Part shown: one piece after another, positions 1-13,931 of the stretch
How the letters are laid out: every line of letters starts with the position of its first letter
How positions within the stretch are numbered: position 1 is the stretch's first letter
Origin: a virus
Lineage: Duplodnaviria > Heunggongvirae > Uroviricota > Caudoviricetes
Length of the DNA stretch: 13,931 bases
Reading direction: 5' to 3' (one strand)
Virus record (IMG/VR): IMGVR_UViG_2728369553_000003
The notes under the pieces: generated by a model
What the model was told of the DNA's origin: nothing
What the model saw: the letters and a program-made list of their open reading frames with translations, nothing else
Database searches by the model: none
Position numbers and translations under genes: made by a program

Positions 1-1734
1 TCTCGTACAGCATGGCTCTGCCAACCGCCATAATCAGCGCAACTGCACCATCGATTTTGTTTTCCGCCTGCTCTTTGACGGGCTTCACCACATCATCGTT
101 ACCCGGAATGGTTTTGCCGACCACGTTGCCGATACACCAGGTCATGATGGGATTGCCATCATGATGAAAGCGCCCCGATTCAATTGCCGCTTCCAGCTCT
201 TTCATCGGGTCGGACATGTTGGTGTAGTTCTGAATGATAGTGATGGGGTTCAGGTCTTCATCAGCAAGGTCATGTGACAACCCGGTCGCCCCGAAGGGGT
301 CGATGGGTGACTCACTGACCGGGCTGATTTTGTTCGCCGCTTTGGCCTCCTCGAGGATGTAGCGATAATCCACCTCCGCACCATCGGTAACGGTCAGAAC
401 GCCCATTTCCACCCATTTCTGAAAGCGTTCGGCTGTCCGTCGATCTTCATTTTTCTCGACGCTGTACACCGTGTCATACGGTACCCAGAAACGCGGGGCC
501 ACACTGTAGTAATGCGTTTTACCGTCAATCTCGCGGGTATAAAGTCGCGCCATGCTGTTCATATCCAGCTTACGCGCCAGGTCAAAGGCCAGAATGCACG
601 GCTGCCCCTCGAACTGCTCAAGAGTCAGTGATTTATCCTCGCAGCTCTGCCAGCTCACCAGATTGAAATACGCCGAACGCGCCGACACCCAGATATTGAG
701 GTGTTTTGTTTTAAAGACGTTTGCCAGACGGGCGTTATTTTTCGCACGCTNNNNNNNNNNNNNNNNNNNNNNNNNNNNNNNNNNNNNNNNNNNNNNNNNN
801 NNNNNNNNNNNNNNNNNNNNNNNNNNNNNNNNNNNNNNNNNNNNNNNNNNNNNNNNNNNNNNNNNNNNNNNNNNNNNNNNNNNNNNNNATCGCCTTCGTC
901 AACGGTATAGATGATCCCGAACAGTTCATCGTTGGGTACCGACCCGTTGAGCATCTCGATAACTTCCCGCCGCTTGTCGTAGCACGGCCCCTCAATGTTG
1001 TACCCGGCAGTAGTAATGGCCCACATCAGTGGCTGACGTCGCGCCCCCATCCCGGTAAGCATCGTGGTGTAAAGCGCATCGGTGGCGTGCTCGTGATATT
1101 CATCCACCACCGCACAGTGGGGTGATGAACCATCACCGGGGTTACCGATCAGCGGTTCAAAACGCGCACCATCCTCCGGACGGTTCATGTTTGAGGCGTT
1201 AACCTCAATCCCGAACGCTTCCGTCAGCATGGGTGTGCGTTTACACATCAGTCTTGCCGGACGAAAGACTTCCCATGCCTGTTTCTCCGTCGTGGCACCG
1301 GAATACACTTCCGCGCCGAACTCGTTATCACAGGCAAAACAATACAGGGCGACACCGGCAGAGATTGCCGATTTGCCGTTCTTACGGGGGATTTCGGTAT
1401 ACACCTCACGGAAGCGGCGCAGCCGGGAGCCTTTATTGACCCAGCCAAACGCGCAGCAGATCACAAAGAGCTGCCACAGCTCCAGCGTGATGGGCATCCT
1501 CTTAAATGCCCACTCACCCTTGGTGTGCGGCAACAGCTGAATAAATTTAGCGGCCCGTTCAGCCAGGTCCTTGTCGAAGCGGTAACGAAACGACTTACTT
1601 TTTTCCGCCATCAGGTCATCAAGATGCCGCTGGCAGGCCTGAATCACAAACTGGCAGGCCACAATCTTTCCGCGCACGACATCACGGGCATACTGATTGG
1701 CAGCATTTACGTTGGGGTAAGATTTCCGGCTCAT
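1..1734 (-). CDS. Phage terminase large subunit (ATPase/nuclease), split by assembly gap 751-888; C-terminus runs off the window
   Basis: Minus ORF with ATG at 1732-1734 overlapping the TerS stop (ATGA). Walker A (EIPRKNGKS) and Walker B (AVVDEYHEH) are present in the translation. After the N-run the protein continues in a different minus frame to the window edge (1-60 translates as [19 protein letters not shown]), so the gap length is not real. Confidence 0.85.
751..888. other. Assembly gap (138 N) inside the terminase large subunit gene
   Basis: Run of N; the reading frame differs on either side. Confidence 0.95.
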
Positions 1735-2225
1735 GATTCGATGATTTTCAGAAACGGGTTAGTGGCTTTCTTCTTCCCCGCCAGGCCAATCAGACGCTGG
1801 CGGCTGCTGGGGTCGAGTCCGAGCATTGCCCCCGTACTGCTCATCTCGGACTCCTGTTCTTTTTTGGCAGTCAGCTCCGGATTTTTGACCATACCGCCCA
1901 TTGCACCGGTGATGGTGTTGCCCTGTCTGGCAATATTTTTCACGGCACGTCGCCAGAACTCATAGGCCACACACCACCGCTCAAGCACTGCGAGGTCAGT
2001 CACGCACAGCAGGCCCTGACCGCAGAGTTCTTTAGTTGTCAGTTGCCACATGATCGTGGCGAGAGGGAGATCTTCTTCAGCGAACCACTCCGGTGGCTCA
2101 ACACCTTTGATGGGCGTAAAAACAGGTTCATCTTTATTCAGGGCTCGCTTGCCGGGGTTTCCGGCCAGCGCCTTGCGCGCCGTTGGCTTGGGGCGACGCC
2201 CGGAACGCCCCGCCGTTCCAGCCAT
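1731..2225 (-). CDS. Phage terminase small subunit (P27-family-like)
   Basis: N-terminus [34 protein letters not shown] is typical of P27-type small terminases. The tracker start at 2234 is GTG; the ATG at 2223-2225 has an AGGAG 8 nt upstream. The stop overlaps the TerL ATG. Confidence 0.8.
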
Positions 2226-2275
2226 ATGCGGCACTCCTGGTTAAATTTCATTTTTCGCGGGTATAAAAAAACGAT

Positions 2276-2324
2276 GGGGCGGGCAGTCCGGAAGACGTCA
2301 GGTCACAGAGATTTGACCCGCCCC
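2276..2324. repeat. GC-rich inverted repeat (GGGGCGGG / CCCGCCCC, 33-nt spacer) between HNH and TerS; candidate packaging (cos-like) element
   Basis: 8-bp perfect inverted repeat at 2276-2283 and 2317-2324. The left arm, GGGCGGGCAGTC, resembles the GC-rich start of the lambda cohesive end (GGGCGGCGACCT, recalled). It sits just upstream of TerS. Confidence 0.25.
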
Positions 2325-2350
2325 TCCCCTCAGACAGTTGAGAATTATTA

Positions 2351-2701
2351 TCACTTAAGTCGTTCACGGGCCGTCTTCGCCTTATGACACGGCCAGCACA
2401 GACTCTGCAGATTACAGTCGGCATCAGTGCCGCCATGCGCTTTAGGGATGATGTGGTCAACGGTTTTCGCCTCACGCACCACACCAGCACGCAGACATAA
2501 CTGACACAGGCCTTTGTCACGCTTCAGGACACCCGCGCGGATACTGTCCCACTTCGAACCATAACCGCGCTGATGACGGGATTGTCCTGGCTTGTATTGC
2601 TTCCAGCCCTCGCTTTTGTGGCTTTCGCAATAGCCTGACGGATCAGTCGTGGTATTGCGGCAACCGCGAAAACGGCAGGCTTTTGGGGTTCGTGGTGGCA
2701 T
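2351..2701 (-). CDS. HNH endonuclease (terminase-associated)
   Basis: 116 aa with cysteine pairs and a DHIIPKAHGG...N...CWPCH motif. ATG at 2699-2701 with GAGGGG upstream. Located immediately upstream of TerS. Confidence 0.85.
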   Translation of the reverse strand: MPPRTPKACRFRGCRNTTTDPSGYCESHKSEGWKQYKPGQSRHQRGYGSKWDSIRAGVLKRDKGLCQLCLRAGVVREAKTVDHIIPKAHGGTDADCNLQSLCWPCHKAKTARERLK

Positions 2702-2736
2702 TTATATCCCCTCTTTGGTGCACGCTTACAATGCGT

Positions 2737-2760
2737 AAAAAAGCCTCGCATTAGCGAGGC
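2737..2760 (-). terminator. Putative rho-independent terminator after the 74-aa moron
   Basis: Hairpin GCCTCGC-ATTA-GCGAGGC at 2743-2760, followed on the minus strand by a T6 run (plus-strand A6 at 2737-2742). It abuts the N-run 2761-2808. Confidence 0.45.
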
Positions 2761-2808
2761 NNNNNNNNNNNNNNNNNNNNNNNNNNNNNNNNNNNNNNNN
2801 NNNNNNNN
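2761..2808. other. Assembly gap (48 N)
   Basis: Run of N. Confidence 0.95.
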
Positions 2809-2909
2809 ATATCTTGAAGGTGAATACTTATTGTCTTATCTATCCACGGGAAACATTAAGATTATTACACCCGTTAGTTGGGAAATAAAACAAAATGCAG
2901 GTGGTTTAT

Positions 2910-3134
2910 TTATTCTTTGCTGATTGCTTTCTGAATGGCATCGGCTAATGGTTCAATTAAGCCAATAGCTGCTTTTAATTCCTGTTCAAATTTTGCACTT
3001 GTAGCCTGACCACCTGCAGAAGAAAGTGAGGCCTTAACTAATTCAAGGGCAGCTTGAACAGCTATAACCCTCTGTTTTTGAGCTTGAGTTACAGGCTGAG
3101 CACCTATTCCTGAAGGGAAATAATTCTCTAACAT
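2910..3134 (-). CDS. Hypothetical 74-aa protein in an AT-rich moron cassette downstream of Rz
   Basis: ATG at 3132-3134 with a strong GGAGG SD 5 nt upstream. AT-rich relative to flanking phage genes. Followed by a terminator hairpin. Helical, no signal peptide. Confidence 0.6.
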   Translation of the reverse strand: MLENYFPSGIGAQPVTQAQKQRVIAVQAALELVKASLSSAGGQATSAKFEQELKAAIGLIEPLADAIQKAISKE

Positions 3135-3401
3135 TACAACCTCCGTATTAAAAAGTGAGGTTACACATTACCCTTAAGATTACTCTTAGTGAAGAGGTAT
3201 CTCATAATTATCACCCTTACCAATAACGCTTGATGAAATTTGTAATGGACTGGCTCTTATTTCAACGCAACCACTTACCGCGCGCCAGATGCTTAACCTC
3301 AAACATTAGCAATGAGATGTTTAATCTGAATCCACTCCAGAAGTAATCACCACTCTGTCTACAGGGCCTGATGTGAAGGATGATGAGTAAAATTATCGCT
3401 A

Positions 3402-3863
3402 TCATCGAAGGCATTGCGTCCTGATGTACTCCTGCAGGTAGTTAACCTGTGCGGTTATCCTGTCGATTCCACTTCGGAGACGGTAATAATTGAGTTCAGC
3501 ATCTGCTGTAAGTCCTGGGCTTTCTCCATCGCCCATGCCGCTGGCTCTGGTCGTTGATTTTGCACAGGTGGCGGCGACTTGCAGGCGCTTACGCCCAGAA
3601 GAAACATCAGCACGGAGACTTTCGATAGTCGCGTTAGCATCAGCAAGCTCCTTTGTGTATCTGGCGTCAAGTTCTGCTACGTCACGTTGACGCTTCTGCA
3701 TATCAGAGATAGTCGCCATAGCCGAATCTAATGCCATAGCATTCTCATCACGCTGCTTTTTGTATTCGATGGCTTTGCTGTGGTAATAATTTGCTGAACA
3801 GATAAAAGAACCAATGACAGTAACGAAGAATGCAGCGATAACCAGCTTATAGCTCAACTTCAT
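3402..3863 (-). CDS. Rz: Rz i-spanin
   Basis: N-terminal TM segment, then a coiled-coil region with strong similarity to lambda Rz (AQRD.NA..L..A.A.I.DMQ.RQRDVA.LDA.YTKELADA). Overlaps the 3' end of the endolysin gene. Confidence 0.9.
   Translation of the reverse strand: MKLSYKLVIAAFFVTVIGSFICSANYYHSKAIEYKKQRDENAMALDSAMATISDMQKRQRDVAELDARYTKELADANATIESLRADVSSGRKRLQVAATCAKSTTRASGMGDGESPGLTADAELNYYRLRSGIDRITAQVNYLQEYIRTQCLR
3455..3640 (-). CDS. Rz1: Rz1 o-spanin lipoprotein, embedded in the +1 frame of Rz
   Basis: ATG at 3638-3640 with a GGAG 8 nt upstream. Signal peptide with lipobox (LLGVSAC), then a proline-rich segment (KSPPPVQNQRPEPAAWAM) like lambda Rz1. The tracker start at 3670 is TTG. 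Confidence 0.75.
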   Translation of the reverse strand: MLTRLSKVSVLMFLLGVSACKSPPPVQNQRPEPAAWAMEKAQDLQQMLNSIITVSEVESTG

Positions 3864-4323
3864 TTACCACCCCGCCAGCCTCTTTGAATCGGGCAATCAG
3901 GTCACCGATTTTATGTTCATACTGACCGTAACCAGCGCCCGGCAGTGAAGCCCAGATATTGCTGCAACGATCGATAGCCTGACGAATATCGCCGCGATCA
4001 ATCATCGGTAAAGCGCCACGCTCTTTAATCTGCTGCAATGCCACAGCATCCTGGCTTTTTGGAGAGAAGTCTTTCAGCCCAAGCTGCTTGCGGTAAGCAT
4101 CCCACCAGCGTGAAAGAAGTTGATAACGGCCTGCAGCTGTTGATTTGAGTTTGGGGTTTAGCGTGACAAGTTTGCGAGGGTGATCGGAGTAATCAGTGAA
4201 GAGTTCACCACCGACAATAATATCATAACCGTGGTTACGTGTCGGTTGTCGCCCGTTATCCGTTCCTTCTGACCATGCCACCATATCGAGGAAAGCTTTA
4301 CGCTGAGGATTAAGATTTTGCAT
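3847..4323 (-). CDS. R: Endolysin, lambda R-type lytic transglycosylase
   Basis: 158 aa, near-identical over most of its length to lambda R as recalled (QRKAFLDM.AWSEGTDNGRQ.TRNHGYD.IVGGELFTDYSDHPRKLVTLNPKLKST.AGRYQLLSRWWDAYRKQLGLKDFSPKSQDAVALQQIKERGALPMIDRGDIRQAIDRCSNIWASLPGAGYGQ). Confidence 0.95.
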   Translation of the reverse strand: MQNLNPQRKAFLDMVAWSEGTDNGRQPTRNHGYDIIVGGELFTDYSDHPRKLVTLNPKLKSTAAGRYQLLSRWWDAYRKQLGLKDFSPKSQDAVALQQIKERGALPMIDRGDIRQAIDRCSNIWASLPGAGYGQYEHKIGDLIARFKEAGGVVNEVEL

Positions 4324-4615
4324 TTTTCACCCCTGTCAGTCGTTCCCAGAAGTACGTCAGTGCAACCGAACCCATCGCACCACTAATCCCCGCTGTCGCG
4401 AGAATCATGTAAATACTGAATCCACTTTCGATGCTGATCAGGCCACCAATAACACCGGTGAATCCTGATACCACTATCTGAGCCAGAGCATTTATCCAAC
4501 TCCACGTTGCTTTACTCTGCTTCACATCTATCAGGTAGCGGACCAGACCGCCCCAACCTGCGATGATCAGCAAAACGAGCCAGAACGCTCCAGCAAGATT
4601 CTCTTTTTCGTGCAT
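4310..4615 (-). CDS. Holin (class I-like, three predicted TM segments), not lambda S-like
   Basis: Three hydrophobic segments in about 100 aa, directly upstream of and overlapping the endolysin gene. The ORF is open up to the ATG at 4712-4714, but that start has no SD and adds 33 non-hydrophobic residues; the ATG at 4613-4615 gives a typical holin length. Start is uncertain. Confidence 0.7.
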   Translation of the reverse strand: MHEKENLAGAFWLVLLIIAGWGGLVRYLIDVKQSKATWSWINALAQIVVSGFTGVIGGLISIESGFSIYMILATAGISGAMGSVALTYFWERLTGVKNAKS

Positions 4616-4732
4616 ATGAATAGCCGCAGTTTCGCCTCCGACAGAAAATCGGAGCGTGAAATGATATGTTGATTTATTATTAATTCGAAAATTACATTCT
4701 AATTCATCAGGCATTGATGATTTTATAATAAT

Positions 4733-4755
4733 AAAGGCCGTTCGTTACGGCCTTT
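4733..4755 (-). terminator. Rho-independent terminator after the acidic moron gene
   Basis: Perfect 8-bp stem AAAGGCCG / CGGCCTTT with a 7-nt loop, flanked by A/T-rich runs on both sides, 12 nt downstream of the moron stop. Confidence 0.6.
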
Positions 4756-4766
4756 ATTATTGATAT

Positions 4767-5102
4767 TTATTTTACATCCCAAGGTAGTTCCTCAAGAGAG
4801 AAGACTAATTCATTATCAATGATTTCGTATTCTGCATAACCTTCAACCTCTCCTGAGAAGTTATTGTCAACGCATCCTTCATAATAGCTATATGGTGCTA
4901 TAAAGTGAAACCCATATTCATCTATCTCTGTGATTTCAAAATTGTAGTAATCGTAAGAATATCGAATATCATCATCAGAAATAGAACTAAGTACATAGTT
5001 ATTAAATTTATCGGAATGCTTAACGATAAGCTCTGACAACGCGTCAAGATTCTCTGGAGAGATATTTCCTAACGGTAATCTGTACTCAACGGCATTAATC
5101 AT
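4767..5102 (-). CDS. Hypothetical highly acidic 111-aa protein; moron between the Q-like gene/tR' and the holin
   Basis: ATG at 5100-5102 with a GGAGG 4 nt upstream. AT-rich. About 24 D/E against 5 K/R; no signal peptide or TM. Flanked by its own candidate promoter and terminator. Confidence 0.7.
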   Translation of the reverse strand: MINAVEYRLPLGNISPENLDALSELIVKHSDKFNNYVLSSISDDDIRYSYDYYNFEITEIDEYGFHFIAPYSYYEGCVDNNFSGEVEGYAEYEIIDNELVFSLEELPWDVK

Positions 5103-5128
5103 ACAACCTCCTTTTTAACTGATATGAG

Positions 5129-5157
5129 GTTATATAATGTGTTTCAGTACAAGTAAA
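5129..5157 (-). promoter_or_regulatory. Candidate sigma70 promoter for the acidic moron
   Basis: Minus strand TTTACT-17nt-TATAAC upstream of the moron SD. Overlaps the T-tract of the tR'-like terminator. Confidence 0.3.
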
Positions 5158-5182
5158 TAAAAACCCGCTCAACAGCGGGTTC
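5152..5182 (-). terminator. tR'-like rho-independent terminator downstream of the late promoter
   Basis: 9-bp stem AAACCCGCT / AGCGGGTTT with loop CAAC at 5161-5182, followed on the minus strand by a T-rich run, about 40-60 nt downstream of the predicted late transcription start. Confidence 0.55.
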
Positions 5183-5227
5183 GTGAAAATTATCAACGGC
5201 AGACATACAAAGCCCATCGTTGAGAAA

Positions 5228-5256
5228 ATCTTATCCATATTTTTTGAAAAATGCAA
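5228..5256 (-). promoter_or_regulatory. pR'-like late promoter (the Q engagement site would overlap)
   Basis: Minus strand TTGCAT-17nt-TAAGAT immediately downstream of the Q-like stop at 5288-5290. The arrangement promoter, short leader, terminator, lysis genes matches lambdoid late control. Confidence 0.5.
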
Positions 5257-5287
5257 GCTTCATGTCGCCATCTTCGGCGAAAATCAC

Positions 5288-6040
5288 TTATCTCGTCACC
5301 TTTCTCAATTGCGTTTCAGCATATGCTTCTTCCTGCCAGCACTTTGTTACTAGTTTATCAATTACGTCTGCATATCCTTTGTACCACTGATAATCAGTCA
5401 GGTCTGGAACCAGCTTCTGGACATGACGTCGTGCCAGTGTAGTTGGTAAACGGCTAAACCGGTTTCCATTGCAACGCCCACAAATCTTATAAACAGGCGT
5501 GCCATGAAGCCGGGTCCTTTTTTCATCCAGGACAATACCTTTACCCTTACACCCTCTGCACGCTGTGCTGACTTCTCCCTTACCATGACAATGCTGACAT
5601 AGTTCCTTCACCCACTCTTCCTTGATAACAGATTCCCCGCTTCTGGAGTGTTTCACCACCTCGCGCAATACATTATGAAATCCAGTACCAGCACAATGCT
5701 CACAGCGAGCCTTACTTGCCGCAGACCTGGAATAATCAGCAAAGGCAAAATTCACAAGGTAAGGAATGATCTGTAGCCGGGTTTCTTCACTCAATTTATT
5801 CAATGTCGGGTTATCCAGTGCCATCGCGTAATTGAGCAGACCTTCAATCGCAAACTGAGGATCCTGAACACCAACTTTTGCCAGGAATAAGGCAAACCCA
5901 AGCGGTGCTTTCGACTGCACCATCCCCTGCGCAGCCATCACATCCGTAATCGTTAAACCACCAGAGCCTGTCGCCGGTGCGTCATCGCTCAGTTTTGGAG
6001 ATTTCGGGGAGTAATATTTCGGTAAGGCTTCAAGGTTCAT
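5288..6040 (-). CDS. Putative late antiterminator Q-like protein (250 aa, four CxxCxGxG zinc-finger repeats)
   Basis: Position immediately upstream of the pR'/tR'-like elements and the lysis cassette. Cys-rich repeats CEHCAGTG, CQHCHGKG, CRGCKGKG, CGRCNGN. ATG at 6038-6040 with a GGAGAA SD. Family assignment rests on context and recall. Confidence 0.55.
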   Translation of the reverse strand: MNLEALPKYYSPKSPKLSDDAPATGSGGLTITDVMAAQGMVQSKAPLGFALFLAKVGVQDPQFAIEGLLNYAMALDNPTLNKLSEETRLQIIPYLVNFAFADYSRSAASKARCEHCAGTGFHNVLREVVKHSRSGESVIKEEWVKELCQHCHGKGEVSTACRGCKGKGIVLDEKRTRLHGTPVYKICGRCNGNRFSRLPTTLARRHVQKLVPDLTDYQWYKGYADVIDKLVTKCWQEEAYAETQLRKVTR

Positions 6041-6053
6041 GCTCGTTCTCCAC

Positions 6054-6985
6054 TTACGCCAGTACGCCTATTGCCAGCGCACGATCGATAAAACGAAATA
6101 TCAGCTCCAGCTGGGAACCATACTTCTCTTCAAATGCCACGGTATCCGCATGCAGCTCGTCGTGATGCTTTCTGCACAAAGGCAACACAAAGAGGTCATG
6201 CGCTTTTGTACCCATTCCCCCCTGACCGTGGCCTATCAGGTGGTGGGGATCATCAGCAGGCTTTCCACAACATGCACACGGCTGTGTCTTAACCCAGCGT
6301 GTGTACTTTTCATTAACCCAGCGGCGACGTTTTGGGCGTAACATAAAAGACTCCGGCGACTCCGGATCCACTTTCAGCGCCAGCACCTTTTTCACCTTAT
6401 CCTGGATGATGCTGGTGGCAGGAACCGAAGGCACAAGGTCACTTTCCCGGGTGACAGACGGCACAACAGGCTTCGGTAATCTCAGTGCCTTACGGGCTGC
6501 ACTTTCCGGTAAGGCATCCGCCAGGTCATTACGAATCAGCCACCAGCACAGTTCCGGCATTGTCACAACGTGACTATCATCAAAACCGAGATCCCGACGC
6601 ACAACAGACAACACCCAGCGGGCACAGTTATCCGTTGCCATTGATTCCAGCCGTTCCGTGAACTGATCGCGCAGCTGGTTATCGCAGTGCCAGCACAGAC
6701 GGATTGCGCCCGGCGCGTGTCGCATTGTTGTCATGTTCTCGCTGTGCCAGTCGGAATGAGGCCACTGGCAGCCTTTTTCACGAAGTAACCAGCTTTCAAG
6801 ACATTCCACGCCACCAGCACGACGGATCACTGCCTCATTGCGGAACACGGCCCGAACGTCAGGATCATCCGCCAGCGGTTGTGATGCCGCCGGAACAGCA
6901 CCACTGGCGAAAGATGAATAACGTTCCGGCTCAGGCTCCAGCAGGACACGCCCCTGCATAAACAGGGGCATCAGCTCTGAACCTG
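6054..6985 (-). CDS. DUF968-like protein (N-terminus hidden in assembly gap)
   Basis: Open minus frame from the gap edge to the stop at 6054-6056. C-terminal motif CACCGKPADDPHHLIGHGQGGMGTKAHDLFVLPLCRKHHDELH recalled as characteristic of DUF968 prophage proteins. Probably a separate gene from the KilA-N ORF, though the tracker fuses them across the N-run. Confidence 0.5.
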
Positions 6986-7111
6986 NNNNNNNNNNNNNNN
7001 NNNNNNNNNNNNNNNNNNNNNNNNNNNNNNNNNNNNNNNNNNNNNNNNNNNNNNNNNNNNNNNNNNNNNNNNNNNNNNNNNNNNNNNNNNNNNNNNNNNN
7101 NNNNNNNNNNN
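6986..7111. other. Assembly gap (126 N) hiding the boundary between the KilA-N and DUF968 coding regions
   Basis: Run of N. Confidence 0.95.
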
Positions 7112-7874
7112 GGAATCGGGATTCGAAGAAATGCGGCTGCGTCTCACGCGGATTTGCGGGACTGGTGATATTCTTGCCGAACATGCAGCCTTTCGCTGTC
7201 AGCGACCAGAATTTTTTGATGTTGTTAATCGCTGTACGGCTGTATCGTTCGCGCTGTTCGACGATCCCCAGCTTCGCCATCTGGTGATATGCCTGATTAG
7301 CCGTAAGGCGGATACCATACTGCTTCAGCAGTGCACTCAGTGACAGCGTGGGGCGGCTTGAGCCATCAGGCGCGTCAGCAGGAGCATCAATGGCATAGCG
7401 CGGTGCCAGATTCGGTAAGCCAACAGCCTCCTGAAGTTTCTGACAGGCTCCAAGCACTGAAGAGTTAGACAGATTTAACTCCCGGCGCATAAAGTCCAGC
7501 AGAATCACACCAGCCTGCATCTTGTCAGCAGCCTGTCCGGATAATTTTTCCGGTGCGCTGGTTACCATGTCGAAAGTACGGATCACCTTCAGATGGAATG
7601 ACGGGCTGATCCACATTGCATAGGCATACACCAGTTCTTTGCAGACATACGTCCCCTGGTTATTTCCGCCACGAATAACGTTAACTGGCTCTATATTGAC
7701 CGAGTTGCAAATCTGCAACTCGCTTATTAAACGCTCAGTTTGCTCATTGCGGAGCCAGAATGCAGGCTTATGCTTATCCAGAGAACCGGCAGCCCTGTGC
7801 AGATCGTTCAGGCTGTAACGCCCATAAGCATCACGACGAACTTCAATACCATCAATGACCATCAGATTATTCAT
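7112..7874 (-). CDS. KilA-N domain antirepressor-like protein (C-terminus hidden in gap)
   Basis: ATG at 7872-7874 with a GAGGAG 9 nt upstream. N-terminus MNNLMVIDGIEVRRDAYGRYSLNDLHRAAG... is KilA-N-like, followed by an antirepressor-like C-region. The open frame runs into the N-run. Confidence 0.6.
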
Positions 7875-7893
7875 ACTTCGTTTCTCCTCTTAA

Positions 7894-8283
7894 TCAGGCG
7901 GCTGCACCCGCCGTTTTCTCGTACTTACTGATAGTGATCTCGACCTTCCCTTCCGGGATAACCGGTCCCCACTCCACCAGCATTCTTTTCACCTGACTGT
8001 CGTCTTCCCACACACCCGCGTGGGTCAGGGCGTCAAACAGCGCCTTGTTATAGTTGTCCAGATCGCGGATCCGGTTATCCGGAGGAAACAACACGATCTC
8101 CACTGAAGCAGGTGCCGACGTTGGTTTTGGCAGACGACGTAACTGCTCAACTATTGCTGCACACGCCGCGCTCTGGAATTTGCGCCCCGCCGCGCTTATC
8201 AGGCTCTTACCTGCAAACGCCCCTTTGTTGGGGTGTCGCCAGTACGTGTTCACGCTGGGCGGGAAAGGCAGAATCAGCTTCAT
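7894..8283 (-). CDS. rusA: RusA-family Holliday junction resolvase
   Basis: 129 aa with a RusA-like layout (PPS.N.Y.R...; ...RDLDNYNKALFDALT..GVW.DD.QV). ATG at 8281-8283 overlaps the upstream stop (ATGA). Confidence 0.8.
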   Translation of the reverse strand: MKLILPFPPSVNTYWRHPNKGAFAGKSLISAAGRKFQSAACAAIVEQLRRLPKPTSAPASVEIVLFPPDNRIRDLDNYNKALFDALTHAGVWEDDSQVKRMLVEWGPVIPEGKVEITISKYEKTAGAAA

Positions 8284-8606
8284 ACTTTCAGACCCCTCTC
8301 ATGTAACCAGTGGGCTGCACGCAGCCTGGCGTTTTCCTCACCGGCAAGCAGTGAGCGGATAATCCCGACCGCCTCGCTGTCGTCGTCCTTCACCGCGGTA
8401 TGAAGCGTTATCCCCCGGGCCACACCACGCTTTATCGTGATGACGCCTTTTTTCTCCAGTGCGCGAAGATGCTCCACCGCTGCATTCACTGAACGATATC
8501 CCAGCATGGTTGCCACCTCCTGATTGGTTGGCGGAAAGCCACGCTCTTTCTGGTAAGAAATCAGCATATCCAGCACCTGCTGCTGGCATTGAGTTAACGT
8601 CGTCAT
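8280..8606 (-). CDS. LexA N-terminal DNA-binding-domain homolog lacking the S24 peptidase domain
   Basis: Residues 4-68 align with the E. coli LexA winged-helix domain at about 50% identity as recalled (LT..QQ.V.D.I......G.PPT..E.A..LG.RS.NAA.EHL.AL..KGVI.I..G..RGI.L). No Ala-Gly cleavage site or Ser/Lys dyad follows; the 40-aa C-tail is unrelated. Translationally coupled on both sides by ATGA overlaps. Confidence 0.8.
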   Translation of the reverse strand: MTTLTQCQQQVLDMLISYQKERGFPPTNQEVATMLGYRSVNAAVEHLRALEKKGVITIKRGVARGITLHTAVKDDDSEAVGIIRSLLAGEENARLRAAHWLHERGLKV

Positions 8607-9256
8607 GCCGCCATCTCCCTGACCAGTTTTTCCGCCTGCTGGCGAACCTGCACCAGAAAGGCTTCACCACATGCCTCAAGTTCATCGCGCCCGATGTAGC
8701 TGATTGCCGGTCCCTTCCAGGTCTTGTCGAAAACAGCAATAGCACCAGCGAAGAAAGCGCCTGTCGGTACCTGCTTCTCGTCTTTCGGGATAAACCAGAC
8801 AGGCAGTTCAAAACCAATACGCCCGCGAATAAAAGCAATATGATCTGCATTTTCCGGCCACCACACTTCGCTGGTGGCAGCTTTGATCAGGAAAACATAG
8901 CGCCCGCCTTTATCACGCATGGCACTGGCATGCTTCATGATGTAACGCATGCCGGTGATGTATTGCCCCTCATGCTGACTGGCGCGGCTGTATGGGGGAT
9001 TACCAAAGGCAGCACCTTTAAGCTCCGCAAGACGTTCTGACCAGTCATGCGCCAGCGCGTTGTCTTCCGCCGTGTAATACGCGGCACATTTGGCGTTATC
9101 ACCGTCAGTGAACAGATCCAGAACAAACGGGCCAAACAGGGTGTTAATTCCCCAGAAAATGTTGTCCGGCGTGCGCCACTGATCGCCCACTTCCTTCAGT
9201 TCATGGGCTGGTTTGTTCCGCAGTTCCACCAGCGCCTGGCAATATTTATTACTCAT
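8603..9256 (-). CDS. Phage Dam-family DNA N6-adenine methyltransferase
   Basis: Catalytic NPPY motif (FGNPPYS) and an N-terminal WRTPDNIF...LDLFTD segment. The likely start is the ATG at 9254-9256 (GGGGG SD, overlaps the upstream TAA); the tracker start at 9289 is GTG. Confidence 0.8.
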   Translation of the reverse strand: MSNKYCQALVELRNKPAHELKEVGDQWRTPDNIFWGINTLFGPFVLDLFTDGDNAKCAAYYTAEDNALAHDWSERLAELKGAAFGNPPYSRASQHEGQYITGMRYIMKHASAMRDKGGRYVFLIKAATSEVWWPENADHIAFIRGRIGFELPVWFIPKDEKQVPTGAFFAGAIAVFDKTWKGPAISYIGRDELEACGEAFLVQVRQQAEKLVREMAA

Positions 9257-9744
9257 TAAGCCCCCACGTAATTCCCTGACAGATACCACTCTTCACCCGA
9301 TGCAGCGCGCTTGCTGCTTTTCCGTAAGCACCGCTCACGACGCGCCAGAAAATTGTTTCGCTCTTGCTGGGAGTGGCTTTCACGGAATGCCGCCATCCAC
9401 ACCGTTGCAGCACGACGGTATAAGCCCCTGGACTCCAGTTCTTCCGCCTGGCGGGTCAGGCACAAAATCTCCCGCGGGTCGTTAGTGCCGACATAGAAAT
9501 TGCGCACAGGTCTGGTTTCACGAACTGGTTGCGGTTCCGCCTCCTGCGCTCTCTCAGTCAGGCGCGGGAAATGTCTGCGTGTATCCCCTTCACAACGGTG
9601 AGCCACACGACCACTCTGACGTAACTTGCTTGCTGACTGCAGAACGCGCTGCCGTGAGTAACCTGCAAAAGCATCCGCAATGTCTCCGGAAGTACACCCC
9701 GGATGGGCTTCAATGTATTTCTGAACTTCATTCAAAAGACTCAT
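9256..9744 (-). CDS. Hypothetical 162-aa regulator-like protein (tentative resemblance to PerC-family activators)
   Basis: ATG at 9742-9744 with a GGGGGTG SD, 2 nt after the O-like stop. The C-terminal segment AEELESRGLYRRAATVWMAAF is recalled as PerC-like; this is unverified. It sits where lambdoid phages normally carry a helicase loader. Confidence 0.45.
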   Translation of the reverse strand: MSLLNEVQKYIEAHPGCTSGDIADAFAGYSRQRVLQSASKLRQSGRVAHRCEGDTRRHFPRLTERAQEAEPQPVRETRPVRNFYVGTNDPREILCLTRQAEELESRGLYRRAATVWMAAFRESHSQQERNNFLARRERCLRKSSKRAASGEEWYLSGNYVGA

Positions 9745-9746
9745 GA

Positions 9747-10837
9747 TCACCCCCTGAATCCTGCCGGGATCTGGCTGTAGTCCACGTTGTCGTAACTGGC
9801 TTTGAAGTACGGGTCTTCGCGTTTTTCGGTGTACGTGCTGACGGACGGCGATAAGCGCAGGGAAAGCTCATCCCATTTTTCCCGCAGCTTCGACGGGCTG
9901 AGCACGTTACGGCACCAGAACGGATCGCGGCTGACGCGGCTGTACATCTCGCAGATTTGTTTGTGAGTACGACCATCCTGCACACACATCAGGCGAATTT
10001 CGTTTGCCCAGGCTGTCCAGTTCGGTTCTTTGGGACGAACCACCTCGCCGTCACATTCGGCGGCTTGCTCGTACAGGGCGATGATTTTTTTCCAGAGCCA
10101 CTGTGCGCAGGTCAAATCATCCTGCGTTCCCCACTGGCGCTTTTTAGGGCTGAATACAACCGCATCAGGATGGCGAGTTAAAAAATCCTGTTCATCCGTC
10201 TGCGTGTCCGGTTGCGAAGCGTCCGGACGAGAAGGTTTTTTATCTGACGGATCATGTTTTGATTTTACTGACGGATCCCCGCCAGATTCTGACGGGTGAA
10301 AACCCGCTTTTTTGCCAGATTTCNNNNNNNNNNCTCCTGTTCAGCCGTCTGCGTGTCCGGTTGCGAAGCGTCCGGACGAGAAGTTTTTTTATCTGACGGA
10401 TCATGTTTTGATTTTACTGACGGATCCCCGCCAGATTCTGACGGGTGAAAACCCGCTTTTTTGCCAGATTTCGACGCATCAAATTTTGACGGGTCAGATT
10501 TTGATGCGTCAGATTTTGACGGGTCAGAATCTGACAGTTGAGAAAATGCCGCTGCCTGAAGCTTCGCAACGTTAAGCTGATAAACATTCGACGCATTGCG
10601 GTTACCCTGGCGACGCGCCTTACGCGTTAACCAGCCTTCTGCTTCCAGCCGTGCGATAGCCGTCCTGACGGTACTCATCCCCGCGCCAATCTGACGGGCA
10701 ATAGTTTCAATTGATGGCCAGCACACACCTTCGTCATTACTGAAATCAGCCAGGCGGGCCATAATTGCCACGCTGGATAATTTCATGCCTGACGCAGCGC
10801 AACCATCCCATACATAGCCGGTTAATTTAGTGCTCAT
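9747..10837 (-). CDS. O-like replication initiator, apparently split by a 10-N gap and an unmerged 138-bp contig overlap
   Basis: N-terminal winged-helix domain (10561-10837), then a repeat-encoded SDPSK/SDASK linker, then a C-terminal domain (9747-10185). The tracker reports two ORFs (10265..10837 and 9747..10115, the latter with a TTG start). Collapsing the duplicated 138-bp copies restores one in-frame ORF of about 313 aa. Confidence 0.65.
10186..10472. repeat. 138-bp direct repeat (10186-10323 and 10335-10472) flanking a 10-N gap; probable unmerged contig overlap
   Basis: The copies are identical except for two positions (10195 T vs 10344 G; 10235 G vs 10384 T). The 149-nt offset breaks the frame as presented, but the frame is restored if one copy is removed. 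Confidence 0.7.
10391..10540. repeat. Iteron-like repeats inside the O-like gene (candidate origin of replication)
   Basis: Five tandem 15-bp units at 10464-10538 (consensus about TCAGATTTTGACGGG), plus spaced CTGACGG motifs at about 10393, 10417 and 10437. Lambda ori likewise lies in iterons within O. Confidence 0.5.
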
Positions 10838-10846
10838 GACCGACCT

Positions 10847-11185
10847 CTATTTCCCTGAATTTACGACGAAACTGTTCGAGCGGGCTGAAGCACTCATGCT
10901 CATAGCCTTCGCGGAGGTAGATAACTCGTTGTGTTTCCGGCTCCCAACGAATGACTCTGACGGGCACTCCGTAGTGATCTTTGAACCAGCGGTTAACTTG
11001 TCGCAAAGGACTGTCTCCTTCTGCCGGTTGAAATCACCCACAGCCCACTCAGCAAAGCTGTGGGTTACAATTTCCCTGTCACCTGGTACATTAACTGCAT
11101 AGCAATACTCCACCTTCGCTTTTCCACCCGGTACAGGAAGCGCAATCAGTTGCGAGCGACGGAAGTGTGTTGTTAAACTGTTCAT
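10847..11185 (-). CDS. Hypothetical 112-aa protein between the CII-like and O-like genes
   Basis: ATG at 11183-11185 overlaps the CII-like stop (ATGA). Its stop lies 9 nt before the O-like ATG, with an AGG in between. The C-terminal 25 residues are low-complexity. Confidence 0.45.
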
Positions 11186-11778
11186 GCGTTAGTTTCTCCA
11201 CAGTCACGACACGCCACGGCGCCCGGAGCTGCACACTCGCGGGCGTCATTACTTTCTGAAATGCAAAAGATTTTGTAGACCAGTGCTGCATGCTCCTGCA
11301 GCTTCGAAATTGAGAGATACAGCTCGTCGTTAATTGCTGTCTTCTCATGCGGTTCCACCACACCGTCTTCGATTGCCGAACGAATCTGTCTGGAATAACT
11401 GCCAATCTGTTCAATGACTTCCAGCAGGCGCTGGTTAATATCGGCGTTGTCCACATCCTCGACGTCAGGAAGAGATACAAAGACGCCATTTGCAGACTGC
11501 GCCACAGCGTCAGCAATGAAGTGAGTTCCACCAGCACGTTGCAAAATCATTGCCCATCCCAGCGGGAAAATCTGATCGCCATCGGCACGAAGGCGGTTAA
11601 ATAATGCGTTTTCTGTTACATCCAGCCAGTCAGCTGCTTCAGCGTAACCACCCGGCAACGCTGCGATAGTTTTTCTGACAGCTTTCACGTACCACTCAGG
11701 CTGTTTTTCTACTTTCCAGTGATGCTTACCCACGGTTAGCCTCATCGTTCTGTGGTTTCTGTTAATCGATTTATCCAT
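11182..11778 (-). CDS. CII-like early regulator (phage regulatory CII / YdaT-type); start uncertain
   Basis: About 200 aa directly downstream of cro, in the cII position. The tracker start at 11847 is GTG and lies inside cro. Candidate ATG starts are at 11788-11790 and 11776-11778; the latter overlaps the cro stop (ATGGATAA). Confidence 0.5.
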
Positions 11779-11971
11779 TAGATTTTTCATAAAGCTCAGG
11801 TTTAAATGGCAACCGTCCGCAAGTTCTATATGCAGCTTCTGCTGCACGTCCTTTTGGAATTAACTGGCCCGGACGGTTTCGCCACTGATAAACGGCTTCA
11901 GTTGTTATGCCGAAAAAAGCAGCAACTTTCTCAATACTGCCGAAGTAGCTTTCGATATCGTCAGTTGTCAT
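11771..11971 (-). CDS. cro: Cro-like HTH repressor
   Basis: 66-aa HTH protein divergent from the cI-like gene. ATG at 11969-11971 with a GGAGG 4 nt upstream. Confidence 0.8.
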   Translation of the reverse strand: MTTDDIESYFGSIEKVAAFFGITTEAVYQWRNRPGQLIPKGRAAEAAYRTCGRLPFKPELYEKSNG

Positions 11972-12068
11972 ACGCCCTCCAAACTAAGTTTTATTAGATG
12001 CTAATTACAAATCTATCTTTGGTCAATAAAAACTAAGATTACTTAGCAATTCAAGAAATGGTGCTCCT
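11972..12068. promoter_or_regulatory. OR-like divergent control region with a PR-like promoter and CTAAG-based operator candidates
   Basis: Minus-strand TTGACC-17nt-TAGCAT (plus 11998-12026) upstream of the cro SD. Inverted repeat CTAAG-ATTA-CTTAG at 12033-12046 and a near-copy CTAAG-TTTT-ATTAG at 11984-11997. AACTAAG occurs at 11982 and 12031. Confidence 0.5.
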
Positions 12069-12695
12069 ATGGAAACGGTTGGTCAGCGTATAAAAGCTCT
12101 GAGAAGAGTTACCGGAACGTCCCAGAAAGAATTGGGTAAATTTTGTGGAGTAAGCGACGTTGCTGTGGGGTACTGGGAGAAAGACATCAATACCCCTGGT
12201 GGGGAGGCACTTTCGAAATTAGCGAAGTTCTTCAATACGTCAATAGATTACATTCTTTATGGTGCTGAGTTTGAAGGCAAACTCGTCACAAACATGCGCA
12301 GAGTTCCTGTAATATCGTGGGTTCAGGCTGGGCAGTTTACTGAGTGCAGGGCAGCAGAAGTGTTTAGTGAAGTGGACAAGTGGGTAGATACATCATTAAA
12401 GATTGGTGATAACTCATTTGCATTAGAGGTTAAAGGTGACTCCATGACTAACCCTAATGGCCTCCCAACAATACCAGAAGGCGCAACAGTGATTGTAGAT
12501 CCAGATGCAGAACCTCGTCATGGAAAAATAGTCATCGCTCGACTTGATGGAACAAACGAAGCTACAGTAAAAAAATTAGTCATCGATGGCCCTCAAAAGT
12601 TTTTAGTGCCATTAAATCCTCGGTATCCCAACATCCCTATCAATGGTAATTGCCTTATCATTGGTGTAGTCAAAGGAGTTCAATACGAACTCTAA
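12069..12695 (+). CDS. cI: cI-like prophage repressor (XRE HTH plus S24 LexA-type autopeptidase domain)
   Basis: N-terminal HTH (QKELGKFCGVSDVAVGYWE), Ala-Gly cleavage site (VQAGQF), catalytic Ser in GDSM and Lys in TVKKL. Divergent from cro. Confidence 0.9.
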   Translation: METVGQRIKALRRVTGTSQKELGKFCGVSDVAVGYWEKDINTPGGEALSKLAKFFNTSIDYILYGAEFEGKLVTNMRRVPVISWVQAGQFTECRAAEVFSEVDKWVDTSLKIGDNSFALEVKGDSMTNPNGLPTIPEGATVIVDPDAEPRHGKIVIARLDGTNEATVKKLVIDGPQKFLVPLNPRYPNIPINGNCLIIGVVKGVQYEL

Positions 12696-12777
12696 GACCT
12701 CTCTTCTCTAACTAAGGCACCGAACTAAGAAAAGTTTGGTGTTTTCTCTTGCCATAATAACTAAGTTAAGTTAGATT
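12692..12777 (+). promoter_or_regulatory. OL/pL-like region: three AACTAAG repeats and a TTGCCA-17-TAGATT promoter
   Basis: AACTAAG at 12710, 12723 and 12759; CTAAG also overlaps the cI stop at 12692. Candidate -35 TTGCCA (12749-12754) and -10 TAGATT (12772-12777), with one AACTAAG copy in the spacer. Confidence 0.45.
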
Positions 12778-12879
12778 TTATATCAAAGATAACGAACAGG
12801 CAGGACGCCCACGAAGTAGCCGCCGGTGGCGTATGAATGACCGGATGATTCGTTAAATACTATGTGTAAGAGAGCGCAA

Positions 12880-13083
12880 ATGAACCGTTATTTCACATGC
12901 TCGTTTTGTGGAGCAAACGAGCTGCAGGCAAAAAAAATCATCGCCAAAGGCGGAAAAGATGAAGTTGCTATCTGCTCTGAGTGCGTAGTCTTGTGTGTCG
13001 GGGCATTAATCAATATCAGCACAACTATTCAGTTCACACCAAATGAGAATGCGCCTTTAGATGCGCGGAAATCTGGAGGTTAA
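12880..13083 (+). CDS. Small ClpX-type C4 zinc-finger protein (67 aa)
   Basis: YFTCSFCG...KKIIAKGGKDEVAICSECVVLC matches the ClpX N-terminal zinc-binding domain pattern (CSFCG...ICDEC). ATG at 12880-12882 is preceded by AAGAGAG; the tracker start at 12862 lacks an SD. Confidence 0.6.
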   Translation: MNRYFTCSFCGANELQAKKIIAKGGKDEVAICSECVVLCVGALINISTTIQFTPNENAPLDARKSGG

Positions 13084-13091
13084 AGAACAAA

Positions 13092-13367
13092 ATGAAAGTC
13101 CAGATTTTAAACAATAGTGGTGAAGTCGTTTGGTCATACGACATAGCCGCTCCTGTAGATCAGAGCGGCGATAGCTGGACCAATGGGAAACATCAGATTA
13201 TGGCTGGAGTTGTGTTCTCTTTACGCCGTGCTTTAGAACAGGCTGAAGTCTTTCCATCAGACCCTGAATGGAAATGGCCTTTTTCTATTTGTCCAAATTC
13301 GGAGAGTACATTTCAGAAAATTGGTCAGAAAGTCGCACTCGAAGAGCATCAGCCAACTGTTTCCTGA
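13092..13367 (+). CDS. Hypothetical 91-aa protein
   Basis: ATG at 13092-13094 with a GGAGG 12 nt upstream, 8 nt after the previous stop. Its 3' end overlaps a convergent minus-strand ORF by 83 nt, so its true extent is uncertain. Confidence 0.4.
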   Translation: MKVQILNNSGEVVWSYDIAAPVDQSGDSWTNGKHQIMAGVVFSLRRALEQAEVFPSDPEWKWPFSICPNSESTFQKIGQKVALEEHQPTVS

Positions 13368-13530
13368 TTTTTTCAGGTAACTCGTCGGCATCGCAGAAAC
13401 AACAACGCTCGATCATGTTGAAAGCCGATTCGTAGAACTGTTTTTGCTGAGTGTCGCTGAGACAGGAAAAGAGCGACGTTACGATGATTTTATTAATTGC
13501 ATTATCAAGTTCTTTTTCATCAAAAGTCAT
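13285..13530 (-). CDS. Hypothetical 81-aa protein (convergent to the pL-side genes)
   Basis: ATG at 13528-13530 with an AAGGA 7 nt upstream. Helical-looking sequence with a CCFC motif. Confidence 0.45.
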   Translation of the reverse strand: MTFDEKELDNAINKIIVTSLFSCLSDTQQKQFYESAFNMIERCCFCDADELPEKIRKQLADALRVRLSDQFSEMYSPNLDK

Positions 13531-13909
13531 TTGATTTTCCTTTTATGTATACGGGCTTAAAAGGATACCACCGAGCCTGAAGTGGTGAAAAGACAGGCAC
13601 ATAACAGCTAAGTATTTTCAACCAGAGAGAATCCTTAGCGTTGTGGTGAATGCGGCTCAGCGCACGCGGGTTAAGGTTGAGGCTGACAGTCGACCTTCTG
13701 TGGATACCCACCCGTCTGGTGTGCAACCTTCGCCAGACACCGGGAGGCACCCGGAACCACAACTTTATGCTGTGTGTAGTCTTGACGGTACCAGTTTGTA
13801 CCCTTGCTTCCGGCTGGTACCATCCTTTTTACAAAACAGAGAAGTGATCTTACCCAGCAATAGTGGACACGCGGCTAAGTGAGTAAACTCTCAGTCAGAG
13901 GTGACTCAC

Positions 13910-13931
13910 ATGACAAAAACAGTATCAACCA
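13910..13931 (+). CDS. 5' end of an unidentified CDS (MTKTVST...), continuing beyond the window
   Basis: ATG at 13910-13912 with a GAGGTGA 5 nt upstream; only 7 codons are visible. Confidence 0.35.

Follow-up and report, generated by a model that had tools for sequence, protein, structure and literature searches.

A horizontally exchanged cargo cassette in the late operon of an Escherichia coli prophage carries a conserved small helical protein gene whose leader resembles the cI operator, very probably by coincidence

The segment from 2809 to 3237 (minus strand) of the window, by which we mean the whole 13,931-nucleotide stretch of DNA analysed here, is a horizontally exchanged cargo cassette (moron) of a prophage, with the lysis genes on one side of it and the HNH/terminase genes on the other. 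Judged by sequence comparison, its 74-residue open reading frame (2910–3134, minus strand; WP_000892817.1) is a genuine gene of a conserved, widespread and uncharacterised family of small helical proteins. The gene is preceded by a leader of its own of about 100 nucleotides, part of which is identical to part of a candidate operator of the cI-like repressor. We regard a cargo cassette with a genuine gene, its own leader and a merely accidental likeness to the operator as the best explanation as a whole, with rather more confidence than doubt.

The window covers part of an e14/CPS-53/HK97-like prophage of E. coli, with its late genes on the minus strand in the order Q-like antiterminator (5288–6040), an acidic 111-residue gene (4767–5102), which is the second AT-rich gene, holin, lysozyme, Rz/Rz1 (3402–3863), the 74-residue ORF, HNH (2351–2701), TerS and TerL. 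A PR′-like promoter and tR′ are located upstream of the 74-residue gene, at about 5160–5250. The immunity region contains a P22-Cro-like gene (11771–11971, minus strand) and a cI-like repressor with HTH_3 and S24 domains (12069–12695, plus strand). Four runs of N interrupt the window and do not keep its true length; the run of 48 N at 2761–2808 stands for just 6 nucleotides (AAACGA, minus strand) in every identical relative.

The cassette is bounded by the junction motif CATTACAAA and the terminator of the phage backbone. The preliminary description of an AT-rich island holding a helical 74-residue ORF agrees with our data, the GC content of 2809–3237 being 0.373 as compared to 0.48 for Rz and 0.56 for HNH. 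The same description gave the gene a leader of 265 nucleotides. Of this, only 3135–3237 belongs to the cassette, since the similarity to the P22-like phages CUS-3, Sf6 and epsilon34 that runs on from Rz stops at 3238; the remainder (3238–3401, minus strand) is backbone shared with these phages at about 93%. A 50-residue ORF annotated at 3262–3414 (minus strand, PHROG 11822) has a substitution pattern unlike that of a coding sequence. On the other side, the terminator hairpin noted earlier at 2743–2760 is indeed present and followed by a T-run (2737–2760, minus strand; GCCTCGC-TAAT-GCGAGGC, stem–loop 2760–2743), some 150 nucleotides downstream of the 74-residue ORF, but it is an element of the backbone. 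CUS-3, which lacks the cassette, has CATTACAAAT followed within 12 nucleotides by nearly the same hairpin; the cassette has therefore been inserted between these two elements, and the moron lacks a terminator of its own.

Among 5426 complete E. coli genomes, 38 contain the cassette DNA (2809–3240), with at least 98.4% identity. At least eight of these 38 match the rest of the window too, cI included. In HYM1, whose cI and cro are those of the window, an unrelated 83-residue gene occupies the cassette slot; we ruled it out as a family member because its sequence is unrelated. The cassette is thus polymorphic for presence and absence among otherwise similar phages. By this polymorphism, by its composition and by its slot it is a moron, with a promoter that is putative. 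The concept of morons in lambdoid and HK97-like phages is reportedly that of Juhala et al. in 2000. As in these morons, an extra gene of deviating base composition lies between two backbone genes, at the junction of lysis and packaging genes with a terminator after it, and some relatives have the unit, while in others it is missing or another gene stands in its place. It differs from them in that the terminator is that of the backbone (the 89% homologue in L018 has one of its own), the promoter is only inferred, the product is no known lysogenic-conversion factor, and the family is also found on chromosomes outside prophages.

The 74-residue protein matches PHROG 5901 over its full length (E = 8.1e-29, residues 1–74 on profile positions 1–70 of 70), and homology searching of the kind proposed earlier gave a clear family and no relative that carries a function. 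A word-indexed search returned 13 homologues, and an exhaustive profile search returned 133 representatives at 50% identity, nearly all of 60–80 residues. The family motifs MLExYF, RLxAVQAALEIAKAS and LADAIQxAL are represented in the window protein by MLENYF, RVIAVQAALE and LADAIQ. In the family alignment M1, Y5 and R22 are invariant, and L2, A28, A29 and A64–Q68 are nearly so. The AlphaFold (AF2) model, made from 86 sequences (pLDDT 85.3, pTM 0.70), has residues 1–16 extended and helices at 17–39 and 46–72. Together with the family conservation this bears out the helical product that had been described, in the form of a two-helix hairpin (model pLDDT 85). The protein's pI is 6.2 and its GRAVY 0.07, and by inspection it contains no hydrophobic stretch suggesting a membrane segment or signal peptide; the product is predicted to be a cytoplasmic two-helix hairpin. 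Scans of the protein and 86 family members against Pfam, NCBIfam and PADLOC gave no match, the best hit in a profile search of PDB sequences had an E of only 0.23, and Foldseek against PDB and BFVD gave nothing below E = 1, just generic helical hairpins. All sources name the protein 'hypothetical'. It is a small helical protein common in Enterobacterales and in no curated family, and the modelled helical-hairpin fold suggests that it may act by binding another protein.

Family members occupy a fixed slot in many prophages. Among the 66 viral loci with enough flanking sequence, a lysis gene is found at most four genes upstream in 55 and a packaging gene at most five genes downstream in 52, with both in 45. 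The position holds across endolysin types and several terminase types in the viral contigs, the order in the window (Rz, 74-residue gene, HNH, TerS, TerL) is that of the slot, and Serratia phage OS31 has the same gene order. The family is also a fixed part of the chromosome in Serratia, Kluyvera and Scandinavium, where the neighbours are non-phage genes (GGDEF, GFA, PnuC, GNAT, DUF1398 and pentapeptide proteins) and where no partner gene conserved across the three genera was found beside the copies. The non-phage neighbours and the missing partner point to a function independent of the lysis and packaging genes.

Leader sequences of homologues came from 80 viral and 80 genome loci. A subset of 17 distinct leaders (type A), whose proteins are 45–89% identical to that of the window, aligns with the window's leader without gaps from about −70 to the anti-Shine-Dalgarno (anti-SD) segment. 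Two hexamers stand out in this block. A −35-like TTCACT (3188–3193, minus strand) lies 17 nucleotides upstream of a −10-like TAATGT (3165–3170, minus strand), a spacing that is gapless in 17/17 leaders. The T, A and final T of the −10-like hexamer are invariant in 17/17, as is the TT of the −35-like TTnAnn. Against consensus the hexamers score 4/6 (TTCACT) and 3/6 (TAATGT), and a consensus promoter scan of 2600–3500 found no sigma-70 site on either strand, TAATGT falling below the threshold; promoter activity is consequently read from conservation alone, and conservation moderately favours a promoter. That the 74-residue gene has its own weak promoter of sigma-70 type, TTCACT-17-TAATGT, we judge to be slightly the better bet.

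The spacer between the two hexamers holds an inverted repeat, TAAGA-N4-TCTTA (3175–3188; TAAGA-GTAA-TCTTA on the minus strand). Homologous leaders have CGGAT-AA-ATCCG, CAGATAAATCTG or similar at the same centre. Across the 17 leaders three of the five pairs show two-sided changes, and 27% of cells are unpaired. Rfam contains no family for the leader (window and 15 related loci searched): nothing in the window reaches the gathering score, and the sole match in 2600–3500 (E = 0.29) is a chance one. A leader peptide was considered and rejected, because at the peptide level the short ORFs of the leaders show no conservation.

Translation of the gene would start from the Shine-Dalgarno sequence GGAGGTTG (3137–3144, minus strand), located 2 nucleotides upstream of the ATG at 3134, with its GGAG invariant in the 17 related leaders. 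This is the strong SD that had been described, and its context GGAGGTTGTAATG (3144–3132, minus strand) is, as was said of it, nearly that of the acidic gene (GGAGGTTGTATG upstream of 5102). Directly after the −10-like hexamer lies UGUAACCUC(C), which is complementary to GGAGGUUGUA. The RNA segment UAACCUC (3157–3163, minus strand) is able to pair with GAGGUUG (3143–3137), and does so in MFE folds. In the 17 type A leaders 89% of cells in this helix are paired, as compared to 37–56% when the partner is slid. Covariation is thin, with two pairs changed on both sides. The SD hairpin of the window (−8.9 kcal/mol, z = −0.9) is not unusual for its composition; the leader of the acidic gene, near 5130, has the same anti-SD/SD block of about 40 nucleotides (−13.7 kcal/mol, z = −4.4). 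In a lenient test, a helix of at least 7 bp between SD and anti-SD was found in 54% of leaders family-wide, little more than the 40% of shuffled controls.

Leaders that sequester the SD, and RNA thermometers such as ROSE and fourU, are known systems of this type. The window resembles them in that the ribosome-binding site can pair with RNA lying upstream of it, and here one cassette serves two cargo genes. Unlike in RNA thermometers, the pairing in the window is rich in G–C (CCUC/GAGG) rather than made of weak U–G and A–U pairs, and neither the family-wide statistics nor Rfam lends support. A functional anti-SD in the leader of the 74-residue gene is a possibility that we take seriously while leaning against it.

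The leaders of many relatives contain a different promoter motif. The heat-shock consensus of sigma-32 (RpoH) is CTTGAAA-13/15 bp-CCCCAT (PMC3168786). Scored over its twelve bases with a single mismatch tolerated, CTTGAA-N13-15-CCCCAT was found in 29 of 132 distinct leaders (17 of the 57 viral ones and 12 of the 75 genomic ones); in all, there are just 45 matches in the 2.18 Mb of fetched DNA, both strands and the leaders included. In nearly all cases the motif is located 40–51 nucleotides before the ATG, a position measured on the viral leaders only and with a looser motif (at most one mismatch per hexamer). In the leaders of relatives a 5′ hairpin usually follows the motif. The window's copy of the gene has TTCACT-17-TAATGT instead; near 3135–3300 the sigma-32 motif is absent even when 2 + 1 mismatches are allowed, and the window's leader has no CCCC element. 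In E. coli the sigma-32 (type B) allele occurs in only two of 5426 genomes. We found nothing relevant in the literature on sigma-32 promoters in lambdoid prophages. A stress link for the window's allele would thus be by association with its relatives only, and a stress-related role for this allele is a tentative suggestion that we think more likely wrong than right.

The resemblance that first drew attention to this leader is a shared 10-mer. The word TAAGATTACT is, as described, exact at both 3175–3184 and 12034–12043. In the leader it comprises the loop and one arm of the inverted repeat. At the other end it falls in the operator candidate CTAAGATTACTTAG (12033–12046) in the cI/cro spacer, which is a comparator outside the cassette. 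The number of such words in this DNA is large. A word of at least 10 nucleotides common to 2810–3400 and the 97-nucleotide cI/cro spacer arises in 17.8% of dinucleotide shuffles, and 364 distinct 10-mers occur at least twice in the window, as compared to about 203 in shuffles of local composition. The match therefore stays within what chance gives, and the alternative offered in the preliminary description, chance in AT-rich DNA, is the better reading. A one-mismatch copy, TAAGATTATT (2857–2866, plus strand), lies in the 3′ untranslated part of the cassette; three or more one-mismatch matches occur in 2.5% of locally shuffled windows. A shuffle of the whole window (5 matches vs 0.43 expected) was discarded as a measure of significance because it takes no account of local AT-richness or of the word having been picked after the event.

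The preliminary description took the shared word as a possible sign of repressor-responsive control, by which the prophage repressor would bind 3170–3190 and couple expression of the cargo to the lysogenic state. Besides the exact word, the geometry lends this some appeal. The site lies within the putative promoter spacer, where an operator would be effective, and like the OR/OL operators of lambda-type systems with an HTH + S24 repressor it is an AT-rich near-palindrome in a promoter-like spacer; the half-site ACTAAG it shares with the four operator dyads of this phage. On the minus strand it reads ACTAAG-N6-CTTAAG, that is one perfect and one 4/5 operator half-site. The window has four CTAAG-N4-yTTAG dyads, at 11984 and 12033 (between cro and cI) and at 12725 and 12761 (just beyond cI), each preceded by AA/A. 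All four have a half-site spacing of N4, whereas in the leader (TTAAG-ATTACT-CTTAG) there is one good half-site and the other is displaced by 2 bp; no CTAAG-N4-yTTAG was found in the leader even with two mismatches allowed. The four operator spacers (TTTT, ATTA, AAAA, TTAA) are all different, so that the 4 of the 10 shared bases that fall in the spacer carry no recognisable specificity. The leader site is also a single one, located 8.9 kb from the immunity region and independent of immunity type. ECONIH4, strain 1428 and CX21 have the identical cassette and 10-mer, yet their immunity is of the unrelated ymfK/ymfT kind: their repressors align with that of the window over the S24 domain only, the DNA-binding domain being unrelated, and the dyads in their intergenic region are of GTAC type, with CTAAG sites absent. 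Because no E. coli copy of the cassette falls below 98.4% identity, this missing co-variation with immunity type is by itself weak evidence. Conversely, the exact OR 22-mer is found in 90 viral contigs. In 12 of them the fetched DNA reaches far enough in the direction of the late genes to show a cassette, and all 12 lack it; the 80 OR-22-mer contigs listed of these 90 have no overlap with the ten cassette-bearing viral contigs. Finally, leaders from other phages and other hosts, an Erwinia genome among them, also conserve CACTAAGA. Since the 10-mer lies in the gene's own conserved leader, we read the match as coincidence. With chance-level statistics, the wrong spacing, other immunity types and a conserved leader block against it, control of the cargo by the repressor is highly unlikely, and the likeness of the 10-mer to the cI operator is very probably a coincidence between two AT-rich palindromes with no regulatory link; computation leaves room for weak binding of the repressor to the leader site, given the one perfect half-site. 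A related proposal makes the inverted repeat an operator for a different dimeric regulator, the candidates being a host factor and the 74-residue protein itself. The palindrome does keep its centre and change symmetrically in the 17 leaders, and it overlaps the promoter spacer. The L034 and L041 proteins, however, are 89% identical and have different repeats, which argues against base-specific autoregulation and leaves that role of the 74-residue protein unsupported; the predicted helical hairpin has no recognisable DNA-binding fold; and more than a quarter of the repeat cells are unpaired, as given above. We consider another regulator at this site improbable.

A stronger competitor dispenses with the promoter. 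The gene could be a pure passenger of the late operon, transcribed only on the lytic, Q-antiterminated transcript, with the leader block acting as RNA in translation, stability or processing. The gene is co-oriented with Rz and HNH inside the late operon, downstream of the PR′-like promoter and tR′, and lacks a consensus promoter of its own. Its leader can be folded into an inverted-repeat hairpin and an SD hairpin, and the two-sided changes in the repeat are those of an RNA stem. Set against this, invariance falls precisely on the T, A and final T of a −10 element at a fixed 17 nucleotides from TTnAnn, the homologous position in relatives carries a bona fide sigma-32 motif, chromosomal copies far from any late operon must have promoters of their own, and the RNA folds no better than shuffled sequences (z = −0.9 to −1.1). 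The passenger reading is a minority view that we would not adopt but that keeps appreciable weight.

In the preferred reading, a cargo cassette with its own leader, the 74-residue gene would be transcribed late, when Q-modified polymerase runs on into it from Rz, and probably in addition from its own weak promoter. The anti-SD just downstream of the −10 would pair with the ribosome-binding site and start codon and so damp translation, above all that of the read-through RNA; the damping may be specific to read-through RNA if transcription from the gene's own promoter starts within or after the anti-SD. The relatives with a consensus sigma-32 promoter and the copies fixed away from phage genes would make a stress-related accessory function for the lysogen the most likely role, rather than a step in lysis or packaging. 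These elements can be combined into one picture, in which a stress protein family moves between chromosomes and prophages, many of its copies being driven by RpoH, and the window's copy has had its sigma-32 promoter replaced by a weak one of sigma-70 type with its start inside or just after the anti-SD. The combination is speculative and, taken together, rather unlikely. Were it true, RNA from the gene's own promoter would be translatable and late read-through RNA would keep the ribosome site and start codon paired, so that the cargo protein would be made in the lysogen and restrained in the lytic cycle; as the gene at 4767–5102 has the same anti-SD/SD cassette, this would then be a general device for cargo genes in a late operon.

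The value of the original observation is negative, in that no hidden link is seen between the immunity repressor and a cargo gene of the late region. A textbook heat-shock promoter often standing before family genes offers a handle on one small prophage protein, through induction by heat or misfolding and dependence on RpoH, and points to some prophage cargo being tied into the stress response of the host instead of the phage's own switch. For a specialist the parts of possible interest are only this sigma-32 association and a hairpin at the cassette junctions. The latter is a recurrent long hairpin of the form CATTACAG-stem-GATAATG, which has no Rfam family (searched with the window and 15 related loci). 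It marks cassette junctions, and the window retains a relic of it at 3207–3247 (minus strand), with CATTACA at 3247–3241, GATAAT at 3212–3207 and the inner stem absent.

A recurrent long hairpin of 36–41 nt is located at cargo gene junctions and in every case has the same orientation as the late genes. The hairpin consists of CATTACAG, a variable, covarying stem of 9–10 bp and (C/T)GATAATG; it matches no family in Rfam. Among the loci carrying relatives of the 74-aa gene (L-numbers), copies are located at L003 3887, L006 2944–2983, L030 3159, L034 3800, L036 3885, L055 3887 and L067 (3887 and 4561), with others elsewhere. In the window, positions 3207–3247 are a relic of this junction hairpin. 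The relic contains position 3238, at which the mosaic boundary to the P22-like phages falls.

The two AT-rich cargo genes, encoding the 74-aa protein and the acidic 111-aa protein, share a block of approximately 40 nt, T.TAACCTCA ... GGAGGTTGTA, located on the minus strand at 3126–3172 and 5094–5142, respectively. Within both copies, an anti-SD is predicted to pair with the SD. The predicted hairpin of the acidic 111-aa gene is strong (−13.7 kcal/mol, z = −4.4) and also covers the AUG. A candidate late promoter and terminator are located directly after the Q-like antiterminator gene (5160–5250, minus strand), with TTGCAT-17-TAAGAT followed by the hairpin AACCCGCT-GTTG-AGCGGGTT and a T-run. These elements are likely the late promoter and its terminator, and the acidic 111-aa gene would therefore be the first of the late transcript. 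The word TTAAGATTAYT occurs on either side of the 74-aa ORF, at 2857–2866 and in the leader at 3175–3184. The 3′ UTR copy sits inside TAATCTTAATGT, which is similar to TAATCTTAAGGGTAATGT of the leader, and may be the remnant of a second leader.

Upstream of many homologues of the 74-aa gene at the related loci, although not in the window, we find the consensus sigma-32 heat-shock promoter CTTGAA-N13–15-CCCCAT. The motif is present in 29 of the 132 distinct leaders of the family, as compared to 45 matches in 2.18 Mb overall, and lies about 40–51 nt upstream of the ATG in the viral leaders, the set in which the distance was measured. Examples are L031 (3009–3130), L049, L058, L107–L113 (the Serratia fonticola group) and L124. 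Across many species of Serratia, Kluyvera and Scandinavium, members of the family lie in the chromosome next to non-phage genes (genome contigs L087–L166); in Scandinavium, the gene directly follows what looks, from its sequence, like a tRNA 3′ end (GGTTCGAGGCCTCGGTGGCGGTCCA). In one viral contig, L031, the family gene is followed some 160 nt further downstream by the Rfam int-alpA RNA motif (3484–3548; 42 bits, above the gathering score). Other related loci show Rfam matches to isrI, isrJ and STnc100.

The annotated 50-aa ORF after Rz (3262–3414, minus strand; WP_032146275.1, PHROG 11822) is compared with its counterpart in CUS-3, a P22-like phage lacking the cassette. Despite about 93% DNA conservation, the ORF is probably non-coding in the annotated frame because the differences are spread 8/3/2 by codon position; 2 codon changes are synonymous and 11 are non-synonymous.

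The window contains four N-runs (751–888, 2761–2808, 6986–7111 and 10324–10333). Their lengths do not match the real sequence of near-identical genomes, in which runs of 48, 126 and 138 nt correspond to 6, 100 and about 85 nt, so coordinates spanning N-runs and the TerL reading frame are unreliable.

Dyads of the form (A)ACTAAG-N4-yTTAG are located in the cro/cI spacer (11984–11997 and 12033–12046) and just downstream of cI (12725–12738 and 12761–12774). Judged by sequence, we take these four to be the repressor operator set. An additional AACTAAG half-site is found at about 12710.

What the first reader, a model, noticed from the sequence alone, without database searches (positions are those of the whole stretch)
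4728..5160. Highly acidic 111-aa moron in the toxin/cargo slot between the Q-like gene and the lysis cassette
In lambdoid phages the slot between tR' and the holin is the classic cargo position (Stx toxins sit there). Here it holds a complete cassette: a candidate sigma70 promoter (TTTACT-17-TATAAC), a strong SD (GGAGG), an AT-rich ORF and a perfect 8-bp terminator hairpin. The protein has about 24 acidic against 5 basic residues, is Tyr-rich, and has no signal peptide or TM. That composition fits a nucleic-acid mimic (anti-restriction or anti-defence) or an orphan immunity protein for a nuclease toxin. It would be expressed in the lysogen from its own promoter and strongly on induction via Q read-through.
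Basis: partly seen in the sequence, partly recalled or inferred. Interest (0 to 1): 0.65.

Follow-up and report, generated by a model that had tools for sequence, protein, structure and literature searches.

The report
Acidic orphan gene before phage holin
A small, self-contained gene cassette in an E. coli prophage, sitting between the late-gene switch (Q) and the lysis genes, encodes a very acidic protein from a conserved family that nobody has characterised; it is a real and well-behaved accessory gene, but its function remains a guess.

The parts
5288..6040 (-). Q antiterminator gene (SfV-type, 250 aa)
   Evidence: PF03589 Antiterm E 3.8e-54 and phrog_127 E 4.7e-109. About 96% nucleotide identity to SfV Q.
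5228..5256 (-). Candidate late promoter pR' (TTGCAT-17-TAAGAT) between the Q stop codon and tR'; inferred only
   Evidence: Sequence read. It is a weak consensus match and the scanner did not list it. Its placement is by analogy with lambda pR'.
5161..5182 (-). tR'-type intrinsic terminator of the Q module (9-bp GC-rich stem plus T-run)
   Evidence: Scanner hit. dG -15.2, z -4.9. The equivalent hairpin is annotated as a terminator in SfV. Backbone homology ends just after it.
4648..5158 (-). Accessory cassette (moron), about 0.5 kb, low GC
   Evidence: Homology to prophages lacking the gene stops at 4647 (holin side) and about 5148-5159 (Q side). Cargo-less Q-holin junctions are seen. The ORF is 34% GC.
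5129..5157 (-). Candidate sigma70 promoter of the cassette, TTTACT-17-TATAAC
   Evidence: Coordinates. It matches 9/12 but lacks the -7 T and was not listed by the scanner. Hexamers and spacing are invariant in the Salmonella and IMG/VR orthologous cassettes while the spacer diverged.
5107..5111 (-). Shine-Dalgarno GGAGG, 4 nt before the ATG
   Evidence: Conserved in the Salmonella cassette.
4767..5102 (-). ORF111: 111-aa acidic cytoplasmic protein, member of PHROG 13663 (RefSeq WP_000606308.1, 'hypothetical protein')
   Evidence: Purifying selection. AlphaFold pLDDT 90.4.
4726..4762 (-). Intrinsic (bidirectional-type) terminator of the cassette, a perfect 15-bp stem that insulates the holin from the cassette promoter
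   Evidence: dG -20.2, z -7.3. Non-homologous terminators occupy the same place in other cassettes.
4310..4615 (-). Holin (LydA family), first gene of the lysis cassette
   Evidence: PF16083 E 1.5e-21 and phrog_785. The RefSeq start corresponds to 4615. The upstream ATG at 4714 lies in cassette DNA.
3847..4323 (-). Endolysin (annotated GH24 lysozyme)
   Evidence: RefSeq annotation of the identical locus. No Pfam hit.
3402..3863 (-). Rz-type spanin
   Evidence: PF03245 E 9e-38.

Best explanation
The region is a classic moron: a ~0.5-kb, low-GC, self-contained cassette (promoter-like element, strong SD, one ORF, strong terminator) inserted just downstream of the Q-dependent terminator tR' and upstream of the holin of an SfV/e14-like E. 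coli prophage.

How it is probably expressed (inferred):
- In the lysogen, a weak constitutive or regulated sigma70 promoter inside the cassette makes a monocistronic mRNA that ends at the 15-bp hairpin. The lysis genes therefore stay silent.
- After induction, Q-modified RNA polymerase starting at pR' reads through tR' and the cassette terminator. The ORF then becomes the first and most promoter-proximal late gene.

What the product probably does (inferred, low confidence):
- It is a soluble, compact alpha+beta protein with a conserved large net negative charge and no partner gene.
- I propose it works alone and stoichiometrically, binding and blocking a basic or nucleic-acid-binding protein.
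- I propose the benefit goes mainly to the cell that carries it. That would mean protection against an invader's protein, such as a superinfecting phage protein or a delivered nuclease toxin, rather than help for the phage's own lytic growth.

Shown: gene reality, accessory status, slot, family, charge conservation, fold prediction. Inferred: promoter activity, Q read-through, binding mode, beneficiary.
For: Anatomy and accessory status:
-.

Purifying selection:
- pN 0.17 against pS 0.80, and dN/dS 0.12.

Cassette architecture conserved across diverged homologues (26-40% identity):
- tR' hairpin, about 80 nt carrying conserved -35/-10-like hexamers, the gene, then a terminator.
- The hexamers are TTTACW-17-TATAAC in one subfamily. 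In the other they are TTGRCA-15-TAnnnT, with the -11 A and -7 T invariant.
- The terminators are non-homologous in sequence.
- A terminator between the gene and the holin only makes sense if transcription starts inside the cassette independently of Q.

Acidity as a family trait:
- All 43 members have net charge -9 to -22.
- Only 5 columns are acidic in at least 70% of sequences. The bulk charge is selected rather than individual positions.

No conserved partner:
- No neighbour gene is shared across about 15 contexts.

Host benefit:
- Orphan copies outside prophages occur in at least 5 chromosomal contexts.
- One is a syntenic site next to Wzy_C/HTH_6-SIS in Erwinia tracheiphila and E. papayae, with no phage genes among the called genes within 6 kb either side in the latter.
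- These copies are still under purifying selection (pN 0.20 against pS 0.70, and 0.35 against 0.89).

Defence-flavoured neighbourhood:
- In a Citrobacter prophage the slot also holds a PADLOC candidate defence gene, PDC-S42, and an orphan methyltransferase.

General background:
- Morons are expressed in lysogens and often confer phage resistance (PMC7067206).
Against: - There is no expression data of any kind.
- The window's -10 hexamer (TATAAC) lacks the canonical final T. The consensus scan finds no excess of promoters.
- There is no hit to any known defence model (PADLOC).
- There is no credible match to any Pfam family, including the immunity families.
- The invariant polar residues (D45, R47, C77, D79, D104/E105) could equally mark a small-ligand or catalytic site.
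- The strict Q-holin position in all 10 prophage lineages also fits a phage-lytic role.
- The orphan chromosomal copies may be prophage relics. A Q fragment survives near the E. tracheiphila copy.
- I could not obtain model coordinates, so the surface charge pattern was not examined.
Confidence: 0.35

Rival explanations
1. Phage counter-defence. The protein is a nucleic-acid mimic or other inhibitor of a host nuclease-type defence (type I R-M, BREX, RecBCD and the like). It would be made from its own promoter right after DNA entry and massively from the late transcript. It might even be packaged and injected with the DNA to protect the next infection.
For: - Net charge is -19 over 111 aa. T7 Ocr has 34 acidic and 6 basic residues in 116 aa (PMC3439906).
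- Acidity is conserved family-wide.
- DNA mimics have no common sequence or fold, so the absence of homology is uninformative (PMC3902945).
- The same slot holds an orphan DNA methyltransferase in SfV. In a Citrobacter prophage it holds a methyltransferase next to the homologue.
- There is precedent for virion-packaged, injected anti-restriction proteins, T4 Ip1-3 (PMC12373910).
Against: - Known anti-restriction genes of temperate phages and plasmids are early or leading-region genes. A site behind tR' is late (own knowledge).
- Orphan chromosomal copies under purifying selection are hard to explain for a protein that disarms the cell's own defences.
- The family is absent from 50,697 deposited phage genomes.
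- The DNA-like spacing of surface charges was not testable.
Confidence: 0.22
2. Orphan immunity protein in the strict sense. It would neutralise a specific delivered nuclease or other toxin domain (colicin, pyocin, CDI, Rhs or T6SS effector), with its cognate toxin encoded elsewhere or in competitors.
For: - It is a small, acidic, cytoplasmic, single-domain protein.
- It is carried singly on mobile elements and as chromosomal orphans.
- Copies at a syntenic site diverge fast: 44% identity between two Erwinia species.
Against: - In about 15 contexts examined, none has a toxin, Rhs, CdiA, VgrG or bacteriocin gene adjacent.
- No member credibly matches any Pfam family, including the immunity families.
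- No member is fused to another domain or arranged in an array. The longer predicted forms look like mis-called starts.
- The only long proteins that hit the profile are spurious repeat proteins.
Confidence: 0.1
3. Lysis-timing regulator. A cytoplasmic acidic protein would bind the charged cytoplasmic tail of the adjacent holin, acting as an antiholin-like safety catch. This would guard against leaky late transcription in the lysogen and set the lysis clock after induction.
For: - In all 10 prophage lineages the gene lies upstream of the holin. It is directly upstream in 7.
- The lineages are: window; L003/L004; L005; L011/L012; L015-17; L018-20, where a methyltransferase gene intervenes; L025; L026; L037; L039. 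Sources.
- Cytoplasmic antiholin factors exist, for example T4 RIII. P1 LydB is encoded next to LydA (own knowledge).
Against: - The neighbouring holins belong to at least 4 unrelated Pfam families: 3_3, 8, 2_1 and 2_3.
- A terminator always separates the gene from the holin.
- The cassette is dispensable. The same holin functions directly behind Q in many E. coli prophages.
- Orphan chromosomal copies have no holin nearby.
- Slot conservation is also what mosaic inheritance of gene order would produce without any functional link.
Confidence: 0.08
4. A small ligand-binding or enzymatic protein, such as a signal-molecule sponge, or a regulator of host physiology unrelated to conflict. It would use the pocket of an NTF2/cystatin-like roll and the invariant D45-x-R47-Y48, G76-C77-x-D79 and D104-E105-x-x-W108 residues.
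For: - The invariant polar and Cys residues stand out against otherwise free sequence drift.
Against: - At 111 aa the protein is smaller than the NTF2-like chains it matched (about 110-145 aa).
- A strong conserved negative charge is unusual for a binder of anionic nucleotides.
- No Pfam enzyme family hit was found.
Confidence: 0.1

Closest known systems
PHROG 13663 (phage protein orthologous group, function unknown)
   Same: Full-length match, E 9.4e-54, residues 1-111 of 111. All 25 diverse family members match it.
   Different: The group carries no annotation, so membership names the family without explaining it.
Morons of the lambdoid Q-to-holin cargo slot (stxAB in Stx phages; orf47 plus orf48 methyltransferase in SfV; nmpC in DLP12)
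   Same: - Same slot downstream of tR' and upstream of the holin.
- Accessory presence or absence, and deviant GC.
- Own terminator; SfV annotates a terminator after orf48.
- Expected boost by Q read-through.
- The stx and DLP12 placements are from my own knowledge and PMC8065619 (listed, abstract only).
   Different: The product is unrelated to any of these. It is a single 111-aa cytoplasmic acidic protein rather than a toxin, porin or enzyme.
T7 Ocr (gp0.3) and other DNA-mimic anti-restriction proteins (ArdA, Arn, Ugi/SAUGI)
   Same: - Similar size and extreme acidic bias: 24 acidic and 5 basic residues here, against 34 and 6 in Ocr.
- Encoded on a mobile element.
   Different: - No sequence match.
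- The predicted fold is a beta-alpha-alpha-beta5 roll. Ocr is mainly helical (own knowledge).
- The gene lies behind the late terminator rather than in an early or leading region.
NTF2-like / VirB8-like / cystatin-like alpha+beta rolls
Cytoplasmic antiholin factors (T4 RIII; P1 LydB next to LydA)
   Same: A small cytoplasmic protein encoded beside a holin. Here the holin is LydA-family.
   Different: - The family is associated with at least 4 holin families and with no holin at all in chromosomal copies.
- A terminator separates it from the holin.
- Similarity to RIII or LydB was not tested directly.
T4 internal proteins Ip1-3 (late-made, injected anti-restriction proteins)
   Same: Small late-expressed phage accessory proteins that act as stoichiometric inhibitors (PMC12373910).
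   Different: - Ips carry an N-terminal capsid-targeting leader. None is known for this phage type and none is recognisable here.
- Packaging was not tested.

Membership tests
Moron (autonomous accessory transcription unit in a phage genome) | Present in some but not other closely related phage genomes, inserted between conserved genes | tested here: met
   The cassette is absent from SfV, mEp460 and Stx2c phages with the same Q. It is also absent from O157 and H9Ecoli prophages with the same holin. It is present in 131 of 5426 E. coli genomes.
Moron (autonomous accessory transcription unit in a phage genome) | Base composition differs from its surroundings | tested here: met
   34% GC against 45-49% for the flanking genes. 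Homologous cassettes are 36-40% GC in loci of 50-52%.
Moron (autonomous accessory transcription unit in a phage genome) | Own terminator | tested here: met
   A 15-bp perfect hairpin, dG -20.2, z -7.3. Analogous hairpins occur in all other prophage cassettes examined.
Moron (autonomous accessory transcription unit in a phage genome) | Own promoter active in the lysogen | tested here: inconclusive
   The sequence-level match is weak and the scanner did not flag it. The hexamers and spacing are nevertheless conserved across diverged cassettes. There are no transcript data.
PHROG 13663 | Full-length significant match to the family profile | tested here: met
   E 9.4e-54 over residues 1-111 of 111. 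25 of 25 relatives match.
Ocr / ArdA anti-restriction families | Sequence match to the family models | tested here: not met
   The Pfam scan of the protein and of 24 relatives gave only single-member, sub-threshold hits and no Ocr or ArdA family. No PDB sequence match at E <= 0.1; the best is 0.18-0.21.
Ocr / ArdA anti-restriction families | Shared fold | tested here: not met
DNA-mimic proteins (functional class) | Strong net negative charge | tested here: met
   Net -19 here, and -9 to -22 in all 43 relatives.
DNA-mimic proteins (functional class) | Surface carboxylates arranged like the phosphates of DNA, with a suitable shape (criterion quoted from PMC3902945) | not testable with these tools
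   Model coordinates are not exposed, so no electrostatic surface could be computed. Only 5 alignment columns are consistently acidic.
DNA-mimic proteins (functional class) | Binds the DNA-binding site of a target protein | not testable with these tools
   This needs biochemistry or complex prediction.
Polymorphic-toxin / bacteriocin immunity proteins | Encoded next to a cognate toxin in at least some genomes | tested here: not met
   No toxin-type neighbour in about 15 contexts.
Polymorphic-toxin / bacteriocin immunity proteins | Match to a known immunity family | tested here: not met
   No credible Pfam match for any of 25 members. The nine sub-threshold hits are single-member and none is an immunity family.
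Known anti-phage defence systems (PADLOC-DB v2) | Match to a defence protein model | tested here: not met
   0 families at E <= 1.
Antiholin / lysis regulator | Consistent genetic linkage to a holin | tested here: inconclusive
   It lies upstream of a holin in 10 prophage lineages. However, the holins belong to at least 4 unrelated families, a terminator lies between, and 5 chromosomal contexts have no holin.
NTF2-like superfamily | Significant structural similarity to members | tested here: inconclusive

The most novel reading that the evidence does not exclude
PHROG 13663 is a new, structurally unassigned family of stand-alone acidic inhibitor proteins. It would be either a prophage-borne single-gene protection factor or a new DNA-mimic counter-defence. 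Lambdoid phages of Enterobacterales have kept it for a long time as the first gene behind tR', under dual control: its own promoter in the lysogen and Q read-through on induction. Bacteria have repeatedly domesticated it as an orphan chromosomal gene.
Probability: 0.3. Interest if true: 0.65.

Novelty: new member of a known kind. Interest (0 to 1): 0.45.

Why it matters
- The Q-to-holin slot is where lambdoid phages carry Shiga toxin and other conversion genes.
- This is a compact, easily testable cargo family that recurs in that slot across Escherichia, Shigella, Salmonella, Citrobacter, Enterobacter and Erwiniaceae prophages. The exact protein is on at least 1000 public contigs.
- The family has no known function, no Pfam model and no structural neighbour.
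- If it proves to be a single-protein inhibitor of a phage or host nucleic-acid enzyme, it would add a new fold to the short list of acidic decoy proteins. It would also give a handle on why this slot is favoured.
- If it proves inert, it is simply one more hypothetical moron.

Tried and rejected
Searches that found nothing:
- Sequence searches against Pfam, NCBIfam, PADLOC and PDB sequences, with the single protein and with profiles, found nothing beyond PHROG 13663.
- tblastn and blastn against 50,697 phage genomes, with three family members, found no match.
- In PLSDB the only hit is a circularised copy of the same prophage.
- Rfam and tRNA scans of the window found nothing.
- Literature searches for the accession, the PHROG id, or a described gene in this slot found nothing relevant.

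Structure:
- The first AlphaFold model, built from 4 sequences (pLDDT 74), was replaced by a 26-sequence model (pLDDT 90.4).
- BFVD gave nothing at E <= 0.001 (best 0.013).
- The afdb50 library was unavailable.

Technical limits:
A narrower alignment gave only 1 species-representative genome and 2 viral contigs.

Leads rejected:
- The long proteins P0019 and P0029 that hit the profile are DUF11 or low-complexity repeat artefacts.
- The apparent N-terminal extensions in P0006, P0018, P0024 and P0047 look like mis-called starts rather than fusions.
- A link between the antisense genes beside the Citrobacter and E. tracheiphila copies was rejected because they are not homologous.
Full report
**What is there**

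The feature lies on the minus strand. ORF 4767-5102 encodes 111 aa.
- Composition is 24 D+E, 5 K+R, 12 Tyr, pI 4.05 and GRAVY -0.35.
- The highest 19-residue hydropathy window is 0.59, so there is no TM segment or signal peptide.
- GC is 33.9%, against 49.8% for the window and 45-49% for the neighbouring Q, holin, lysozyme and Rz genes.

Upstream lies the Q antiterminator gene (5288-6040, PF03589 E 3.8e-54). It is followed by a GC-rich hairpin plus T-run at 5182-5161. The counterpart of that hairpin is annotated as a terminator after Q in phage SfV. This is the tR'-type terminator.

Downstream of the ORF are:
- a perfect 15-bp hairpin (4726-4762; dG -20.2 kcal/mol, z -7.3);
- a LydA-family holin (4310-4615);
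- a gene annotated as a GH24 lysozyme;
- an Rz spanin.

The window is 100% identical over 2809-6985 to a chromosomal prophage of E. coli ECONIH4. That prophage has an HK97-type head and P27-type terminase; the circular CX04 copy shows a sheathed, baseplate-bearing tail. RefSeq calls the ORF a hypothetical protein, WP_000606308.1.

**Is it an accessory cassette?**

Yes.
- Phages and prophages with the same Q (SfV, mEp460, Stx2c phages) match the window only from about 5159 onward.
- Prophages with the same holin match only up to 4647.
- In two of the latter, O157:H7 TT12A and H9Ecoli, a different Q is followed directly by this holin with no gene between.
- SfV fills the slot with orf47 plus a DNA methyltransferase and a terminator.

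The unit is therefore about 4648-5158, roughly 0.5 kb. It occurs in 131 of 5426 complete E. coli genomes, almost always at 99% identity or more. In E. coli and IMG/VR contigs it is always on the same prophage backbone. The exact protein is on at least 1000 public contigs, including Shigella dysenteriae, and is always labelled hypothetical.

**Is it a real gene?**

Yes.
- Against the Salmonella orthologue (72% aa identity), synonymous sites are saturated (pS 0.80) while pN is 0.17.
- A closer pair gives dN/dS 0.12.

**Regulatory signals**

- Taken alone the promoter is weak. It lacks the final T of the -10 hexamer and the scanner did not list it. The region has no excess of promoter-like sites.
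- Comparative evidence is better. In the Salmonella and IMG/VR orthologous cassettes, which sit behind a different Q family, the -35, the -10 with its flanks (TTATATAACCT), the 17-nt spacing and the SD are identical. The spacer and the stretch between the -10 and the SD have diverged.
- A second cassette subfamily (Enterobacter, Citrobacter, Duffyella, IMG/VR) shows an invariant TTGRCA, then 15 nt, then TAnnnT. It also has a palindrome just upstream.
- In every prophage cassette examined, a terminator of unrelated sequence follows the stop codon within about 15-30 nt.
- A terminator between this gene and the holin is what one expects if transcription starts inside the cassette in the lysogen and must not reach the lysis genes.
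- Q-modified polymerase is known to ignore such terminators (lambda paradigm, own knowledge). The gene should therefore also be the first late gene on induction.
- None of this was measured.

**The family**

- The protein matches PHROG 13663 (unknown function) end to end.
- It has no credible Pfam match and no NCBIfam or PADLOC match, and no PDB sequence relative.
- An exhaustive HMMER search of 1.84 billion cluster representatives found only 26 hits.
- With two word-indexed searches, this gives about 45 clusters of ~110-aa proteins. All tested members fall in PHROG 13663.
- Nearly invariant residues are F33, D45, R47, Y48, G76, C77, D79, Y92, D104/E105 and W108.
- Net charge is -9 to -22 in all 43 members. 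Only five columns are acidic in at least 70% of sequences. Overall charge is conserved while its placement is not. Tyr-richness is specific to the E. coli/Salmonella branch.
- The family is absent from 50,697 deposited phage genomes.

**Genomic contexts**

The gene lies between a Q-type gene with a tR'-like hairpin and the holin in ten independent prophage lineages: the window; L003/4; L005; L011/12; L015-17; L018-20; L025; L026; L037; L039.
- The Q proteins are of at least three kinds: PF03589, PF06530/DUF1133 and unassigned.
- The holins belong to four Pfam families: 3_3, 8, 2_1 and 2_3.
- No other gene is shared among these contexts and no toxin is adjacent.
- In the Citrobacter prophage the slot also contains an antisense PADLOC candidate defence gene (PDC-S42, E 1.6e-31) and an N6_N4 methyltransferase.

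Five further contexts are chromosomal orphans.
- Two Erwinia species carry copies at a syntenic site beside Wzy_C and HTH_6/SIS genes.
- The E. papayae site has no phage genes among the called genes within 6 kb either side.
- These copies are still under purifying selection.

**Structure**

- With 26 sequences, AlphaFold gives pLDDT 90.4 and pTM 0.81. The topology is beta1-alpha1-alpha2-beta2..beta6, an alpha+beta roll.
- Ocr, ArdA, Ugi, Arn and Acr structures do not appear among the 60 matches listed.
- BFVD has nothing at E <= 0.001; the best is 0.013.
- The fold is thus generic or unassigned and gives no function.
- I could not access coordinates. The key DNA-mimic criterion, a DNA-like array of surface carboxylates (PMC3902945), remains untested.

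**Interpretation**

The anatomy is that of a moron in the classic cargo slot. I hold this with high confidence (about 0.85).

For function, the data favour a protein that acts alone and through bulk negative charge, that is, a stoichiometric binder or decoy for a basic or nucleic-acid-binding partner.

Three observations tilt me toward a benefit for the carrying cell, namely protection from a superinfecting phage or a delivered toxin:
- retention of orphan chromosomal copies under selection;
- the insulating terminator together with the conserved promoter-like elements;
- the defence-flavoured neighbours.

This is a low-confidence call (0.35). The rivals are:
- a phage counter-defence mimic (0.22). 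It is supported by the composition, the methyltransferase neighbours and the precedent of injected anti-restriction proteins (PMC12373910). It is weakened by the late position and the host-retained orphans;
- a strict orphan immunity protein (0.10; no toxin linkage anywhere);
- a holin or lysis regulator (0.08; adjacency is striking, but four unrelated holin families, an intervening terminator and holin-less orphans argue against it);
- a small ligand-binding or enzymatic roll using the invariant D/R/C/D/E residues (0.10).

**Verdict**

- The structural reading (moron in the cargo slot) is supported.
- The functional reading is neither supported nor excluded by any test available here.
- The family is already catalogued as an unknown PHROG. 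It is a new, uncharacterised member of a known kind of element.
- It is a tidy experimental target of moderate interest.

Noticed in passing
window 12862-13083 (+): A 73-aa stand-alone ClpX C4-type zinc-finger ORF (PF06689, E 1.4e-10) lies immediately downstream of the S24/HTH cI-like repressor gene (12069-12695). This is the rexAB-type moron position. It could be a modulator or decoy of ClpX substrate recognition.
   Followed up: no
window 751-888, 2761-2808, 6986-7111, 10324-10333: Runs of N (masked sequence) create artificial ORF fusions. For example, 'ORF' 6054-7874 merges the DUF968 and KilA-N genes that are separate in the identical RefSeq locus.
   Followed up: yes
L002 (NZ_CP081716.1, E. 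coli CX04 'plasmid unnamed3', 37,667 bp circular): This 'plasmid' is a complete circular copy of the same prophage, including the integrase and a dusA fragment. It is probably an excised or replicating phage genome in a frameshift-rich long-read assembly. That hints the prophage is active and integrates at dusA.
   Followed up: partly
L018/L019 3476-7568 (Citrobacter prophage, Q-to-holin slot): The slot is expanded into a small island. It holds three antisense genes, including a 289-aa PADLOC candidate defence protein PDC-S42 (E 1.6e-31), then two small ORFs, the ORF111 homologue and an N6_N4 DNA methyltransferase.
   Followed up: partly
L005 5925-5945; L025 about 1165-1185; L026 about 1385-1405 (upstream of the cassette -35): A palindrome (CATTTC..GAAATG, or ATTTCGAAAT) sits just upstream of the conserved TTGRCA in the second cassette subfamily. 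It may be an operator, which would mean the cassette promoter is regulated rather than constitutive.
   Followed up: no
L006-L009, L024 (Erwinia tracheiphila) and L038 (E. papayae): Orphan family members lie at a syntenic chromosomal site next to Wzy_C and HTH_6/SIS genes. They are only 44% identical between the two species. The E. tracheiphila copy lies in a decayed, IS-ridden prophage remnant with a Q fragment about 5 kb away.
   Followed up: partly
window 4616-4714 (-): The mechanical holin ORF starts at an ATG at 4714 (134 aa). That N-terminal extension lies in cassette DNA, since backbone homology begins at 4647. The real holin start is 4615, as in RefSeq.
   Followed up: yes
window 2910-3134 (-) and 3262-3414 (-): Two small ORFs lie between the Rz gene and the HNH/terminase genes, in another known accessory slot. 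One is 74 aa (phrog_5901, unknown function) and the other 50 aa.
   Followed up: no

Follow-up and report, generated by a model that had tools for sequence, protein, structure and literature searches.

The window, by which is meant the whole stretch of 13,931 nucleotides that was analysed, covers the early-right arm of a lambdoid prophage on the minus strand. A cI-type repressor gene on the plus strand (12069–12695; HTH_3 and Peptidase_S24 domains in Pfam) diverges from the early-right operon. On the minus strand, a pR-like promoter (TTGACC-17-TAGCAT, 11998–12026, a match to the consensus only) lies upstream of cro, followed by cII (CP76), a DnaD/HTH_36-type replication gene, a PerC-like (YfdN-like) gene identified by a profile match (9256–9750), a phage Dam N6-adenine methyltransferase gene that is an optional neighbour (8603–9256), the LexA-like gene considered here (8280–8606), a RusA Holliday-junction resolvase gene (7894–8283), a KilA-N gene and a DUF968/HNHc-like (YdfU) gene (together 6054–7874), the Q antiterminator gene that marks the end of the early-right operon (5288–6040), and the lysis genes. 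The ATGA overlaps described in the initial annotation on both sides of the LexA-like gene are real, with its start overlapping the stop of Dam (8603–8606) and its stop overlapping the start of RusA (8280–8283), both visible as 'tcat' on the plus strand. Such coupling is the rule in this operon, where four consecutive gene junctions overlap by 1–4 nt and intergenic space is minimal, and it therefore says little about a specific partnership. Based on its position in the operon, we infer that the LexA-like gene would be expressed in the delayed-early phase of lytic growth, probably from the pR-like promoter, and be repressed in lysogens.

Several other features of the window were recorded. Runs of N occur at about 760–905, 7000–7130, and 10320–10335; one joins the KilA-N and DUF968 genes into an apparent 606-aa ORF (6054–7874) and another breaks the O-like replication gene, the C-terminal part of which is called as a separate 122-aa ORF (9747–10115). 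Within the replication-initiator gene, adjacent inverted repeats of the types GACGCATCAAATTTTGAC and GTCAGATTTTGAC (10473–10535) resemble origin iterons. Between Q and the holin lies a 111-aa ORF (4767–5102, minus strand) with no match in Pfam or PADLOC, near a strong bidirectional terminator-like hairpin (4726–4762) and a further terminator-like hairpin (5161–5182); it resembles a moron and occupies the site at which stx is found in Stx phages.

The LexA-like gene starts with ATG, has a GGAG-type ribosome-binding site ~9 nt upstream (a plausible Shine-Dalgarno), and encodes 108 amino acids followed by a stop codon. Codons 1–68 (8403–8606, minus strand) specify a LexA-type winged helix-turn-helix, with three helices and a beta wing, that was recovered by Pfam, AlphaFold2 (AF2), and Foldseek. 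The earlier observation that the N-terminal ~65 residues align with LexA at about 50% identity was confirmed, both by an ungapped count against E. coli LexA (33/65 residues, 50.8%) and by the profile check that had been proposed, which returned a full-length LexA_DNA_bind domain (PF01726; residues 1–65 against model positions 1–65 of 65, E = 2.9e-19), a match far beyond chance. BLASTP extended the alignment with E. coli LexA to residues 1–90 (43% identity, E = 1e-21), while the TIGR00498 LexA equivalog of NCBIfam scored 70.8 bits, under its cut-off of 110.95, and was covered only over positions 1–91 of 203. The AF2 model, which is only moderately good (pLDDT 77.9, pTM 0.52), has helices at residues 6–22, 28–35, and 40–52 and strands at 56–59 and 65–68, and was superposed by Foldseek on the LexA-DNA complex 3JSO with an rmsd of 1.5 Å over 66–67 columns (51–52% identity). 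The likeness of the recognition helix also holds, with SVNAAVEHL in the phage protein (residues 39–47; 8466–8492, minus strand) against SPNAAEEHL in LexA. Residues Ser39, Asn41, Ala42, Glu44, and Glu45 of LexA are reported to contact DNA (PMC3091678), and four of these five base-contact residues are identical in the phage protein (S39, N41, A42, E45), with Glu44 replaced by Val. A weak match from PADLOC to a CARF winged helix (E = 3.6e-4) was taken as generic similarity.

No S24 peptidase (PF00717, with its Ser119/Lys156 dyad) was found by Pfam or NCBIfam in the LexA-like protein, which ends at residue 108. The search is known to work, since the cI gene of the same window, used as a positive control, does match Peptidase_S24. 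The Ser/Lys peptidase domain is thus absent, as had been noted, in keeping with the TIGR00498 score under the cut-off, and the winged helix comes without autocleavage machinery, so that RecA* cannot inactivate the protein by the LexA route. The Ala-Gly site had likewise been described as absent, but this part of the description has to be corrected: A88-G89 (8340–8345, minus strand) aligns with A84-G85 of LexA in both the BLASTP and the phmmer alignments. The dipeptide is not conserved. Close relatives have LLANEE or LLVGEE at this position (AN or VG), relatives at 40–50% identity have unrelated residues, and AF2 places A88-G89 inside a predicted helix. Together, the alignments and the model suggest that the pair is probably a vestige of ancestry and not a cleavage site. 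A role as a pseudo-substrate or in trans-cleavage was considered and dropped because the dipeptide is not conserved.

Downstream of the winged helix, a linker predicted with low confidence (residues 69–74; 8385–8402, minus strand) is of variable length (pLDDT <50 at residues 71–74, indels among relatives) and leads into a family-specific tail (residues 75–108; 8283–8384, minus strand) that AF2 models as two helices (residues 75–87 and 93–102) and that may serve as a dimerisation or partner-binding module. The initial annotation had called this tail short, acidic, and helical; the helical part stands, while the acidic part does not, with 7 D/E against 6 K/R in 40 residues. HMMER, run exhaustively over 1.84 billion representatives, recovered relatives that share the tail at 41–52% identity (106–135 aa, with one of 165 aa), and the pattern xxIRxLLxxxxxAxxxAxxxLxxxG is kept in their alignment. 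A cluster look-up assigned tail-bearing relatives to Cronobacter, Kosakonia, Enterobacter, Cedecea, Klebsiella, and Salmonella, and locus and cluster look-ups further yielded Citrobacter, Escherichia, and Shigella, with all hosts belonging to the Enterobacteriaceae. Full-length relatives reach down to 40% identity and span at least eight genera of that family.

Substitution patterns were estimated separately for the two parts of the protein by the Nei-Gojobori method. For the winged-helix domain, dN/dS was ~0.05–0.2 and pN was lower than pS in every comparison. For the tail, dN/dS was ~0.13–0.4 in the four unsaturated comparisons and pN was lower than pS in six of seven pairwise comparisons; in the remaining comparison, that of the window with L007 (one of the three saturated comparisons), pN of the tail slightly exceeded pS. 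The signal of purifying selection is weaker in the tail than in the domain. As the tail is conserved among relatives and under purifying selection, it is a functional, family-defining module. No solved structure like the tail was matched, either by Foldseek with the model or by a search of the tail alone against PDB sequences, where the sole match, to the HOIL-1L tethering motif (a helical dimerisation element), was insignificant (E = 1.3) and is not evidence. The order of winged helix, flexible linker, and small helical module mirrors the layout of LexA and, by this analogy, the tail is probably a minimal dimerisation domain that takes over this role from the LexA C-terminal domain.

Of 5426 complete E. 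coli genomes, 2233 (~41%) carry the LexA-like gene, almost all copies being 95–100% identical, and NCBI annotates it there as 'LexA family transcriptional regulator'. Another 51 records that contain it are from phages, among them mEp460, SfII, and Stx2a/Stx2c phages, where it is called, for instance, 'LexA DNA binding domain protein'; SfV was matched by the wider window. The carriers include O157:H7 and Shigella serotype-converting phages. The protein falls in PHROG 362, labelled 'transcriptional repressor' (residues 1–108 against profile positions 1–106 of 106, E = 1.4e-59), and the family is 'pham 237' of a survey of Stx phages (PMC8136144). The searchable literature yielded catalogue mentions and no functional study of the family, which is already captured by database annotation; the kind of protein is known, and phage proteins of ~65–150 aa with a LexA domain only are widespread in BFVD. 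Other proteins (P0132, P0148, P0155, and others) possess two tandem LexA DNA-binding domains, one of them with an added PTPS domain, and show the reuse of the LexA domain in further non-LexA architectures.

Possible DNA targets were sought in the window and in related phages. The search for CTGT-N8-ACAG boxes that had been suggested, run on the window, gave no exact site in the 13.9 kb, and allowing ≤1 mismatch gave seven matches compared to 4.9 expected. A position weight matrix (PWM) built from 21 E. coli LexA sites reached a best score of 8.2 in the window, compared to 12.9–27 for known E. coli LexA sites. The relaxed pattern NTGT-N8-ACAN occurs neither in the window nor in the closest complete phage record (vB_EcoM-689R6, L023; 43 kb), and this record contains no SOS-type palindrome. 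A short-range inverted-repeat scan of positions 5200–13000 returned only the ori-type iterons in the O-like gene and coding sequence, and no candidate palindrome was found near Q or in the late region within the window. With no SOS box in the window or in 689R6, any SOS-type target would lie outside this phage. Among other carrier phages, at least one strong SOS box was present in 39 of the 80 neighbourhoods (±5 kb) of the LexA-like gene.

The residues expected to read such a site vary across the family. Most clades keep S39, N41, A42, E45, and H46, and in the E. coli clade the contact residues and the wing (R-G-I) are LexA-like, while Glu is never found at position 44 in any clade. The recognition helices elsewhere read SVNTITGH (Citrobacter), SVNSATAH (Kosakonia), SPNAATDM (Cronobacter), SSNAVLLH (Klebsiella), and SQNTVFIH (Salmonella), and the clades with changed contact positions live in Enterobacteriaceae hosts that have an identical SOS box. 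The isolated N-terminal domain of LexA retains partial SOS-box binding and repression, hence its removal by ClpXP (PMC10584840). Given the lack of an SOS box in the window and in the closest phage and the variation of the helices between clades, occupancy of SOS boxes by the LexA-like protein in a RecA-insensitive manner is plausible but unproven.

Two SOS boxes of carrier phages recur at defined positions. The SfII-type cI repressor gene contains a near-perfect box inside its coding sequence, where it encodes T-V-Y-K-N-S in the stretch that links the HTH and S24 domains (SfII, L022, 29167–29186; mEp460, L021, 31970–31989; L002, 3103–3122; L004, 1865–1884; L015, 851–870). The SfII copy reads TACTGTATATAAAAACAGTA on the cI strand, identical to the umuDC operator. 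The nucleotide sequence of the box is conserved even when the linker residues on either side of it have changed, as in Kluyvera (L015). A GGAG-like motif and an in-frame GTG come after the box, which makes a LexA-controlled, S24-only product of the SfII-type cI conceivable. The cI of the window itself is another allele and lacks the internal box. A strong box of the TACTGTAAAAATAAACAGTG type (PWM score 22–24) overlaps the first codons (M-K-N-T-V-K-I-S/N-S) of a late-region DNA methylase gene downstream of Q and recurs in several phages with the LexA-like gene, at positions that were checked against gene starts in mEp460 (41021–41040) and L007 (8926–8945); the same type of box occurs in L005 (10822), L006 (9929), L009 (10113), and L011 (6794).

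The reading favoured here, with a probability of roughly 0.4, is that of a RecA-insensitive, probably dimeric, LexA-derived DNA-binding protein of the early lytic phase, for which occupation of CTGT-type operators is likeliest in the E. coli clade. Encoded by a lambdoid prophage and made in the delayed-early phase, the protein would act as a sequence-specific DNA binder immune to RecA, with the tail supplying the dimerisation normally given by the C-terminal domain of LexA and the E. coli-type recognition helix (S-x-N-A-A-x-E-H-L) recognising CTGT-type half-sites. It could then sit on SOS-type operators during lytic growth, after cleavage of host LexA, and silence the LexA-controlled genes once more. 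The host SOS regulon and the LexA-controlled genes of co-resident elements are candidate targets, as are, in some carrier phages, the phage's own SOS boxes.

A different target would change the role of the protein. The LexA-like domain may have drifted to a non-SOS operator of the phage and activate or repress a promoter that times the lytic genes, in the manner of gp6 of GIL01. That protein, from a tectivirus of Bacillus thuringiensis, is a truncated LexA homologue that binds GaCACAnnTGTGaC and not the host LexA box and that activates the late promoter P3 (PMC6182141). It is the only characterised truncated phage LexA homologue that was found, and this precedent establishes that such a homologue can change its specificity and act as an activator. 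The diversification of the recognition helix between clades whose hosts have identical SOS boxes points in the same direction, as do the lack of an SOS box in the closest complete phage and the 'transcriptional repressor' label of PHROG 362. A phage operator would nonetheless have to be found in an operon with minimal intergenic space, and the scans produced no candidate, the inverted repeats being ori-type iterons and coding sequence only. Further, the late genes are already served by the Q antiterminator and the E. coli clade retains the LexA-like contact residues. A gp6-like regulator is judged somewhat less likely than the favoured reading. The protein might also be nothing more than the non-functional remnant of a captured lexA gene, in line with its being shorter than LexA and with the vestigial Ala-Gly. 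This is scarcely credible for an intact gene with a plausible Shine-Dalgarno before its start, held by over two thousand of the complete E. coli genomes at 95–100% identity, with full-length relatives diverged to 40% identity in at least eight Enterobacteriaceae genera and dN/dS well below 1.

Two further accounts draw on the neighbouring genes, which were counted in 80 IMG/VR loci with a 99–100% identical protein, both flanks being scorable in 78. The initial annotation had taken the overlaps to imply stoichiometric co-expression with Dam and RusA, which is a weak inference. Dam is wholly missing from 29 of the 78 loci; the link with RusA is stronger than had been noted, as RusA lies downstream in 80/80 E. 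coli loci and is found in fusions with the domain. In the Dam-less loci, the PerC-like gene adjoins the LexA-like gene with a gap of 2 nt (28 loci) or 17 nt (one locus). A methyltransferase does lie directly upstream in every divergent locus examined, from four families (Dam PF05869, MT-A70, C5, and C5+D12), with MT-A70 in Kosakonia sacchari, Dam plus a C5 enzyme in an Enterobacter MAG, and a C5+D12 fusion in other Kosakonia, as might be expected of a C-protein-like controller or a targeting factor for the adjacent enzyme. Such a role is very improbable, as near-identical proteins persist where Dam is missing and a 2-nt gap is left, so that the obligate methyltransferase linkage of C proteins is not seen; the LexA-like gene is downstream and not upstream of the methyltransferase, and its LexA-type fold differs from the Xre-type HTH fold of C proteins. 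The swapping of methyltransferase families and the empty slot in 29/78 loci indicate that an insertion hot spot between the PerC-like and LexA-like genes would be a better fit than functional pairing. Fused Dam-LexA ORFs in the protein database (P0021, P0092, P0098, P0120) have their simplest explanation in frameshifts called at the ATGA overlap. Both the methyltransferase-controller and the dead-remnant accounts are thus effectively excluded. The protein could also be a DNA-binding partner of the nin-region nucleases, with the tail binding RusA or DUF968/HNHc, the winged helix positioning the resolvase, and a role in recombination or the processing of replication intermediates rather than in transcription. 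Besides the constant RusA neighbour and its ATGA overlap in the window itself, Kluyvera/Klebsiella prophages carry a diversified lineage in which the winged helix (residues 1–68), a ~12-residue variable linker, and a full RusA are joined in one frame, with the two-helix tail lost and RusA in its place (L005 6001–6627; L006 6001 onward; L017 from Kluyvera; proteins P0268 and P0282–P0304). These fusions form 24 clusters at 90% identity among the matches listed, are 73–97% identical to the query, and measure 202–212 aa; the RusA part retains its own Met, preceded in L005 by GGAGGG. One fusion of a LexA-type domain with the HNH-like C-terminus of DUF968/YdfU, whose gene is the second nuclease-like gene in this region, is known from a single metagenome contig (P0158, 240 aa, a singleton cluster), and in Kosakonia and Enterobacter the LexA-like gene abuts DUF968. 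In opposition, a tblastn scan found no RusA adjoining the LexA-like gene in L007 and L009, where DUF968 is directly next, and RusA-bearing prophages such as DLP12 and phage 82 are not known to have a LexA-like partner. Adjacent-gene fusions can arise by deletion, P0359 and P0158 are single cases, and AF2 of the domain-RusA fusion predicts two independent domains with a disordered linker (pTM 0.44). RusA is a homodimer, and replacement of the tail by a homodimeric protein in Kluyvera fits the need for a dimeric partner domain, so a RusA that does no more than provide dimerisation would explain the fusion just as well. A partnership with the nucleases is judged improbable, and the same low standing is given to its more specific form, in which the winged helix would be a DNA tether of RusA and not a transcription factor, with a tail that docks RusA, a connection hard-wired in Kluyvera, and resolution directed to or held at CTGT-type sites. 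A comparably small share of the probability is reserved for activities other than those weighed here.

If the favoured reading of SOS-box occupancy immune to RecA* is true, a prophage, once induced, could shut down the SOS regulon of its host again, which includes LexA-controlled toxins, colicins, and the antirepressors of rival prophages. Such re-silencing would bear on the induction of Stx phages, on competition within polylysogens, and on the SOS response induced by antibiotics. If instead the partnership with RusA is true, the protein would be an accessory factor of a new kind for a phage resolvase.

Compared to known systems, the LexA-like protein shares with NinH of phage lambda, a small Fis-like DNA binder encoded in the nin region, the character of a small DNA-binding protein resembling a host regulator, with a gene that lies beside those of recombination nucleases in the interval from the replication genes to Q; NinH has a Fis-type HTH fold, and no homology is claimed. 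Other phage proteins with PF01726 only (BFVD, PHROG 362) have the same single-domain architecture, whereas the two-helix tail defines a subfamily found here in Enterobacteriaceae prophages only. Like GIL01 gp6, the protein consists of a LexA DNA-binding domain that lacks the protease, is encoded by a phage, and is made early in the lytic cycle, as its operon position would suggest here. The likeness to gp6 is drawn from its description, the LexA-domain matches of Tectiviridae in BFVD being only 25–30% identical. While gp6 is essentially a bare domain of a Gram-positive LexA lineage, the LexA-like protein adds the helical tail and belongs to a lambdoid phage that uses the Q antiterminator for its late genes. 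The N-terminal cleavage fragment of LexA (residues 1–84) is also a DNA-binding half without the C-terminal domain, but the host clears this fragment, on which a ClpX degradation signal is exposed, while the phage protein ends in ...RGLKV with its own tail, predicted to be folded, and for this reason need not share that fate. The N-terminal domain of intact E. coli LexA (1LEA, 3JSO) has the same winged helix, the S-x-N-A-A-x-E-H-L recognition helix, the R-G-I wing, and a flexible linker after the domain. Unlike LexA, the phage protein is without the S24 Ser/Lys peptidase and dimerisation domain or a conserved cleavage site, has Val in place of Glu44 and Asn in place of Arg28, possesses a two-helix tail of 34 residues, and is encoded by a phage in an early lytic operon.

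What the first reader, a model, noticed from the sequence alone, without database searches (positions are those of the whole stretch)
9256..10115. No recognisable helicase or helicase loader after the initiator; a regulator-like ORF sits in that slot
Lambdoid replication modules normally pair the initiator with a P-like loader, a DnaC-like protein or a DnaB-like helicase. Here the gene immediately after the O-like initiator (2-nt spacing, own SD) is a 162-aa protein with a winged-helix-like N-terminus and an Arg-rich C-terminus that I can only tentatively liken to PerC-family activators. Either this is an unrecognised loader or adaptor, or the initiator's C-terminal domain recruits the host helicase directly.
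Basis: inference. Interest (0 to 1): 0.4.

Follow-up and report, generated by a model that had tools for sequence, protein, structure and literature searches.

The report
Loader-less lambda-O-type phage replication module
The prophage really has no helicase or helicase-loader gene: the 162-aa gene after the initiator is a known PerC-family regulator (YfdN), and the initiator ends in the same short tail as the host restart protein DnaT, which probably lets it use the host's own loader.

Summary
On the minus strand, a 162-aa ORF (9256-9744) starts 2 nt after the initiator's stop codon and has its own Shine-Dalgarno sequence. It has a winged-helix N-terminus and an Arg-rich C-terminal three-helix domain. 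That domain matches Pfam PerC above the curated cut-off. The protein is YfdN, annotated in about 1,900 complete E. coli genomes and in phages SfII, SfIV and SfV.

YfdN shows no loader-like feature. Homologous initiators occur without it. It sits where lambda has ren, not where lambda has P. No helicase or loader was found in complete relatives of this prophage.

The initiator's C-terminal domain is homologous to the P-binding domain of lambda O (hhalign 99.9%). Its last 9 residues, SQIPAGFRG, match 8 of 9 with the C-terminus of E. coli DnaT.

Across 88 loci the tail, not the domain core, predicts the next gene:
- Lambda-like tails: lambda P follows in 35 of 35.
- GFRG tails: P follows in 0 of 28; a true DnaC homologue follows in 3 of 28; no loader in the rest.

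I infer that the GFRG tail engages host DnaB-DnaC. This step is untested. The genes are known; the proposed tail-partner rule appears unreported.

The parts
9256..9744 (-). yfdN-family gene, 162 aa. N-terminal winged helix-turn-helix, disordered linker, C-terminal PerC domain (residues 98-149).
   Evidence: Pfam PerC scores 38 bits against a cut-off of 22.6. It matches PHROG 1324 'transcriptional activator' at E 6e-77. RefSeq names it 'PerC family transcriptional regulator / yfdN'. Foldseek finds only winged-helix regulators.
9750..9755 (-). Shine-Dalgarno sequence AGGGGG of yfdN, formed by the last codons (R-G) of the initiator. It lies 5 nt before the ATG, and the two genes are 2 nt apart.
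   Evidence: Read directly from the sequence.
9750..9788 (-). C-terminal tail of the initiator, NVDYSQIPAGFRG. This is the DnaT-type 'IPxGFRG' tail.
   Evidence: 8 of 9 residues match the E. coli DnaT C-terminus. The tail is invariant in DnaT. Rac YdaU carries the same tail. The tail class predicts the downstream gene.
9849..10193 (-). Core of the initiator's C-terminal domain (about residues 166-280 of the intact 313-aa protein). It is homologous to the C-terminal domain of lambda O.
   Evidence: hhalign of the CTD alignment A3 against lambda O gives probability 99.9%, E 7e-33, aligning lambda O residues 164-296. AlphaFold2 shows a helical domain with pLDDT about 90.
10334..10837 (-). N-terminal part of the initiator: an HTH_36 winged-helix origin-binding domain plus a disordered, repeat-encoded linker.
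   Evidence: Pfam HTH_36, E 2e-11. PHROG 391 'replication initiation O-like'. AlphaFold2 model.
10430..10535 (.). Iterons, the presumed origin. Six copies of a 13-bp palindrome-like unit, GTCARAWTYTGAC, five of them at 15-bp spacing, inside the initiator gene. One further copy at 10281-10293 belongs to the assembly duplication.
   Evidence: 7 matches against 1.07 expected by chance; 0 of 200 shuffles reach 7. The same array is present in the intact relative L089.
10324..10333 (.). A 10-N gap that splits the initiator gene. It is flanked by a 138-bp direct duplication (10186-10323 equals 10335-10472). This is an assembly join, not biology.
   Evidence: blastn against SfII. Relatives carry one uninterrupted 942-nt gene.
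8603..9256 (-). Phage N6-adenine methyltransferase gene (dam). Its ATG overlaps the yfdN stop codon (TAATG).
   Evidence: Pfam Dam, E 8e-46, and TIGR01712. The overlap is read from the sequence.
11998..12026 (-). pR-like promoter upstream of cro. No minus-strand terminator-like site lies between it and rusA, so cro, cII, the DUF4222 gene, the initiator, yfdN, dam, the lexA-N-domain gene and rusA read as one operon.
   Evidence: Consensus scan. This is a pattern match only.

Best explanation
The window carries the early-right operon of an SfII/SfV/e14-type lambdoid prophage. Its replication module is an 'initiator-only' variant of the lambda O-P module.

The initiator:
- An N-terminal HTH_36 winged helix binds 15-bp-spaced iterons that lie inside the initiator's own gene.
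- Its C-terminal domain is a true homologue of the lambda O C-terminal domain.
- The lambda-type extreme C-terminus (...NTDWIYGVDL) always goes with a P gene. Here it is replaced by ...DYSQIPAGFRG.
- This replacement is the short tail that ends the host restart protein DnaT and the Rac prophage protein YdaU. Both of those are encoded directly upstream of a DnaC-type loader gene.

Proposed mechanism (inferred, not shown): the tail is a short linear docking motif for the DnaC-type loader or for the DnaB-DnaC complex. The origin-bound initiator would therefore take DnaB from the host's own DnaB-DnaC pool, and the phage needs no P, DnaC or DnaB gene.

The 162-aa gene:
- It is YfdN, a winged-helix plus PerC-domain DNA-binding regulator.
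- It is translationally coupled into the operon at the position that lambda gives to ren, the first accessory gene after the replication genes.
- Most likely it acts as a PerC/Pch-like transcriptional activator or counter-silencer during lytic growth.
- It is an accessory gene for replication, not a loader.

My confidence in each step:
- No phage-encoded loader or helicase: about 0.9.
- YfdN is not the loader: about 0.85.
- YfdN is a transcription regulator: about 0.55.
- The tail recruits host DnaB-DnaC: about 0.45.
For: Shown by tool results:
1. Nature of the 162-aa protein.
- PerC domain above the Pfam cut-off.
- Winged-helix plus three-helix fold.
- Only regulator folds are found in the PDB.
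- PHROG 'transcriptional activator'.
- Pch/PerC proteins bind DNA and displace H-NS (PMC4764244).
2. No loader or helicase in the window, in the complete SfII genome or in a 99.6%-identical complete prophage.
3. The same module is present in phages deposited as complete genomes of named phages, some with a named host strain: SfII, SfIV, SfV, PhiR29 and vB_Eco phages. SfV and SfII are described as isolated and characterised in the abstract of PMC3636060.
4. The initiator's C-terminal domain matches the lambda O C-terminal domain: hhalign 99.9%, E 7e-33. Iterons lie inside the gene.
5. The tail SQIPAGFRG matches DnaT's SQIPPGFRG in 8 of 9 positions.
6. The motif PDxxIPxGFRG is invariant in 120 DnaT clusters. 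IPxGF(R/K) persists in DnaT orthologues down to 32% identity.
7. YdaU has an unrelated N-terminal DUF1376 domain. It ends VNTVSLPDSAIPPGFRG, against DnaT's VNTVSEPDSQIPPGFRG. It is followed by the DnaC-like YdaV. dnaT itself lies 2 nt upstream of dnaC.
8. Across 88 loci with this C-terminal-domain core:
- Tails of type HWNSPEAWENTL: lambda-P family gene next in 22 of 22.
- Tails of type NTDWIxG: lambda-P family gene next in 13 of 13.
- GFR(G) and GWKG tails: P next in 0 of 28.
- Three of those 28 are followed, 3 nt after the stop, by a protein 49% identical to E. coli DnaC. The other 25 have no P, DnaC or DnaB within 5 kb on either side.
9. Tail classes are intermixed within one cluster of cores that are at least 70% identical. 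For example, L008 (GFR tail, no loader) is 86% identical in its core to L017 (P-paired). The partner therefore follows the tail and not the core.
10. Out-of-sample test on a different scaffold, the DnaT-domain proteins. P0446 (NTDWI tail) and P0416 (WNSPEAW tail) are each followed by a lambda-P gene. P0426 (GFRG tail) is not.
11. YfdN is dispensable for this initiator class.
- Klebsiella, Citrobacter and other loci have a GFR-tailed initiator directly followed by a methyltransferase gene.
- Three IMG/VR contigs retain only a 26-aa remnant of yfdN.
12. The slot argument.
- Lambda's gene order is O-P-ren.
- DUF977, which follows some GFRG-tailed initiators, matches PHROG 142 'Ren-like exclusion protein'.
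- In Rac and in L046 a DUF1627 winged-helix gene follows the DnaC-like loader.
Against: - No binding of the tail to DnaC or DnaB is shown here or in any paper I could read. The 2026 preprimosome study says that how DnaT recruits DnaB/DnaC is unknown, and it favours the DnaT N-terminal domain (PMC13377028).
- The tail could instead act in ssDNA binding. Truncating DnaT to residues 84-153 weakens ssDNA binding and cooperativity (PMC4132743). It could also contact PriA or PriB.
- Every YfdN homologue I examined follows a GFRG-tailed HTH_36 initiator. Small winged-helix genes fill the next position in 17 of 28 GFRG-type loci and in 0 of 35 P-type loci. A replication-linked accessory role for YfdN is therefore not excluded.
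- The loci are not phylogenetically independent, so the raw counts overstate the statistical support.
- No direct test of YfdN function exists. The only use I found was as a deleted background strain.
Confidence: 0.55

Rival explanations
1. The 162-aa protein (YfdN) is an unrecognised helicase loader or adaptor. It would bridge the origin-bound initiator to host DnaB or DnaC, replacing lambda P.
For: - It is translationally coupled to the initiator: a 2-nt gap, with its Shine-Dalgarno sequence inside the initiator's last codons.
- Every YfdN homologue I examined, down to 67% identity, sits directly after a GFRG-tailed HTH_36 initiator. More distant versions in Pantoea-like loci (L013, L048) do the same.
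- Small winged-helix proteins (YfdN, DUF977, DUF1627) occupy the next position in 17 of 28 GFRG-type loci and in 0 of 35 P-paired loci.
Against: - It has no AAA+, lambda-P or DnaD-type feature. It contains a PerC domain and a regulator-type winged helix.
- GFRG-tailed initiators occur with no YfdN and no other small gene before the methyltransferase (L006-L008, L030, L039).
- Deletion remnants of yfdN exist.
- In Rac and in L046 a DUF1627 winged-helix gene follows a genuine DnaC-type loader, and lambda has ren at that position. The winged-helix slot is therefore separate from the loader slot.
- In SfV-type phages the homologous DNA segment starts about 75 nt before the initiator's stop codon. 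The tail and yfdN therefore travel together as one mosaic block. That explains their linkage without requiring a functional tie.
Confidence: 0.1
2. The GFRG tail does not contact DnaC or DnaB. It mimics DnaT in order to plug the origin-bound initiator into the PriA/PriB restart primosome, or simply to bind ssDNA. The helicase would then be loaded by that route.
For: - The tail is shared with DnaT, whose documented contacts are PriA (via its C-terminal domain), PriB (via its linker) and ssDNA (PMC13377028).
- Removing DnaT residues 154-179 weakens ssDNA binding and cooperativity (PMC4132743).
Against: - In three independent scaffolds the tail sits immediately upstream of a DnaC-type gene. These are DnaT with DnaC, YdaU with YdaV, and the lambda-O-type initiators of L036, L044 and L046 with a DnaC homologue.
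- On the same scaffolds the tail is mutually exclusive with lambda P. This pattern suggests that the tail belongs to the helicase-delivery step.
- The published interface descriptions I read for the cryo-EM structures name the DnaT C-terminal domain for PriA and the linker for PriB. They do not mention the extreme tail.
Confidence: 0.2
3. The prophage is replication-defective, or it depends on a helper. On this view a loader gene was lost, and the arrangement is decay rather than design.
For: - The window's initiator reading frame is interrupted.
- K-12's CPS-53 copy of this region is a remnant, in which yfdN is retained.
Against: - The interruption is an assembly gap with duplicated flanks.
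- The same module, intact, is found in complete genomes of named phages, some with a named host strain: SfII, SfIV, SfV, PhiR29 and vB_Eco phages. It is also in about 1,900 of 5,426 complete E. coli genomes at 95-99% identity.
- The initiator-only arrangement recurs in several genera.
Confidence: 0.03

Closest known systems
Lambda O-P replication module (phage lambda)
   Same: - The initiator's ori iterons lie inside its own gene.
- It has an N-terminal DNA-binding domain, a disordered linker and a C-terminal domain.
- The C-terminal domain is homologous to lambda O residues 164-296.
- The operon position is the same: after cro and cII, before the nin-like genes.
   Different: - There is no P gene.
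- The N-terminal domain is HTH_36. Pfam does not assign it to the lambda O N-terminal family.
- The last roughly 13 residues are the DnaT-type tail instead of lambda's ...LDLTNTDWIYGVDL.
- The iterons are about 13 bp at 15-bp spacing, whereas lambda has four 18-bp iterons.
E. coli DnaT-DnaC (dnaTC operon) and Rac prophage YdaU-YdaV
   Same: - The extreme C-terminal motif is the same: IPxGFRG at the very end.
- In the close relatives L036, L044 and L046, the same initiator type is followed 3 nt later by a 49%-identical DnaC homologue. This mirrors dnaT-dnaC (2-nt gap) and ydaU-ydaV.
   Different: - The window's phage has no DnaC-type gene.
- The domain core is not the DnaT three-helix domain. 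Pfam PF17948 is not detected, and profile comparison aligns only the tail.
- DnaT is not origin-specific.
Non-lambdoid 'Eru' replication regions of Stx phages (Eru5/6/8/11/13, HTH_36 proteins); 'initiator-solo' modules of Weigel & Seitz 2006 (the latter recalled from memory, not read here)
   Same: - These are HTH_36 initiators without O/P genes downstream of cI.
- Eru6 is represented by Stx2a_WGPS2, which carries the SfV-type initiator followed by the same yfdN and dam block.
   Different: - The Eru papers classify gene content only. They state that nothing is known about how these phages replicate (PMC8951638).
- Neither the lambda-O homology of the C-terminal domain nor the tail rule appears in what I could read.
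PerC of EPEC and PchA-E of EHEC (Pfam PF06069)
   Same: - The C-terminal three-helix, Arg-rich domain matches the PerC profile above the cut-off.
- The gene is prophage-borne.
- The literature calls YfdN the K-12 PerC homologue.
   Different: - YfdN has an extra N-terminal winged helix and a linker. It is 162 aa, and the PerC match covers only residues 98-149.
- Only profile positions 5-56 of 90 are matched.
- No LEE-type target is known for it.
- Its fixed position after the replication initiator is not a feature of pchA-C.
Lambda Ren and Ren-like DUF977 proteins
   Same: It occupies the same operon position, as the first gene after the replication genes. In sister loci that position is filled by DUF977, which matches PHROG 142 'Ren-like exclusion protein'.
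   Different: No detectable sequence relationship exists between YfdN and Ren, DUF977 or DUF1627 (hhalign probability 3% or less).

Membership tests
PerC/Pch family (Pfam PF06069), tested on the 162-aa protein | Match to the family profile at or above the curated gathering score. | tested here: met
   38.0 bits against a cut-off of 22.6, E 2e-9. Residues 98-149 match profile positions 5-56 of 90. Precomputed PF06069 hits are recorded for most of the listed homologues.
PerC/Pch family (Pfam PF06069), tested on the 162-aa protein | Small single-domain protein that activates LEE1/ler or counteracts H-NS. | not testable with these tools
   YfdN has an additional winged-helix domain. The literature I read used a yfdN deletion only as a background strain (PMC5931665). 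Activity of Pch is described in PMC4764244.
ANR (AraC negative regulator) family, NCBIfam NF033650 | Match at or above the curated cut-off. | tested here: not met
   24.2 bits against a cut-off of 32.
Helicase loaders (lambda P PF06992; DnaC/IstB AAA+ PF01695; DnaD-like), tested on the 162-aa protein | Profile match, Walker-type ATPase fold, or lambda-P fold. | tested here: not met
   No such hit in Pfam, NCBIfam or PHROGs. The AlphaFold2 model is a winged helix plus a three-helix bundle. Foldseek against the PDB returns only winged-helix regulators. tblastn with DnaC, DnaB and P representatives finds nothing in the window.
Lambda O-type replication initiator, tested on the initiator | C-terminal domain homologous to the lambda O C-terminal (P-interacting) domain. 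| tested here: met
   hhalign probability 99.9%, E 7e-33, 130 aligned columns, lambda O residues 164-296. PHROG 391 'replication initiation O-like', E 1e-135.
Lambda O-type replication initiator, tested on the initiator | Iterons (the origin) inside the initiator gene, encoding an inter-domain linker. | tested here: met
   Six or seven copies of GTCARAWTYTGAC at 15-bp spacing, against 1.07 expected by chance. The same array is in the intact relative. The encoded segment, residues 102-159, is disordered in the model. Origin function itself was not tested.
Lambda O-type replication initiator, tested on the initiator | Cognate P-family loader encoded immediately downstream. | tested here: not met
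   0 of 28 GFR(G)/GWKG-tailed loci have a P gene, against 35 of 35 for loci with lambda-like tails.
Lambda O-type replication initiator, tested on the initiator | N-terminal domain of the lambda O family (Pfam Phage_rep_O; accession recalled from memory). | tested here: not met
   Pfam reports HTH_36, GntR and MarR-type winged-helix families. It reports no lambda O N-terminal family at E 0.01 or better.
DnaT (primosomal protein I), tested on the initiator, which some records annotate as 'primosomal protein' | DnaT three-helix ssDNA-binding domain (Pfam PF17948). | tested here: not met
   No PF17948 hit for the initiator, whereas E. coli DnaT gives 75 bits. A profile of the C-terminal domain searched against PDB sequences finds no DnaT. 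Profile-profile comparison aligns only the last 23 columns.
DnaT (primosomal protein I), tested on the initiator | Conserved extreme C-terminal motif IPxGFRG. | tested here: met
   SQIPAGFRG against SQIPPGFRG, 8 of 9 positions. The motif is conserved across DnaT orthologues down to 32% identity.
Ren-like exclusion proteins (PHROG 142 / DUF977), tested on the 162-aa protein | Profile similarity to Ren or DUF977. | tested here: not met
   hhalign probability 0.4% against lambda Ren and against DUF977. Only the operon position is shared.

The most novel reading that the evidence does not exclude
The last 10-20 residues of lambdoid replication initiators act as a swappable partner tag. The tag is carried on at least three unrelated scaffolds: the lambda-O C-terminal domain, the DnaT-type domain, and DUF1376/YdaU.
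- NTDWIxG-type and WNSPEAW-type tails specify a lambda-P loader.
- The PDxxIPxGFRG tail specifies the DnaC route.

On this reading the invariant, structurally unresolved C-terminal tail of E. coli DnaT is the missing element that recruits DnaB-DnaC during PriA-dependent restart. The dnaT-dnaC operon would then be a domesticated prophage 'initiator C-terminus plus DnaC' module. Loader-less phages such as SfII, SfV and the Eru-type Stx phages would replicate by presenting a DnaT-mimic tail at their origin.
Probability: 0.4. Interest if true: 0.7.

Novelty: new variant of a known kind. Interest (0 to 1): 0.45.

Why it matters
The genes themselves are ordinary. They have long been catalogued in SfII, SfV, e14/CPS-53-type prophages and some Stx phages.

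What would matter is the rule that emerged from comparing them: a few terminal residues of the initiator predict which helicase-delivery route a lambdoid phage uses. The loader-less route uses the same tail as DnaT.

If that holds, three things follow:
- It explains how a very common class of E. coli and Shigella prophages replicates without O/P-type loaders. This class includes Eru-type Shiga-toxin phages, whose replication proteins are said to be unstudied (PMC8951638).
- It gives a concrete, cheap experiment for an open question stated in 2026: how the PriA-PriB-DnaT preprimosome recruits DnaB-DnaC (PMC13377028).
- It supports a prophage origin for the whole dnaT-dnaC operon, extending the published proposal for dnaC alone (PMC5109545).

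It also corrects annotation. 'Primosomal protein' and 'GntR-family regulator' labels on these initiators, and any idea that YfdN is part of the replication machinery, are not supported.

Tried and rejected
- **DnaT-like core domain.** I tested whether the initiator's C-terminal domain core is DnaT-like. Pfam finds no PF17948. A profile search against PDB sequences finds no DnaT. hhalign against a DnaT alignment aligns only the tail. Foldseek with the full-length model was swamped by matches to the N-terminal winged helix and says nothing about the C-terminal domain.
- **A ~440-aa helicase candidate.** A ~440-aa gene downstream of some GFRG/GWKG-tailed initiators looked like a possible DnaB-type helicase. 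It is a ParB-HTH protein.
- **YfdN related to Ren, DUF977 or DUF1627.** Not detectable.
- **Independent replication of the tail statistics in IMG/VR.** The 80 loci returned were all 98-100% identical to the query. They served only to show how constant yfdN is and to find three deletion variants.
- **Sequence search of YfdN and the initiator against the PDB.** Nothing useful was found.
- **Literature.**
  - No paper in the searchable library combines DnaT with lambdoid replication modules.
  - Wrobel & Wegrzyn 2002 is not held.
  - Weigel & Seitz 2006 did not appear in the library searches; I saw it only as a cited reference.
  - I therefore cannot exclude that the tail similarity was noted in either.
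- **Context of further GFRG-tailed DnaT-domain proteins.** The contigs for P0451 and P0483 were too short to show the next gene.
- **Defective prophage.** Rejected, because the same module occurs intact in complete genomes of named phages such as SfII, SfIV and SfV.


Full report
**1. What is in the window**

The window is the early-right and lysis region of a lambdoid prophage, with the genes on the minus strand.
- cI (12069-12695, plus strand) faces cro (11771-11971).
- After cro come a cII/YmfL-type gene, a DUF4222 gene and the initiator (9747-10837).
- Next come the 162-aa gene (9256-9744), dam, a LexA-N-terminal-domain gene, rusA, KilA-N and DUF968 genes, and Q.
- Lysis genes, an HNH endonuclease gene and terminase genes follow.

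The DNA from 9200 to 10900 is 98-99% identical to the Shigella serotype-converting phages SfII and SfIV and to several isolated Escherichia phages. At least 80% of it is present in 1,909 of 5,426 complete E. coli genomes. A pR-like promoter precedes cro. No minus-strand terminator-like site lies before rusA, so these genes read as one operon.

**2. The observation**

- The 162-aa ORF begins at the ATG at 9744, 2 nt after the initiator's TGA stop (9747-9749).
- AGGGGG at 9750-9755 lies 5 nt upstream of that ATG. These bases are the initiator's last codons.
- The dam ATG overlaps the stop codon of the 162-aa ORF (TAATG).

The finding's range 9256-10115 also contains 'ORF 9747-10115'. This is simply the C-terminal end of the initiator. 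In this assembly the initiator is cut by a 10-N gap (10324-10333) with 138 bp duplicated on both sides. In SfII and in E. coli ECONIH4 it is one 313-aa protein.

**3. The 162-aa protein**

Sequence and family evidence:
- Pfam places residues 98-149 in the PerC family: 38 bits against a gathering score of 22.6.
- The NCBIfam ANR model stays below its cut-off.
- PHROGs assigns the protein to 'transcriptional activator' families.
- RefSeq names it 'PerC family transcriptional regulator', often with the gene name yfdN.
- A paper on O157:H7 calls yfdN 'the K12 unique PerC homologue' (PMC5931665).

Structure evidence:
- The AlphaFold2 model used 19 sequences and has mean pLDDT 75.5.
- It shows a winged helix at residues 3-60, a disordered stretch at 63-84, and three helices at 90-148.
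- Foldseek against the PDB returns only ArsR/SmtB, MarR, BlaI and similar winged-helix regulators, aligned over about 60 residues at about 2 A rmsd.
- No match resembles an AAA+ loader, lambda P or a helicase.

PerC/Pch proteins bind AT-rich DNA and relieve H-NS silencing (PMC4764244). That is the best available model for what YfdN does. No experiment on YfdN itself was found.

**4. Is there a loader anywhere?**

No.
- None of the remaining window ORFs has a loader or helicase domain.
- The complete 41.5-kb SfII genome has none annotated.
- Ten SfII hypothetical proteins, covering its early region and other unassigned genes, have no such domain.
- The PGAP annotation of a 99.6%-identical complete prophage has none.
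- tblastn with E. coli DnaB, E. coli DnaC and two lambda-P-family representatives finds nothing in the window or in SfII.

SfII and SfV are described as isolated and characterised phages (abstract of PMC3636060). The module also occurs in other named Escherichia phages, some deposited with a host strain. So it is a working arrangement, not decay.

**5. The initiator**

Domain layout:
- The N-terminus is an HTH_36 winged helix.
- Residues 102-159 are disordered.
- That disordered stretch is encoded by an array of GTCARAWTYTGAC units at 15-bp spacing, at window 10430-10535. The scan finds 7 matches against 1.07 expected by chance.
- Residues 162-280 form a confident helical domain.

Homology of the helical domain:
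- A 45-sequence alignment of this domain (A3) matches lambda O residues 164-296 with hhalign probability 99.9% and E 7e-33.
- By established knowledge (recalled, not read here), this C-terminal part of O is the part that interacts with P.
- So this is a true O-family initiator with a different origin-binding domain.

Relation to DnaT:
- Some records label these proteins 'primosomal protein'. That label reflects only the extreme C-terminus.
- The last nine residues, SQIPAGFRG, match the last nine of E. coli DnaT, SQIPPGFRG, in 8 of 9 positions.
- The DnaT domain itself is not detectable in the initiator.

**6. The tail predicts the partner**

I collected 80 loci from species-representative genomes with a relative of this initiator. 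I added the loci fetched earlier. For each locus I read the initiator's C-terminus and the genes that follow.

The conserved core carries four alternative tails:

| Tail class | Typical ending | Loci | Gene that follows |
|---|---|---|---|
| A (plus two GWKG variants) | ...PD/DYxxIPxGFRG | 28 | Never lambda P; DnaC homologue in 3; no loader in 25 |
| B | ...HWNSPEAWENTL | 22 | Lambda-P family gene (PF06992) in 22 of 22 |
| C | ...DFNNTDWIxG (lambda O itself ends LDLTNTDWIYGVDL) | 13 | Lambda-P family gene in 13 of 13 |
| D | ...AWxGIWQQAxEQ | 24 | No P, DnaC or DnaB found |

Details for class A:
- In the three loci with a DnaC homologue (L036, L044, L046), that gene starts 3 nt after the initiator's stop.
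- It is a full-length protein 49% identical to E. coli DnaC.
- The other 25 have no P, DnaC or DnaB within 5 kb on either side.

Class D occurs mainly in Proteus, Providencia and Morganella.

The association is not just clade structure. Within a single cluster of cores that are at least 70% identical there are 11 P-paired proteins (B or C tails), 3 DnaC-paired proteins and 12 loader-less proteins (A tails). For example, the loader-less Klebsiella core L008 is 86% identical to the P-paired Erwinia core L017, and SfII's core is 79% identical to the P-paired L005.

**7. The same tail on other scaffolds**

- DnaT keeps PDxxIPxGFRG unchanged in all 120 listed clusters.
- DnaT keeps IPxGF(R/K) at or next to the C-terminus in orthologues down to 32% identity.
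- dnaT lies 2 nt upstream of dnaC.
- Rac prophage YdaU has an unrelated DUF1376 N-terminus. It ends VNTVSLPDSAIPPGFRG, which matches DnaT's VNTVSEPDSQIPPGFRG in 15 of 17 positions.
- YdaU is followed by the DnaC-like YdaV and then by the DUF1627 winged-helix protein YdaW.
- SfV-type initiators have a different middle and C-terminal region but the same tail. Their homology to this window begins about 75 nt before the stop codon.

Among 250-540-aa proteins that carry a genuine DnaT-type domain, the same alternative tails recur. I used these as an out-of-sample test:
- P0446 (NTDWI tail) and P0416 (WNSPEAW tail) are each followed by a lambda-P gene.
- P0426 (GFRG tail) is not.
- Two other GFRG-tailed cases lay on contigs too short to judge.

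**8. Interpretation**

Shown:
- The phage has no loader.
- The initiator is an O homologue.
- The initiator's tail is the DnaT/YdaU tail.
- The tail class predicts the presence or absence of P, independently of the core.
- The GFRG tail occurs with a DnaC-type gene or with no loader gene at all.

Inferred:
- The GFRG tail is a docking motif for the DnaC route.
- A phage without its own DnaC uses the host's DnaB-DnaC complex.

Host range fits this idea. Loader-less tails are family-restricted: class A in Enterobacteriaceae and Erwiniaceae, class D mainly in Morganellaceae. P-paired tails occur from Pasteurellaceae to Enterobacteriaceae (record titles).

The 2026 preprimosome paper says that the way DnaT recruits DnaB/DnaC is unknown. 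Its interface descriptions, as far as I read them, cover the DnaT C-terminal domain and the linker, not the extreme tail (PMC13377028). Truncating DnaT to residues 84-153 reduces ssDNA binding and cooperativity (PMC4132743). A role for the tail in ssDNA, PriA or PriB contacts is therefore the main rival.

**9. Where YfdN fits**

YfdN homologues down to 67% identity always lie between an HTH_36 initiator and dam. More distant versions follow the initiator in Pantoea-like loci.

The reverse is not true. GFRG-tailed initiators are followed by any of these:
- YfdN in 10 loci.
- DUF977 in 4 loci.
- DUF1627-type winged-helix proteins in 3 loci.
- A DnaC homologue in 3 loci.
- Methyltransferases in 5 loci.
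- A ParB-HTH protein in 2 loci.
- An unassigned 80-aa ORF in 1 locus.

Evidence that this is the ren slot and not the P slot:
- DUF977 matches the PHROG family of lambda Ren, and lambda's gene order is O-P-ren.
- In Rac and in L046 the winged-helix gene follows the DnaC-type loader.

YfdN therefore occupies the first accessory slot after the replication genes, and the loader slot is simply empty. A subsidiary link to replication cannot be excluded: small winged-helix genes are enriched after loader-less initiators. But part of that linkage comes from the tail and yfdN being inherited as one mosaic block.

**10. Comparison with what is known, and novelty**

- The genes are catalogued.
- Loader-less HTH_36 modules are recognised descriptively as Eru types of Stx phages, with the remark that nothing is known about their replication proteins (PMC8951638).
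- dnaC has been proposed to be a domesticated phage gene (PMC5109545).
- In the papers I could search, I found no statement of the lambda-O homology of these C-terminal domains, of the tail-partner rule, or of the DnaT tail as a shared motif.
Prior notice of the tail similarity is possible.

I therefore rate the feature as a variant of a known kind, with moderate interest. The finding as first stated is largely explained by ordinary biology. The by-product hypothesis is what deserves follow-up.

Noticed in passing
window 10324-10333, with 10186-10323 equal to 10335-10472: A 10-N run splits the initiator gene and is flanked by a 138-bp direct duplication. The duplication includes one iteron and a terminator-like hairpin, each of which appears twice. 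It looks like a scaffold join across the iteron repeats, not a real duplication. Relatives have a single copy.
   Followed up: yes
window 751-888, 2761-2808, 6986-7111: Three further N runs are present. The one at 6986-7111 makes the KilA-N and DUF968 genes appear as one 606-aa ORF (6054-7874). In SfII and in E. coli ECONIH4 they are two separate genes.
   Followed up: partly
loci L018, L021, L022, L024, L025, L027, L028, L031, L038, L042, L043, L052-L057, L060, L061, L069, L073, L079, L083, L087: A fourth tail class (...AWxGIWQQAxEQAA...) sits on the same lambda-O-type core. It occurs mostly in Proteus, Providencia and Morganella prophages. These loci also have no P, DnaC or DnaB gene nearby. 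This may be a second, host-family-specific loader-less solution. DnaT orthologues at 32-44% identity still end in IPxGFR, so this tail is not a DnaT mimic.
   Followed up: partly
L033:5809-6216 (also L035, L037, L041): The DUF977 protein that follows some GFRG-tailed initiators matches PHROG 142 'Ren-like exclusion protein' (E 2e-45). DUF1627 proteins give weak hits to the same PHROG. This suggests that DUF977, and possibly DUF1627, are Ren relatives occupying lambda's ren position.
   Followed up: partly
L101, L132, L162 (IMG/VR contigs): In these three contigs yfdN is reduced to a 26-aa remnant, with dam starting about 90 nt after the initiator's stop codon. These are natural deletions of yfdN in otherwise similar modules. 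Whether these elements are viable phages is unknown.
   Followed up: no
window 12862-13083 (+): A 73-aa ORF just beyond cI matches the ClpX C4-type zinc-finger domain (PF06689, 41 bits against a cut-off of 27). A stand-alone ClpX N-domain in a prophage immunity region could interfere with ClpXP substrate or adaptor recognition.
   Followed up: no
window 8280-8606 (-): A 108-aa protein consists only of a LexA DNA-binding domain (PF01726, 69 bits) and lacks the S24 peptidase domain. It would be a non-cleavable LexA-like binder co-expressed with the replication genes.
   Followed up: no
window 11182-11847 (-): The mechanical ORF for the cII/YmfL-type gene (221 aa, GTG start) overlaps cro by 77 nt. 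The YmfL profile covers only residues 54-194, and relatives annotate about 184 aa. The true start is probably an internal codon near 11740.
   Followed up: no
L012:5961-7298, L013:6462-7778, L048:5970-7292, L049:5670-6905: In Pantoea- and Erwinia-like loci, a ~440-aa ParB-HTH protein with an IIDGHHR motif follows the initiator, or follows the YfdN-like gene. A methyltransferase gene follows it in L048 and L049. It is not a helicase.
   Followed up: partly

Follow-up and report, generated by a model that had tools for sequence, protein, structure and literature searches.

The replication origin of phage lambda lies in the middle of its O gene and consists of iterons and an AT-rich tract, and the number of iterons alters the length of the O protein (PMC7466680). 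Protein length is likewise altered by iteron copy number in Stx phages (PMC7466680), as in the family described here. The closest relatives of the present locus are gp41 of phage SfIV, the 'O protein family protein' of phage SfII and the remnant next to yfdN in CPS-53 (KplE1), all of which are the same gene at a nucleotide identity of at least 99%. The SfIV genome paper assigns orf41-45 to a replication module and names no origin (PMC3851460). Our literature search found no paper describing the origin of SfII/SfIV/CPS-53-type phages, nor did it find the term "initiator-solo". Phage replication modules have reportedly been classified by Weigel and Seitz (2006).

We analysed a 13,931-nt stretch of viral DNA (the window) and consider it probable that positions 9747-10837 of the minus strand hold one initiator gene of a SfII/SfIV/CPS-53-type lambdoid prophage, artefactually split, whose linker DNA is the origin. 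Like lambda O, the initiator has two domains separated by a repeat-encoding linker, and its C-terminal domain is homologous to that of O. Its repeats occupy the alignment position of the lambda iteron codons (117-145), the AT-rich tract then follows, and the repeats share dyad symmetry with ori-lambda. Placement is also lambda-like, after cro-like and cII-like genes and downstream of a pR-like promoter. The two systems differ in their N-terminal domains, which are HTH_36 here and Phage_rep_O in lambda (Pfam), and in their iterons, which are 13-bp palindromes with a 15-bp period here and units of roughly 19-20 bp at a spacing of 20-24 bp in lambda. Unlike lambda, the window family also has a 45-60-bp invariant block that contains two GATC sites, and no P gene lies downstream of the initiator where lambda has P after O. 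The candidate AT-rich tract is shorter, and probably less extreme, than that of lambda.

Iteron plasmid replicons are a second point of comparison (see the review PMC4980987). They likewise combine a winged-helix initiator with tandem short repeats and an adjoining AT-rich tract, and they too encode no dedicated helicase loader, so that recruiting host DnaB/DnaC would fall to the initiator. Unlike theirs, the window iterons are palindromic and lie inside the initiator's own coding sequence, there is no DnaA box in or near the initiator gene, and the initiator has no significant Rep_3-type match in Pfam. Overall, the locus appears to combine an ordinary artefact with an expected, putative origin for which we found no description. 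It would show the "ori inside O" design of lambda paired with a second kind of DNA-binding domain and overturns nothing. Feature coordinates are collected in Table 1.

Table 1. Features of the initiator locus and its surroundings (window coordinates).
Feature	Position	Strand	Details
Initiator 5' part	10473..10837	-	ATG at 10837; HTH_36 domain; start of repeat linker
Initiator 3' part	9747..10184	-	codons about 169-313 and stop; lambda-O-type C-terminal domain
N run (scaffold spacer)	10324-10333	.	10 N; placeholder rather than missing sequence
Overlap copy L, left contig end	10185..10323	-	haplotype A10185, T10195, G10235
Overlap copy R, right contig end	10334..10472	-	haplotype C10334, G10344, T10384
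Five 15-bp units, candidate iterons	10463..10537	.	encode (SDxSK)n, aa 101-125
13-bp near-palindrome 1	10523-10535		GTCAGAATCTGAC; perfect 6-1-6
13-bp near-palindromes 2-5	10508-10520, 10493-10505, 10478-10490, 10463-10475
Sixth iteron-like site	10430..10442	.	GCCAGATTCTGAC; within conserved block; artefactual duplicate 10281-10293
Family-conserved DNA block	10391..10450	.	coding strand TTTCACCCGTCAGAATCTGGCGGGGATCCGTCAGTAAAATCAAAACATGATCCGTCAGAT, encodes FHPSESGGDPSVKSKHDPSD; artefactual copy 10242-10301
AT-rich tract, candidate DNA-unwinding element	10380..10419	.	GC 0.30, lowest in 9600-11000
pR-like promoter, putative	11998..12026	-	TTGACC-17-TAGCAT; consensus scan only

The gap and the divided reading frame

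The original prediction described a gap between two 138-bp copies that differ at two bases. Comparing the copies with each other (10186-10323 with 10335-10472) does give 138 nt and two differences (T at 10195 against G at 10344, and G at 10235 against T at 10384). Comparison with phage SfIV corrects this extent, since the true overlap is 139 nt (10185-10323 and 10334-10472) and takes in a third difference, 10185 A vs 10334 C. The copies reach the N run exactly, with nothing beyond. Three further N runs (751-888, 2761-2808 and 6986-7111) identify the window as a scaffolded draft, and the gap in the initiator gene is the only one of the four with duplicated flanks.

The overlap sequence is single-copy in complete phage genomes (SfIV, SfII and others). 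On the SfIV genome the two contig ends map to overlapping segments, 30808-31391 and 30380-30946, and the same overlapping, single-copy mapping is repeated in 14 further phage genomes. No direct repeat of 100 nt or more occurs among 76 related genes, and a search of complete E. coli genomes placed one CDS under the match in 25/25 sampled rows. The N-run flanks are therefore copies of a sequence that finished genomes hold once, and dropping one of them recovers the reference gene structure. As had been predicted, removal of 149 nt fuses the two ORFs into one of 313 aa, irrespective of the copy retained, with the frame of the 3' part running on from the upstream part. The resulting protein matches phrog_391 ('replication initiation O-like') from end to end (residues 1-313 to 1-298/298; E 8.6e-136, 453 bits) and phrog_11896 over residues 1-203. 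SfIV gp41 is a single CDS of 313 aa, nearly identical to the joined ORF and one residue different when the SfIV-type copy is used. SfII shares this length, and both phages and the CPS-53 locus share the neighbours, ymfM-like upstream and yfdN/PerC-like plus methyltransferase downstream; only the window copy is broken by the scaffold artefact. These comparisons support the proposal that the two-gene appearance is a scaffolding error, the product of two overlapping contig ends stitched together with a 10-N spacer.

The sequence differences between the copies bear on how this may have come about. Copy L is identical to Shigella flexneri SFBU0723 (L007) and has 3 mismatches to SfIV, whereas copy R is identical to SfIV and has 3 mismatches to L007. 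Judged by these exact matches, the copies represent two haplotypes that occur in nature, one SfIV-type and one S. flexneri SFBU0723-type, and their differences are not read errors. The initiator gene is therefore probably present in the sample as two copies or variants, which the assembler left unmerged, and we infer that the two haplotypes caused the contig break. The contigs, with their 139-nt end overlap, would have been left unmerged because of three linked SNPs, and the scaffolder would then have linked them through a minimal 10-N spacer. Such a join would yield a false 149-nt tandem duplication and a frameshift, and with them an artefactual stop codon (10265) and TTG start (10115). The TTG start had been expected to be an artefact, and it does disappear into a continuous ORF once the 149 nt are removed.

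Two other accounts of the gap have to be weighed against this one. In the first, the 149-nt tandem duplication is real, the 10 N hide a short stretch, and the frameshift has made the initiator of a decaying prophage a pseudogene. Decay of such genes does happen, as in K-12 CPS-53, which has only a 5'-truncated copy, and three differences between copies could be expected of diverged duplicates. However, each copy is a different allele circulating elsewhere, which is unexpected after divergence in situ, and both end exactly at the N run. Such a repeat is found in 0/76 related loci and 0/15 phage genomes, and 10-N runs with overlapping flanks are the usual sign that a scaffolder has left a contig overlap unmerged. 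As 149 is not a multiple of 3, a real duplication would also entail loss of a gene that is intact in 73/75 complete relatives, and we regard this account as extremely improbable. A chimeric join, in which the left and right contigs derive from two related prophages and the joined 313-aa gene exists at no single locus, deserves more weight while still being on the unlikely side; each prophage would then keep its own intact or partial copy of the gene. The join may connect paralogous prophages, given that three linked SNPs separate the overlap haplotypes, both of which are natural alleles, that E. coli genomes hold up to 4 copies of the region, and that contigs of other draft genomes often end in or near the initiator gene (L009, L010, L050, L056, L083 and L084). 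Yet both gap flanks are collinear with a single SfIV replication module, gp37 to gp45, and match one and the same set of phages at 99% identity or more; a mixed population or a collapsed repeat, moreover, would look no different and would require no wrong join.

With unmerged contig ends as the preferred explanation, annotation should treat ORFs 10265..10837 and 9747..10115 as a single initiator of 313 aa and drop the 149-nt duplication. A 606-aa ORF spanning the 6986-7111 gap is likewise an artificial fusion.

Initiator domains and linker repeats

The joined protein has an HTH_36-type N-terminus; its linker runs from (SDxSK)n into FHPSESGGDPSV, and its C-terminal domain is homologous to that of lambda O. 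The winged-helix HTH_36 domain spans aa 23-70 (Pfam, E 4.3e-11). Residues 168-313 are 39.1% identical to the C-terminus of phage lambda O over 110 aa (tblastn, E 5e-19), and a BLASTP comparison with lambda O gives 31% identity over 216 aa (E 3e-26). In lambda this domain is the one that interacts with P. Other Pfam matches at E <= 0.01 are GntR, HTH_29, PaaX, DnaD_N, MarR and RP-C, the last of these weak (E 0.0046) and below its own cut-off. Phage_rep_O is absent from the Pfam scan at E <= 0.01, the sole NCBIfam match is a sub-threshold one to PaaX, and a PDB sequence search returned weak MarR/PaaX winged-helix matches and no solved relative. Alignment of the N-terminal domain to the N-termini of lambda and Hafnia O was not significant (hhalign probability 1%, E 0.056). 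HHpred similarity of lambda O to HTH_36 has been reported (PMC5509034), and remote homology to the lambda O N-terminus is therefore possible. Across the family, the N-terminus and linker are inherited together, and the C-terminal domain is exchanged among at least three types.

The linker contains repeated dyad-symmetric sites, five tandem units and a sixth, which sit between the two domains. Each 15-bp unit contains a 13-bp near-palindrome, GTCAGA-W-TCTGAC. Tandem Repeats Finder reports a period of 15 with 4.3 copies over 10465-10528, and register-shifted copies from a repeat search cover 10465-10539, equal to five units. The number and period of the units in the original prediction were thus correct, with its coordinates (10464-10538) slightly shifted, and the encoded pentapeptides read SDPSK, SDASK, SDPSK and FDASK. 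The sixth site is an exact match to the core TCAGAATCTGGC on the minus strand. The core TCARAATCTGRC occurs, at up to one mismatch, nowhere in the window outside the linker. The motif CTGACGG, which the original prediction placed inside the initiator ORF, is present 13 times in the window against 1.45 expected, a count reached in 0/200 shuffles; 10/13 occurrences fall in 9838-10963, all on the plus strand, and represent 7 unique sites once the artefactual copy is subtracted. Copy number differs among relatives by whole 15-bp units. Differences between unit 4 and its partner, unit 2, are mostly synonymous, and unit 4 taken alone looks like a case of protein-level constraint. DNA and peptide repeats are confounded, with each DNA unit encoding one peptide unit.

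Synonymous-site constraint and the candidate origin

We compared codon usage across 74 species-level loci of related initiators, from which 326 repeat units were pooled. The linker block has a codon entropy of 0.41 bits, against 1.49 bits for the N-terminal domain (Mann-Whitney p = 2.4e-6), and the top-codon fractions of the two are 0.89 and 0.52, respectively. Synonymous sites are close to saturation in the N-terminal domain and nearly fixed in the linker block. Among the pooled units, Ser1 is TCT in 87% (background 10%), Ser4 is TCA in 86% (background 17%) and Lys is AAA in 99.6% (background 65%). Beside freely varying positions, the block holds 1.52, 1.59 and 1.49 bits of information at codon positions 1, 2 and 3 (74 loci). 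The DNA motif is kept through amino-acid changes such as the replacement of K by E or N, or of S by L, and the core CAGAATCTG is retained in the most distant members sampled (L075-L081, 53-60% identity). Within the conserved block are two GATCCGTCAG repeats with GATC at 10423-10426 and 10399-10402, sites kept in 71/74 and 62/74 loci. The control on lambda-type O genes comprised 80/80 viral-contig loci that were 99-100% identical to lambda O and had no synonymous diversity. Since linker synonymous sites are almost frozen while those of the N-terminal domain are nearly saturated, the pattern, which holds across many enterobacteria, points to a cis-acting DNA element in the linker.

Could the repeats be no more than a slippage-prone, low-complexity peptide linker, (SDxSK)n, with no function as DNA and an origin elsewhere? 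In-frame units do encode a plausible flexible Ser/Asp/Lys linker, their copy number varies as it does for simple coding repeats, and the mainly synonymous differences between units 4 and 2 would fit. We nevertheless hold this to be very unlikely. The codons are fixed over 74 species in which synonymous sites are otherwise near saturation, all three codon positions are equally conserved, non-synonymous changes preserve the nucleotide motif, and the units are dyad-symmetric 13-mers; slippage, moreover, homogenises units within one genome and not between genomes. A real DNA constraint with another cis role, such as an autoregulatory operator, a site bound by another phage or host protein such as SeqA or Dam, an RNA element or an overlapping ORF, is somewhat more credible and still improbable. 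It would be consistent with the retention of the GATC sites, the phage adenine methyltransferase gene nearby, a +1 frame that is open through the repeats, and a weak antisense hairpin followed by a T-run at 10442-10455. However, an overlapping ORF would free one codon position and none is freer, the +1 frame terminates in the conserved CCGTCAGTAA, and the antisense hairpin falls where the linker is variable. The position, the order of repeats then AT-rich tract, and the linkage to a DNA-binding domain match ori-lambda, and such functions could coexist with an origin.

We therefore return to the linker DNA as an origin and consider the surrounding features. In the direction of transcription, the AT-rich tract comes after the iterons. 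Across 73 loci of the family there is a GC trough of 0.32 +/- 0.05 at +15..+44 nt from the DPSV codon. The tract aligns with the lambda O residues encoded just 3' of the iterons, about aa 146-159, a stretch that would be the lambda AT-rich tract because iterons are followed by AT tract in the published order (PMC7466680). With 30% GC over about 40 bp, the window tract is modest. PHROGs assignments give the gene order cI-like, cro-like, cII-like, phrog_1170 and O-like, with a Q-like gene farther on. The pR-like promoter precedes the cro-like, cII-like and O-like genes and probably drives transcription through the candidate origin. The genes downstream of the initiator encode a PerC/YfdN-type activator, a DNA methyltransferase, a repressor, RusA, a regulator, an HNH endonuclease and Q; none of them is a P, DnaC or helicase gene (PHROGs; SfIV annotation).

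From these features we infer that the linker DNA is the phage replication origin. Dimers of the N-terminal domain would assemble an O-some-like complex by binding both the five or six 13-bp dyad sites, which have a period of 15 bp, and the conserved GATCCGTCAG block. The neighbouring AT-rich tract (10380-10419) would melt, aided by transcription from the pR-like promoter, and the lambda-O-type C-terminal domain would bring in the host DnaB helicase machinery. DnaB recruitment is the least certain step because P, DnaC and helicase genes are all missing downstream of the initiator. The 15-bp period puts adjacent sites on different helical faces, a point against a lambda-like origin. The predicted likeness to the lambda ori-within-O arrangement is supported by the C-terminal homology, the iteron position and the synonymous constraint, and does not extend to the N-terminal domain, which is not of the Pfam lambda-O type.

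A more far-reaching version, in which the linker is an undescribed type of origin that combines palindromic iterons with an invariant block of about 60 bp, fires in a methylation- or SeqA-sensitive manner and is loader-free, seems doubtful. If it were true, adenine methylation or SeqA would influence firing through the two GATC sites, possibly by way of the N6-adenine methyltransferase that the phage itself encodes, and the lambda-O-type C-terminal domain would recruit host DnaB/DnaC directly, with no phage helicase loader. The synonymous-site signature defines a directly testable candidate origin fragment of about 160 bp (10380-10540) together with a 13-bp palindrome, and would supply a simple sequence marker for the origins of SfII/SfIV/CPS-53-type prophages. 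The initiator region is common, being found in E. coli, in K-12 CPS-53 and in serotype-converting Shigella phages. Among complete E. coli genomes it is present in 2059/5426 (38%), at 2326 places and in up to 4 copies each.

The scaffold join within the initiator gene

Four N runs (751-888, 2761-2808, 6986-7111 and 10324-10333) mark the window as a scaffolded draft. The last of these, 10 N long, interrupts the O-like replication initiator gene; on either side of it lies a 138-nt copy of one sequence (10186-10323 and 10335-10472), the two copies differing at 2 positions (10195 T versus 10344 G; 10235 G versus 10384 T). Duplicated flanks are absent at the other three N runs of the window. The original prediction described the two copies in these terms, and as such they are present, but the base preceding each copy (10185 A, 10334 C) also belongs to the overlap in the alignment to Shigella phage SfIV, so that the true overlap is 139 nt with 3 differences. 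As assembled, the upstream ORF runs through the N run into the wrong frame and stops at 10265. Removing 149 nt (one copy and the N run) joins ORFs 10265..10837 and 9747..10115 in frame, as had been predicted, into a single 313-aa ORF whichever copy is kept; the apparent TTG start at 10115 is then an internal codon and was rightly suspected of being spurious.

Both contig ends overlap on single-copy sequence in SfIV, with the left end (9740-10323) mapping to SfIV 30808-31391 and the right end (10334-10900) to SfIV 30380-30946, and a further 14 complete phage genomes, 97-99.5% identical, show this overlapping mapping too. The joined ORF is nearly identical to SfIV gp41 ("primosomal protein"), a 942-nt, 313-aa CDS, and its product covers the entire profile of PHROG 391, "replication initiation O-like" (E 8.6e-136). 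Direct repeats of at least 100 nt are absent from 76 related genes in species-representative genomes; the longest there, of 67 and 49 nt, reflect in-frame expansion of the 15-bp array described below. Since 149 is not a multiple of three, a genuine duplication would wreck a gene that is otherwise intact in nearly every case. The 149-nt duplication is almost certainly not real, and the two-gene appearance is the scaffolding error that had been proposed.

Random error does not account for the three differences within the overlap: the right copy matches SfIV exactly, the left copy matches Shigella flexneri SFBU0723 exactly, and E. coli 1436 carries a third combination. Up to four copies of the initiator region occur per E. 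coli genome. These sequences are read most economically as coming from a sample with two copies or variants of the initiator gene; the assembler would have broken the contigs there, and the scaffolder would have put in a minimal spacer. Two copies or variants in one sample could also mean that the join links two paralogous prophages, which we consider unlikely because gene order on both sides of the gap is collinear with a single SfIV module. In several other draft genomes (L009, L010, L050, L056, L083 and L084), contig ends fall within the initiator gene or next to it, and two species have two or three separate copies. This pattern suggests that assemblies often break at the gene, since it is common to related prophages.

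The initiator protein and its neighbourhood

Residues 23-70 of the initiator match Pfam HTH_36 (E 4.3e-11), and the protein has no Pfam match to Phage_rep_O. Residues 168-313 are homologous to the C-terminal domain of lambda O (tblastn, 39% identity, E 5e-19), which in lambda binds P, and BLASTP aligns the whole initiator with lambda O at 31% identity over 216 aa (E 3e-26). Homology between the two N-termini is not demonstrable by hhalign (probability 1%); HHpred assigns HTH_36 to lambda O (PMC5509034).

Neighbouring genes were assigned from PHROGs and are listed in the table. Upstream of the cro-like gene is a pR-like promoter. Between the initiator and the Q-like antiterminator (window 5288-10837, minus strand) there is no gene for a P-like or DnaC-like protein or a helicase. 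Hafnia and Klebsiella phage relatives with the same C-terminal type have a replication gene directly downstream of the initiator. The 606-aa ORF assigned to a regulator and HNH endonuclease joins two genes artificially across 126 N: aa 1-256 belong to a transcriptional regulator (phrog_129) and aa 297-606 to an HNH endonuclease (phrog_96). The SfIV counterparts are the separate genes gp44 and gp45.

Genes and linker repeats in the window
Feature	Position	Strand	Basis or remark
cI-like repressor	12069-12695	+	PHROG
cro-like	11771-11971	-	PHROG
cII-like	11182-11847	-	PHROG
phrog_1170, function unknown	10847-11185	-	PHROG
Initiator	9747-10837	-	PHROG
PerC/YfdN-type activator	9256-9750	-	PHROG
DNA methyltransferase (phage N6-adenine)	8603-9289	-	PHROG; two genes downstream of initiator
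Repressor	8280-8606	-	PHROG
RusA	7894-8283	-	PHROG
Regulator + HNH endonuclease	6054-7874	-	PHROG
Q-like antiterminator	5288-6040	-	PHROG
Array unit GTCAGAATCTGAC	10523-10535	+	perfect 6-1-6 palindrome
Array unit GTCAGATTTTGAC	10508-10520	+	near-palindrome
Array unit GTCAGATTTTGAT	10493-10505	+	near-palindrome
Array unit ATCAAATTTTGAC	10478-10490	+	near-palindrome
Array unit GCCAGATTTCGAC	10463-10475	+	near-palindrome
Sixth site GCCAGATTCTGAC, apart from array	10430-10442	+	near-palindrome

Repeats and silent-site constraint in the linker

The linker between the N- and C-terminal domains contains the tandem 15-bp units originally noted inside the initiator ORF. Tandem Repeats Finder gives a period of 15 and 4.3 copies (10465-10528), and on the plus strand the units are five 13-bp near-palindromes, 2 bp apart, spanning 10463-10535. 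Their core, TCARAATCTGRC, allowing at most 1 mismatch, does not occur elsewhere in the 13.9-kb window, and units 4 and 2 differ mainly at silent positions. CTGACGG occurs 13 times in the window against 1.45 expected, with 10 of the 13 within 9838-10963, all on one strand and spread over three reading frames. The spaced CTGACGG motifs originally noted in the initiator ORF are present. Four further motifs beyond the linker, on the plus strand (9838, 10665, 10691 and 10957), in different frames, fall in the coding regions of the N- and C-terminal domains and in the upstream gene; their flanks resemble the iteron consensus weakly. A terminator-like hairpin, CGGGTGAAAACCCG then CTTTTTTGCC (10442-10455, plus strand; artefactual copy at 10293-10306), is antisense to the initiator gene and lies between the array and a conserved block, in a variable part of the linker, with a weak 5-bp stem.

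Scanning species-representative genomes gave 80 loci in Enterobacterales, ranging from Escherichia to Proteus, Providencia, Yersinia and Erwinia. All usable relatives share the N-terminal domain, SDxSK-type units (mostly 4-5, range 1-10) and the block F[HD]P[SP]ESGGDPSV[NK]S. At least three unrelated kinds of C-terminal domain follow (lambda-O-like; DnaD-like 'ITDQAKQVL.HLNQ.TGSRYQ'; 'DPA..VL.HFN'), exchanged directly after the conserved block and an AT-rich tract. The N-terminus and linker are kept while the C-terminal domain is swapped, and therefore behave as one module. The block contains two GATCCGTCAG direct repeats, each with a GATC (10423-10426 and 10399-10402, 24 nt apart) that is kept in 71/74 and 62/74 species-level relatives, respectively. 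Speculatively, methylation by the product of the N6-adenine methyltransferase gene might be linked to origin control through these sites.

Codon entropy was compared at conserved, degenerate columns. The 65 columns of the N-terminal domain are close to saturation (mean 1.49 bits, top codon 52%), whereas the 11 columns of the linker block average 0.41 bits with a top codon of 89% (Mann-Whitney p = 2.4e-6), including Ser TCA at 36/36, 58/58 and 66/66, Glu GAA at 60/60 and Val GTA at 71/74. Information in the 45-nt block is equal at codon positions 1, 2 and 3 (1.52, 1.59 and 1.49 bits per nucleotide). Pooling 326 repeat units shows codon fixation far exceeding the background in those genes: TCT for Ser1 (87% against 10%), TCA for Ser4 (86% against 17%), AAA for Lys (99.6% against 65%) and GAC for Asp (80% against 45%). 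Amino-acid changes (K to E or N; S to L) mostly preserve the nucleotide motif.

Slippage within the array could homogenise units inside one genome and so produce uniform repeats, but it offers no means of constancy between genomes whose other silent sites are near saturation. Recent transfer of the whole linker is disfavoured by free variation at single neighbouring positions, among them the first Gly codon's third base and the stretch directly upstream of the block. From these comparisons we conclude that the linker carries a cis-acting DNA element. Roles other than an origin (operator, RNA element, or a site for SeqA or methylation) are less probable and could coexist with one.

A candidate origin

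Lambda's ori is situated centrally in O and comprises O-binding iterons and then an AT-rich tract; iteron number differs between phages, altering O length (PMC7466680). The same repeat-finding tool places the four lambda iterons at O codons 117-145, and BLASTP aligns the iteron residues with residues ~108-140 of the window protein, which comprise the repeat units and block. Natural initiator alleles likewise differ by whole 15-bp units, as in E. coli 1436 (318 aa, one unit more). Directly downstream of the repeats and block, GC falls to 0.30 (10380-10419), the minimum within 9600-11000; relatives keep the trough (0.32 +/- 0.05, 73 loci), with a GC-rich segment after it. No DnaA box was found in or near the initiator gene. 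The DNA-binding domain, dyad-symmetric repeats, AT-rich tract and lambda-O-type C-terminal domain are therefore collinear in order with ori-lambda.

That the repeats are iterons and the linker an origin is probable and well supported by the comparative evidence. The initiator would bind the repeats, the AT-rich tract would melt, and a helicase would be recruited, the last being the least secure step, since a gene for a P-like partner is lacking. The candidate iterons are shorter and tighter than those of lambda (13 bp with a 15-bp period, against roughly 20 bp with 20-24-bp spacing), the linker has an extra invariant block with its two direct repeats, and the AT-rich tract is modest. The modest tract and the mainly silent differences between units 4 and 2 leave some doubt. 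We found no paper describing this origin; the SfIV genome paper gives orf41-45 as the replication module and names no ori (PMC3851460). On sequence grounds, the candidate is an uncharacterised case of a well-known design, an origin embedded in a lambdoid initiator gene.

The candidate origin belongs to a very common prophage family and is located inside a routine scaffolding error. Of 5426 complete E. coli genomes, 2059 carry the initiator region. E. coli K-12 EMG2 has a 5'-truncated copy in CPS-53, adjoining yfdN, which is without the first ~78 codons and keeps the repeats and C-terminal domain. In Klebsiella phage ST101-KPC2phi6.3 (MK416017), an O-like ORF at ~1970-2938 is intact over its full length and has six SDxSK-type units, although the annotation there gives just a 108-aa 'replication protein O' fragment plus a hypothetical protein in antisense.

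Follow-up and report, generated by a model that had tools for sequence, protein, structure and literature searches.

The region comprising the cI-like gene and its flanks is, with a probability that we place at about 85%, the switch (immC) by which a temperate phage resembling SfV, e14, and mEp460 controls its immunity, working like P22 c2/cro. The CTAAG motifs on both sides of cI are predicted to be the operators of this switch, as they are conserved across genera, enriched in the sequences flanking cI, variable in step with the recognition helix of the repressor, and homologous to P22 sites. The CTAAG system is an ordinary specificity variant, not characterised before, of the well-known P22-type circuit. 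No binding, footprint, or transcript-start data were found for this immunity type in the searchable literature, and looking up the operators and the leader as literal strings of letters returned irrelevant primer matches only.

Results

The window, the whole stretch of 13,931 nucleotides that was analysed, contains a cI-type repressor gene on the plus strand and a divergent cro-like gene on the minus strand, separated by a 97-bp intergenic control region (Table 1). Matches of the cI product to Pfam HTH_3 (1.1e-10) and Peptidase_S24 (9.2e-28) were obtained. The closest solved relative of its N-terminal domain is P22 c2 (2R1J/3JXB, E 2e-10), and that of its C-terminal domain is the C-terminal domain of lambda cI (E 7.5e-28), with which the autocleavage site (Ala87-Gly88) and residues Ser125 and Lys168 all align. 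The recognition region of the repressor reads GVSDVAVGYWEKD. The closest solved relative of the Cro-like protein is N15 Cro (2HIN, E 8.9e-5).

Table 1. Features of the immunity region and of the adjoining leader RNA.
Feature	Position	Strand	Description
Cro-like protein, 66 aa	11771..11971	-	Pfam P22_Cro 4.4e-11
OR1 (predicted operator)	11984..11997	.	CTAAGTTTTATTAG, 9/10 palindromic
PR (predicted; cro and early-right operon)	11998..12026	-	TTGACC-17-TAGCAT
OR2 (predicted, weak)	12008..12021	.	CAAATCTATCTTTG, 7/10 consensus positions in this window
PRM, alternative candidate	12020-25 and 12044-49	+	TGGTCA, 18-bp spacer, TAGCAA
OR3 (predicted operator)	12033..12046	.	CTAAGATTACTTAG, perfect palindrome; overlaps predicted PRM -10
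PRM -10 (predicted, cI maintenance)	12034..12039	+	TAAGAT; start predicted near 12045
cI-type repressor, 208 aa	12069..12695	+	N-terminal HTH_3, C-terminal S24 autopeptidase domain
AACTAAG copy, not a credible operator	12710..12716	+	Overlaps OL2 if a site
cI intrinsic terminator	12714..12750	+	Core stem CACCGAAC/GTTTGGTG (12719-26 with 12735-42), then T-run
OL2 (probable, degenerate)	12725..12738	.	CTAAGAAAAGTTTG, 8/10; 36 bp upstream of OL1
PL (predicted early-left promoter)	12749..12777	+	TTGCCA-17-TAGATT
OL1 (predicted operator)	12761..12774	.	CTAAGTTAAGTTAG, 9/10 palindromic
Structured RNA, 5' end of PL transcript	12791..12854	+	64 nt; adjoins the operator system, not part of it

The sequence-only reading had counted five copies of AACTAAG in the window, all of them near cI. 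Five copies are indeed located no farther than 87 bp from the cI ORF, and the total is six (at 4985, 11982, 12031, 12710, 12723, and 12759), against 1.25 expected per window; none of 200 dinucleotide shuffles reached six. The additional copy, at 4985, is located 7 kb away within an ORF of unknown function (phrog_13663) and has no palindromic partner; it was discarded as an operator, being probably a chance copy. The functional unit is not the 7-mer but the 14-bp inverted repeat CTAAG-N4-CTTAG (18 bp with flanks), which has an A/T-rich 4-bp spacer (90% A+T in the spacers of the operators versus 68% in the intergenic background). Three palindromes with at most one mismatch were detected, for 0.36 expected in the window, and all three are in the approximately 270 bp flanking cI. 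The perfect palindrome CTAAG-ATTA-CTTAG previously noticed in the cI/cro intergenic region was found at 12033-12046. The copy at 11982 had been overlooked as the left half of CTAAG-TTTT-ATTAG (9/10 palindromic). On the left side, direct repeats without clear palindromes had been described as an unusual array. This description does not hold: the copy at 12759 is the left half of CTAAG-TTAA-GTTAG (9/10 palindromic), the copy at 12723 belongs to the loop of the conserved cI terminator hairpin, and the copy at 12710 is not conserved. What stands of the initial operator hypothesis is the presence of sites on both sides of cI, each set tied to an early promoter; the unit had been mistaken for a 7-mer, a weak OR2 had escaped notice, and the left operator is not a direct-repeat array.

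On the right side, three partly symmetric sites extend over PR and PRM, the central one being weak in this window and clear in relatives. OR1 is located directly downstream from the PR -10 hexamer and spans the predicted PR start, OR2 is within the PR spacer and abuts the -35 hexamer, and the distances between centres are 24 bp (OR1-OR2) and 25 bp (OR2-OR3), for 23 and 25 bp in P22. A CTAAG-type palindrome was found at the position of OR1 with at most two mismatches in all 24 loci compared (see below) and with at most one mismatch in 21 of them. In LLS, whose cI is 90% identical, conservation extends from the first base of OR1, which marks its exact start, to the last base of OR3 and falls off outside. 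OR2 aligns with P22 OR2; its right half is CTTAG in mEp460 and DG341, and in Rahnella the site is a good palindrome, CTAATCTTTATTAG. OR3 aligns with P22 OR3, ATTTAAGATGACTTAACT. RNA folding of the whole OR region revealed no structure above chance (z 0.2 and 0.8), indicating that the OR palindromes are DNA sites rather than RNA hairpins.

Both early promoters proposed by the sequence-only reading were recovered: TTGACC-17-TAGCAT pointing at cro (minus strand, 12026..11998) and TTGCCA-17-TAGATT past the cI stop codon (plus strand, 12749..12777), each of them conserved in relatives. PR and PL match the consensus at 9 of 12 positions each, and four promoter-like matches were found in the region for 3.7 expected, so that such matches are individually not above chance. 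Support for PR and PL comes from conservation and homology to P22. The hexamers of both promoters are kept across relatives at a fixed spacing of 17 bp, and transcription is predicted to begin at about 11991 from PR (minus strand) and about 12784 from PL. For PR, which aligns with the annotated P22 PR, the -35 hexamer GGTCAA is invariant among relatives and the -10 hexamer follows the pattern TA(G/A)(C/T)AT (TAGCAT, TAACAT, TAATAT, or TAGTAT), in which the initial TA and the final AT never change. For PL, the TTG of the -35 hexamer and the whole TAGATT are invariant, and the -35 hexamer is TTGACC or TTGACA in most relatives.

The cI maintenance promoter was absent from the initial reading. In P22, the annotated -10 of PRM is an identical hexamer occupying the equivalent part of OR3; by this homology, we predict that the -10 of PRM is here TAAGAT within OR3. 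This hexamer is invariant in six of six aligned sequences, including two spacer bases that are variable in other operators. With the alternative PRM listed in Table 1, OR2 would lie at -41.5, its position in lambda, in better agreement with a lambda-like activation geometry. TAAGAT was kept as the first candidate because it is favoured by the annotated P22 homology. OR3 is the best consensus match among the sites. If affinity simply tracked the match to the consensus, the first promoter to be silenced by the repressor would be its own; in reality, the sites may be filled in an order set by spacer sequence or cooperativity.

On the left side, OL1 occupies the PL spacer and reaches over the first three bases of the PL -10 hexamer. 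It is invariant in all 13 close relatives, and its geometry equals that of P22 OL1 within TTGACC-17-TAAATT. OL2 lies within the cI terminator hairpin (-14.7 kcal/mol, z -3.7), where it spans loop and 3' arm, and its right half, GTTTG, is fully accounted for by this hairpin. The built-in terminator scan of the window did not list the cI terminator, and folding and pair counts were used instead: among the 13 relatives, 98% of the cells pair, versus 22-40% in slid controls, one compensatory change from C-G to U-A was found in the stem, and a terminator is annotated at the same place in SfV. All but one of the 13 relatives keep CTAAG in the loop, whose other four bases vary (AAAA, TTTA, TAAA). Yersinia, Providencia, Proteus, and P22 have a clear palindrome 33-35 bp upstream from OL1, with a separate terminator where visible. 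OL2 is also tied to OL1 by a direct-repeat family (D1). By virtue of the invariant loop CTAAG and of this positional analogy, OL2 is probably an operator. The copy at 12710 was rejected as an OL3 since it is not conserved and would overlap OL2: mEp460 has AACCAAA and DG341 has AACCAAG in its place, other relatives have it shifted or lack it, and its would-be palindromic partner, CGAAC, has three mismatches.

Comparison with the operators of related immunity types, which had been suggested as a check, was carried out on relatives with other recognition helices and on 24 loci with cI sequences 63-100% identical, spread over some ten genera of enterobacteria (Escherichia, Enterobacter, Kosakonia, Kluyvera, Serratia, Rahnella, Yersinia, Rouxiella, Providencia, and Proteus). 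Palindrome density was 10.5 per kb in the cI flanks versus 0.066 per kb elsewhere, an approximately 160-fold enrichment in which the 24 loci share ancestry and are not independent counts. The half-site varied with the recognition helix of the repressor in three pairings, VGYW with CTAAG, ISQW with TTAAG, and VTGW with GTAGG. Relatives harboring GVSHVAISQWEKE have TTAAG-N4-CTTAA at the OR3 position, and Morganella, which harbors GVNRVTVTGWEKG, has GTAGG-N4-CCTAC. No CTAAG-type site was found in the ISQW- or VTGW-type relatives examined as a specificity control. These pairings suggest that specificity is switched at operator position 3 and at residues 34-35 of the helix. Together, enrichment, helix co-variation, and homology to P22 OR and OL favour the assignment of the palindromes as operators.

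The structured leader of the predicted PL transcript is supported by double compensatory changes in 5 of its 16 pairs (13 distinct copies). It has no match to an Rfam family, and a covariance model revealed no second copy in the window. This RNA is common to phages of other immunity types and is present in about a quarter of E. coli genomes. The PL leader RNA putL of HK022, a two-stem RNA of about 70 nt that follows PL directly and has a second copy, putR, after PR, is similar in size and position (PMC9378689). Homology to HK022 put was tried and not retained, the covariance model giving no hit in the HK022 early region or in P22. P4-style pairing of the leader with the downstream STnc100-like RNA was also dismissed, a repeat search having found nothing convincing. 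The first ORFs after PL encode a 73-residue ClpX-type zinc finger and a 91-residue protein without a Pfam match, and no N-like ORF was recognised.

Discussion

What was directly observed comprises the sites with their conservation and helix co-variation, promoter hexamers kept across relatives, the hairpin of the terminator, and the P22 homology. From these we infer a switch in which actual binding, occupancy order, cooperativity, PRM activation, and transcription start sites are conditional on the model. The 208-residue repressor would bind as a dimer to sites of 18 bp built on the core CTAAG-N4-CTTAG, each helix-turn-helix reading one outer half-site and the central four A/T-rich base pairs presumably remaining uncontacted, as in P22. 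Repressor at OR1 and OR2 would cover the PR start and spacer, turning off cro and the early-right operon, and occupancy of OR3 would cover the -10 hexamer of the cI maintenance promoter, providing negative autoregulation by the repressor or shut-off by Cro. Repressor at OL1, over the PL spacer and the start of its -10 hexamer, would block PL, probably with the help of the degenerate OL2, whose DNA also encodes the cI terminator hairpin. For induction, RecA would stimulate the repressor to cleave itself between Ala87 and Gly88, with Ser125 and Lys168 as the catalytic residues.

Three other readings of the motifs were weighed, two of which concern the left operator. That the unit is the 7-mer AACTAAG and the left operator an unusual array of three direct repeats appears very unlikely. 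Repressors binding direct repeats exist, such as P2 C (PMC2995052), the copies at 12710, 12723, and 12759 do have the same orientation, and direct and inverted repeats are nearly equivalent here, as CTAAG and CTTAG differ at the central base only. Such an array is at odds with the inverted partner of the 12759 copy, which matches at four of five positions with the same N4 spacing as in OR1 and OR3, and with the mutations of the 12710 copy in mEp460 and DG341 despite 99% identical repressors. The spacings of 13 and 36 bp match no regular array, more distant relatives have two or three clear OL palindromes, and the repressor binds DNA through a domain of the P22 c2 type, for which the sites are symmetric. 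The second reading, which we regard as somewhat improbable, limits the operators to OR1, OR3, and OL1, the CTAAG at 12710 and 12723 being just parts of the terminator hairpin. Both copies are within the predicted hairpin, of which GTTTG is the 3' arm, two of the ten positions of OL2 depart from the consensus, and its distance to OL1 differs from the 24-25 bp separating the OR sites. What speaks for an OL2 is the retention of TAAG in the loop of 12 of 13 relatives while other loop bases vary, a constraint that a terminator loop would not impose, and the good palindromes present upstream from OL1 in Yersinia, Providencia, Proteus, and P22.

It is also conceivable, at odds as low as those of the direct-repeat array, that the palindromes are mainly Cro sites or elements of promoter architecture and that the cI-like protein recognises something else. 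The right half-site and its flank form a -10-like hexamer (TAGATT at PL, TAAGAT at PRM) and, for this reason, part of the operator conservation is due to the promoters. Moreover, Cro and repressor normally share sites, which sequence alone cannot tell apart. Against this, the half-site co-varies with the recognition helix of the repressor in three specificity groups, OR1 is conserved although it is outside any -10 or -35 hexamer, and P22 c2 sites occupy homologous positions.

Two features adjoining the operators merit separate consideration. The 24 bp past cI may be used twice, as the cI terminator hairpin in RNA and as OL2 in DNA; if so, a single overlapping stretch would carry the information both for occupancy by the repressor and for ending the mRNA from which the repressor is made. 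The PL leader RNA, in this apparently N-less group of phages, could be a new cis-acting regulator of the early-left operon, put-like or nut-like. Taken jointly, that this dual use and a new regulatory leader add something beyond an ordinary operator set is unlikely.

The CTAAG immunity type was found in 517 of 5,426 complete E. coli genomes (approximately 10%) and in phage mEp460. The present results provide a concrete and testable operator and promoter map for it, of use for predicting heteroimmunity among prophages, for prophage annotation, and for designing orthogonal repressor-operator pairs. The three natural helix-operator pairings enlarge the data on the recognition code of P22 c2-type helix-turn-helix proteins. 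The CTAAG operators leave unchanged the understanding of how such switches work.

Comparison with known systems

The overall logic of the switch is shared with lambda, as are the homologous S24 autocleavage and oligomerisation domain with its Ala-Gly site and Ser/Lys dyad, the tripartite OR with a spacing of roughly 24 bp, and the location of PL downstream from cI on the same strand. In contrast, the lambda operators measure 17 bp, have an odd base pair at their centre, and consist of half-sites unrelated to those found here, the N-terminal domain of the lambda repressor belongs to another helix-turn-helix subfamily, and the lambda PRM transcript is leaderless. The order CP76/YmfL-like genes, cro, cI, terminator, PL, leader RNA, and STnc100-like RNA is that of SfV, e14, ST64B, and mEp460, and the CTAAG immunity itself is carried by mEp460 and two sequenced E. 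coli phages (95-99% DNA identity). SfV differs by a cI only 38% identical with another N-terminal domain, and its operators are accordingly expected to differ. The SfV PR operon also contains a C4/isrK RNA-based immunity element (Rfam), which is absent here: immunity of the P4/P1 C4 type was discarded since an Rfam search of the window found no C4/isrK-like element.

The closest parallel is P22 immC, which comprises c2, Cro, OR1-3, OL1-3, PR, PRM, and PL and likewise has divergent repressor and cro genes, a tripartite OR, symmetric sites of 18 bp whose four central base pairs are an A/T-rich spacer, OL1 in the PL spacer and at the start of the -10 hexamer, an upstream OL site approximately 35 bp away, and an OR-OL distance of approximately 750 bp in both systems. 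The OR sequences align directly, and the OR and OL regions can be aligned base for base with the same spacing. Val31 of this cI is the counterpart of P22 Val33, known as the 'valine cleft' residue. The differences include a cI leader of approximately 23 nt here versus 4 nt in P22, the fusion of OL2 with the cI terminator hairpin, the lack of an apparent gene 24/N homologue or nutL downstream from PL, where a different structured leader RNA is located in the present phage, and early flanking genes of the SfV/e14 type (CP76-type cII, YmfL). The recognition helix is D-V-A-V-G-Y-W here and N-V-A-I-S-Q-W in P22, and the half-site is A-W-C-T-A-A-G here and A-N-T-W-A-A-G in P22, the C instead of T at position 3 being the main base difference. 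With this C and the helix SDVAVGYW, the system falls outside the specificity of P22 c2, which combines ANTWAAG with SNVAISQW. The P22 repressor contacts operator positions 2-7 and 12-17, not the central 4 bp, and a T-to-C change at operator position 3 lowers binding of the wild-type P22 repressor to non-specific levels (PMC4267663). Because position 3 is C, the helix differs, and the P22 repressor binds such sites non-specifically, the CTAAG immunity type is predicted from sequence to be heteroimmune to P22.

A predicted palindromic operator unit flanking cI

The motif AACTAAG occurs six times in the window, against 1.25 expected, and none of 200 shuffles reached six. The sequence-only reading had counted five copies, all near cI. 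Five copies do flank this gene (at 11982, 12031, 12710, 12723 and 12759), and the sixth (4985-4991, plus strand) lies inside an unrelated minus-strand ORF (4767-5102) whose function is unknown and has no palindromic partner; this copy is probably due to chance. Scanning of the window for CTAAG-N4-CTTAG with at most one mismatch detected three sites, against 0.36 expected, all of them in the cI flanks. One of these includes the PL-side copy of the motif, so that the copies past cI are not simply direct repeats, as had been proposed. The true unit is the palindrome CTAAG-N4-CTTAG.

Predicted features of the immunity region and neighboring elements
Feature	Position	Strand	Sequence	Remarks
Cro-like protein, 66 aa	11771-11971	-		P22_Cro family
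OR1	11984-97		CTAAGTTTTATTAG	At most one mismatch
PR-like site	12026..11998	-	TTGACC-17-TAGCAT	Consensus match 9/12
OR2	12008-21		CAAATCTATCTTTG	Weaker; midway between OR1 and OR3, centers 24 and 25 bp off
PRM -10 (predicted)	12034-39		TAAGAT	Within OR3
OR3	12033-46		CTAAGATTACTTAG	Perfect
cI-type repressor, 208 aa	12069-12695	+		HTH_3 and Peptidase_S24 domains
cI terminator (predicted)	12714-12750			Hairpin, then T-run
OL2 (probable)	12725-38		CTAAGAAAAGTTTG	Weaker; 36 bp upstream of OL1
PL-like site	12749..12777	+	TTGCCA-17-TAGATT	Consensus match 9/12
OL1 (PL side)	12761-74		CTAAGTTAAGTTAG	At most one mismatch
PL-leader RNA	12791-12854	+		64 nt
73-aa protein	12862-13083	+		First ORF of the PL operon
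STnc100-like stretch	13610-13833	+		33.6 bits
606-aa ORF	6054-7874	-		PHROGs 129 and 96

Conservation of the predicted operators

In phage LLS, whose repressor is 90% identical, conservation of the intergenic region extends from the first base of OR1 to the last base of OR3, with divergence beyond both ends. The right half of OR2 is CTTAG in mEp460 and strain DG341, versus CTTTG in the window. Genomes were scanned for further loci, which were obtained from Enterobacter, Kosakonia, Kluyvera, Serratia, Rahnella, Yersinia, Rouxiella, Providencia and Proteus (repressors 63-90% identical). CTAAG-type palindromes were kept at the OR1 and OR3 positions in nearly all loci of these other genera. A good palindrome, CTAATCTTTATTAG, occupies the OR2 position in Rahnella, and two or three clear palindromes surround PL in Yersinia, Providencia and Proteus. 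Over 24 loci, the density of sites with no more than one mismatch was 10.5 per kb in the flanks of cI versus 0.066 per kb elsewhere, a difference to be read as a footprint since the loci are related and the counts are not independent. Outside the core, position 1 of the half-site is A in 81%, and the 4-bp spacers are 90% A+T versus 68% for the intergenic background. Two metagenome-assembled relatives (L017, 1011/1060; L026, 935/984) contain a second CTAAG-type palindrome pair about 500 bp upstream of cI, whose members are 49 bp apart, as are OR1 and OR3. This pair could represent an OR that has been duplicated or displaced.

Recognition helix and operator specificity

Our prediction that CTAAG palindromes are read by the cI-like protein is best supported by the co-variation of recognition helix and palindrome. 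The helix is GVSDVAVGYWEKD in this group, which has CTAAG-N4-CTTAG; it is GVSHVAISQWEKE in Photorhabdus and Xenorhabdus, where the palindrome at the OR3 position is TTAAG-N4-CTTAA, and GVNRVTVTGWEKG in Morganella, where it is GTAGG-N4-CCTAC. No CTAAG-type site was found in any of the distant relatives compared, which have different recognition helices.

The closest solved relative of the N-terminal domain is the P22 c2 repressor (2R1J, 3JXB; E 2e-10). Within an 18-bp site, the P22 repressor makes contacts at positions 2-7 and 12-17 and none with the central four base pairs, where A/T is preferred (PMC4267663). The TTAA methyl cleft takes Val33 of P22 (PMC2995052), which aligns with Val31 here. 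Nearby, N32, S36 and Q37 of P22 are replaced by D30, G34 and Y35, residues that would set specificity. Operator position 3 is T in all natural P22 half-sites examined and C in this window; binding of the P22 repressor to a T3-to-C operator is only non-specific (PMC4267663).

Promoters and the OL side

The PR-like and PL-like hexamer pairs described from the sequence are both present at the places given for them. Matches of 9/12 quality are no commoner in the region than expected by chance (4 versus 3.7), and support for the promoters must therefore come from elsewhere. For PRM, the hexamer TAAGAT within OR3 is invariant in the window and in all aligned relatives, including two spacer bases that are free to vary in other operators. 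Since the annotated -10 of P22 PRM is the same hexamer, also in OR3, we place the predicted -10 there. An alternative PRM candidate is TGGTCA-18-TAGCAA (12020-49).

Past cI, the sequence folds into a strong hairpin with a T-run behind it (-14.7 kcal/mol, z -3.7). Pairing in the 8-bp core stem holds for 98% of cells across 13 relatives, versus 22-40% with the partner slid, and one pair displays a compensatory change from C-G to U-A. A terminator is annotated at the same place in SfV, a phage with the same early gene order and a different cI. Taken together, fold, pairing and annotation lead us to regard the hairpin as the terminator of cI. The AACTAAG copy at 12723 supplies the loop and the upper end of the stem and could accordingly be regarded as part of the terminator only. 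Although the four remaining loop bases differ between relatives, the loop CTAAG is kept in 12 of the 13, a conservation that a terminator loop would not require, and the copy is located where the relatives and P22 have their upstream OL site. For these two reasons, we consider it a probable, degenerate OL2 sharing its DNA with the cI terminator. The copy at 12710 was rejected as an operator: its counterpart is AACCAAA or AACCAAG in phages whose repressors are 99% identical, and it would overlap OL2.

Genes and RNA elements around the switch

A CP76-type cII-like gene is next after the cro-like gene on the minus strand. The remainder of this strand has genes for replication and for a Q-like antiterminator, plus a lysis cassette and terminase, indicating that the window represents the early-right and the late part of a prophage of lambdoid style. 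The N-terminal half of the 606-aa ORF resembles a phage transcriptional regulator/antirepressor and its C-terminal half an HNH endonuclease. Two sequenced E. coli phages share the immunity region at 99% identity, mEp460 at 95% and LLS at 77%. Among 5,426 complete E. coli genomes, 517 contain it at nearly full length.

Directly past PL, about 7 nt after its predicted start, begins a conserved structured RNA. It consists of an outer stem and two hairpins, a small GGC/GCC one and a variable one of 5 bp whose loop, GGCRUAUGAAG, is conserved. Double compensatory changes affect 5 of the 16 predicted pairs (13 distinct copies). The RNA matches no Rfam family, and its covariance model has no match in HK022 (put) or P22. 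About 1,400 of the 5,426 E. coli genomes carry the RNA, downstream of several immunity types; SfV, ST64B and SfII have it too. The 73-aa protein contains little beyond a C4 zinc finger of the ClpX type (Pfam zf-C4_ClpX, 1.4e-10) and might act by interfering with ClpX or with ClpX adaptors. Further downstream, an Rfam STnc100 match below the gathering score of 47 takes in the conserved hairpin CCGGGAGGCACCCGG and, after it, AACCA. Since SfV, mEp460 and E. coli DG341 have similar sub-threshold matches (36-41 bits) at the equivalent point of their PL operons, this stretch is probably a diverged STnc100 member. In the PR operon of SfV, a C4 antisense RNA (82 bits) and isrK (64 bits) were detected within the annotated 'immunity region' (orf37; L001 1438-1626, minus strand), in keeping with the RNA-mediated immunity reported for this phage. 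In contrast to SfV, the window has no C4/isrK-like element.

The proposed switch and its relation to P22

The immunity region is predicted to be a P22/lambda-type switch. Repressor would block PR from OR1 and OR2, and PL from OL1 with help from OL2, and OR3 would control PRM. We infer all of repressor binding, occupancy order, cooperativity, PRM activation and transcription start sites. Affinity is not readable from the consensus match alone since the best match is OR3. The C-terminal domain of the repressor is closest to that of lambda cI, and its intact Ala87-Gly88 site, Ser125 and Lys168 predict SOS-inducible self-cleavage. The operator sequences had no occurrence in the searchable literature, and the operator map is therefore new as a prediction.

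The annotated immC region of P22 can be aligned with that of the window. OR3 is ATTTAAGATGACTTAACT in P22 and AAACTAAGATTACTTAGC here, and the junction of OR2 with the PR -35 is CTTTAGTCAA and CTTTGGTCAA, respectively. The OR sites are spaced by 23 and 25 bp in P22 versus 24 and 25 bp, and the upstream OL site is 35 bp from OL1 versus 36 bp. PL is TTGACC-17-TAAATT in P22, differing from the hexamers of the window, and in both cases OL1 spans the PL spacer together with the first part of the -10. We regard the circuit as a specificity variant of a textbook system.

Follow-up and report, generated by a model that had tools for sequence, protein, structure and literature searches.

What does a free-standing zinc-binding domain of the ClpX type do for a temperate phage that encodes it as the first gene behind an early leftward promoter? 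We addressed this question for the window, i.e., the whole stretch of 13,931 nucleotides that was analyzed, which is a segment of a lambdoid, e14-like Escherichia coli prophage comprising its early and late-regulatory part. A locus of E. coli ECONIH5 is 100% identical to the window and continues into xisE, a truncated integrase gene, and icd; in the window, the replication gene is broken by a run of N. The gene and its family are already catalogued, by a PGAP product name and in PHROGs. On sequence grounds, the product represents a known domain in a free-standing, phage-borne form whose expression is expected to be early. The full-text literature that we searched contained no functional study of stand-alone phage ClpX-type fingers and no paper on phage ClpXP inhibitors. 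Our preferred reading, to which we assign a probability of about 0.35, is that the protein mimics the zinc-binding domain (ZBD) of ClpX and damps the portion of ClpXP proteolysis that depends on this domain. The features that bear on the question are collected in Table 1.

Table 1. Coordinates of the zinc-finger gene, its control region, its leader RNA, and neighboring genes in the window
Feature	Position	Strand	Basis or remark
Terminase, lysis genes, Q antiterminator, nin-type block, replication gene, CII-like YmfL, cro		-	
CI-like repressor, HTH_3 + Peptidase_S24	12069..12695	+	Pfam; PGAP "LexA family protein"
OL-like operator cluster	12710..12776	+	AACTAAG at 12710, 12723, 12759
Terminator-like hairpin and U-run directly 3' of the repressor gene	12714..12745	+	ΔG -15.1 kcal/mol, z = -2.9
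pL-like sigma-70 promoter	12749..12777	+	TTGCCA-17-TAGATT; promoter scan, 9/12 matches
68-nt leader of the pL transcript, conserved and structured	12789..12856	+	conservation and covariation
Leader helix P1	12792-12796 with 12849-12853
Leader helix P2	12799-12801 with 12807-12809		invariant
Leader helix P3	12823-12827 with 12840-12844
Shine-Dalgarno-like AAGAGAG	12868..12874	+	5 nt upstream of ATG 12880; read from sequence
Stand-alone ClpX-type zinc-finger protein, 67 aa	12880..13083	+	PF06689; PGAP CDS WP_001083098.1
91-aa protein encoded second in the leftward operon, PHROG 3195	13092..13367	+

The control region was examined for signs of when the gene would be expressed. The sequence-only reading had proposed a pL-like promoter upstream of the gene, and this proposal was borne out: the promoter is overlapped by an operator-like site, AACTAAGTTnnnTTAGAT, that is found again in the divergent promoter region of cro/cI. 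Positions 12759-12776 read AACTAAGTTAAGTTAGAT, an operator-like site matching AACTAAGTTTTATTAGAT in the divergent cro/cI region, and OR-side counterparts lie at 11982-11999 and 12026-12046. The motif AACTAAG occurs six times in the window versus 1.25 expected (0 of 200 shuffles reached six), with five of the six copies located in the two intergenic regions that flank the repressor gene. The terminator-like hairpin stands between the repressor gene and the pL-like promoter, and a terminator is annotated at the equivalent place in SfV. As judged from these motifs, the region indicates a repressor-controlled early leftward promoter. The repressor is of the LexA/UmuD type and therefore should be SOS-cleavable, and the zinc-finger gene would be expected to be the first leftward early gene expressed on loss of this repressor. 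Promoter, operators, and terminator together thus point to early, repressor-controlled expression.

The same arrangement was found well beyond the window. More than 80 prophage loci from E. coli and Salmonella have the zinc-finger gene as the first one after the repressor-controlled pL-like promoter, a position shared by every related locus examined and in agreement with what had been proposed for the window. It also is the first gene after the CI-like repressor gene in Salmonella phages 118970_sal3 and F1055, Nissle 1917, and other prophages. The start codon lies 25-39 nt after the leader in every locus with a homologue (25 nt in the window), and in frameshifted copies 75 nt separate the leader from the first aligned residue. 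The earlier description of this position as unusual was not supported, however; the slot after the leader is a hypervariable accessory slot, as in lambda and HK022, which keep rex, sieB, and nun in a comparable place. When 90 loci were picked by an invariant 28-nt core of the leader alone and the first ORF after the leader was scored, we found the zinc finger in 10, a 68-residue protein (PHROG 1744) in 16, the 91-residue protein directly in 11, and diverse first ORFs in the rest. The corresponding slot of SfV, ZF40, mEp460, and ST64B holds different genes or nothing annotated, and in some phages lacking the zinc-finger gene the 91-residue protein is encoded directly after the leader. A link to one immunity type was rejected (six of the nine repressor clusters seen with the zinc finger also were seen without it), as was a link to the replication or another distal module (only physically adjacent genes were enriched). 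These observations together mark the zinc-finger gene as an optional accessory that occupies a hypervariable slot. Of 5,426 complete E. coli genomes, 98 carry subtype A, to which the window belongs, and 131 carry a relative of some kind.

Four subtypes were distinguished among 96 homologous genes in the fetched loci: subtype A (the window's type, 67 residues), subtype B (Salmonella 118970_sal3 type, 57-112 residues), subtype C (F1055 type, 61-66 residues), and subtype D (121 residues, including E. coli Nissle 1917). Comparison of these subtypes bears on the extent of the gene. The sequence-only reading had reported an ORF at 12862-13083 (+ strand, 73 residues; translation MCKRAQMNRYFTCSFCG...CSEC...). 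This ORF exists and carries the CSFCG...CSEC pattern, but its start probably was placed 18 nt too early, with the second ATG, at 12880, as the most likely true start. That position is the one chosen by the NCBI prokaryotic annotation pipeline (PGAP), which names the product "ClpX C4-type zinc finger protein". An N-terminus of the form MN..[YF]TCSFCG is common to all four subtypes, all of which possess a Shine-Dalgarno-like GAGAG, GGAG, or GAGG located 5-8 nt 5' of the shared start, and the upstream ATG is confined to subtype A.

Assignment of the product as a stand-alone ClpX-type zinc-binding domain was supported in concert by the Pfam match, the PDB sequence matches, and the predicted fold. 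The protein matched PF06689 (zf-C4_ClpX) with E = 1.4e-10 and 41.3 bits against a gathering cut-off of 27, and subtypes B, C, and D scored 26-37 bits against the same cut-off. According to the C4 motif (CxxC...CxxC), the zinc ligands are C7, C10, C32, and C35, which are invariant among 28 aligned stand-alone homologues; the ZBD core comprises residues 4-49, and the tail (residues 50-67) is predicted to be disordered. The best PDB sequence matches were the E. coli ClpX ZBD entries 2ds5, 2ds8, and 1ovx, with one three-residue insertion. An AlphaFold model, for which the alignment of the 28 stand-alone homologues served as input, yielded pLDDT values of 79-93 over the core and ∼50 for the tail. 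When this predicted model was used to search the PDB with Foldseek, the top matches were the ClpX ZBD structures 2ds5, 2ds6, and 2ds8 (probability 1.0, TM 0.81-0.84), with no match at E < 1 apart from ClpX ZBDs, and it superimposed on the ClpX ZBD crystal structures with rmsd values of 1.4-1.6 Å over 41-45 residues. Both AlphaFold and Foldseek thus favor the folding of the cysteine motif as a ClpX-like zinc ribbon. The stated absence of an AAA+ module likewise was confirmed: the protein has only 67-73 residues depending on the start, and the NCBIfam ClpX equivalogs gave 25.8 and 22.7 bits, far under their cut-offs of 359 and 371, with alignment to the N-terminal 40 residues only.

Compared to the E. 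coli ClpX ZBD (1OVX, 2DS5-2DS8; PF06689), the phage protein shares the C4 motif CSFCG...C.EC and, by prediction, the treble-clef plus helix. The equivalent of the pocket residue F16 of ClpX (F9) is invariant in the phage family, and the K-[IL]-[IV]-A strand is conserved in both. In contrast, the phage protein stands alone, lacking both a linker and an AAA+ module; its gene belongs to a phage and is under repressor control; and it is only ∼35% identical to the host E. coli ClpX, from whose domain it diverged long ago. Several invariant features of the phage family are without ClpX counterpart: a three-residue insertion (AKGG..) in the beta-hairpin, an alanine where ClpX has Y34, and a CVxxLIN helix that is far more hydrophobic than that of ClpX. 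The position equivalent to I46 of ClpX is variable, being occupied by A, V, I, K, T, or L. For residues 35-53 of the window's subtype, a hand calculation gave a Kyte-Doolittle hydropathy of ∼1.7; a membrane helix was considered as a family feature and rejected, because the equivalent helix is polar or charged in subtypes B and D.

We asked whether the gene could be a decaying, functionless fragment of a captured clpX. A few copies, in some E. coli genomes, are frameshifted, and precise absences of the gene are common, both of which would be compatible with such a remnant; the frameshifted copies also mean that the gene is dispensable. Nevertheless, we regard this explanation as extremely improbable. 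Across subtypes, the first 45 codons gave dN/dS values of 0.10-0.25 (median 0.135), with dN of 0.15-0.23 and saturated synonymous sites, and the identical subtype-A protein is encoded by six different coding sequences. By these measures, the zinc-finger gene is genuine and under strong purifying selection. Further evidence against decay comes from a dedicated ribosome-binding site and the conservation of the start, a wide distribution across two genera, presence in inducible phages, and an identity to the host ClpX of only ∼35%.

The C-terminal tails of the family are variable and poorly conserved, yet several of them end in a shared [IV]x[FV]..AP motif. Long forms of the protein (PHROG 20296; 112-121 residues; Nissle 1917) add ∼65 residues after the ZBD. 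No Pfam domain was detected in the tails or in the long form, and the AlphaFold model of the 121-residue form was unusable beyond residue 51 (pLDDT < 50). These extensions raise the option that the protein is a recruiter or adaptor for ClpXP, in which the ZBD-like module would dock on ClpX, either as a heterodimer with the ClpX N-domain or by taking a seat on the ring, and the tail or the 121-residue form would deliver a protein of the host or the phage for degradation. The additional residues of the long forms and the shared ending of several tails are consistent with such a role, for which SPO1 Gp53, a protein that acts on ClpCP, provides a phage adaptor-like precedent (PMC6873191). We consider this option unlikely, as the window's protein is the short form with a tail that is predicted to be disordered at pLDDT ∼50, and the tails in general lack both conservation and a recognizable domain. 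Furthermore, ClpX ZBD dimers are stable, so the required exchange is doubtful.

The wider family shows how this finger is used elsewhere. The window's family matches PHROG 5259/20296, and at least four PHROGs phage families possess the finger (5259, 20296, 12435, and 6797). An exhaustive phmmer search returned 154 representatives at E ≤ 1e-3, most of them short proteins with 1-4 tandem ClpX-type fingers; only two had a ClpX-like length (416 and 465 residues), and one protein of 2505 residues contained 22 copies of the finger. Further stand-alone phage examples were present in BFVD, e.g., in Pseudomonas phage PP9W2, and PADLOC gave no defense-system match. The PF06689 domain also has been found fused to sigma factors (PMC11119718), and these fusions along with the tandem-repeat proteins suggest that the domain can be used as a generic interaction module. 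Three distant relatives had readable contigs, and all three are located in temperate-phage early regions: one directly follows the repressor gene of a Mu-like prophage, on the same strand and at the prophage end; one follows an S24 repressor gene in another lambdoid prophage; and one sits within a third temperate phage's rightward early operon.

Such diversity leads to a possible, if not probable, alternative, namely that the phage protein is a small dimerizing or peptide-binding scaffold with a target outside of ClpXP, such as a host defense component, a cell-division protein, or a phage regulator. The likeness to ClpX then would stem from descent of the fold from a common ancestor rather than from participation in one pathway. 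The many non-ClpX architectures (tandem arrays of 1-4 copies, the 22-copy protein, and the sigma-factor fusions) are readily accommodated by this explanation, as are the family-specific invariant residues and loop insertion that are absent from ClpX, the variable tails, and the location in a slot that houses many unrelated accessory genes. It is less easily reconciled with the finding that the closest structures and the closest sequences with known function all are ClpX ZBDs, with the fact that the phage protein keeps both the Phe and the beta-strand from the surface where ZBD ligands bind, or with the repeated occurrence of the finger in early regions of Mu-like and lambdoid phages, which fits phages with ClpX-linked biology.

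We therefore return to the reading that we prefer, mimicry of the ClpX ZBD, and to what it would entail. The phage protein would dimerize as does the ClpX ZBD and resemble its docking domain; the natural proteins with 2-4 tandem copies hint at dimerization but are only suggestive in this regard. The mimic could intercept ligands of the ClpX ZBD such as the tails of SspB- or RssB-type adaptors, along with N-degron substrates that might include replication initiators or transposases. Alternatively, the phage protein could act on ClpX itself, either by pairing with its N-domains or by capping them. By either route, ZBD-dependent ClpXP proteolysis would be selectively damped and direct ssrA-type degradation would be spared, a functional likeness to the small phage-encoded modulators of host AAA+ proteases. 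Action as a decoy is plausible because the ClpX ZBD on its own inhibits degradation via adaptors in vitro; specifically, the free domain provided in trans inhibits the turnover of sigma-S mediated by RssB by blocking RssB delivery to ClpXP (PMC7226468). That competitor likewise is a motor-less, free ZBD, but it is an experimental host fragment, whereas the phage protein is natural and its ligands are only presumed. One hydrophobic pocket of the ClpX ZBD, which includes F16 and I46, is the docking site for lambda O, SspB, RssB, and trigger factor alike (PMC7804408).

Several features of the family favor a role in the ClpX pathway: its only characterized relatives are ClpX ZBDs, it keeps both F9 and the K-[IL]-[IV]-A strand, and the finger recurs in the early or immunity regions of temperate phages, Mu-like ones included. 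The life cycles of lambda, through its O protein, and of Mu are tied to ClpX, with Mu depending on it for transpososome remodeling and repressor turnover. Other features count against mimicry. The AKGG insertion, the alanine in place of Y34, and the CVxxLIN helix could signify a different partner; the I46-equivalent position is not conserved; the domain also is used outside ClpX; some copies are frameshifted; and the gene does not co-occur with a particular replication or distal module. Weak affinities of the ZBD for its ligands mean that high expression would be required of a simple decoy. Separately, the window's replication protein showed at its N-terminus no evident similarity to the N-terminal degron of lambda O.

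The effects of such a protein could be broad. ClpXP governs the turnover of lambda O, the remodeling of the Mu transpososome, the stability of the Mu repressor, and the clearance of LexA fragments, and it also controls host stress responses via sigma-S (with RssB) and ssrA (with SspB). Proteases of the host are known targets of other phage proteins; lambda CIII acts on FtsH, and T4 PinA and T7 Gp4.5 act on Lon. Lambda RexB, which is encoded beside cI, is reported to prevent the degradation of lambda O (PMC51794, PMC28068, via PMC11077077). RexB and CIII are small proteins encoded to the left of cI that tune proteolysis, a map place like that of the phage zinc finger; however, neither these two nor Gp53, PinA, or Gp4.5 are related to the zinc finger in sequence or fold, and none of them copies a protease domain. 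If the phage protein is a docking-domain mimic, it would represent a new phage route to host proteolysis, through a phage-encoded copy of one of the protease's own domains, and it would offer a compact, genetically encoded off-switch for adaptor-dependent ClpXP degradation that leaves the motor untouched. Its natural hosts include E. coli Nissle 1917. A more sweeping and rather doubtful proposal is that several types of temperate phage carry the ClpX docking domain as an anti-adaptor that reprograms the choices of ClpXP in the lysis-lysogeny decision, with the lambdoid copy situated behind an undescribed leader RNA that is maybe an antiterminator.

The leader was investigated in its own right. 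This element (12789-12856) is far better conserved than the surrounding genes: it is 83-100% identical across phages of many genera and 96-100% identical where the zinc-finger protein is only 69-75% identical. Its 28-nt core, AACAGGCAGGACGCCCACGAAGTAGCCG, is invariant. The leader was found in 54 phage records representing at least 10 genera, including Escherichia, Salmonella (ST64B), Shigella (SfII, SfIV, SfV), Klebsiella, Citrobacter, Yersinia, Pectobacterium (ZF40), Pantoea, Providencia, and others, and in ∼1,490 of the 5,426 complete E. coli genomes (about a quarter), mostly without the zinc-finger gene. In the six loci for which we inspected the annotation (SfV, ST64B, ZF40, mEp460, F1055, and 118970_sal3), it is located just 3' of the CI-like repressor gene. 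A mini-ORF within the leader (MNDRMIR, 12834-12857) was rejected as a feature, as its start codon is lost in ST64B-type variants.

Two of the leader helices, P1 and P3, covary. Pair 37:54 of P3 occurs as GC, UA, CG, and AU (37, 14, 27, and 6 times, respectively, among 84 variants), pair 39:52 of the same helix occurs as UA, GC, AU, and CG, and pair 4:65 of P1 alternates between AU and GC. In a 30-sequence alignment, 97.2% of the cells were paired versus 84.1% in shuffles (0 of 500 reached the observed value), controls with slid partners gave 23-47% paired, and seven pairs were changed on both sides. A covariance model yielded one match per locus at 86-97 bits. The minimum free energy of the single sequence was no better than that of shuffles (z = -0.49), and the structure is visible through covariation alone. 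Wobble and A-C counts are compatible with either strand; the plus strand is favored because the element begins 5-10 nt after the predicted pL start, which is placed near 12783-12786. The covariation supports its designation as a structured leader RNA. No match to the leader was found in Rfam, and a full-text literature search retrieved no mention of its sequence.

A gene directly behind a conserved structured leader, and first after pL, has the same map position as lambda N and HK022 nun; in HK022, the pL transcript carries the RNA element putL at its 5' end, and nun comes after it. No N homologue was recognized among the window ORFs scanned. On this basis, the zinc-finger protein might be a nucleic-acid- or RNA-polymerase-binding regulator that acts at the N/Nun position, perhaps with the leader RNA, as an antiterminator, a terminator factor, or an Ogr-like zinc-finger activator. 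We view this suggestion as very unlikely. The protein has no arginine-rich motif and a net charge of ∼ +1, its fold differs from those of Nun and N, and PF06689 alone matches, with no match to the N, Nun, or Ogr families. Moreover, most leader-bearing phages are without the zinc-finger gene, so the leader does not need it.

The leader itself resembles HK022 put in being a structured RNA of ∼70 nt, here with covariation-supported helices, that begins a few nucleotides after the pL start in lambdoid phages without a recognized N homologue. It differs in the lack of sequence or covariance-model similarity and in being present as a single copy per phage, whereas put has both putL and putR. Identity with put was rejected on finding no blastn similarity to the HK022 immunity region, no covariance-model match in HK022, and no Rfam match; a second, pR-side copy was rejected when a covariance-model search with filters off gave one copy per locus. 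We hypothesize that the leader may be a put-like RNA antiterminator, which would fit with the lack of a recognizable N gene and with the terminators annotated around SfV orf33. This RNA, with its clear covariation and no Rfam family, may explain terminator read-through of the early leftward operon in phages without a recognized N homologue.

The leader that separates the gene for the stand-alone ClpX-type zinc finger from the pL-like promoter contains an invariant core of 28 nt, AACAGGCAGGACGCCCACGAAGTAGCCG, and two of its helices exhibit compensatory changes. It was found in approximately 1,490 E. coli genomes out of 5,426. The phages that carry it, one copy in each, span at least 10 genera and include ST64B, SfII, SfIV, SfV, ZF40, phiNP, and mEp460. 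No family for this leader was present in Rfam. HK022 put, an antiterminator RNA, was considered as its identity and was rejected because the two share no similarity. We regard the leader as a candidate for a new cis-acting RNA of the early leftward operon, where it possibly acts as an antiterminator. Upstream, the terminator-like hairpin that directly follows the CI-like repressor gene overlaps two of the AACTAAG operator-like repeats; a simple terminator scan made no call at this hairpin.

Features of the window in the region of the zinc-finger gene and at the sites of interruption
Feature	Position	Strand	Remarks
Run of 10 N	10324-10333		In replication-initiator gene
Terminator-like hairpin and U-run	12714-12745	+	dG -15.1, z = -2.9; directly 3' of repressor gene
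Leader, 68 nt	12789-12856	+	Between pL-like promoter and zinc-finger gene
ORF matching PHROG 3195 (E = 8e-64)	13092-13367	+	Function unknown
ORF matching PHROG 3311 (E = 3e-54)	13285-13530	-	Function unknown
IS3-family element, left end	13845-13931		Transposase ATG at 13911

In E. coli Nissle 1917 (NZ_CP148105.1; locus L210, 3501-3866), the slot of the zinc-finger gene is likewise preceded by a LexA-family repressor and by this leader (covariance model match of 96.7 bits), and it is filled by a long form of 121 amino acids that belongs to PHROG 20296; this probiotic strain offers a handy experimental host. A stand-alone ClpX-type zinc finger of 65 amino acids is also encoded by a Mu-like prophage that has homologues of MuA and MuB (GCA_047973035.1, contig JBKEBF010000007.1; locus L211, 4425-5198), where it lies at the prophage end, 76 nt 3' of the Mu-like repressor gene and on the same strand. 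The clients of ClpX include Mu repressor and Mu transposase, which makes this arrangement suggestive. Metagenomic proteins recovered by phmmer (P0016, P0018, P0027, P0028, and P0040) consist of ClpX-type zinc fingers in tandem, two to four of them, with linkers rich in Pro or Gln in between; a protein of 2,505 amino acids has 22 stretches that match the finger; such tandem fingers are an uncharacterized repeat architecture of this domain.

In several lineages, including an ST131 strain, the zinc-finger gene has lost 1 nt and its product is truncated to 35 amino acids (E. coli genomes H103-H107; loci L048-L052), which shows that some resident prophages carry the gene in a decaying state. The ORFs of PHROG 3195 and PHROG 3311 are both enriched beside the zinc-finger gene; in the window they are convergent and overlap by 83 nt, and PGAP annotates only the plus-strand member of the pair.

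The replication-initiator gene reads as broken at the run of N, which sits in an iteron-like tandem-repeat stretch coding for DPSKSDASKS, and these 10 N suggest that the window derives from a scaffolded draft assembly. The IS3-family element breaks the left arm of the prophage inside an ORF that PGAP annotates in ECONIH5 as a frameshifted hypothetical gene, and ECONIH5 carries an identical prophage without this insertion.
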